Positions 1-64,000 of a stretch of DNA of 64,000 bases are shown here, piece after piece. Location: positions 4,836,001 to 4,900,000 of the forward strand of contig OZ176051.1 in NCBI GenBank assembly GCA_964247055.1, read 5' to 3'. A program made the position numbers and the translations under genes. Each line of letters begins with the position of its first letter. The first letter of the stretch is position 1. This DNA comes from Paragordius varius. Its lineage: Eukaryota > Animalia > Nematomorpha. The notes under the pieces were generated by a model that was not told the DNA's origin, did not search any database, and was given only the letters and a program-made list of their open reading frames with translations.

Positions 1-330
1 CATTTTTTGAAAAATATTTTTTTTATGTCAAAATTTAACATATATTTAAAATTTTATCGCGCAATCACTGCCACCCGTTTTAAAAGAGCAAAAAAATTTA
101 TTATTTTCGGAGCCTAATCTAAATATTAAAAACATTTTTCTTATAAGTAGTTTTATAATATAGTGATATTTTTTGGAATCAAGCATTTAGCTTTTAAGAT
201 TTTTTACAATAAAATATGCTCAAATTTTGTCATTTTCTGATATATAGCTCTTAACAAGTGTATAAACTTTCATATATCACACAAATCCAAAGTATGTTCC
301 CTTTTCTATCGGATTATATATGTATTTCAT
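1..330. repeat. Partial arm of a large AT-rich foldback (inverted-repeat) family; other copies near 1.9-2.5, 9.6-10.4 and 63.5-64 kb
   Basis: Shares blocks (cattttttgaaaaata...tcaaaattta.catatat...aaaagagc...aagcattt.gcttt) with 10100-10370 and, in reverse complement, with 63520-63690. Boundaries approximate. Confidence 0.45.
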
Positions 331-567
331 CATGATATTTTTTAGTCTACACTGTGTATATACTGTGTTCAATCTATGGTAAAAAATATTTTAATAAAAT
401 ATATATTCTGGTAGATTAATGTAACAAGATTCTCATGGTGATTTAGATTTTGGGGCTTATGAGTGTTATAGGAAGTTCCACTTTTGTGGTAAATGCTCGA
501 CCTAAAATAGCAAATTTAGCGCTCATTATATTTGGTAATAAATTTCAAGCTAAATTTATTATTTTAA

Positions 568-1729
568 CACTTCGATTCAAATTGGGGTATCTAAATACCC
601 CAGACTAAATTTAAATTAAAATTTTTAAAAAACTACTGAAGGAAACGGTCTCAATTTAAATTTATGCTTCTATCTTGATAAATATTATATAAATATACCA
701 AAATATCTTGATAAAATTTTGTTTTGAAAAAAAAGTTTCATCTCAAACTACTTCGACGCCATTTTTATTTTACAAAAATTTTGCAAAATATCGTCATTTA
801 ATTTTAAGGGTAAAACTAAAGCTTATTTTTTATATAAATTACATCTAACATTGATAGAAATAGAAAAAGCCCTTTATTTTGTATTATTTTTTAATTTTAC
901 AATTTGACACATGTCACGTTGACTAAATTTTTACCTTTCAGTTTTAGCTCAAAACAAGTAAGATCAAGTATTTTTGAATAAATTTTTTTATATATTTCGG
1001 TTTATTAACACTTGGATACAACACACTCATTTTAGTCCTTCGATTCAAATTGAGGTAGTTGGATACCCCAGGCCTGTTTAAAATTAAATGCTTTAAAAAA
1101 TATAGAAGGAATCGATACCATGGCAAAATTTTGCACTTATCTAACATTAATAAACCGAAATGTATAAAAAATTTTATTCAAAAATATCTGATATTATTTA
1201 TTTTAAGCTAAAACCGAAAGGTAAAAATTTCGTCAACGTGACATGTGTCAAATTGTAAAATTGAAAATTATACAAACTAAAGCGCTTTTTCTATTTCTAT
1301 CAATGTTAGATGTAATTTATATAAAAAATTAGCTTTAGTTTTACCCTTAAAATTAAAAAGAAACGATATTTTGCAAAAATTTTGTAAAATAAAAATGGCG
1401 TCGAAGTAGTTTGAGATGGAGCTTTTTTTTCAAAACAAAATTTTATCAAGATGTTTTGGCATATTTATATAATATTTATCAGGTGAGAATATAAATTTAA
1501 ATTTAGACCGTTTCCTTCAGGATTTTTTAAAAATATTAATTTAAATTTATTCTGGGGTATTTAGATACCCCAATTTAAATCGAAGTGTTAATGTTATATA
1601 AGTGCAAAATTTTGCCATGGTTTGGATTACTTCCATACTTTTTAAAGTATTTGATTTTAAACAGGCATGGGGTATCCAACTACCCCAATTTGAATCGAAG
1701 GACTAAAATGAGTGGGTTGTATCCAAGTG
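568..1729 (-). mobile_element. TTAA-targeting (piggyBac-like) MITE, outer copy, interrupted by a second copy of the same family
   Basis: TTAA at 564-567 and 1730-1733; ends CACTT...AAGTG. Removing 1009-1591 gives the reverse complement of the ~575-bp element seen intact at 62811-63382. Confidence 0.85.
1009..1587 (+). mobile_element. TTAA-targeting MITE, inner copy inserted in opposite orientation
   Basis: TTAA at 1005-1008 and 1588-1591; starts CACTTGGATAC, ends ATCGAAGTG; colinear with 62811-63382. Confidence 0.88.
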
Positions 1730-1879
1730 TTAATATCAATAATATATGTTTCAAAAAAGCAAAACGATATTTTTATTGGATACGGACTATGCTAGAAAAG
1801 ATTTTACCCTTTTAAATGGGCTAGTTTTCTTTAAACAAACTCATAAATATCTAGATTTTGTAAGTTTTTTTTAAATATA

Positions 1880-2500
1880 TGGTAGATTATGGCATTAAAA
1901 AAATTTTAAAAATGTATATTTTGCCCAAACTTTAAATTTCAATTTTGGTGAGGTGTTTTTATTATGAGGCATGGTAAAAACGATTAGAAAACACTTTTTC
2001 TATGTAATTCGATGATGTTGAACATTTCATAACCTCAAAATTTTGATTAGAGTATTCATTTAAATTTAAATTTTTATTAATATATTGTTTTTTTACGAAA
2101 ATTCACCTAAAATTAAAAAACTTTAAATATTCTGAAGAGATATAAATTTTCATCATTGAATTATATAGAAAATGTATAATATGCTAGTATAGTTTCTATC
2201 ATGCCTCAAAACACCATAAAACTCGGTTTACCATGTTGTTATAATTCGGAAAAACTTTTTTGATTAGCCTGTATTTAAATTTGACACTCAATCTCATAAC
2301 ATGTTTATATTCTAACCAATCCGATTTTTTTGCGCAGTGTGTGATCAATTAAACAAATTAATAATTTTTTTAAATGCTTCTTATAAAACTAAAGTCAATA
2401 GTAATGTAAATTTTCGAATATGATCACTTCAATATTTGTTTGCTCTTTTAAAATTCACCGAGACAAAAACTTTAAATATCGAGATAATTTTTAATAAAGT
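1880..2500. repeat. Foldback repeat with a central inverted repeat
   Basis: gaggcatggtaaaaacg...ttcgatgatgttgaacattt (~1966-2030) pairs with aaattttcatcattgaa...tatcatgcctc (~2140-2207). Same family at 9785-10060 and 63720-63960. Boundaries approximate. Confidence 0.55.
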
Positions 2501-2545
2501 ATAAACATTAATGACCCTTATTTGAAAGGCCCACATGATTGCAAT

Positions 2546-4447
2546 ATGAATTATATAGACCTCGCCACGGTTGTACCCGATCATCCGCGGGCCGTGTATA
2601 AAACTAGATCTGCGAAAATTTTAAACTATGTCACTAAAATATTTAAATTTAATCAAATGGATTTTCAGTTTGCATTTTGGCAAATAATATATTTATTAAT
2701 ATCACCGCAAAAAGTGTAATGATTTCTTAATTTTTTAGTTTCAGAGATTTTCAATATAGGAAAAGTTTACTTCCTTGATTATAATATTTAGCTACGAAAA
2801 ATCAGTATGCACGAGATGATCCTGCTTTTTTAATTATATTGTTGGGAATGATTTGTGGTATATCTATAATAAAATAATTTTAGTTTCGTCCATCGCATTT
2901 TCGTTAACTTTACGATTAGGTTTTGTCGGACTTCTTAGAGTTATAATATGGAATACATTATTTGATTGCGTATTTGTTGGATCCATAATTTCTACTATAG
3001 CATGGTATACATATTCCCTTAATATCTTAGGTTCTTAATGAATAAATTTATGATTGATGAACGATATAAAAACTCCGATGTAGAATGGGCATACGCATTT
3101 GATGTCCATTTAAATGCACTTCTCCCCTTACTGTTAATTTTGCACTTGATTATGTTACCATTTATATACAGTAACAAATTTTTTAATCTTTAATTTTTTA
3201 GTAATTACATATTCTCCTGATTCGCATATACTCACAATGTTTGGCAATTTGTTTTGGTTAACAGCAATATCCTATTACATATACATAACATTTATTGGAT
3301 ATAACAGTATTTTTGAATTATATTGATTCTATAAATAAAATAGATATTAAAATCTATAGTGGTGGATTTTTAACTGATAAAATAACCGGCGAGACCGCTT
3401 TAAATTCAATCGGTTCTGTCATAATTAGTCTTAAACAAATATTATGTATTGCAGCACTATAGTAAAAAACCAATGTAGTTGTGTTAAAATTTAATAATTA
3501 CTGGGCCTTTAAATAATTATATTTAAGCAGAATTTATCAACATATAAGTTAAATATGTTTGCACCTTTTTTATATGTATATTTATTTATTTGGTTAATAA
3601 AGGTTTTCACACAGTAACGCTCATGAATGCATATATAATCAGTCGAATTTAACCCTATTTTTGAATAAAAAGAATATTAAAATAGATTTTTTTGTCCTAG
3701 ATTTTCTGCAAAAAAATTTGTCCTATACAATTTTATATCAAATGCTTGTAAAAATAATTTTTTTATCTTAATGAAAACCTGATTTAGTTGCTATTTTTTG
3801 TATTTTTAGCATAAAACACATGGTGCGAAAATGGGGTTAATTTATATTTTTTTAAGCTTATAATTATGAGAATTACATGCCGCAGAAGTTTTTACATATG
3901 ATGGCTCACAATTTTTTAAGAAATTAAGTCAAGTCTAAAAAACTGATATTTAATTGAAATTGCATAATCATAATTTTTAAATAAAAAACTAACAAATTTT
4001 AGGAAATAATTTAATTTAAGAAAAATAAATCAATTAGTGGTTTGATAGATGGATTTTTACACCTAAAGAATGATCAATACTTTTCGAATTGAAATTATTT
4101 TATAAAAATAGACAAAAACCGTTATTATTTATTACTAAAACTTAATATGCATCTATTAGCAAAGTAATAAACAAATGGATATTTTTCAAATTTCTACTAT
4201 TCAATTTTATTTAAATCCATATTCACTATTAGCTATTTCGGTATAAATGTAAATGGTATGAAATATTTTGCATCCTGTGTGTTTTATATCCTTATTTTTC
4301 TCCCATTTAGGTTTACCCTACATCGCAAATGCAAAACTGTTGCTTAATTTATTCCCAATCCTTATATTGATGTACATTTTATCCGTAATTTTTACATGGA
4401 ACTTAACTTCAATGTTTGTGCGATTTCACAAATATCGAGCACTATAA
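2546..4447 (+). CDS. unc-50: UNC-50 / Gmh1 family Golgi membrane protein, 7 exons
   Basis: Spliced translation QMDFQFAFWQIIYLLISPQKV-FRDFQYRK-TTKNQYARDDPAF...DVEWAYAFDVHLNA...GNLFWL...YYIYITFIGY-SLPYI...HKYRAL* matches the UNC50 family. GT-AG introns at 2716-2738, 2765-2791, 2858-2883, 3005-3030, 3171-3201 and 3307-4310. Confidence 0.93.
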
Positions 4448-4639
4448 AGCGCTATAATCTTTTCATGTATCCCAAATATTTTAGTCTATGGGAATATTTA
4501 AATATATATGTGTAATCTAAATATTTATGTAAATGAACATACATATTCAACTTATTTATCCTATTTAAATAAGCTGGATAAAAAATGTTTTAATATTTTA
4601 GCCTAATCATTTGAATTTTATTAATTGAATCAGATCACG

Positions 4640-5742
4640 GGTGACCCCGCATTAGGGTAAAAAGTAGTTGGTAAGGGTCAGGATTCCAGATTCGGAGTTT
4701 TGTGGCCACGAAGTAATTCCCGCTATAACTTATGATCTTTACATTGTTCTGTCGTAAGGCTACGTTGATTCAAGTCCATTTTTATATTATCAATATAAGA
4801 AAAGAATGGTATTCTCTTCTTCTTTTGCTATCAACATTAATGTTTTCAACGGTTTTTAAAGGGTGAGCGGCGTCTCTTCTTAAAGTATGATCGTAGAGAC
4901 GCAATTGGATGATATAATCGATTTTATCAGTTTTTTAATGAAAGTTGGTATTTTTCGTGTACGAAAGCAGCTTTTGAGTATTCGGCTCTTACTAATTAGG
5001 AGTTTTGTTTGATTAGTTTTGTTGAAGGCTCTCACTAATTAGGAGTTTTGTTTGATTAGTTTTGTTGAAGGCTCTCACTAATTAGGAGTTTTGTTTGATT
5101 AGTTTTGTTGAATGCCCAACTCCTGCTTTGTAAAGATACCATTTTTTAGTTGTTAACATTTTTGTTTTGTAAAATATATTTTAACTAATTATATTTTATC
5201 CAACCTTGTTGTATTCTTCTTTTAATAGCCTTTTGTAGGCTGCCCTGATATGATATTACATCTCCTAGGTAAACAGAAGAGTATTCGATATTTTAATCAT
5301 CAATGTTATATAACTTTAGTGGATGAAAATTATTATTACTGGGATTCAAACAATTTAAACATCTAAAATTTATAGCATTTGTTAATTTGCCTTTTATGTT
5401 AGAGCACGTGCCACATTTGACATGATATGCATTAAATGGAATTCGAACGCACTTTCTTCCTGCAAAATGAGCAGGGATATCTGTGTGTTTCACTTTCACC
5501 CGTTATCATTATTTTGTTTTTGTCGGGTTTATAATCATTCCATATTGCTCTAGGCATTTTTTCCACTTGGTATAGTTATTTACCAGTTGATCCCATTATC
5601 GTGTCGTTATTACGAGGTCGTCGGCGAATAACATCAAGGGCACTCGGTTCTTATGTCTTGCGTTGCCGCATCCATTATAGTAATGAAGAGGAGTGGGCTT
5701 AGAACTGAACCTTGATGTAGTCCAGCGTTAGTTGGGAAGTTG
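4640..5742 (-). pseudogene. Decayed RTE-clade LINE, 3' part (RT C-terminal half, Cys-rich insert, RTE C-terminus)
   Basis: Minus strand gives NFPTNAGLHQGSVLSPLLF...LFADD, a Cys-rich segment (CSNIKGKLTNAINFRCLNC) and LYDHTLRRDAAHPLK...DNIKMDL. Many stops and frameshifts. Confidence 0.8.
4984..5112. repeat. 43-bp tandem repeat x3 inside the RTE relic
   Basis: Unit ggctctcactaattaggagttttgtttgattagttttgttgaa, three near-identical copies. Confidence 0.9.
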
Positions 5743-6290
5743 ATAATTCCCATTTATAAAAATAAAGGCGATCGACTAAAAACATCGTCCTACAGTCCTC
5801 TGAAACTTCTGGAACATCCACTTAAATTATTTGAAATTATATTTGGGAACAGGTTGAGAAAATATATAAACATAGATTAGAATTAGTTTGCATTCCAACC
5901 AAACAGTAGCACCATAGATGCCTTGTTTGTGCTCAGACGCCTACAAGAAAAATATCTGGGAAAGAAACAAAAGCTATACCATGTTAGACATGGAACGTGC
6001 GTTTGATCAAATACCACGCTCCACAATTCAATGACACTGCGTAAAAACGGAATAGAGGAACATACCATACAAATCATATTACTACTTTATAATACAATTA
6101 ACATTAAAACCAATGTCGGCAATACAAGCAACTTCCCAACTAACGCTGGACTACATCAAGGTTCAGTCCCAAGCCCACTCCTTTTCATTACTATGATGGA
6201 TGCGGCAACACAAGATATAAGAACCGATAGCCCTTGGAAAATGTTATTCGCCGACGACCTCTTAATAACGACATGATCATGGGATTAATT
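5743..6290 (+). pseudogene. Decayed RTE reverse transcriptase N-terminal half, inverted relative to the adjacent 3' part
   Basis: IIPIYKNKGDR...LKLLEHPLKLFE...DMERAFD...LHQGSVPSPLLF...MLFADD on the plus strand, abutting the minus-strand piece at 5742/5743. Confidence 0.8.
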
Positions 6291-6516
6291 TGTAAATTTG
6301 GGTAAAAAAACTCTTGAAAAAATTATTATTTCCTTTTCTTTGGACAAAATCTTGTAGCAGTCAAAAATTTGGATCATTCATTTCTAATAATTTTATTTTT
6401 TTGGTGATTCCAACTAAATTTATTTTTACCGTTTGTAAAAATAATAAAATATTGTAATTATATTTATTAGCAATAACAAACATTAAAATAGAAATATCAT
6501 TTACAATATAAAAACA

Positions 6517-14933
<8,417 letters not shown>

Positions 14934-15147
14934 TTTTTGAAAGTTTTTTTAAAGATTAAAAATAATAAATTTAATGTTGGTAAAAGAGAAATTTTTCAAA
15001 TAAAATATGATAATAATTTATAATTGGTCAAGTATTGTTAACTATAGAATGATAGCGTAAAAATTAAAAACTGATATAATGTTTTATTTTACAATAAACG
15101 CTAAAAAGTATATTTCTCCAATGACCCTAATCAAAACCATCTTTTAT

Positions 15148-15149
15148 GT

Positions 15150-15181
<32 letters not shown>

Positions 15182-15190
15182 ATATATTTA
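15148..15190. repeat. (TA)n microsatellite
   Basis: Direct TA run; similar runs near 42290, 46490, 55600, 56365 and 57400. Confidence 0.9.
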
Positions 15191-16913
15191 TATATTATAA
15201 GTATTGTAATTGAACGAAATTACCAATGTATATAATTATAAAATATTTTATTTTCTAAAGTGCTAGAGCATTTTTGTATGTAGAGCTAGTTAGCTATTAA
15301 CGGGCATTAAAATTTTATTGGGGAATCAATTAGCTGTGTATGAAATAGTTTTAAATGGTGTTACCCCTTAAATGTTTTTTGAGTCATATATTATTTATGC
15401 GATACGTGACTGTTTAATAAATATTACATTACATACTTTTTATCTAAAAATATTTGTCAAAATATATCTATGAAATATAGATTTATTAAATATTTTAATA
15501 GGTAATTTATTAATAAATAGATTTTTATAAAAGTTTATATAGTAGGCTCTTAATCTTGAATATAACCTTTAACCCTATTTGTTTTTAAAAATTATGTTTT
15601 AGTTTATGTAGAAATAGTAGCTTATTTCACACTATAGTTGGGCAATAGGCAACACAGTAGTGTAAAATGCATACAGTATAAAGGTATTAATATCGATTTT
15701 CACAAGTTTTATCTAAGTCTCTAATATTTTGTGTGTCATACGGCCTTTCCTATCAATTAGTCCTTTAATTTTAATGTTTCAAACAATTATTTTTTTTAAT
15801 GAATTTTGAAAATCATTCGTTTTTTAATTTTATTAAATAAACATGTGTTCAACTAATTTTTCTTTGAGTTATTATTACAAACCTTATCAGACTATTGGAA
15901 GTTTGATAATTTACGGTAATAACTGTGTTCGAATACAATCTTATCAACCAAAATTAATTTTAGCATAGTCGAGAATAAAGTTTATACTAAAAACCGTTTT
16001 GATCATTCTTAATTATTAATACTTTACGCCTAAATACTTTAATTCCTAGATAATAAACGTATATAGAAGTTATCAAATTAAAAAAACATTGAAACATAAT
16101 CTATGTTTCATATTTTAAACACTAGATGGAAAAACTCTTGATGGCAATTAATTGAATATTTTTATGACTAAGTGATGAAGGAGGTATTTGATGCAATGAA
16201 AGTAGATGCAAATTTAGGATAAAATTTACAAAAATATAGGTATTATTAGCATTAATCTATTAAAAAGTTCGACACTCTATGAGTTTTTTGCTTTATAATG
16301 GCCCTCCTTTAATACTAACCTAACAATTTTCAGACGAACATGTTATGATAGTTTTAAATGGGTTGTTTAGTGGCCGTTGTTTTTATTGGCAAATGTCTAT
16401 TATCAATTGTTACAAATATAATCTGACATTTTAGTTTTACAAACAGTTATTTTAGTATTAGTACTCTGAATGTAAATGGAAACTATCGAATTTTTCACAA
16501 TTTTTTGGCAAATAAATATTAATCACAAAAGCAGACATAGATAAATTTAGTTTATATCTATAATTAACAATATTATATGCTATTACTAATTTTTTTATCC
16601 GACGAAACTTAGAGAAAGACACGCATTAAATTTAAAAGACTGTAATTTACTTAAACTTGTCAAACATATGTAAAATTTTGCCTTCGAGATAACTTAGATC
16701 TTAGCTTAAGTTGTATGAGTATCTAACGTATAAAACCTTAAAATAATAGAAAGTTAGAATGTCAGAAAATTATTATATTTAAAAAAAGAGATCATGGTAA
16801 AATTTCATTTATTGTTATGTACATGGTTAAGGATAGCAATATTTATATATACAAAACAATACAATTAGTAAATTTATTGACACATAATGCTGAGCGGGTT
16901 ATGACTTGCGGCA

Positions 16914-19811
<2,898 letters not shown>

Positions 19812-19914
19812 TGTGTGATTATTCTAAAATTATTTTTATTGCACCATAAAATTAACAGGCTCCTAAATCAAATCTAACGCTATAACATGCTCAATATGTT
19901 ATAAAACCGCTCAC
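19812..19914. promoter_or_regulatory. Putative compact bidirectional promoter between PRMT1 and the MLH3-like gene
   Basis: Only 103 bp between divergent ATGs (19811 minus, 19915 plus). Positional inference only. Confidence 0.4.
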
Positions 19915-20787
19915 ATGGTAAAAAATGGGACCTCTTTCAAAAAACGAATTACTTTGGAAAAAACTCCATACTACCTAAAAAGCGATGATAAGTTTGTTGA
20001 TTCTCCGATTCTTAAAGTTTTTTTATAAATATTTGAAGTCAATAGGGCAATTCGACAAAAAATTTATATGTTGTATAAACAAGAGTAGTTCATGGTCCAT
20101 TTATATATGTGATCAACATGCGCTTCACGAGAGAATTTTATTTGAAAAGTATCAGAAAGGTTTGTATACATATACAAAAAGAATTTAATTCTTCCGAATC
20201 GCAAAAAATTGAAAATATAGAAATTTCAGTCAATAACCCTGGCTTACAGTACAATGTACTAGTAAATGTAGGACCCAAAAAAATCTAAATGATATGGGTG
20301 TTGGATATTTCTTAAACGATGATAAATTAATTATAAACCGTGTTCCAAAACTTTTATTAGATTTACACACTTATAACATATATGCGACCAAAGATCTTGA
20401 TTCCAAAATGCGTGATCAAATTTCTGAAAAAGTAAACCCATTTTTTAGCTTTCTTCAAAAAATAATTGTTGACGCCACAGTTCAAAAAAATATATATGTT
20501 AGGATATTAATAGTACCCTTAAAGATATTTTAGGGGATTTTGCTTGTTATCGTAATTAATTTTTTTTAAAAGTAGATGCCATAAAGTTTGGGAAAGTATT
20601 AAACATGAAAACATGCCAGAAGTTAATTATCAATCATTCGAAATGTAAATTACCTGGGCAATGTGCCCATGGAAGACCAAGTGTAATCCTAATTTTAACA
20701 GAAAATAATTATAGCGATTTTTTTCCAAAATTGCGCTACATAACAACCGATAGAATAACTAAATTTTGTTATAAATACAATAAATAA
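19915..20787 (+). CDS. MLH3: MLH3-like protein, apparently only the MutL C-terminal endonuclease/dimerization domain (~230-250 aa)
   Basis: IGQFDKKFI; DQHALHERILFE (20111-20146, the DQHA-X2-E-X4-E motif); KNLNDMG; NRVP; LGDFACYHAIKFG; KCKLPGQCAHGRPS (20662-20679). Frames are joined by GT-AG introns 20249-20271, 20480-20502 (or 20432-20502) and 20552-20575. Start (19915 vs 19985) and the intron at 20160 are uncertain. Confidence 0.8.
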
Positions 20788-21190
20788 CAATGTATATATT
20801 TTATAGAAAAAATATTTTTTCCCACCACTGAAAGGAAAAGACTTGTAGTTATCATAAATAGATGGCGCTTTAAAGCAAAGATATGAATAAACTTCAGTTT
20901 TAACATTAATTATTTGTGCTCGGTTACCATTTGGTAAACTTTTAAAAATTTATTTTGTGGTAAAAAATAGTTTTACCACCTATTTTTGCTTCCAAAAATG
21001 TACGATGTTGCATTTATAAACGAAATCGAAATGCATGTAAAGACGTGTTGAATAAAAAGGAGAGACGGTTAGCACTCCCCTAGAAAAGGACGGACAGGGT
21101 CATTAGACCTTAACCACTCAACACACCTCAGCAGTGTGTTTAGGCACATCGTATCAAGCTTAGCACCTTGATACAACAATTTTTTTTATT

Positions 21191-21660
21191 ATATAGTTTC
21201 GTTAGGAATTTTTGATCAAAAAACTGATAAGAAAATATTTTTCTTATATAAAATAATTTTTTAGTGGTAAGCTTAAAATATATAAAGTAGTTTTTGTGGC
21301 TATTTTTTAAGTTATGACAATTGTTGTCTGATTAGAAAATTGATAGATTTAAGCATGTTACAATAAATTTGATGTTTTTATCATTTCGTTAGTTTGATTT
21401 TTTATTAAATTAAATAAATAGTTTCGTTAGGGAATTTTTAAATAAAAACTGATAAGATTATATTTTTCTTATATAAAATAATTTTTTGGTTGTAAGATTA
21501 AAAATATATAATGTAGTTTTTGTGGCTATTAATTGTGACAATTGTCACCTGATTGATATACTTATTAGAGAATGGATAGATCTAAGCTTTTCACAATAAA
21601 TTTGAGTTTTTTTGATTTCGTCAGTTATAATAATTTTTGATTATAAATTAATAAAGTAAA
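21191..21660. repeat. Diverged tandem duplication, two copies of ~230 bp
   Basis: atagtttcgttagg.aatttt...aaaactgataag...tagtttttgtggctatt...caataaatttga occurs at ~21193 and again at ~21418. Confidence 0.8.
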
Positions 21661-22736
21661 TGGTTTTCGCGGACTATTTTTGATAGTTGACGCAATCTTT
21701 ACCCGATTTCTGTTAAAAATAATAATTTTAATCTTTGTTTGCAATATCATATTAAAAGCTTAGAACGGTTTTCAAAATTTTTCTGCAAAAATTTTTAAAA
21801 TGTTAAGTTTAAAAATAGCAATTAATCCGAATTTTTTCGCATTCCAATTTAAATACTGTACTATACCAAGGGATAAATAAAATTGTTTCAAAGGTATTTC
21901 TACCTTGATCTTTTAGTTTTTTTATTTTCTAATAATATTAAAAACTTGGAATGTCCAACAAAAAATCTCGATATTATAATTATTTATACAAGTGCCGTTT
22001 TCATGCATATATAGAAATTATTGTAATTGCAGATATATAAAATTAATACTCCATTCAAGTTCTAATCATTAATCAACAAATAATTTATGGCATTGCTACC
22101 CAATCTTAAAATCCGATGCTTCACATTAAAGCTCATTTTTATATTCAAATATTCGGTCAGATTAAGTTTTAAAAATACTTTTACCTATTAACCTCAATTT
22201 TATATTAATTGTGCGTAATAGTTTTAAATTTAGTAACCATTCTTTTGATTTAACCCTAACACATATATAACTAACGAATAATTGGTTAAAACACTGATAT
22301 TCTATATTTCAGGAAAACATATTTTAAAATGCAACATGTTATTTATTAAGTGAAAGGCGGGAAATAAAGATTTAACATATTAATATGAGAGGTAGAGCAA
22401 ATCGTAATAAACAGTAAAAATTGACATTATACGGACAATGCGTGAAAAATTAAAAGACATATTTTTTTCTTAAAAAAACCATATTTTTTCAACCTTGATT
22501 GTTTAACCTATCGTTTTCTTCGATTGCAAAATAAAAAATAAAGTAGAATGGCAACACCCTCAATTACATACATATTAAAATTATAATTATTTAGTTTATG
22601 TAGTGAATATCAAGGTTTAAAAAATCTTTTTTAAGTTTTCACATTTTATCTGTATATTTTTAATTTTTACTGTAATGGATAACACTAAAAATAAAGCGAT
22701 TAAAAGATTGATATGCAGTCAGGCATGAAAATTATC

Positions 22737-25700
22737 CTATGTGGTCCGTTTCTTTAACCAATCCAAAAGTGCGTTATTATTCAATTTGACTGATGCAATA
22801 TTGTTTGTGATATATTCACGGGTTTGAAAATATACCTTTTTCGTGATCAGTCCCCTGGCTAACGGTGTTTTGAAAAATGCATCATAATCAGACAAAAGTT
22901 CATGTGTACCAAAATCTATCGAAATATTTCGATAAAAAATATAATTTGTACCGAGTTTTTGCTATGGATACAATAGCTACTTCCTTATAGATTTTTGTTT
23001 TTTAATAAATTTTGGCAAAAAACAAATAAAAAATATGGATATGATAATATAAGGAATGGTTTTAAATTATTATAACATTTGGTGCACGGTCAAAAACAAA
23101 AACCGGTTATTAAGTGGCAACTATATATGAAAATAACCTTTAATTGCTAATTATACATATAAATAAAAATTAATTAAATTATATGATAATTTTTAATTAT
23201 ATTTAAGTTTTATAGATATCAGCAATTTATAACTTTTTCATATTTTGTGATAATCCAGGTTATTTTTGTTAAACCCTTTATAAGTAAAAAATTAACCTTT
23301 CCCCAAATACTATACGTATAAACAACTAATGCATTAATCACCTTCGCAAACATCCTTAATTAATATATCAATGGCTAAAGAATAATCTCCGAAATTCTGT
23401 ATGAACAAATCCCATTCAGTTTTAACGAATTCCCAGACACGTTTTTGCGCTGATAACAATGGTGAATTTTTCGTTAGCCACGATAGTAAACTAATCGTAT
23501 CCTGAGATTTTATGTAATCTACTGAGTTAGTTATCGATTTAGTTGAGTTTGCGTCGTTTCGGAGAACTAACCCATTTTTGATGTAGAATAATAATCTAAT
23601 ATAACAAAATTTTTTGAATTTAAACTATTCGCAAAAATTAAGAGATTTTAGGTTTAAACCTTTCCATCAAAGTCACATTGGTGGTTGTTGCCAGTGAATA
23701 TAGAAAGGCCCTTTTTTCAAAGGGAACATTACTCAATTTGTAGGCTGTCCATGTCGCTTCCCAATCTTTAATAGTTCCATACTGAATACCGGCCCTTAAT
23801 ATGGCTCCTGATAATTCAGAGTTTGGCTAAAGCATAATAAATTGTGTATAAATTAATAGCAGAATTTTTGAGAAAATTAATGTCAAATACTTATTTTTTG
23901 TTTCTTATTTTTAAATATTTGTTATTTTTTAAATATTTGTCGTAAAGTATTTGCTAGACTAAGCAGACCTGAAAGGTCTGCCAAAGCCTTATTTCTAGCA
24001 ACGATGATATAAAGATAGCATATTCAGGAGTTAGCCCCTAAAGATAATGATTATGGTAATCAATTATAAATTTATTTTTTTTCAAGTTCATATAATCAAC
24101 TGTTTGTTAGTTAATACCATAAGTATTCAAAAATTCAGAATTCTTAAATTGCTCATGTTAGGAATAATATATTATTAACTATTTTGTAATCTGACATTAA
24201 AATATTCAAAAACATATACCGCTGTACTATTTTCAGTCGAGTAGCCATGAATCCAATTTCGGAACAAAGTTTTGCCTTTGACAACTGTAGGCTCATGACC
24301 TAATACTACCGCCATCCCTATGACTCTTGCTTGTAATAACCTACATATTTAAAATATTTTCTTCTAAAAAGTTAGTAATTTGGTCCTAATTAATTATTAA
24401 TTATAATAAATACACCATTAATCTATGTAGTTTTGTAACGCGGTCTTTACAGATTTAAAATGGAAAAAATAAGGTTTTTTTCTATAAGCCAGCGCTAGAT
24501 AATCATACATAGCAAAACCACAAAATACCATATAATTTAATCATTTTTTATAATTTTTTCACAAATGTTTTCATGTTCTTACTTCAACCTGCAATTATAA
24601 ACAGCTCTCTTTCGCGCAATGGTCCCTTTTTTAAACAATAAATGAAAATGATAGTAAAAAAACCTCCAAACTTAACGTAGTAAATATTCATGGCTAGTTT
24701 TTTATTAAACACAGCTAGATAGCATATACAGCAAAGAGATTTATTATTGGCTAATAGTAGCAAACAAAAAATGAGTATTAGCCAATAATACAGCCCTTTG
24801 CTATATGTGCCATCTGGCAAAAATTAATGCAAGCACTGTATACTTACTCATTCTATATTTTTAATATACCATTTACAGTTCAAATTCACCCTTAAACAAT
24901 TCAAATTCACCCTTGAACAATTCAAATTCACCCTCGAACAATTCAAATTCACCCTAAAAATAAATTATGAAATTTCGGTCTAATATAACTCATTATTAAA
25001 ATTAAATATCTTTTTATGGCAAAGTTTATTATTTTTTCAGTATTATTTTGATTATATACAAAATTTATTTTTTAAAAAATATAAAAAAGTATAGCTAATA
25101 TATAATTTTAAAAAACACATTTATTTTAGGGTGAATTTGAATTGTTCAAGGGTGAATTTGAATTGTTCAAGGGTGAATTTTAATTGTTTAAGGGTGAATT
25201 TGAACTGTAAATGGTATAATATGTTTGCCTTTGAGTATTATTGCAGATTACTTACAAGTCTTCCCTTGAGGCTTCATTAGCCTTTTTCCATGGATCAAAA
25301 CGTTTTAAAAGTTTGTCTAGGAATATCAGATGAGTATATGATCGCATAAGAGAATTAAACGATGCCGGATCATTGTGATGTCGATATTCCTTATATATGT
25401 TGTCTAAAGAATCCAAAATTGCTATGAGAGGTAATGCCCCCTGTTCGTTCAATTCTAAATAGAAATTATGTTATATAAAAAATTCTTCTACTTTGGTGTA
25501 TTTATTTTACCAAATACAATTTTTGATATCGATTGTAAAATTGATATCAATAAAATGAAATGGTTCCAGCATAAAGGCAAAACTTGCAGTGATGCTTGAA
25601 AAACTGCTTTCCGATTTTTAAGAAATACTATGGCTGATGGTCATTTATAGCTTTAAATATATTCAAAAGTACAAATATGGATTTGTTTCTAAATTTTTTG

Positions 25701-28700
25701 ATACCTAAACGTTATTTAATGCGAAAAACATTGATAAAAACAAATTTGAATTCCAAAAAATTTTTTTATAAATTTAGCAGGGGTGCACCACATTACTGGC
25801 AAATCATACATATCAAAATTCTGACAGATTTTAAAAAAGATAAGGATTCCTGCATTAAGGGACTTAGATGCCTTGGGAAATATTTTCAATCCATATAATA
25901 AAACCCTATATTTCAAGGAAACTGCTTTTAAATCTTTCTAATTATCCCAAAAAATTATAGTTTTATTTGTTTGTATCCTTTGTAAACTAATTTGTTATAT
26001 CAGTTAAACTAAATTGACCTTACAATATTTTGTGAATAATACATTTACCTTAATTATCTTCTAATCTCGCACATTCAAATATTAGATATGTTATTGAGTA
26101 AACTAATTTGTTTAATATATCTGTAAACACAATTCTAATTGTGAATAATGAATGCTTTTACCTTAATCATTGTAAAGCCTTGCACATTGCTTGCTTTGAT
26201 AAGATTCAGGTGTTTTAGTTTCATTTCTCGTTAAATATTTTTAATTTATTAATTTTTATTTATATTTTTTATTTATTTTTTTTATCATAAATTTACTCTT
26301 ATTAATTCAATTTTAGCTGAATTATAATTGCAATAATACATTATTTTGCTTTAAACATATTTCAGTATGAATTTTGAAATCTTTCGCATTTTTACTTTGA
26401 TAATAAAAAAGGTAGTTTTTATTGAACATTGGTTAATCAATGAATCAATCAAGGAATGATTTTTATTTAGTTGGCTTTGAATAATTGAAAATATCGTTTA
26501 AATTCAGTAAAAGGTTGAAACAATAATAGTCTATAAATTTAGGAAATAATATTTGTTTATCTTGGAAACCGCCGAATTTCAGGTTAATTTTAGAAATAAA
26601 CGCATGATTTAAGAGAAGTGAGGATAAAAAGGAATGAAAACCACTGACATAAGAGTTGGGGTATAACTATTAGCGATAACCTGTCATATTATATCCCCAA
26701 ATATTCAAGAAAGAGAAAAAAACTTGTAATATTATATTTATTTGGAGGAAACACAAAGCAAACAAGCTCTCTAATCAGGATGATTATATTAACACACAGA
26801 TCCTATAATTATGAAGGTAAAATAAATAAGTTTACTATCTTCAAAAAATTGTAGAGTAAACATCAAATGGCAGCTCACGAAGCAATTTTCTATAAATATA
26901 GTTAGTAAAGCATATGCAATCTTTCGTCTGATACGCCTAAAAAAATTTTTTAATTTAAAAAGTTACTCTTGGCAAAGAGTTTATTGATTTATTTTAATTT
27001 TTTAATACACTTTATGAATGTATAATCATGAATGTTGACACCTGCATGTTTTAATATATCCATGTTTGGTGAATTTTGATCCAAAGATATATGTTGTATT
27101 ATAATTTATATAAATACCTGCACTTGAATCATTGAATGCTTTGGGGTTGATATACATTATAAAATCCAAAAAGTGGGTCAATGGATCGTATCCGAATCTA
27201 TTAAATATAAAATTTCAACTATTAAAATTAACTGGGGCCTAAAAAGGCTTAGGCCGCTAATAATATTTTATAATTTATAAGATTTTATAACTGCAATAAA
27301 AATGATATTTCTTAAATGCCTTTAGACTTAGGAACACAGCTAAATGCCTTTTTATGAGAATATATATATTCAATCGGGTTTTTATGCTTCCAATTTTAAA
27401 CACAGTTTAACTCAATATTTGGTATATGAAAGGAACTATACTTTGCAAAATTTTTCATATTGTATACAAGTTGGGTTCTGTCCAATTCCCGCAGAATAGA
27501 AGCATTGGTTTTGAGTGCACTGAGCAAGTTAGAATACAATTGCGGTCCATATTTAACAAGATAGTATCCTGAGTAATTTAAATTCGCTTTAACCAATGCA
27601 AGCTCATTAATGTTGGATCTATTGAGAGTTGCTGTATGAGAACAATTTTTACCATGTAGCCAAATTACCTATTATACCGTTTAAAACTTTATATTAAAAC
27701 TAGTAACTTTTGGAAAATATGTGATGGAAAATAACCTTTATATCCATAATAAATTATTTCTTAACTTGGCTTTTTTGATTCAATGGTTCGTATGCATAAA
27801 TGCGCTTAAATTTGAAATTTTCTACCAAAAAATACTAAAAAAAATTCTATAGTTGTACCCAAACAACAAACTTTATAAATTAAATGAAATCATAGTTATC
27901 TATTATTGTTTTGACTAGCTGTTTGTTTCATTCAGATTTAAAAATGATATCCAAATTTTAAACTGTCACAGTTACGAAATTGTTAAAATTGTATCTGTTT
28001 AATACATAAATATCATGTTTGATATTCCAATTTAGCTGTAACCCTTTACCCCGAAATACTCTCTATACAAAACTATTATAAATTATTTGAAAACATGGGC
28101 ACTTTTTAGATATTTATAACATTCTGTTTTCGAATATTGCTCTAATATGAAAATAAACTATGGTAACAATTTCTTTTGTCCAATGTAACGGACTTTGACT
28201 TATTGTAAAAGAGACAATCAATAAGGAGAAATTATTTTATAAATATAATTAAAAAATAAAAAATATTTTATGGAGTATCAGCGATACTGAAACCGCGGCC
28301 CTAAAAATGCTTCTTTATGAACCTAAAGTTTATTTTGAATATAACTATCTGCAAATGTGTCATAAACAGCATAAAAATTTTATCGGTAATATTATTTGGG
28401 CCATTTTAAAAATTTTTGGTGAAAACTACAGATTTAGCACATAATGCCACAAAATACCTTCTGATTGAAAAGCAGATTAGTATTTTACAATTACCTAAAC
28501 AATTTAATGGTATAGTAGATTGGCGCCCGACTCTTACGAAGCGTGCCAGAGTTCGAACCCAGAAACTACGCAATTTTTCCATCATGACTGTCAGCCCTGG
28601 TAAGCGAGTGTTAAAAGCCTTCACAAGTCCGGATACAATTTAAGTCCTTACCCTTTAAAAAAATAATAAAGAGACTCTAAACTGTATATATTTTTTAAAC

Positions 28701-31700
28701 AATTTTACGACAGGAGACAAGTTATTTTTTGATTTTTGATTTACAATAAATAATTTTTGTCAAAAATAGCAAAGGCATACTTTATTGTCATTCTCCTTTT
28801 TATAATTCAAGGCTTGTTCAGTACCAATAACCATAGTCAATGGTATACTCCAGGTCATATTAGATATTTTCATCTCTCCTTCATTCAAAAATTGGTTGGT
28901 AAATTTATTTTGTGAGATATGAAACAAATATTGGTGTGTTGAAGTTCCCATAATGTTACTACGATTTTTTAACATATTTGAATCGGCCTTAACGGGGTCC
29001 GATATGGTAACCAAAGGATAACCATTCTGGAAAAGTAATATATATTTATTTTAAAATAAATTAAAGCCAAAAATTTATTTTAGTAATTCAATAAACATAA
29101 AATAAAAAGTAGAAGTATTGGTTGGGCCAGATTTAAATATGCATGTTAGGCCTATTAGTCGCGTTATTAAAAAATATCTAAATAGCGAATTCAAAGTTTT
29201 ACCCACCAATTCGGAAATTTCATTACATCGCTAAAAACCAACAAATAAAATTATTATATTGTAAAAATAAATACAGGAAATTTTTTCTATAAAAAAATTA
29301 ACCATATTAGTTTAAATTAAATATAGGTGCTATGTATGCTCTACTTGCAAAGCAAATTTCTGAACAATTGAGTAAAATTTCGAATATGTTATCATAATTT
29401 TACATTCAGAGTGAAACAAATTCATTTTTCCACCTCCCCTTAAGAATAAACAATAAGTTTATAAAAAATTTCGATAAAATGTTTGAATTGTACACCATAC
29501 CTGTTTGATCCAGCCATTCATAATGGTTTCAATGGTAGGATAGATTGAGTTATTCGTTAAAGTTTTAAAATGCAACACATTTGGTGCGTGAGTGGTAATT
29601 CCGACTGTTTTTTCACGCACATTCTGTAATGCTTTCCATAAATCCTTTGAGCACGCATTTCCATAAGCATGTTTGGATAGGAAATCGTGCAAACCTAAAA
29701 TTGTGTTTAAAATTTAATATATTTTAAGGTTTCAATATATTCATTTTAATTTTTTTTTGTCTTCATAGGAAGCTAAACTATACCTTGCTTAAAAGTACTT
29801 CGTGTAAGTATAAGCCCATCTAGCATGCTAATTAATAGCGCCCCTTTGTTATAAGAAATTAAATCGAATGCGGATTGCATATCTGATGGTTTGACTACCG
29901 AAGCATGACTCACAGGGCGTGAATATGTGAGAACGTCCAAAAAACTGGCTTTAGGGGCCATCAGGGGTGCGAATCGTTCTCGAAGTTCTAAATATTAAAA
30001 TTTGTGATTTGGCTATTTAAGCAAACTAAACTTTTTAAACAATATATGATTTATGAAATTATAATCTAATGTTTATGTTCAACCTTACAATAAAAATTAT
30101 TATAATATAAAATATCTCGAATGTATCATCATTCCTTCAAACATACTTAGGTTTGTTAAAAGGCCTCAATCTTGGGCTCAATTTTCATTATGTATATAAC
30201 TTTACAATATGACTTCATATATGTGGGAAATTATACAAAAATTAGTAATAGAAAAGGCATAAAAGTCCAAGATCTGATTTTTAGTAAAATATTTTTGTAA
30301 AAGTGGATAATATATAAACTGTTTAAACATTAACATTTCAGCCAATACATTTATAATTAATAAAATTGAGTCGATTATTATAACATGTTTCAATAAGCAA
30401 TATTAATGAGTATTTACTTTCGTAGAAACTTACATTCACCCCATTTGTGTTTAAGATTATATTTTATATCATCTATAATTATTGGTTGATTTTTTGGATT
30501 TAAACCGCTGTCCAGATTTCGTTAAGATATACGGTTAGATTGTGTAATACAAAAATATATTTTCAATAAAGTTAAAAAAATTATCCAAGAATGTTAGAAA
30601 AAAAAGCATGTTTTTTTACTCCATTGAGGAAAAAGGGAATCTGCACAAAGTACTTCCATATAAGTAGCGAAACCTTCTTTCAACCACAAATCATCCCACC
30701 AACTCATTGTGACCAAATTTCCAAACCACTAAAATCAGTTAAAAAGTTAGAGTAAGGGAATCAATTATGCAAGTTTTTTAACATAAAACTATTTTTATAC
30801 ATCCTTTCAATTTTAGATTTAATTTTGATAGCATCATATGAAATTGCTGAATAGATAAACTGTGGGTTAAACACCATATAAGCGAAAAAGGCAAAATCAT
30901 AAGGCGCTAAGCAGCTGATTTTATTTAACTTTGTAACTTTACAGTGTAAAATGGCTTAAGACTTTACAGTTGTAATGTATAAAAAACATTTTAAAAAATC
31001 TATAATTACATATGAATTATAAGAATAAATAGAAAGAATCAGTATGATAAATCCATTGATGTTTAAGAATGTTTTTTAGGGAATGAAATTGTCGATTAAA
31101 ATTTTGGAGTTGTTGTTCTGTAGAAATAATTCATGTGAGATTATAATTCTGAGTGATAGAACTTCTTCCGGATAATAAAAGTGACAATAAATTGATGAAG
31201 ATAATGAGATAAATTCCGTTTATCACCGAATGTGAACAAGATTTCCTATAAAATCAAAAGGTACGCGCATCTCAGGAGTGAACATACCAAGTTCTTCTCC
31301 GCGCCTGCAGCCGATCATTATTTATTCTTATATATCAATACACCACCACTAAACTAAATTCCTACATGGAAAGCCATAATTCTAAAATAAGCTCCCGTAA
31401 TTTAGAAATAAAGATGGCCACCTGGAACACCCGTGGCACTTCAGATAACAAATTGGATATAATAATTCGCGAGATGAAACGTTTAAACATCCATGAGTTA
31501 GGACTGTCGGAGACTCATATGCAACATAACTCACACAAAATATACGACAATTACTCGTTTTATAACTCTGGCGGGGAACTCAAACGAAATGGATGCGGTT
31601 TCTTAATATCGAATAATTTTGCCAAACATACTGATATAGATAGACCTATCTCCGATCGTATTATATCCCTATGAATCAACACCAGACCCCAGGCTATAAC

Positions 31701-34700
31701 AATATATCAAATCTATGCCCCTACGAGTGTCTCACCCGAAGACGAATGTGAAAAGTTCTATAATGAGTTACAAATGGCTCTTTGCGAAACATCCAAGAAA
31801 AACATAACTTTCATCATCGGCGATTTTAACGCTATCATAGCTAACGATAAAACAGACAAGGTCACTGGTGGAAAAGGCCTTGGTAAAGTGAAAAACCCCC
31901 GTGGTGAAAGGCTAATCGATTTTTGCCAACAAAAAAATCTCTTTATAGCGAACTCATTTTTCAAACAACCTAACAGACGGCTCTACACCTGGACCTCACC
32001 GTGTCGTAAACACAGGAATCAAATATATTACATATTGGGAATGCAAAAATACAAAAGCTCATTTCAAAACATCCGGTGCTCGAGTGCAGACTGCAACTCA
32101 GATCATAACCTATTAATGGCCAAGATCAAAATAAAGCTACAACTTCCCCAACCGCAAAAAAACTTTTCCAAAACTAAATTGAACTACAAACTTAAACCTG
32201 CCGATTTTACTCCAATCCTTAACAATAAATTTGAATCCCTAAAATACGAAACACTGAACACAGATGATCTTTGGTCTACTATTCACAAAATTACCATCGA
32301 AACAGCTAAAGAATATATACCGCCTGCCACAACAAAAAACAAAAAAATTTACCATATCACAACAAAGCATCGACCTAATTGAACAGAGAAGAGTAGCGAA
32401 ATCCAAGGGCACTCCCCTTGAGTACAAAAATATTAATAATGAACTACAAAAAAGCATAAGATTTGACAAAGAATCTCATTATAATACAATCTGCGCTAAC
32501 CTAGAGCAAGCTGCTAAACTTAATCACAACTACTTCTCTTATATTAAAGACATTCAACCGCGCAAAAAACAAATATACAAAGGTCCTATGTCTCATTCAA
32601 ACGGAAAACTTCTAATCGATAAAAAAAGGAGTAATTAAACTCTGGAAGAATACATCCAAAATTTATTCTCAAAACAATCAAATATAATCGCCATGAACTC
32701 TGAACAAACTTATGACCCTCCTATACTAAAAGGAAATTGAATGGGCCCTGAAGTATTCATCAACCGGCAAAGCAGAAGGATTCAATGATATCCCTACCGA
32801 GTTACAAAGGCATATTCCCATAAAACTAATTCTTTAGTTATTTCAAAAAATCTTCAATGAGGCAACATTCCCGACGGACTGGAACAAATCACTTGTGGTC
32901 CCTATATTTAAAAAGGGCGATCCTAAACTATGTGAAAACTACCGTACAATAGCATTGATCAATCAAACCTCAAAAGTTTTCTTATAAATAATACAAAACC
33001 GTCTACAAACATATGTCAAACCGGAAATATCAATGACACAGGCAGGCTTTAGAGAAAAAAGAGGATGCCGAGACATGATCTCAAACCTTAGATGGATAAT
33101 GGAAAAAAACTGTGAATTCCAAAATGAGCTACACCTATGTTTCGTGGATTTTTCTAAAGCCTTTGATACCGTTCAACATGACATTCTCTGGAAGGCCCTT
33201 AAACAAATAGGAGTTTCCGATCACTTAATCAAACTAATTAAATCCATATACTCCAACTCCTACCTATCACTTAACACCCCGCATGGCCCGACCTCTTGGA
33301 GCCCAATGAACATAGGTTTGCGTCAAGGCTGCATTTTATCCCCCATGTTATTCAACATATATTTGGAAAGTATCATGAGGGATCTAAATCTGCCAGGAAT
33401 AAAAGCGGGGGGTCACAATCTGACGACTCTCCAATACGCAGACGACACGGTTATCTTAGCAAATTCACAAACAAACCGAAAACTGTCTCCGAACTTTTAT
33501 AAATGTGTGCAAAAAATACAATCTTACATTAAACCTCAATAAAACTAAAATTTTACATATCAACTCCCCTCATTCCTATGACTCGCTTCGGATTAATGGC
33601 GAAACAATTCAAGTAGTCAACGAATACACATACCTTGGAAGCATTATCAACAACTTAAGCTCCAGTTCCCAAGAAATAGAAGCATAGCTATCGCCAAATG
33701 CGCTCTAGCCTCACACTACAAGTTATGGAAATCTCATGACATAACCCTTAAAACAAAAATCCGACTAGTAAATGCATTAATCTTTCCTATCATGTTATAC
33801 GGATGTGAAAGCTGGACTATCAAAAGTGAAGACGAAAAAAGAATAAACGCGTTTGAAATGTTTTGCTGGAGAAAAATACTTGGTATAACATGGAAGGACA
33901 AAATAAAGAATATCGACATTGTAAATAAAATTAACGCACAAACAACGCTTCGGGGTAAAATAATAAAACAAAAATTCGGTTACTTTGGACACATTATTCG
34001 GGGCAATTCTTTGGAAAAGGATATTATGTTAGGAAAAGTAAATGGTAAGAGAGGAAGAGGACGCAGACGTATTCGCTGGGTAGACGAAATATTATCACTT
34101 TCCAAATTGTCATTGCAAAAACTATCTCAAAAAGCTCACGACAGAACCGAATGGAGGAAGTTTTCCTACAAAATCGCTAATGGTCGATAACCGACTACAA
34201 GCTCAACAACAACAACAACAACAACATATGAATTAACTTTGCAATCATTTTAATATGCTAATGATTGGAATATATGGTACAGATACCCAATTATCACCTA
34301 AATTATCAAAATTAGACAAAACAAAATATTATAGGCCTTTTTAGTATTACGTTTTTTTAGCTTACGCACGTTCGCCCAATTTTAATATAACCTTACATAT
34401 AAAATATATGATATTTCTATTATGTATAAACTTTATTGTTTAACCAAAATGTGATATGTTGTTTAATGTAATTCTATTATGAGATTTATCTAGTCAGCAA
34501 TTTAACAAGTAACATTTGGACTTATTACTTGATGTGCCATTTCATGTGCAACTATGATAGTTATAAACTCTTTTTGATATTCTGAAGTGACATTGGGTGT
34601 GTACAGCAAATCAACCATGCGATATGTTACTAATCCCCAGTTTTCCATACCTCCAGCGAAAAAATCAGGAATCGCAATAAAATCTAATTGTATAAAAAAT

Positions 34701-36450
34701 ATGGATTAAACAACTGCTGTAAATCTATTTGACACTTTATTTAATTTCGTTTATGACATCAATAACGTTTAAATCGCATTTACATATCATTAGCTTTTGG
34801 GGTAGTTGACCCCGAAGCGATTTCAATTTAAATATTAAAAATTACCTGTTATAATAGATTAAATTTTTAGATATGTTATCAGTAGCCTGTTTTAAAAAAA
34901 TAAATTTTTGTATTACCCTATCTCAAACTTTTAGTAATCAAATATTTTTTTGCAATTGTGCATTGGCTTATTAAAAACAAAATAATATTTAAATAATTTA
35001 TCAACTTTTTATTAGCCAAACGCTGTTCGACTATACATTCATCGAATTTACACTTAAAATTTATATTGTTTTCTAAAAAATATAATATTAAACCAATTTT
35101 CGGTAATGGGAATGGTATTTGAAAAAAGTCATTGTAGAAATCTAAAGATTGAACAGCAATGTCCAAAGCGAATTCAGCCTGATCAATTTGTTGTTGGGGT
35201 GCATATACTTTAACCTAGCATTAAATTTGGTTTAATCATTTTTCAAATTCGATATTCAATATCAAAACAAATAACATTAAATATATTTGTTCATAACTTC
35301 GACTCCGTCTTTATTTGTTTTTGCGACAGCTCTAAAATCGCAAATGACCCAGGCCACTAAATAGGTGCTCATTTGGAGTGATGGCGCAAAAATATCTCTT
35401 TCCACATTCTCAGATAGGATTAGCGTTTTAATCTTTGGCATGTTTGAAAGCGATAAAAGAGCCTTAGGTCTATCAATATTTATTTGGAAGATAGCTTTGC
35501 GATCTGGTTCATCCATACAAGGAAAGGCCTGTCGAGCGTAATTTGGTTCAAATTGGGTGGAAAGTAAGTAGCTATACGTATACAGATGTATTATGCATAT
35601 TTTAATAAAGGATATTTGTTTTTATAAAATCAAGGGTATTCATATTTCACCCAAAAATACCGAGTTCTGGCCATATCATCGTTATACGAGCTAGAATAAA
35701 ATCCGGTCAAACTGTTACTTATATTACCATAATAATCGATGGTAAAAACATATTGATTTCCGCGCGTTAGTTGCATATTTGAGCTATATTTGGCCAATGC
35801 TGGTGTCAAATCAATTCGAACCATTTCAAACTCCGTATCCTCATAGGTTACATACTCACATGGTATTTCAATAAATGTAAAGGACTTATTTCTATTATTA
35901 TTATTATCATTATTTAAATCTGACTGTAGTGTTACTCGAATAAAACGCAGGCCCCTATTATTGAGCACAATGATAGAGGTGTTTTCTAACACAAGAAATC
36001 TGAACACGACACGGCCTAAAAGTAATTATATAATTTAATATTTCCAAGAAATATTAAGCTACCAATCGGTAATTTTAAACTACAAAAATATTGTTTAGAA
36101 AATTTATTATTTATTTAATATTTAACATATTTGTTTTAAATTTTTTTATAGGTAAATAGATCACAATTATTTTCAGTATTTTATTCACAAAAATATTTTT
36201 TTAGGTTATCGCAAAATTAACGATGACCTTTAAATGTAGGACCATTTTGAGGTAATTTTGAATCTATATTCACCCATTCCGGTGTGATTGTGATATTATA
36301 GGAAATCGGTTTAATTGTTCGTGGCAATCGATATTTTGTATCCTCAAAAAATTTGATATCGCTTGTAGATTTATTAGCTATTCTATAACCATCCGATGAA
36401 TATAAATTGAAACCAGAACCCAAACCACTGGACGAATCAAGTTTAACCTG
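22737..36450 (-). CDS. M1 family zinc aminopeptidase (aminopeptidase N / glutamyl aminopeptidase-like), paralog 1; 5' end unresolved
   Basis: [42 protein letters not shown]|[18 protein letters not shown], catalytic Tyr in [16 protein letters not shown]; ERAP1-type C-terminus ending WLKKRTT* (22737-22739). Confidence 0.9.
24865..25218. mobile_element. MITE with TATACCATTT termini and subterminal 21-bp tandem repeats (probable TA TSD)
   Basis: Long TIRs each carrying about four copies of caaattcacccttgaacaatt or its reverse complement; intronic. Confidence 0.85.
28500..28655 (+). mobile_element. tRNA-derived SINE-like element
   Basis: A-box-like TGGTATAGTAGA (28508) and B box GAGTTCGAACCC (28549-28560), followed by a GC-richer body; no complete cloverleaf found. 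Confidence 0.55.
31020..34223 (+). mobile_element. Full-length but disrupted RTE-clade LINE (APE endonuclease + RT) in an intron of aminopeptidase paralog 1
   Basis: 12-bp TSD ACATATGAATTA (31008-31019, 34224-34235); (CAA)n tail. APE motifs ATWNTR, LGLSET, IGDFNA, SDH from 31366; RT motifs [23 protein letters not shown]; RTE C-terminus MLYGCESW...[10 protein letters not shown]. In-frame stop at 31672 and several frameshifts. Confidence 0.93.
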
Positions 36451-39400
36451 ATATATAATTTAAATATGCATTAATAAATTAGGTTAAATATCATATGTTT
36501 GCTTTTAGTATTTGATAAAACATTATTAATTTGTAAATACAGTATGAGTAAGTATATCCAGAAAGTTATTAATTATTGCCTAGAATATGCAACAAAGGTC
36601 AGCATTATTGGCTTATAATTATATATTTTACTTTTTATTTTTATTTGTCAATTATAATTCTCGTTGTTGCATCTGCTATTTGGCAATAATTAATAACTTT
36701 CTAGCAATATAAACTTACTCCTACTGTATTTTGTGATTTTAGCCTGAACTTGATATAACTCTAACATCGATAAATATATTGGAGCCGGATCCATTACCGG
36801 ATCAATTTTTCTTATAAATATACGATACGATTTAGATCTATTTTGTAGATCTTGTATAAAATTATAGATTTTGGAATCAATAGAATAAAAAATATGATTT
36901 TTTATCACACAATGCGCTCAAAGATTGGTTAACATTCGAATTCGAGTGATCTCAGAATATCCAATAAAGTTTGTAATGCAACCTTTTTGCCTTTTTTGGT
37001 ATTTGGGCACGGATTATTAATATTAAAGATTAAATTAAGATGTATGTATTAGCTACGAGCATAATAGAATGGGTAAAAAGTGTCCATATGCCTTCAATAT
37101 TTTTTAAATTTAATAGCAATATATTGCTACTAAAATAAACGTTAATCTTGCATCATCCGGGTAGTTGATGCAGAACCTTTAAATTAAAAAAGAATTTTGG
37201 ATTCTGATTTCGATTAAGGAATGTATTAAGGCATCAATTTTTTTTAATGTTATATAAAATATTTAATAACATATTTGTCATAAAAATATATTTTTAAAGC
37301 TGATTTGACAGTTTTTTCGTTCAATTTCAGAAAGGTTGTTTTACGACCCCGGGATATTTTTAATATTCGCTATTTTCCTAACATCGTGAAAAATACAACA
37401 CGGACGGCTTATAATACTGTTTAATTTATTAATTATATACATTCAAAAGGCAGCTTAGAATGAAACAGAACACATTCATTTTCAATCAACTTAAAAGTGT
37501 GTAAAAAACAATTTTGGGATCGTTTTAAAACTGCGGTAAATTATTTTATTTTTAAGTATCATATTTATTTTTTTATGTAAAAAGTTTTTAAACTTTTTAA
37601 TTAAAAATAATATAGTTTATAAATTTACATTCTATCAAAAATTTAGGCTATAAATTGCGAAGCAAAAAATAAAACCAATTACCAATTAAACCAAATATTT
37701 TGATAATAAACAATGCAAATAAAATTTAACATGGAACCAGAACCAAACCGTAGTGTTCAGATTCCATGTATATTAAGCAATAAACGCTGTATAAAAGTTT
37801 GAGTCAAAATATAATTTTATTTTTAAAAGAATACGGTATGGTTAAAGGCCAAATAATTCATCTACCGATCTGCCATTTAGAAATCTGATGCAGATTAGCA
37901 AAAGGCCTACAAAAAATATAATATGATTTTCCATATGTTCAGAAATAACATTATTTTAACCTAGCAAAAAAATTATACAAAAATCCGCTTTCACCAAAAA
38001 AAGGCATACAACTTTATTTTTTATGAAATCTACTTTCGTATATTTGATATCCTAATATCAGTCAAATGACTTGCATGATTTTTCCATTTGCACACAGTTA
38101 AATAAGATTATACTAACGCCTCATGACCTTTTTGGGTAATTTTATACCCCAGGCCAATATATATTTAGTATTGGGCCCAATTTAAAAGTATGCTTTCTTT
38201 AACCTTTTAATAGATGCTTGATACAACAATATTGTTTAAAAATAACCTAAAAATGTAAAAAATCCCCATATCAAACTTTTTCGACGCCTTTTTTTTAATC
38301 CTAACGCAACAGGAAAATAAAGGTTTATTATGGTTAAGAAATGTAAATAATTAACTGTAAGCTTACATTCCAGCAAATGATTGATAAAATTTTAATATGT
38401 TCGTTTCAATCGAGTTTTTAATCTATCCGAATTTTGGTCTATAGATTTAGAAACTGTAAAAAATGTAAACTTTATTATCTAATATAGAAGAACAATGTTT
38501 ATATAATAAAGTTTTAATAAGAATTTTTTATATAATTAATTGACAAAATATTTTTCAACCAATTTTGACAAATTAATGTAATAATATTCAAATGATACCT
38601 GATTGCAAAGGTTTAAAAATATGAGTATTCCTAAGAATAATAACATATACAATTTAAAAAATAATCAAAATATTTAAAGTATAATTAATATGTTTTTTTA
38701 TTCTATTAAAGAAGTAGTAAGCAAAAATTTTAGCTTAAGGCCATTTAAAAAGTTAAAGGAAATTTGTATGCAATTATTCACAGTATTTTTCGTAAATATT
38801 ATGAGATTGTGTCATTTAGCATTTCTATGAATTGTGACTCTTTTTAAAACGAATAGGGGGGCCAAGGCTTGTTCAAATATAAATGAATAATTTAAAAATA
38901 TAGCCCTTTATAAAGTAAAAAATAAACAAATCCTCATCTCAAACTTTTTCCACCAAATAAAACCATTTTATAAATTAGTCTTTGAATACAGTCGTACCAA
39001 TGTTTACACCCTACGACTAAATAAGTGTGGTAAAAGAAAATTCACTGTCTTTTATTTTTTATGAATAATTACACCGAAAACCTGGAAAAATTTATTCTAA
39101 TCAAATATTATCAGATTACAGCAAATAGTAATATTAATGTTGCCTAAAACTATGTTCTTAAAAGATTGTATAGTGATCATTTGCAGAAATTGTCCTTTAC
39201 GATCACTAAACACAAGCCAAAAATTGTTTTTACAATTCTTTAAAGTATATGTCTTATTAGAATTAAATATTGTTGAAATTTCATTAAGACAATATTAGCC
39301 TTTTTTTAATTATGGGTAAGAAAACTGAAAATGGCTTGAAATAGGGATATTAAATTAAATTTGCCCATCATGGTTTTTGTAGATTTAACCAATATATCTT

Positions 39401-39719
39401 GTATATTTGTGGTATGTTAAACAAAAATCATTATAAATATTCGTTACATAAAATTATGCGAGCTATGTGCGGAACATAAGACTAGACAGAATAGATCCCA
39501 TTGCTATAACCATAACACTAGACAACAAATTTTAACATTTTTTAACTGCCATTCTTGTCAATTTAAAATTTATTTCATTAAAGTACATAATTAGTATATC
39601 TGAAGAGAAAATTGGTCTCACATGGAGGAATTTTTTTATATTAGAGTTTATCAATAATTTTTGGCCCCGATTTAACATTAAACTCGAAATTTCGAAAATT
39701 TAAAGTTTTAGATATGAAG

Positions 39720-40440
39720 CCATGTATTTTATATCATTCGAAAGAGCGCAAAAAACTGCATCTTTTAAATGGTAGTAAGTCATTTAAATCCATCGGATGT
39801 AAAAGTTATTTGGATTTAAATGGTCAAAATTTTCAATCCTTAAATAAGTCAAGAATTTTGGCAGACAAACTTATTTGAAAATCATATAAATTGTTTTAAT
39901 ATAATTATTAGGGTTATATTAGTATTTAATTTAAAAAAATGTTTGGAAAAGCTTTTGGTTTCCTTTTTCAATAAAAATTATTATTATCATAAATATTTTA
40001 CCTAGTGGATAGTAAAATGCATAGTTATAACTGTAAATTTATTACATAATGGCTATAAAAGATCAAAAATACCCTAAACTTTGTTTTTATCTTTAAATTT
40101 TCAAAATTATCAGCCTTATAAAGAAAATAAATTAATATTGATGAGATGGTAATTTTTTAAAAAACAAAAAACTTAAAAATGGCTGTTTTGAGTGACATAA
40201 AAGCAATAAAAAATGTTTTAATCAAAAAAAACTTTCTTGTGTTATCTTTTTTGGACAATCATCTCCATCTAAACAAAGTTTGAGCTATTTTCATCCATTA
40301 GTTTTAAAAATATAATAATTAAAAAAAATGCTATCGCTTCGCGCCTTTGTCGCTCTTTGTGTCCAATATTAACTGTCGATATAATACATATTAGTATACA
40401 TTTTATAGAGTTTTTAATACTCTTTCGAATGATATATTAC
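39720..40440. repeat. Degenerate inverted-repeat (MITE-like) element
   Basis: tatatcattcgaaagag (~39730) pairs with ctctttcgaatgatata (~40420); true ends not found. Confidence 0.4.
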
Positions 40441-41403
40441 AAATGGGCATTTTTAGTAAAATTTTGATAAAGAGGGCGCATAATCAAAAAATTAAATTAT
40501 ACAAAATTCTTCCGACGAGTTACAATTTTTATTTCAGATTTACTGTTAAAATGATATTAAATATCAAAAAATGCAAAAAACTCGAGTGGCAGAAAAATTT
40601 GTTGTCTAGTGTAATTAATAACATTTTATCAAAAAATATTAGGTATCAAAATTTTTAGCTATATGTCAAGCATATAATATATTAATTTGTAAACTTATCG
40701 TTATTTAGCCATTTAGAGAAAAATGATAAAATCATTCTAAAAACGAGGACTACTGTTTTTCTAATAATCTAAAACAATGTTTGTTTTGGAGCCCGAATTC
40801 GACCACAGCATTAAGTCGTTTTACCTTAATAGAGTGAATGGTTAGTTTAGACTGCCATATTATTTTGGGGTTAAAAATTAGATGCATATCCATTAATCTA
40901 GTATTTTAGGTTTATATATAAATGATAAAATTAAATAGCGAATTGTTTTGACATTAAAAATATTTTTTCCCTAGTGATTAATTGCCTTGGCAGAGATAAT
41001 CATTTTCATTTGATATTGAATTTATAAAATTTGGTCACAAACCCACTGATCACACAAATTAGAGTAAAACAGGAAAAAAATGATTATATCAATTTTATTG
41101 GACTATTTATGCTGAATTAATTTTCATAAATTGATCATAGATTGGTAAATATACATTTCATTTTAATAAACATAAAAAATGTTAGTAAAATATTTGCAAA
41201 GCTGTATTTGATTGTTCCTTTGAATATGTATACATATGTATTATAATATCAAACAATAGGATAGAAAAATTAAATTTAACATAAAAAATTTCAATCCTTT
41301 ACAACATAGATATATTGGGATTGCACTAAAAAAAGTGAATACTATACTATTTTTTAAACTATACATATATTCTAAGAAAAAATTGAAAAAAAAATCTCCA
41401 AAT

Positions 41404-44400
41404 TTAATAACTAGGAATGTGTTTCTTTAACCAGGCAATAATAGCTTCATCATTCATCTTTGATGAAGCAATATTATTTGTAATAATTTCACGAGTTTGC
41501 GAATAACTTTCTTGTGTGATTAGGCCTTGTGCCAGAGGTTCTTTAAAGAAGCTATCATAATCATTCAAGAGTTGATTGGTGCCAAAATCTATATTATACA
41601 TACATAAAGTTTTAGTAATAGGCCCGATAATGTATTGTGGTGATTAATATCTTTGTAAGTAAAGTGAATAAACAACAACTGCAAATGTGCTACATATAAC
41701 CCATATACACATTATATCATTTTTAGCATCCATTTTAAAAAAATATTTTGTGAATTCAAATAGATATCCAGATGCCTTATTGTTTCCATCATAAAACAGC
41801 ACTATTTCGGTCAAACACAATATTGTCTTATTCAAAACAAGACATTTTTCAAATAAAAAATTCGAAAGGAATCGTTTTTATTGAAAGGCGAATTTTTTAA
41901 AAAATATCACAACAAATAAATCCTCAATTTTTATGTCTTTAAAGAAATTGTAACTGAATAGAAAATAGTTTTTTTTTCAATGATAAAAAGCTATAATAAA
42001 TCAAAAAGTAAATTTACATTTGCAAACAGCCTTGACTAGCCCATCAAGTGCAGATGAAGAGTCCCCAAACTCTTCAATGAATGAGGGCCATTCAGTTTTA
42101 ACAAATTTCCAGACACGGTCTTGAACCGATTGTAGGGGTGAGCTTATCATTAATCGTCCCAATACTCCAACCATATCCTGGGACCGGATATAATTTTCAT
42201 CATCATTATCAATAATCGATTTAGCACTCTTTTCTATACTGTGTGGTGGATTAAATCCATTCTTGATGTAAGATAATAATCTAAGTAATACATATATATA
42301 TATATATATATATAATTAGGTAGATAAATAGAAATAATTAGGTTTTGACCGGTCAGAAAATGTATTAACCGCTTCTAAATTCAGTTCTGCTAATAATCAG
42401 ACTACATTAAAATGTTGTGTTAAATCGAAAACATTATCAAATCTTGCTTTTAGTAACATTATTAATGACGACAAATTAATAAAAAATTAATATAGCTTTT
42501 CAACTTTTCCATTTAATTTAGGTTTTACAACAATATTTTGCTAGATTACGCGAGACTGTGTTTAAACAATTTTGGCTGGTCATTTTTATAAGCGATCTTT
42601 GGCCATGATCATTAATGCATTAACGGGGCAGACCAAAGGCCCTAAAAATATTTTATCCTTTGTTTTTACGATAAAATTAGACCTTTCCACCAAATCCATA
42701 TTGGTTGTAGTCGTGAGGGATGATAAAATTTCCATTTTTTCTGAGGGAACATTACTGGTTTTATAGGCATTCCATGCAGCTTCCCAGTCCTCTGTAGTTC
42801 CATATTGAATACCAGATCTCAAAATAGCGGATGATAAATCTGGGTATGGCTAAAGCATTACAAAAGAGAATTGAGTCGTTAAAATACATATTTTTGATTT
42901 AAAGTAAACTATGGTAAGTGTGCGTATTAGTTTTGGAAATTTAATTCAATAAAATGGATCAAATACCAAATTAGTTTTAGCGTTGGAATATTCATGGATC
43001 CACTTTTGAAACAATGGTTTCGCCTTGGAAATTGTTGGTTCATGCCCTAGTATTACGGCCATTCCGATAGTTTTTGCTTGTAAAAATCTAAAAATACCAA
43101 AAAAAGTGTTTCAAATTTTTTGCAAAAGTCTAGTGTATTCCATTTGCACTTCAATGTCCTTGAACACTTCAAGTTGGTCCTTGAACATTTTACGTTGGTA
43201 CTTGAACACCACAAGTTGGTCTTTGAACATTTAAGTTGGTCCTTTAACATTTTTGTTTTGTTTTTAACTTTTATCAATCAAATCGTGTATCATTCATATT
43301 TTAACCTATTTCCTATATTTAACAAAAACTTTAAATCATTTTTAATGTTAAATTTAGAAACCGTAGATATCATTATTAATTTAAAAAAATATGAACTTAA
43401 AAAAGATTTTGACAAAAGTGTTTTGGGTTATTAATTACATTTTTAAAAACATTTATAAGTTAATAATTTTGTTGAATTGGAAAAAATTAGTTTGAAACAA
43501 AAAGTTTTTGAATGAAAAATTTATTTTTAGCGAATAAATAAAAATAATAAATTAAGAAAATTAGGTTAAAAAATAATAAAATAAATGCAAAAATTATGGT
43601 TAAATCCTAACTTAAAATGTTCAAGGAGAAGTGTTTAAGGACCATCTTGAAATGTTCAAGGACCAACTGAAGTGTTCAAGAAACACTCTTGAAGTGCAAA
43701 TGGTATAATAAAATGCATTATGAAAGAGGATTTTGGATAAAATTAATCAAACTTACATATCTAAATGGGAAAGTTCATTGTTAGTTTTCCATGTATCATA
43801 CCGTTGCAATAATTTGTTGAGTAATAATTTATTGATGTAAGCTGGTAGGAGTTTTTGATAAACAGCGGGGTCAGAATGGTAACGAAATCGCATGTGAAGT
43901 ACATTCAAAGAATCTAAACTAGCCATTAATGGGAGAGATGCTTTTTCATTCAAGTCTAAATATTTATCAATAAAAATACATAAAAAATATTAATTCTACA
44001 CTTGCTTTGAGGTATCAAAATTTAATTTAATATGTATATATAAAAATACCGGTATCTGAATTCGAACTATTAAAAACAGTTGGATTAATGTACATTAGAT
44101 ATTCCAAAAAATCCACGTAAGATCCATATCCAAATCTAAACAAATGAATATAATCATTTTTATGGCATAAAAAAACCAAAATGATGTAGAAAAGAGATAA
44201 AGAGATAACAAATAAAATACTCGACAAAATTTCGCATATTAAAGATGAGTTGAGTGCGATCCAATTCATTTATGATGTTGGCATTGTCTTTCAAAGCTTT
44301 AAGTAGGGCTGAAAAAGTGCGTGGTCCATATTTAACCAGATAGTAACCGGAATAACCGACATTGGCTTTGACCCAAGCACGCCCTTCCGTAACATCCGAT

Positions 44401-47400
44401 GTTTCAAAGGGTACAGAATGTGAGATATTATTTTCATGAAGCCAAACTAACTAAAATATATGGAATAATAAACGGTTGCAGAAAATACGCAGTTAATTTA
44501 ATTTAAAATTTGAGCAAAAGACGCGTTCAAAATATTAACCCTTTAAAAGATTTTTATAATGTACTTATATAAGTATACTAAAAAAAGTATGTAAATTCAA
44601 ACTTGGATATGTTATTGAAACAATGTTGCAATAATATAATTAAACATGATATATTGAATACTTGATTAACATTTTCATTCGTAGCATGATTTGAGGGTGA
44701 ATTAACCATTATTGTAAGAGGGATTTGCCACATGGCGTTTGAGCGTTCTTTTTTATCTTCAGTGGCAAATTGATTAGTAAATTTATTTTGATAAATATCA
44801 AGCAAATATTTCGAATTTGGTTTTGAACTCAACGTATTTTGTTTCTGTGATAATTTGTAATCATCCATGTGAATGGGATCAGATATGGTAACTAAAGGGT
44901 AACCTTTCTGTTACACAAAATAAAATAATAATTACGATTTGTAAATATATAAAGGTGGATGATTAAATTTGAGTCAAATGCCAAATGAATGCAATATAAA
45001 AACTTTAAAGAGGGATAATTCTAATAAATTATTAGTTGTAGATAAAAACAGAGCTGTTTTCTTAGTTTCAATAAAATATGTCATAGAAATTGTTGAAAAA
45101 AGAGACAGGACATCCGACAAACTTTATAAACCAATAAAAAACATCTTAAAAAGGTGGGAGAACCCATTCGAATCCCAAAATTGCACAATTTTTGCATAAT
45201 CACTGACGGTTGGAGACTGTATTTACATTAAAGAATTTGATTGTTTGCAATTACCTAGATGATACGCTTAAATTGGACCGGAGAAAGACTACCCTCATAA
45301 TTTAAGAGCCTTAAAGAGCTTAAATGAAAGATTCTGAATATAAATTGTCAAACAACCTGTGTAATCCAGCCATTCATAATGTTTTCAATGGTGGGATTTG
45401 TAGAATTACTACCATCATTTGGGTCAACAGATACGTGCCATATCAAAGATGAATTATCTTTGCCAGGGTTTATGCCAGAGGCCTCTTCGCGGGCCTTTTG
45501 CAAGGCTCTCCATAAATCGCTAGAACGGGCGTTTCCATATGCATGTTCGGACAGGTAATCATGTAAACCTATTTTAGGCACATTATATATAGAAAGTAAT
45601 AATATTTTTGTTCCAATTAATACAGTATAGCAGGTGTATTCAACTATAAACTTAAACAGCACAATATAGCAAACGCAAAAAAGGAACCTTTTTGAAAAAC
45701 AGCCCTCGTAAGGACAAGTCCATCAAGCATACGTAGCAAGAGTGATCCCTTGTTGTAGGAAATGGCATCAAACATAGATTGCATATCCGATGGTTTGACA
45801 ACCGTGGCATGGCTAACAGGGTGAGAATCTGCCAGCGAATCTAAAAAACTTGCTCGGGGCGCTGTGTCTGGAGCAAATTTTTCCAACATTTCTATCAAGC
45901 GTATAAGAGAAAAGAGGAATGATAAAAAAAATAAGTCTAATTTGAAATTAAATAATTTCAGCAATATAGAATTTCTTTAAAAACATGGATTTTCAATAAT
46001 TACTAGTAATCTTTGTCAAACATGTATAAAATTAGTATTAATGGAAAAAACACTCAAAAATAATGCGAAATATAGTGTTAAAAGCGTTTTTTGCTAGTAA
46101 ATTTTAATACATTTGACACCAATAAACCATACTACCAACGATTCATAAATCATAGTTGGGGCGCACACAAATAATAAACGGTGATTTAAATCAGCAAGTT
46201 TGATTGGTTTAATTGTTTTAATTTTAAGTTATTTTTATAAAAAAACATGCCAAACGATCAAGAATTAATATAAAAATTAATAAAGTATAAATATTATTAA
46301 TTTCTTTAAATTTCGTTCTTGGATAATAAACCTAATTTATTTATAATTATTCAACTAATACGACATTTGCCAAATCATAGTAGCTATAAAATAATAAATA
46401 ATGGCATGATGATAAATTAAAATTTGCAAAAATTTATTTTTCCACTTAAAGAAAAAATTCCAAAAATTAAAATAATCTTCAGTACATATATATATATATG
46501 TATAAACAAAAAATATTACTCCATTCAGGAAAAACTGCATCTGCGCAAACAGATTCCATATAGGTTGCAAAACCTTCATTTAACCACAAATCATCCCACC
46601 ATTTCATAGTGACTAAATTTCCAAACCACTACAAAAAAAATGTATAAATATAAAATGTGCGTGATTATTTATACAAAATTTGCGCAATTGAATTATAACC
46701 GAAACAATTTCAATCAAAATGATCTAATAAATATCGTTTAAAAATAATTTAGGCACATATACCTTAATCTCAAAGTGCATTTTGGCTGTTTCAGCCAAAA
46801 ATTATTAATATATTATCAAAAAACTAATTAATACATTTGTAAATATACAATTTACAATTCAAATTCACCTGTTAATTGGTTATAACCTTAAGTTATATTA
46901 TTATTATTTATTATATAATTTATATGACATTGTATGTACAAGTATTCTAATTATAGTTGCCAACTTGATAACCTTAAATTATACGACATTGTATTTAATA
47001 AGTAATCTAATGACTATTATATATATGGATATTTTATATGACATTGTATTTGATACAAATAGTATTCTAATTTATTATTGTAATTTATCCTTGCTAAAAT
47101 ATATAAATACACCTATACCAACACTGAGCTATCAGTTAATAAATGTACTTAATTTGAGTTATTAATTCATATGTCGTCTCTATTTTAAACGTATTATTGG
47201 TGCCGTTAATGGACGAAATTTCCAAAATCAGTATTAACGAATACGATCCAAACACTAATTTTAAACAATACTTAAAGCACGTGAATCGTATCTTAATCGC
47301 TAAAAACATTAATCCAAATGATGAAATATTAAAAAACTTATTCCTGGCCTATGCAGGACTACACACAATCTCTAAACTGGAAAACCAAGCGTTTCCTACG

Positions 47401-50400
47401 AAAATAGAGGAGATGACATGGGCTCAAATTCAAAAATTGGCAATGCAAATCTTTGCCCCGGACAAAAGCATATGGCTGAGTCGTAAAGAATTCTTTAAAA
47501 CAACCAGACAAGAAGGCGAACCAATCATGAGTTATATGGAAAGATTAAAAGTACTAGCTGACGATTGTGATTTTGAAGGCAATATCTCATACTTATTAAG
47601 AGATGTTTTCTTGATAGGACTAAATATGCCAATCCTAGAACGGGAATTACATATAAGATTCCCCACGGGCCAAAATGAAGGCGAACCAGTGTCACTACAA
47701 ATGGTAATTGATATGGCGCATTCCCTCGAAGTGATTGAACCGAAGGTGCTAAAAATCCGCCAAGAAAGAACCATACACCAAAGAGACTGCCAAAGATGTG
47801 GAAAATGTCATGCAATCGATAAATGCAGTGCAAAGGGTCAACGATGCTATAAGTGCGGAAAATACAACCATTTTGCAAAGTATTGCCGAACCAAATATCC
47901 CACCAAACCAGGTATTCGGGCAGTGACAAATTCAACGGGGATGGGCCCAACGATAACAGTGCAACTTAACGGAATAGAAACATCAATGTTGTTTGACACC
48001 GGTGCGGATGTGACAGTTATCAATGAGAGATGCTGGAAATCAACAGGACAACCACGACTGGAGGTAGGACAAAGACTGTCCACATACAATAATGAAACTA
48101 TCCCAACCATGGGTAAAACAGAATTGCGCGTAACAATGAACGGTATGACAAAAACCCTTGAATGTTTTGTAACCGAGGGAGATCGGCCATTAATTTTTGG
48201 TCTCCCTTGGATCCGTGCATTTGCTTTAAATTTACCAGATAATGTGATGATCAATAATATAACTAATAAATCTATATATAACCAGTATAATAGGTTGTTC
48301 TCGGACGGGTTAGGCTGTCTTAAGGATATGGAGGTATCGATTGCGATAAGAAATAATGCAACACCCAAAATATACCCTTGCAGGAGAGTTCCCCTACCCC
48401 TCCAAGAACGTGTGGAAAAGGAACTAGATAGATTGATAAACCTAGGTATCTTGAGAAAAATTGACCCAAATAGGGAGCGAATATCGTGGGCCACACCAAC
48501 AGTAAATATATTAAAACCAAATGGCCAAATAAGGATATGTGCGGATTTTCGAATCAGCCTCAATCCTCATTTGCTACCCGATTCTCATGTAATCCCCACC
48601 TTTGATGAACTAATCTCAAGAACAGCTCAAGGGACAGTTTTTACGTCACTAGACCTGAAGGATGCTTACCTGCAAATTCCCATAAAACAATCATCACAAC
48701 CACTACTGACCATAACTACCCATCAAGGTTTTTATTGTTACCAACGACTTCCATTTGGGTTGACTACGGCCCCTCATATATTTCAACGAATCATGGATAA
48801 TTTGATTGGTGATATACCAGGTATATGTATCTATTTAGATGACATATTAATATCAGGTAAAACAAGAACCGAACATGACGCCACATTGACCAGGGTATTG
48901 CAACGATTGGAAGCTGCAGGGTTGAAACTGAGCCGAGACAAATTGCAACTTGCCGTTTCATCTGTCAATTACATGGGATATGAAATTTCAAAGAATGGAA
49001 TTCGTCCCACCAATGACAAAATTCAAGCTTTGATCAATTGTCCGAGACCCACCAATAAGACAGAACTAAGATCATTTTTAGGACTGCTAAACTTTCATGA
49101 ACGATTCATACCAAATCTCCATCAAGCGATATGCAACCTCCACAGAAACACAGGTTCAAGTAGACCATGGGCCTGGACCGAGATAGAAGAAGAGGAGTTC
49201 CAATCCGCAAAACAACTAATGATAAATTACAATACATTAATACCGTATAACCCAAATTGGCCAATACTAATAGAAACAGACGCATCAAACAAGGGATTTG
49301 GAGCGATCTTACTACATATTACCCCGGAAGGAAAGCGTCCCATATCATACGCTTCACGCAAATGTACCGATGCCGAAACCAATTATTCAACAATAGAGAA
49401 AGAAGCAAAAGCTATCACGTATGCCATAGAAAAATTTAAACCATTTATATATGGTAGAAAATTCAAAATTATAACCGACCACAAACCACTAATCGGGTTA
49501 TTTGGTCGAACTCGAAATTTACAAAATATTAATAATGCTAAACTTCTTAGATGGATCTATAAAACATCGGGATACGACTATGAAATCGAATATAAAAAAG
49601 GGCAAAACAACTTAGCCGACGCTCTATCCAGATTACCAAATAATGATAATACCATGGAGGTGCAAAATGAAGATGATGAGGTATCACACACGGTAAAATT
49701 TTTAACTATGAATAAATTTAATCTAAGTAAAGAGTTAGTGGAGGAGGAGATAAGGTTAGATCCATTGGCAAACAAACTTAAATCAGCAATAAGAACAAAT
49801 GATTGGAGTGATCCAAGTATAAAGGAATTTCTGAAAGTAAAAAATGAGATTCAAATATATTATAATCTTTTATTTGTAAATGACAGATTACTAATACCCA
49901 CATCTTTGCAGCGGGACGTAATGAAATTCCTACATACTGGACATAACGGAGCGCAATCGATGAAACAACAAGCAAGACAATCCATATATTGGCCAAACTT
50001 AGAAAAAGATTTAGAAAATTTTGTAGAAACATGTGAACCGTGTCAAAGAAACAAGCCTAATATAAAGGAAAATCCAACGTGGAAATGGAATTTCAACACC
50101 GCGTTGTGGGAGAGAATTCACATCGACATAGCCGGCCCCATAGATGGTTATTTTTGGTTAGTTACCATTGATAGCGCTTCAAGATGGGTTGAGGTGGATC
50201 TACTCAAATCGATAACCTCACAACAATTATTGAATTGTTTAGAAAAACACATGGCCAGATTTGGTTTTCCGAGACAGATAGTCACTGATAATGGGCCATA
50301 CTTTACATCCCATGAATTTAGAAGTACCTTACATAATCTTAATATAAAACATATTTTAGTGAGTCCATACCATCCCAAGTCCAATGGATTGGTTGAAAGA

Positions 50401-53400
50401 TGTATTGCAACCCTCAAATTCAGATATAGAGCTACGAAAACGCAAACAATGCATGCCCACGAGGCAATCAACACGATTTTATATGGCTATCGAAACTCAA
50501 CACACAGTGCCATTATGAATACACCATCACAAGTCTTTCTGAAGAGACACCCAAATGGTCCGATGTCATGGCTCAAAACACAAACAACTGAGTTTATCGA
50601 TAATGAAATAGAACCGACTCGCCAGTTCGTTCCAAGAGAGAAGGTTTTTATAAAAAATGAAATAGAAAAAGGATGGAGGGCAGGGGAAATATTAGAACGC
50701 CGGGGCCCATTATCATATATGGTAACAGACGAAACAGACAGAGTTCTTAGAAAACACGCTGATCAATTAAAACAAAGAATGGAATGTCCGAGAACAACCA
50801 CGCCAGCGCCCGAAACACCAATTAATTCCGAAGAATATACCTCTACTCCACCAGATCTCGAAGCCATAAACAATAATATACAACCATCGCCAATAGGCAT
50901 AACCACACAGGATAATAACGTAGCTCCAACAACGAATATAGACATGCCTAAACCCAGGTACCCACAACGCCAGCGAAAACCCCCAGACCGCTTTACTATA
51001 GGGGGAAGATAATGTTAATTGGTTATAACCTTAAGTTATATTATTATTATTTATTATATAATTTATATGACATTGTATGTACAAGTATTCTAATTATAGT
51101 TGCCAACTTGATAACCTTAAATTATACGACATTGTATTTAATAAGTAATCTAATGACTATTATATATATGGATATTTTATATGACATTGTATTTGATACA
51201 AATAGTATTCTAATTTATTATTGTAATTTATCCTTGCTAAAATATATAAATACACCTATACCAACACTGAGCTATCAGTTAATAAATGTACTTAATTTGA
51301 GTTATTAATTCATATGTCGTCTCTATTTTAAACGTATTATCACCCTTGAAGAATTTAAATTCATCCTTAAACAATTGACACCATATTTACCATTAAACAA
51401 TTCAAATTCACCCTCAAATAAAATATAAATTTGTTATGATTAAAAATTACCAATCTTTTTATATATTTTTAAAAAATAAAAATTTTGTTTTAAATTAAAA
51501 TAATACTGAACAAATAATAATCTATGGCATAAAGATATATTTCTTATTAATAATGAGTTATTTTAATTCGAAAACAAACAATTTATTTTTAGGGTGAATT
51601 TGAATTGTTCAAGGGTGGTTTTGAACTATAAATGGTATAAATTGCTTTTATTAAGACTAAACTTTACGTAAAAACCCATACCTGATGAGCCAATTCATGA
51701 GTAATTACTATGGCGACACGCTCCTTTTGCGATTCGGAAGTTATGTTTGGTTTATACAACAAATCAACCATGCGATAAGTAACTAAGCCCCAATTTTCCA
51801 TGGCACCCACGGAAAAATCTGGGATTCCAATCAAATCTGTAAAAATGGATTGATGAATAATAAGGAACCGAATTTTTAATAAAGTAAAAAATAGTGTGAA
51901 ACGCTAAGACAAACAGAGAGTTTGTCTGATTGCAGCGTAATATAAAAACTCACTTTTAGGAAAATATTTAAAGATTTGTTATTTAGGATGGAGTCTTATT
52001 GAATATATCCATAATTAAACGATTACACATCTCAAAACATGAAGTGCACATTTAAAGGAACAATTCATCATATTGTTTGTGGCCCAAATATATTATATCA
52101 GCAACTTACAGTAAAAATTAAAATTATACGGTCAAAACGTCAAAAAGACAAATATTTTTTCAAAAGACCGCTGTACTTTTTTGAACTTGATCCTAAATAT
52201 AACACAGTATGTACTTTGCAAGTATGAAATAGCGATGTATATTGGTAACACAACCAATTAAATTGTTTACATAGAAAAAAAATAAGTTTCAACAAATAAT
52301 GGTCTTTTGTTTGTATAATTCCAATTTTTGGAAAATTCCAGTGATATAAATCATATCTATACCAATTTTGGGTAATGGAAACGGTATATCGAAAAAATCA
52401 TTGTAAAAATTTATGGCTTTAACAGCAACGCCCAAAGCAAATTTAGCTTGATCAATTTGTTCTTCGGGTGCATGAACTCCAACCTAAACAAGTATAAATT
52501 CAAATTTATTATGATTCAATTATGAATCAAATCAAATATACTTTTTGTGGCCCTTAACCTTATAAAAATATTTAAGTTAAAAAAGCAACAAATCTTACGC
52601 CATTGAGCTTATGTATAAGATGAATTTTGAATAACAATTGTTAAATATAATTAATTATATTGGTTATGAAACGAATTAACCTGAAATATAATAAATTTTT
52701 ATTGTATTCGCATTCACCAATAAAATTGTTTATATTCACACACGAAGGCACATTTATAATCAGATCAGTTGCGATATTTTATTGTTATAATCTTTAACTT
52801 GTAATTATTTCAATGATTGTCCTACAGAATGTATTGATAAACAACTATTTCATAAAAAGCTGGATAGTTTACGATAGTGCACCATCAAATTAATTGTTAA
52901 ACAACAACAGGAACAACTTATTTTATTAACAAACATCGGATAAAAAGGTTACATATTTACGACCTATAAATTATTGAAAAAATAGTACATAAACTTACAA
53001 GTACTCCATTTCGCGTGGTATCAGTTACAGCCTTAAAATCACAAATGACCCACGCCACCAGGTATGTGCTCATTACTACTGATGTTTCAAACACATCTCT
53101 TTGCAGGTGCACAGAAGCGGGACTAGCCAGTGTTTTAGCCTTTGGCATGTTTGAAAGGGACGTGAGCGATGCTGGTCTATCTATGGCCATGACGAATTTA
53201 GCCTTCCTATCTGGTTCATCCATACAGGGAAAGGCACGCCGAGCATAATTTGGTTCAAATTGAGTTGATAACAAATAACTATAATATGTGTGAGTAGGGA
53301 GAAAAGTTCAACAAATAACGTTTAGTTTAATCTTTACTTTTAAAATATTTTTTTCATCCAAGTACACTATGGGTATTAATGCTGACCTATTCACATTATT

Positions 53401-56400
53401 GTTGGCAAATTGTTAATACAGTAGTATGTTATAAAACTAATTTTGTACATAATACATAAACTTGTTTAATGTTGTAAGATAGGAAAAAAATTTCATTTTA
53501 AGCATTTGTTCTTTTTTACCCTTTAATTGTATTGTCAAATGGCCTAAAATAATGTAAAATGAACAACATTAATGTGCATACTATATGTATTTTTAGCAGG
53601 TAGCATTATGGTATCGTTGAGCCTGTGAGTAGTTATTTTATACATGCAAGTATAAATTAAATAAATAATATTGTATTAAACACAGTAAGATGATAAGTTT
53701 AGACAATATTTTAAATTGTATCATCAAGATCTGGCTAAACTAATCCTATTTTGACACCATTATTTAATAATATTCTACGCAACATATACAAATATTATAT
53801 GACATGCTAAAAGTTAATAAAATGCCCTATGTCCACAAAATATTTAAAAAATTTATTAAAATTTATAAATTCAATATAGGTATCTTCTGAATCCCATGCA
53901 AATTAAAAATGTCGTACGGTTTACACTAAAGATTAGCATGTTAATATGCATATTATCGTAATACAATCAACCAAAGGAAAATACATAAATTATGGTATTC
54001 CAAAACAATTAAAATCGACTCAATATGAGATGTTTTTTCCATGGTTAAATAAATTATACATAGATTAAAGACATTAAACGTCAAAATAAAAATATGCCTG
54101 CCAGTCAGAGATTTAAAACATAAATCGTTTTTAAATTGTTTCGGATTAGGTTTTGCATCATTTTTCCCATCTGATCCAGGTTTGACATATTTTTTTGAAA
54201 AAAAATTAACCCCTGCAAGAAAAACTTGTAAATTACTGTTTTCTCCCTTTTGTATCACTATAGGTACTGGCATACAGTCCATTCAAACTACGACTAATGT
54301 TTCCGTGATACTCAATGTTAAGCGTGTATTGATCACCGGCTCTAAGGGTTTTACCCATTGGTTGTCCTGCTTGTTGGCTTTTCGCCAGCGTTTCAGTCAA
54401 ATCTATGCGGACCATTTCAAATTTATCATCCTCGTAGGTAATGTGTGAAGATGGTATAACAGCTGTAAATGATTTGAGCAATACATTATCATCAACATTA
54501 TTATTGACATTATTTAAAGATTGTGTAGTTTGGTGAGTTTGGAGAGTTACACGGTCAAAACGTAACCCCTTGTTATTGAGCACAATAATGGATGTATCCT
54601 CTATCACAAGAAATGTAAATGCCACACTACCTATATGAAAATTTGCATCACAAAAAGTTTAGAATACATATTATGTCTAAAAAAATATGGCGTAATCGGC
54701 GTTTTTACGTTGATTTTGGCCAAAATATAGCATACATATAAATACTTGCAAGTTTATGTTATTCCATTTGACAATAAAGTCCAGTCTATGGTCTTTAAGG
54801 TTATATTGGGTTAATTATATAATAAATTAAATTACTAAATAATTCATTTAGCTTCTTCCGCGATTTTTTCGTTTTAATTGGTGATACTATGGACATTTTA
54901 CTTAAATTAAAACTATAAGAGTCAACAATTACAGTGATTCATTTAGCCAAACACGATAAAAATTAAAATATTCTGTGAATTCTAAAATCATTCTATTATT
55001 AATTAAATATTTAAACATGCCACATTTCTTCCCTCATACTACCTGTAAATGTTGGTCCGTTCCTGGGTAGGGCTGAATCGACATCCAACCATTCGGGTGA
55101 TATGGTGACATTGTAGGACAATGGTTTAATGCTCCTTGGTAAACGGTATTTGGTATCTTCAAAAAATTGCATATCACTAATCGATTCATTAGCCATCCTG
55201 TAATCATAGGTGTTGGTGATTGCTGGTGAAGTAACTCCACGTAAACCCGAACGCGACAAAGCGGCAGAAAGTGCCAAAATAAACTGCAAATATAATAGAA
55301 TTTAAAATTTAACGGAAAGGATATTAGCTTTTTCACATAAATACATCTATCGACTTTTCTCACAATAATTTATAGGTATATTGTAATTTGATTATTACTT
55401 TAATTATTATTGTAGGGATATATAGTTGATTAGCCAGACTGTTAAGAAACTTAAATTACGATAATATTTGTCATATGGATTATATATGTATATATTTTAT
55501 ATACTATATCATTTATCTATCTACATAATAAAAATATGCCTGAGCTTGTCAATCCGAACTTGGACATAGAGGCATGATTTATATTGAAATACTCATATAT
55601 ATATATATATATATATTGCAATTGTTAAATGTGTAGTATATCCATAATTTTATATAATTATTTTAAAAAAACGGAAAATCACCCAAAACAAATATTTGTT
55701 TAGCAAAAAATCATAATTTGAATTTATAAGAAAATGTGGTATACCCTATACGTTAAATTATTTTATTGTTTTAAAATGAAATGGTAAAAAAAATTTATAT
55801 TAAAAGACGGATATTTTAAAACAATTTCGTTAGCATCTAAATTGGCGATACCACATTATTGATTGTAGGTAATTAAGTGATTGATGCCACAATCCAAAGA
55901 TAAATTTGATAATTTACATAATCACATAAACTTAACTTACATTTTAAATTGAAGCCAAAAAATTACATATTTTAATGAAAAATGGTAATAACCAATATAC
56001 CAAAAAGTTAAAATATGTTAAATTAAGAAACAAGAATAGATAAATATATATTTTTTTAAAAAAAATTTACCATATTAAAATTTCTAAATTTACATTTAGA
56101 ACCATTATTCTTGTATAAAAGTTATATTAAACGAAAAATAAAAAAAATTAAAGAAAAAATTTAAGTTGGATATTTAAGGTTATTTATGTATAATCCTACA
56201 TGGATGGATAAAAATTTTCAATTGTTTTATCATCATCATGAACATTATTGTGAATTTTGAATGATATAATTAAAAAATTTTTTTATAGTTTTTTAAATAT
56301 GGTAAAAACATTTAATGCCATATAACCTCATTAAACCAAAATTATAAAATTTTTGAAAAGGATATATATATATATATATATAACATTTCAAATATAAGCG

Positions 56401-57394
56401 TGGTTTATGAAATTTACCAAATTTAATCCTTAACAGATTAGACCTATTCTTTATTCTTAATCTTCCATAAGCCAAAGTTTTGACGGTTAATTCGCACATG
56501 AGCCGTTAATGATTAGACATTTTTTTTTTCAAAAGAACTAACTGATGAGTTGAAAAAATGAAAAATTATTAAATTTTACAATCAGTGAATAAAAAATTTT
56601 TTTATAATTAAAATCATTTTGTATCCCTTAAAAGTAGAGATTGGAAAAATATCGTGATTAGAATGGTTGATTCTAAATATTTATTAAAGTAAAAAATTAA
56701 TTTAATATCTCAAAGTTTAGTTGCTGCAAACAAGGAAAACACCCATAAATCCAATCAATCGTCCGTTCAATTTACAATCCTTAGTCTCTTGTTTTGTTTA
56801 ATATAATGTAAAAAATTGTTAGTTATATTACAATTTATAAGCTACTACAAAATATATTATCTCACAATATACACAACAAGTTGTAAATTATGCAAAATAT
56901 ATCTTTACAAAAACAACTATACATCCGTAATTTTAGTTTATTTTTAATGTTGGCTCAAGTAGTGATTGATAAAATATAATTAATTGGTCTTTTATGCTCG
57001 CTGACAAACCTAAAAATATCCATCCAAAATTTTATTTTAATAATAAAAATCATTATCCGTATTTTGATTTTAAATCAATCAATAATATTTACACCTAAAG
57101 TAAAGTAAAGTAATTAACCTTATGTGTATATAAAAATTTGTTTGCAATTATACTATACTATGCATTAATTAAACAAAAATTATATATTTAAATACATACA
57201 TACAAACAAATATGCAAATTTGGTTGTTGGTTATTTAAAAAATATAGTCATCATCCTCAGAGAGTTAATAATAATATTTTTATGATTATTAAATATTGCA
57301 TGTGTGGAAGAATGTCAAATTCGGATAACGCAATTTTTAATTAAATATTAATTAATTCGCAATTAATGTTTAATACCGAAATTCATAATTTGTC

Positions 57395-57433
<39 letters not shown>

Positions 57434-58766
57434 AATATCAATGAATAAATTTCAAATTATGGATAAATTGCGCTAAAAATTGAAAAAATAATTAGATTAT
57501 GTCGTTTAAATCTATCGATAAAAAATTTCAAAAAAGTTACAAAGTTGGCTATTCAATTTTTTGTTCCTTTTAAGCATAGTTATGGTAATAAGCTTACGCT
57601 AAAGCATACTAATAAAAAAATGTGTTACAGTGTCCAGTTAAATAAATTAATAAAGGGTAGGCAGGATTAATTTTAAATTTAAAAATTAAAAATGAAAGAT
57701 GCGCACACGCATGGTTACATACCCTTATTAAAGATGGAAATAATGTAGAAACTTGATTAGGATAAGTTAATGATTCTCTTTGATTCTGTAAATATTGATG
57801 GCTCAAGGAAGGCCTATCATAAAAACGTGCATAATGAAAATGATAAGAAGGATTAACGCCGTTTAAATAAAATTGTTTTTCAATAAACACAGAATTATTA
57901 TTTAGATAGTTATGATGTGTATTATACAAATTCATGAGGAGACAATTCAATCACTAAAAATCATTATGGATAGATTCATAAAGAAAATGGCCCGTAAAAG
58001 TATCAAACTGTTTTATTATATACGTTTGTAATATAAAAGAATCAAATATTCTAATGAAACAAATTTTTTAAGAATAAAACATAATTAAAAAATTTGAATA
58101 AGGAAAAAGTTTACTATATTTATAGGATGTATATTTTCAAAATCAAAACCCAAACACCTGTACAAATAAAATGTTTTTTTTTCATATTAAAATTAAAAAT
58201 AAATAATTTTATTTATAAATAAACCAAATTATTAAAATAAAATTGTAAAATTCGCAAAAGATATTTTATTATTATGGATCCACTAAAAAGAGTATTTTTT
58301 TGAATATGTTAAAAATTTATTTAGCAACGTTTTCAAATATCATGGTATTTTAAAAATGTTGAATGGATGTCATGTCCAATTAACTTAATTTTGGACATAG
58401 GAAAAGGGTAATAATTGATTAATAAAAAATATAATTCAGTAACATAGACAATAATCAATCCAATTTATATAACTAAATTAACGCGTAAAATAATTATATT
58501 ATTAAAATTGCAGAAACTCTTATCCTTAATAATATAAATTAAAGAGAATTACTATGAGAATCAAAATAGCCATAATAATCAATATAGACTTTCTGGATGA
58601 TAAACGTTTAATTTTGAGATAAGCCAAATCCGGATGGTCATATAAAGGTTTTTTCTCGTATCCTGATACGAATTCCAAGCGTGAATCGCCTAAAATTAAC
58701 AAATAAAATTGTACCTGGAAAGCTATCAATGTCTCGCTTATTAATTTTAGTAAAATGACTTGTCAT
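41404..58766 (-). CDS. M1 family zinc aminopeptidase (aminopeptidase N-like), paralog 2, type II membrane-anchored
   Basis: ATG 58766, 25-nt intron 58690-58714, signal anchor [14 protein letters not shown]|[51 protein letters not shown]|[26 protein letters not shown]; ends WLKKHIPSY*. Exon structure parallels paralog 1. Confidence 0.92.
43136..43707. mobile_element. MITE of the TATACCATTT/21-bp-repeat group, different subfamily
   Basis: Ends tattccatttgcac...gtgcaaatggtata; subterminal 21-bp repeats cttgaacacttcaagttggtc in both arms. Confidence 0.8.
47198..47206 (+). other. Primer-binding site complementary to the tRNA-His 3' end
   Basis: TGGTGCCGT matches the reverse complement of ...ACGGCACCA for 9 nt, directly abutting the 5' LTR. 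Confidence 0.65.
47209..51012 (+). CDS. Gag-Pol polyprotein (Gag with two Cys/His knuckles, PR, RT, RNase H, integrase)
   Basis: CQRCG...H...C and [14 protein letters not shown]; LFDTGA; YLDD; TDAS...DHKPL; H...H...C..C then D,D,E integrase. First ATG at 47209 (the ORF track starts at TTG 47197). Confidence 0.95.
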   Translation: MDEISKISINEYDPNTNFKQYLKHVNRILIAKNINPNDEILKNLFLAYAGLHTISKLENQAFPTKIEEMTWAQIQKLAMQIFAPDKSIWLSRKEFFKTTRQEGEPIMSYMERLKVLADDCDFEGNISYLLRDVFLIGLNMPILERELHIRFPTGQNEGEPVSLQMVIDMAHSLEVIEPKVLKIRQERTIHQRDCQRCGKCHAIDKCSAKGQRCYKCGKYNHFAKYCRTKYPTKPGIRAVTNSTGMGPTITVQLNGIETSMLFDTGADVTVINERCWKSTGQPRLEVGQRLSTYNNETIPTMGKTELRVTMNGMTKTLECFVTEGDRPLIFGLPWIRAFALNLPDNVMINNITNKSIYNQYNRLFSDGLGCLKDMEVSIAIRNNATPKIYPCRRVPLPLQERVEKELDRLINLGILRKIDPNRERISWATPTVNILKPNGQIRICADFRISLNPHLLPDSHVIPTFDELISRTAQGTVFTSLDLKDAYLQIPIKQSSQPLLTITTHQGFYCYQRLPFGLTTAPHIFQRIMDNLIGDIPGICIYLDDILISGKTRTEHDATLTRVLQRLEAAGLKLSRDKLQLAVSSVNYMGYEISKNGIRPTNDKIQALINCPRPTNKTELRSFLGLLNFHERFIPNLHQAICNLHRNTGSSRPWAWTEIEEEEFQSAKQLMINYNTLIPYNPNWPILIETDASNKGFGAILLHITPEGKRPISYASRKCTDAETNYSTIEKEAKAITYAIEKFKPFIYGRKFKIITDHKPLIGLFGRTRNLQNINNAKLLRWIYKTSGYDYEIEYKKGQNNLADALSRLPNNDNTMEVQNEDDEVSHTVKFLTMNKFNLSKELVEEEIRLDPLANKLKSAIRTNDWSDPSIKEFLKVKNEIQIYYNLLFVNDRLLIPTSLQRDVMKFLHTGHNGAQSMKQQARQSIYWPNLEKDLENFVETCEPCQRNKPNIKENPTWKWNFNTALWERIHIDIAGPIDGYFWLVTIDSASRWVEVDLLKSITSQQLLNCLEKHMARFGFPRQIVTDNGPYFTSHEFRSTLHNLNIKHILVSPYHPKSNGLVERCIATLKFRYRATKTQTMHAHEAINTILYGYRNSTHSAIMNTPSQVFLKRHPNGPMSWLKTQTTEFIDNEIEPTRQFVPREKVFIKNEIEKGWRAGEILERRGPLSYMVTDETDRVLRKHADQLKQRMECPRTTTPAPETPINSEEYTSTPPDLEAINNNIQPSPIGITTQDNNVAPTTNIDMPKPRYPQRQRKPPDRFTIGGR

Positions 58767-59769
58767 ATTGCTTAAAGTTATATATTTAAATAATCTATTT
58801 TAACATGCAAATTTTTTTAATTTTCTGGTTTTGTGAATCAAAAATCATCGGATGACAACATATGTAAGAATGTTTTGTCAAATAAATACCGTATTTTAGG
58901 AAAACATAAATAATGAAATATAATGATCTAATAAATTATTACGAACTGTATCTTTACAGAATCATTTAAATATCGATTTTCTATATCATCTATATCCATA
59001 AATTAATTAAAATGTTAGTTTGCGAAAATAAGAAGAATGTGTGGGCTCATTGAGTTTTAATAGTTACTCTTTATTTAAATGCGCTGACGGTGAATAAACC
59101 CTTTTTAAATTAAAACCTCAGTTTATTCCCAAACTAATGAAAATGGGGATTTTGAAAGAATCTGAAAAACGTGTGAGCACAGTTATTTTAATTAGAGTTA
59201 TTTTTTTATTATTTTACAATTGGGACAGTGATTAAAAGCTTTTTTCGATTCAACCACCACAATTAAGCCCTACATATTGGTATAATAGCAGCTTAAAAAT
59301 AATATTGACAATGAAGCAATATTTTCGAATACGTTTGTGCCCATGAAAGTTAAATGGGTAGTTTTATTATTGATGCGCCGAGTATGACTAAGGAATTATT
59401 TGAATTAGCCCCTCTACACAGCCGCCGATGTATTGACGGGTTTTTTTCAAATATTAGTTTTCCATACATTCGTGAAAAACTTGGACGCAGTTAATTTTGA
59501 AAGTTTTATAAATACGTCCCCCTGAGTAAGCCTTTCATTTGTCCACAAAAAAATAACTGTTAAAATATATATTAATACCAAAATGTATCAAGATTATCTT
59601 GGTGTTTTTGGTTTTCGACCTTATGAGTGATATAAAGTTATTTAAACTTTTGTTGTAAGTGTTTCATGACAAAATTTAAGCACATTTTTTAAAATAAAAA
59701 AATTTTTTTGGTTTAATCTATATGCTTTATTCCAAAAAATATAACTAAAATACTTATAGTTCCGTTGGT

Positions 59770-60760
59770 GGAATGGTGATAAAAAAAATTTTTTGACTTG
59801 ACTTGCAAGTTTTTCATGTCATGGCTTGCTTCATGTTATAAAAAAATTTATTAGACCACTTAAGTCAAACAAGATGATTTGGAGGTGATAAAAATTATAT
59901 GATCAAGTAAAACTTATAGATTTTGCAAGTGTGGTGTAGGGCACACTTAACAGATTTAAAAATATGGATAAAATTATTTTGGAAACTATTTATGTATATT
60001 GTATAAAATTTAGGTTTGATATGTAATTCAAACCTTTGTTAACGCTAAAAAATGTTAATTTAATAAATTTTGGCTAATTAACCTATTCATTAGGTGAAAA
60101 AAAGAGGATAAATTTGAAAAGCTCTGCTAATAAAGAGCATGGCATTAAAAATACACTAAAATCTTTGTGAACGCAAAAAATTTTTTTTCGAAAATATATT
60201 AAACTTAAAAATTAAATATTAATCTTGTAAAATTTCAAATCGTCGTTTATTAAACGCAAGGTTACTTCACTATTAACTAAAGAATTTATTTCATCATAAA
60301 TTTATTTCGAATGATGTTAATAATCAATTAATAATAATATGTTATATTGTTTAAACATCTTCCCATTATACTTGCAAAGGGACTCCTAAATGAGTAGTCA
60401 GGTAAATGATAGAGAGTGTGTAAGGGCGAATGGTTTCAACTTAAAAGTTATTACCAGGCTCAATATTTAGATAAAATTATATTATTAAATAATACGCAAT
60501 GAGTTTAAAAAACTTCAATAAATCCATATTGTAATAATTGTTTATCTTCTTGTGCCTTATTTCATGAATTTTGACTGAAAATGATCAAAATAATTTCCGT
60601 AAAATTCGAATTGGGTGGTCAAAAAATGTTAAATTCTTAAGCAAAAGACTTGACTTAAGTGTTTTTTATCACCGATCTTCTAGTGTACACTTGTTAGCTT
60701 AAGTAAACTTGCTCAACTTGCCCCGCTTGATTTACAAGTCAAGTGCAGCTTTTTTATCAC
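59770..60760. repeat. Degenerate MITE-like element with inverted ends
   Basis: ggtgataaaaaaa...gacttgacttgcaagt (~59775-59810) pairs with tacaagtcaagt...tttttatcacc (~60733-60761); the motif is repeated internally. Confidence 0.4.
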
Positions 60761-61629
60761 CCCACCCTTTATTTAAATTTTTTTGCTAAATAAGGGCATC
60801 ATCCCCAAATACGTCTCTTTATAAAAATGACCTATCATGCAGCAGTTTTAAAAAGCACTATAAGTAATAATCATTTTTTCGTAACAAAAATTTAGCCTAG
60901 TTTATAAATGCTCCTTCGTTCTCCACTTGATAAGTATTATCTACTATATTTTTTAATGCATATCTTTTTCCTTCTAATTCAATATCAAAATGTGATTTGG
61001 TTCGCATGTTAATTGTAACTGAGTGCACTCGATTAAAGTTTTCTTGGAAGGGTGTTTAATTATTTGTAGTTAAAAATCTAAAAAATCTTATGTATTTTAT
61101 TTGGATGGTGTTACCATATATCTAATTCATATAATGATTAAATAAAATAATGATTGCATTTTTATTAGGTTTATTATATCAATATTATCGCTTTTATTTT
61201 AGTACCATTGAAAAAGATACCTCCATAGAGAAAATTTTGGTTATAGTGCTATTATTATTTCAAAAATTTTTTATTTGTTTTAGCCAATTTAAATGACTCA
61301 TTTAGTTTTTATTTATCATTTTAAAGTAGTAAATTTGGCGATGAAAATCTCTTGAATGCAAAGTTCAATGTAATTAATATACCTCCTGTAATCTCCATGA
61401 TTATTATAAATCTACTAATTATCGATCCCAAAAACTCTGAATGACAAAAATTAATTTACAAACGTCCTTCCCTTCAAATTGTAGTAATTGGAGACACCAG
61501 GCCAAAATCAAATATTTCAAAAAAATATAATAAATTGAAACTATTGCACAAGTTGCTCCAATATAACATTAATGATCTGAAATATTAAAATAGGTCATTC
61601 AAAAAATTTTAAATTATTTATTTTATGGA

Positions 61630-62060
61630 TAAACCAAAAGGTAAAAATTTATCCAAAATGACATGTCATTAGGTAAGTATAAAAATAATAAAAAATAAAC
61701 ATTTTTTTGTTCATTTTTATGTTAAATGTGATTTTTACAATGTAACTTTATAGCTTTAACGTTAAAAAAACATTTTGCAAAATCTCGTAGGCTTGAATGT
61801 GTTTGTTAGAGCCTTTTTTCTAAAACTTTTATTTAAATAATTTAGCTTATTCATATAAATTCATTAGGGTAGAAGCAGAAATACAAATTGGACCTTCAAT
61901 ATTTTTTTATAATATCAATTTAAATTGGTCTAATGTTATATAGGTGCAAACATTTTGATTTTAATTTATTGCATATCTTTTAAAATATTAAATTTTAAAC
62001 AAACCTGAAGTCATAAATAACCCTAATTTTAATCTAAGGAAATCAATATGTTGTATTTTA
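61630..62060. mobile_element. Old, diverged copy of the TTAA-MITE family carrying the nested-composite junction
   Basis: The 3' part of the MITE (aaacc.aaaggtaaaaattt...gtagaagca...caatttaaat) is directly followed by taatgttatataggtgcaaa...ttttaaaca, the same order as at 1200-1720. Confidence 0.55.
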
Positions 62061-62239
62061 AATATGCTGAGTTTACCAAAAATAACCAGATAAATTATAC
62101 ATATTCTAGGAAATTGTATCAGGAATTATATGTCCCTTTGCCCCTACAAGCGATTTTAGAAACTACACTTTTATGGCTACACCTACATATCAGAAAATGG
62201 CAAAATTTGCACGCATTTTATAATTAAAATTTTGTAGAT

Positions 62240-62745
62240 TTTATAAGCTAACACTTTGATTCGAATCGGGATATCTAGGGACCCTAAACCATATTGAATG
62301 TATATTGCTTCTACCTTAATAAAATTTATATAAAAAAGCCAACATGTCAAAATGTAATTTAGTTTTTTTAAAAAAAAGCTCCATATCAAACTACTTCGGT
62401 GCTATTTATATTTATATCGTCCAATTTTATTCTAACGCTAAGATTCAAGCTAATATTTTCTTTCAATCACCTCTAAAATTGTAAACAGGAATTTTGGTTT
62501 TTTGTATTACTTGTATATTTAGCTATTTCACACATGTATTGTTAATTAAATTTTTATTGAGGTTTATCCATAAAGTTAAATCAAGATTTTTTAATTTGTT
62601 TTATATTTTGATGATTCAATGTTATATAACGGCAAACGTTTGCAATGGAATTCCATATTTTTAGATATGATTTTAAACAGGCATGGAGTCCCTGAAAACC
62701 TTAAGGAACGGAAAACTAAAATGAATGTTTTGAATCCAAGTGTTT
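62240..62745 (-). mobile_element. Degenerate reverse-oriented TTAA-MITE copy
   Basis: taacactttgattcgaatcggg start, aagctccatatcaaactacttcg middle, ttttaaacaggcatgg...atccaagtgt end. Confidence 0.55.
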
Positions 62746-62810
62746 TTCTCTAGGTAAAAGACTTTCCCAAAATGTCATGGGGTAAAATGTAGCAAACATA
62801 AAAGTATTAA

Positions 62811-63382
62811 CACTTGGATACAACACATTGATTTTAGTCCTTCGATTCAAATTGGGGTAGTTAAATACCCCACGCCTGTTTAAAATATTCCTAAAAAAGA
62901 TGGAAGGAATCGAAACCATTGCAAAATCTTGCACTAATATAACATGAATAAATCGTAGTATATAAAAAATTTTATTCAAAAATACTTCATATTACTTATT
63001 TTAAGCTAAAACCGAAAGGTAAAAATTTAGTCAACGTGACATGTGTCCAATGGTAAAATTAAAAAATAATACAAAATAAACCGCTTTTTCCATTTCTAAC
63101 AATATTAGATGTAATTTAATAAAAAATTAGCTATGATTTTACCCTTAAAATTAAATGAAGACAATATTTTGCAAAAATATGTAAAATAAAAATGGCGGCC
63201 AAGAAGTTTGACATGGAACTTTTTTTCCAAAACAAAATTTTATTTAGATATTTTGCCATATTTATACATATATTACTAGGATAGAAGCATAAATTTAAAT
63301 TGGGACCGTTTCCTTCAGTAGTTTTTTAAAAATTTCAATTTAAATATTGCCTGGGGTAGATACCCCAATTTGAATCGAAGTG
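62811..63382 (+). mobile_element. Intact solo TTAA-MITE, 572 bp
   Basis: TTAA at 62807-62810 and 63383-63386; CACTT...AAGTG ends; asymmetric subterminal repeat CTTCGATTCAAATTGGGGTA. Confidence 0.88.
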
Positions 63383-63449
63383 TTAATTATTTTATTATAA
63401 GTTATAATGAAAAGGCGCCATTGCAAATATCTTGATGAAATGTTAATTT

Positions 63450-64000
63450 AGAAGTCTGATGGCGCTTTTGGTTTGAGCTTACAAGTGTTATTAGAATTTA
63501 TTTATAATTTTGTCTTAAGCGTTCTATACAAGAAAACGGCAAATTTTGAGCACATTTTTGTAATAAAATTTTGAAAAATGCTTTTAATAAAAAATATCAC
63601 CAAATTCATAAACTACATATAAAAAGTGAAATAATATTTTTAAAAAATTAAATTTTATGATTGGGGCTCCAAAGCCCCAATCGCTCTTCTAAAATAAGCA
63701 GGTTTTGTTAATAGAAATGTAAACATATGAAACATTTTTTCTATATAATTTGATAATGCTAAACGTTTCTATCACCTCAAATTTATTTAAGCTTCTTTAG
63801 AGCTTAGGTGAATTATTGTGAAAAACACACGAATGAAAGTTTTATCAAAATTTTGAGGTGATAGAAACGTTAAAGATTAAGAAATAATATTAAAAAAGTG
63901 TATATGTATTCATTATAATACTGTTTCCATAATGGCTCAAAATCATGTAAAAGTACGCTTCAACAAAATCTTACAAATTTACGAAAAAGTATGTTATTTT
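63450..64000. repeat. Foldback repeat family copy, runs off the window
   Basis: Perfect 20-bp inverted repeat aacgtttctatcacctcaaa / tttgaggtgatagaaacgtt; aagtacgcttcaacaaaat shared with ~10060. Confidence 0.55.

Follow-up and report, generated by a model that had tools for sequence, protein, structure and literature searches.

Five introns of 23 to 31 nt and one of 1004 nt interrupt a single UNC-50 gene, and segments in the same tiny size range lie in other conserved genes of this genome. We interpret them as ordinary U2-type GT-AG introns whose length would have been reduced almost to the physical minimum, at about 22 to 36 nt, and we put the probability of this interpretation at roughly 85%. 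Removal of the segments restores colinear conserved proteins and leaves GT-AG ends on what is removed, so that they read as introns, which the standard spliceosome would excise at the RNA level. The window, by which we mean the whole stretch of 64,000 nt analyzed here, corresponds to contig C2:4836001-4900000 of a 110.5-Mb assembly in 44 contigs, and has 25 to 30% G+C in a genome of about 25% GC.

Tiny introns in UNC-50, PRMT1, and an MLH3-like gene

The UNC-50 locus (2546-4447, forward strand) comprises seven exons, separated by introns of 23, 27, 26, 26, 31, and 1004 nt (Table 1). In a three-frame reading of positions 2500 to 3400 the coding pieces jump between frames, and the unspliced stretch carries 13 in-frame stops, while the seven-exon model of 765 nt has a sole, terminal stop and encodes 254 aa. 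Single exon pieces match the Pfam UNC-50 profile (PF05216) in colinear order. Database searches were run with one exon each, and the joined model was used only for the frame check and for a local alignment, in which the spliced protein is 49% identical to the full-length homologue P0067 over 237 aa (E 1.5e-88). Across the six junctions this alignment has a single one-residue gap, which lies at no junction and sits 5 aa downstream of that of intron 5. All five tiny segments that a preliminary description had placed in this gene are present, each of them bounded by GT and AG, and its claim that introns of 23, 27, 26, 26, and 31 nt follow one another and restore the frame is borne out by the colinear Pfam matches and the 254-aa model. 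For intron 4 the length of 26 nt stands, and the coordinates given there, 3006-3031, are corrected to 3005-3030. The kilobase-scale intron that was said to share a gene with the tiny ones is the 1004-nt intron 6 (3307-4310). As UNC-50 carries both sizes, the same cell must remove both, and the earlier proposal that one spliceosome handles sub-30-nt and long introns agrees with their presence in the same transcript. A shorter candidate for the sixth intron, of 37 nt (3307-3343), was ruled out, as the frame downstream of it has no UNC-50 similarity and the true last exon is at 4311-4447.

No protein derived from transcripts of this or a closely related species turned up in protein databases, either by exact lookup of ten window open reading frames, by a word search with a 141-aa exon of an M1 aminopeptidase, or by a HMMER search with UNC-50 exon 1, whose two best matches were unrelated environmental samples.

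Table 1. Positions in the window of the exons and introns discussed in the text, with the observations that bear on each
Feature	Length and phase	Position	Strand	Observations
UNC-50 exon 1		2546..2715	+	Start codon to donor; Pfam UNC-50 profile 1-29; homologue alignment
UNC-50 intron 1	23 nt, phase 2	2716..2738	+	GTAATG...TTTTAG; junction ...SPQK[V]FRDFQYRK, gapless against homologues
UNC-50 exon 2	26 nt	2739..2764	+	FRDFQYRK corresponds to YRNFHYRK in P0067
UNC-50 intron 2	27 nt, phase 1	2765..2791	+	Retention gives in-frame TGA
UNC-50 exon 3		2792..2857	+	TTKNQYARDDPAF aligned with QTKDQWARDDPAF-type homologues
UNC-50 intron 3	26 nt, phase 1	2858..2883	+	Frame and homologue alignment
UNC-50 exon 4		2884..3004	+	Pfam UNC-50 profile 62-99
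UNC-50 intron 4	26 nt, phase 2	3005..3030	+	GTATAC...CTTAG
UNC-50 exon 5		3031..3170	+	Pfam UNC-50 profile 102-145, E 3.8e-12
UNC-50 intron 5	31 nt, phase 1	3171..3201	+	Frame
UNC-50 exon 6		3202..3306	+	Pfam UNC-50 profile 153-180
UNC-50 intron 6	1004 nt, phase 1	3307..4310	+	GT...AG; frame closes to the 254-aa open reading frame
UNC-50 last exon, including stop codon		4311..4447	+	Pfam UNC-50 profile 173-219
Candidate intron, collagen-olfactomedin gene	31 nt	8841..8871	-	GT-AG; collagen-like frame joined to unconserved frame
PRMT1 intron	30 nt, phase 0	19671..19700	-	In-frame, exact join to EMLKDEVRT; retention gives in-frame TAA
MLH3-like intron 1 (tentative)	22 nt	20017..20038	+	ATG-bearing open reading frame joined to SIGQFDKKF..., the MutL_C start
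MLH3-like intron 2	22 nt	20160..20181	+	Frame evidence only
MLH3-like intron 3	23 nt	20249..20271	+	Connects open frames of 56 and 86 codons
MLH3-like intron 4	23 nt	20480..20502	+	Required for the shift from the exon c frame to DINSTLKDILGDFACY
MLH3-like intron 5	24 nt	20552..20575	+	...GDFACY[H]AIKFGK...CAHGRPS; retention gives in-frame TAA
M1 aminopeptidase paralogue B intron	3800 nt	30729..34528	-	Same position as that of paralogue A; LINE reverse-transcriptase fragments inside
M1 aminopeptidase paralogue A intron	5053 nt	46629..51681	-	Junction ...THELAHQ/WFGNLVT
Candidate intron, uncharacterised gene	25 nt	58690..58714	-	GT-AG; connects frames of 28 and 53 codons

The 30-nt intron of PRMT1, which had also been claimed before, is confirmed by an exact junction, and the exons that flank it match the methyltransferase and PRMT_C profiles, so by sequence we regard it as equally secure as the tiny introns of UNC-50. 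The other PRMT1 introns measure about 60, 75, and 260 to 445 nt. A small MLH3-like gene has five introns, all of them tiny (22, 22, 23, 23, and 24 nt). Among its exons, the first conserved one matches the beginning of MutL_C and the MutL/MLH3 C-terminal domains, its last exon matches residues 197-235 of the MLH3 C-terminal domain (E 9e-5), and the middle exons are placed by frame continuity only, which together lends moderate support to the five introns being real. The two that the preliminary description had listed (20249-20271 and 20552-20575) have to be removed if one frame is to run from the beginning of MutL_C as far as the C-terminal motif of MLH3, and hold at that moderate level, and the remaining three (20017-20038, 20160-20181, and 20480-20502) are additional to it. 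A 17-nt GT...AG segment within exon c of the same gene was ruled out as an intron, as its removal would break the frame.

Two other proposed introns, 8841-8871 and 58690-58714, keep part of their earlier standing: both start with GT, end with AG, and connect open frames, but homology of the flanking exons is missing, with no match for the 3' flank of the former and no Pfam match on either flank of the latter. The first of them belongs to a gene with collagen repeats and an olfactomedin domain ("colmedin" type; 12786-6520, reverse strand), whose introns range in length between about 100 nt and about 2 kb. Immediately downstream of this gene, at 5.3 to 6.3 kb, there are fragments of LINE reverse transcriptase.

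These two, out of the ten cases in the preliminary description, are the ones without homology support, and they are what would favor taking the segments not as introns but as assembly indels or as insertions in decaying pseudogenes. We consider this very improbable, as every segment has GT-AG ends and a length in a narrow band, the pattern is repeated on three contigs in genes that are unrelated, splicing yields an intact UNC-50 that shares 49% identity with homologues along its entire length, and the assembly reaches chromosome scale, with 110.5 Mb in 44 contigs. Ciliates have short internal eliminated sequences of a size similar to these segments, a resemblance that would fit their removal from DNA, or else a bypass in translation. 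The boundaries here are GT...AG and not TA...TA, a full spliceosome is encoded, and there is no sign of DNA elimination, all of which makes this an even fainter prospect than assembly or pseudogene artifacts. Excision as introns is the reading that we follow below.

Splice signals and splicing machinery

All 13 tiny introns in the window start with GT and end with AG. The 5' end is GTA in nine and GTT in four, the 3' end is TAG in 11 and AAG in two, and the A+T content ranges from 70 to 90%. The branch motif is inconsistent: about five of the 13 have a TTAAT-type yUnAy site near the 3' end, at a distance of 6 to 8 nt in four of them, several others have a weaker yUnAy at 11 to 16 nt, and the rest have only A-runs. 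The long introns of the M1 aminopeptidase and myosin genes have GTW...YAG ends, mostly TAG or CAG, and short and long introns thus share the same weak signals (GTW...TAG). It is plausible that the tiny introns have little or no polypyrimidine tract and a branch region that is A-rich and loosely defined, as described for dicyemids and myxobolids (PMC13644364). We propose that signals are degenerate genome-wide, consisting of GTA or GTT, an A-rich or TTAAT-like stretch 6 to 15 nt before the 3' end, a few T's, and mostly a final TAG. The splice sites of a tiny intron would probably be paired across the intron, with the branch adenosine squeezed to 6 to 15 nt from the 3' end.

The inventory of spliceosome components suggested in the preliminary description (snRNAs, SF1, U2AF, and SF3b) recovered U1, U2, U5, U6, SF1, a U2AF65-like protein, and SF3B1. 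There are at least 35 genomic copies of U2 above the Rfam cut-off and four copies of U5. The best U1 copy keeps the 5' end ACUUACCUG, the best U2 copy keeps the GUAGUA branch-site box, and the best U6 copy keeps the ACAGAGA box. SF1 and SF3B1 are encoded, and the exons of the U2AF65-like protein are present as a colinear set. Judged on these snRNA boxes and on the presence of the three proteins, the machinery looks standard.

The same inventory bears on the suggestion, made with the first description of these introns, that they are handled by modified machinery. To this we add the possibility of a second machinery, and examples of either would be an altered U2AF/SF1 step or an SPF45-type factor. 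The tiny introns have no room for a normal polypyrimidine tract, and their branch point would have to lie less than about 15 nt from the 5' splice site, far below the spacing that vertebrate spliceosomes tolerate. Human short introns are reported to use SPF45 in place of U2AF (PMC8363638), and the authors who described micro-introns in tapeworms also speculated on altered machinery (PMC4040987). However, the snRNA boxes are canonical, SF1, U2AF65-like, and SF3B1 are encoded, the end signals are common to tiny and long introns, which occur together in one transcript, and the ends of the tiny introns have no U12-like features. The suggestion therefore finds no support here and we regard it as unlikely, so the ordinary U2-type pathway stays our preferred explanation.

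With respect to the minor spliceosome, none of the 13 tiny introns of the window starts with [AG]TATCCTT, the U12-type 5' site (RTATCCTT; branch box TCCTTAAC), and by their ends they are not U12-type. U12 snRNA was not found in a whole-genome search. The window itself contains a U6atac gene (21045-21187, forward strand; Rfam RF00619, 66 bits) with an intact core, AAGGAGAGA...GGUUAGCACUCCCCU, so a minor spliceosome is probably present in this genome, and its absence, which we had considered, was rejected on account of this gene. Nematodes, by contrast, are not known to have kept a minor spliceosome. A weak U4atac-like match (28 bits) overlaps the U6atac gene on the opposite strand.

Intron lengths across the genome and the origin of the DNA

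A genome-wide search with the Pfam myosin-head profile gave 71 exon matches in eight genes. At the loci that were read, a myosin on contig C5 has introns of 27, 32, and 36 nt and another on C6 has one of 33 nt, all four with GT...AG ends, and about twenty other myosin junctions span 71 to 1128 nt, with one doubtful junction of 40 nt. The 36-nt intron (within C5:4359951-4360286, reverse strand) is a multiple of three and free of in-frame stops, and its retention would add 12 residues without truncating the protein. At C1:8855400-8859250 (reverse strand), several myosin-head exon matches (profile 83-451) fall inside one open frame of 1271 codons, spaced by up to 1.5 kb. The intervening sequence could represent large inserts that keep the frame, or spacer that lacks stops. 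In SF1 and SF3B1, all introns are of ordinary size.

Altogether we sampled about 85 introns, of which 17 (the 13 of the window and the four in myosins) measure 22 to 36 nt, almost none 37 to 59 nt, many 60 to 130 nt, and the remainder more, with most of the non-tiny ones between 60 nt and the maximum of 5053 nt. As the sample is small and was partly chosen because of the finding, its two-mode shape is provisional, and so is the estimate that tiny introns are a minority lower mode, roughly 5 to 20% of the about 85 sampled. They would be the lower mode of a broad distribution, with many introns of 60 to 130 nt and a kilobase tail that is often filled with transposons. They also cluster by gene: of the six introns in UNC-50 five are tiny, as are all five of the MLH3-like gene. 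Scans for GT...AG segments that connect two open frames were set aside, as their counts in this AT-rich DNA matched those of control dinucleotide pairs, and such scans miss short exons. A log-odds model of codon use, fitted to exons of the window, was dropped, as it separated coding from noncoding sequence too weakly for short exons.

The longest introns in the window belong to two tandem M1 aminopeptidase paralogues on the reverse strand (A, 55301-41407; B, 36459-22740), which are 43 to 72% identical exon by exon, and whose other introns measure about 83 to 1982 nt. The Peptidase_M1 profile of Pfam is continuous over the 5053-nt intron of paralogue A, with positions 26-78 matched on one side and 79-115 on the other. 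This intron contains a gypsy-type element (open reading frame 47158-51009, forward strand, with gypsy domains matched). The intron at the HExxH/WFGNLVT junction has been enlarged in both paralogues by different retroelements, gypsy-type in one and LINE in the other. Another repeat has copies at window positions 693-904, 1280-1464, 62323-62481, and 63134-63325, with the translation KKSFISNYFDAIFILQ.FCKIS...KGKTKA.FLYKLHLTLIEIEKAL. These copies lie in both orientations near either end of the window and point to an interspersed repeat family, possibly of the foldback type.

The mitochondrial contig (C44, 15,693 bp) carries over 25 perfect inverted repeats, whose arms measure 50 to 208 nt with almost no loop between them, and its cox1 is uninterrupted. 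According to a 2023 paper, such repeats are confined to Nematomorpha and spare cox1 (PMC10380579), and from this hairpin-packed contig the genome is probably that of a nematomorph. Just upstream of cox1, at about 6750 to 7450, a 72-nt palindromic unit is repeated in tandem. ARAGORN with bacterial settings gave no tRNAs on it. The N-terminal domain of nematode cuticle collagens was not found in this genome, an absence that is uninformative. The G+C content of Gordionus montsenyensis, 26.9%, is near the value of about 25% found here, while sequenced hairworms have been reported at 200 to 300 Mb, against 110.5 Mb for this assembly.

Comparison with other lineages and significance

A survey of 51 animals published in September 2026 found introns below 30 bp only in myxobolid myxozoans and in D. 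japonicum, linked them to tiny, highly reduced parasites, and predicted that more lineages would be found (PMC13644364). The genome studied here falls in neither of the known sub-30-nt lineages (Dicyemida and Myxobolidae), as seen from its mitochondrial hairpins and from its size and GC content compared with D. japonicum, and in the literature that we searched there was no report of tiny introns in hairworms.

In myxobolids the median intron is 27 bp in Henneguya salminicola and 22 bp in Thelohanellus kitauei and Myxobolus rasmusseni, and the signals described for myxobolids and dicyemids are a reduced GTa and AG with a few A's before the AG, with canonical U2 and with U2AF present (PMC13644364). 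The introns described here resemble those of myxobolids in their size of 20 to 30 nt, GT-AG ends, 5' GTa, A-rich sequence ahead of the AG, and near lack of a polypyrimidine tract, and also in the canonical U2 and U2AF and in the clustering of short introns within genes. They differ in that myxobolid tiny introns are the majority, in compact and fast-evolving genomes of cnidarian parasites, whereas here they are a minority in a bilaterian that is probably an ecdysozoan.

For dicyemids, a median of 27 bp with two thirds of the introns under 30 bp has been reported in Dicyema sp., and a mean of 38 bp in D. japonicum (PMC6543705, PMC6736024). Sub-30-nt GT-AG introns in conserved animal genes are common to both cases, but nearly all dicyemid introns are tiny and only a minority are so here. 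The genome of D. japonicum has 67.5 Mb and 36.7% GC, compared with 110.5 Mb and about 25% GC, and the mitochondrial genome found here is like that of hairworms and unlike that of dicyemids.

Bimodal intron lengths are known from parasitic flatworms, tapeworms among them, in which micro-introns with a mode of ~32 to 36 bp occur beside introns of up to 20 kb, and the modes in Gyrodactylus salaris are at ~32 and ~58 bp (PMC4040987). They share with this genome a micro-intron mode, a second short mode, and much longer introns, as well as a non-random set of genes for each mode. Here the lower mode lies lower (22 to 31 nt in the window and at most 36 nt in myosin genes), the second group begins at about 60 to 70 nt, and the phylum is a different one. 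The architecture therefore resembles that of flatworms, and the absolute lengths resemble those of dicyemids and myxobolids. Such animal introns had been presented in the preliminary description as exceptional and mostly known from dicyemids, which is out of date, given the 22- to 27-bp medians of myxobolids (PMC13644364) and the flatworm mode (PMC4040987). Outside animals, Stentor introns are 15 to 16 nt long and the canonical spliceosome can remove introns below 30 nt, as cited in PMC13644364, although ciliate introns have a unimodal length distribution and no kilobase-scale members, unlike those described here.

On balance we lean toward Nematomorpha being the third independent animal lineage with introns below 30 nt, the first in Ecdysozoa, and the first large-bodied animal with an uncompacted genome to have them. 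If this is true, extreme intron shortening has taken place without genome-wide reduction, and tiny introns share transcripts with kilobase-scale, transposon-filled ones. Should the animal be a hairworm, a macroscopic ecdysozoan would have evolved the trait too, as a minority class of introns in a genome of 110 Mb that bears transposons. The UNC-50 pre-mRNA, with its 23-nt and 1-kb introns, is a suitable substrate for testing how a single spliceosome measures the two sizes. There are consequences for annotation as well. A pipeline that sets a lower bound on intron length would break up or miss UNC-50 and genes like it. Such genes may likewise be broken by gene finders and BUSCO-type tools built for longer introns, and this could inflate both the "gene loss" and the low completeness scores that have been reported for hairworms. 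If the interpretation holds, the minimum length of an animal intron would be separable from genome compaction.
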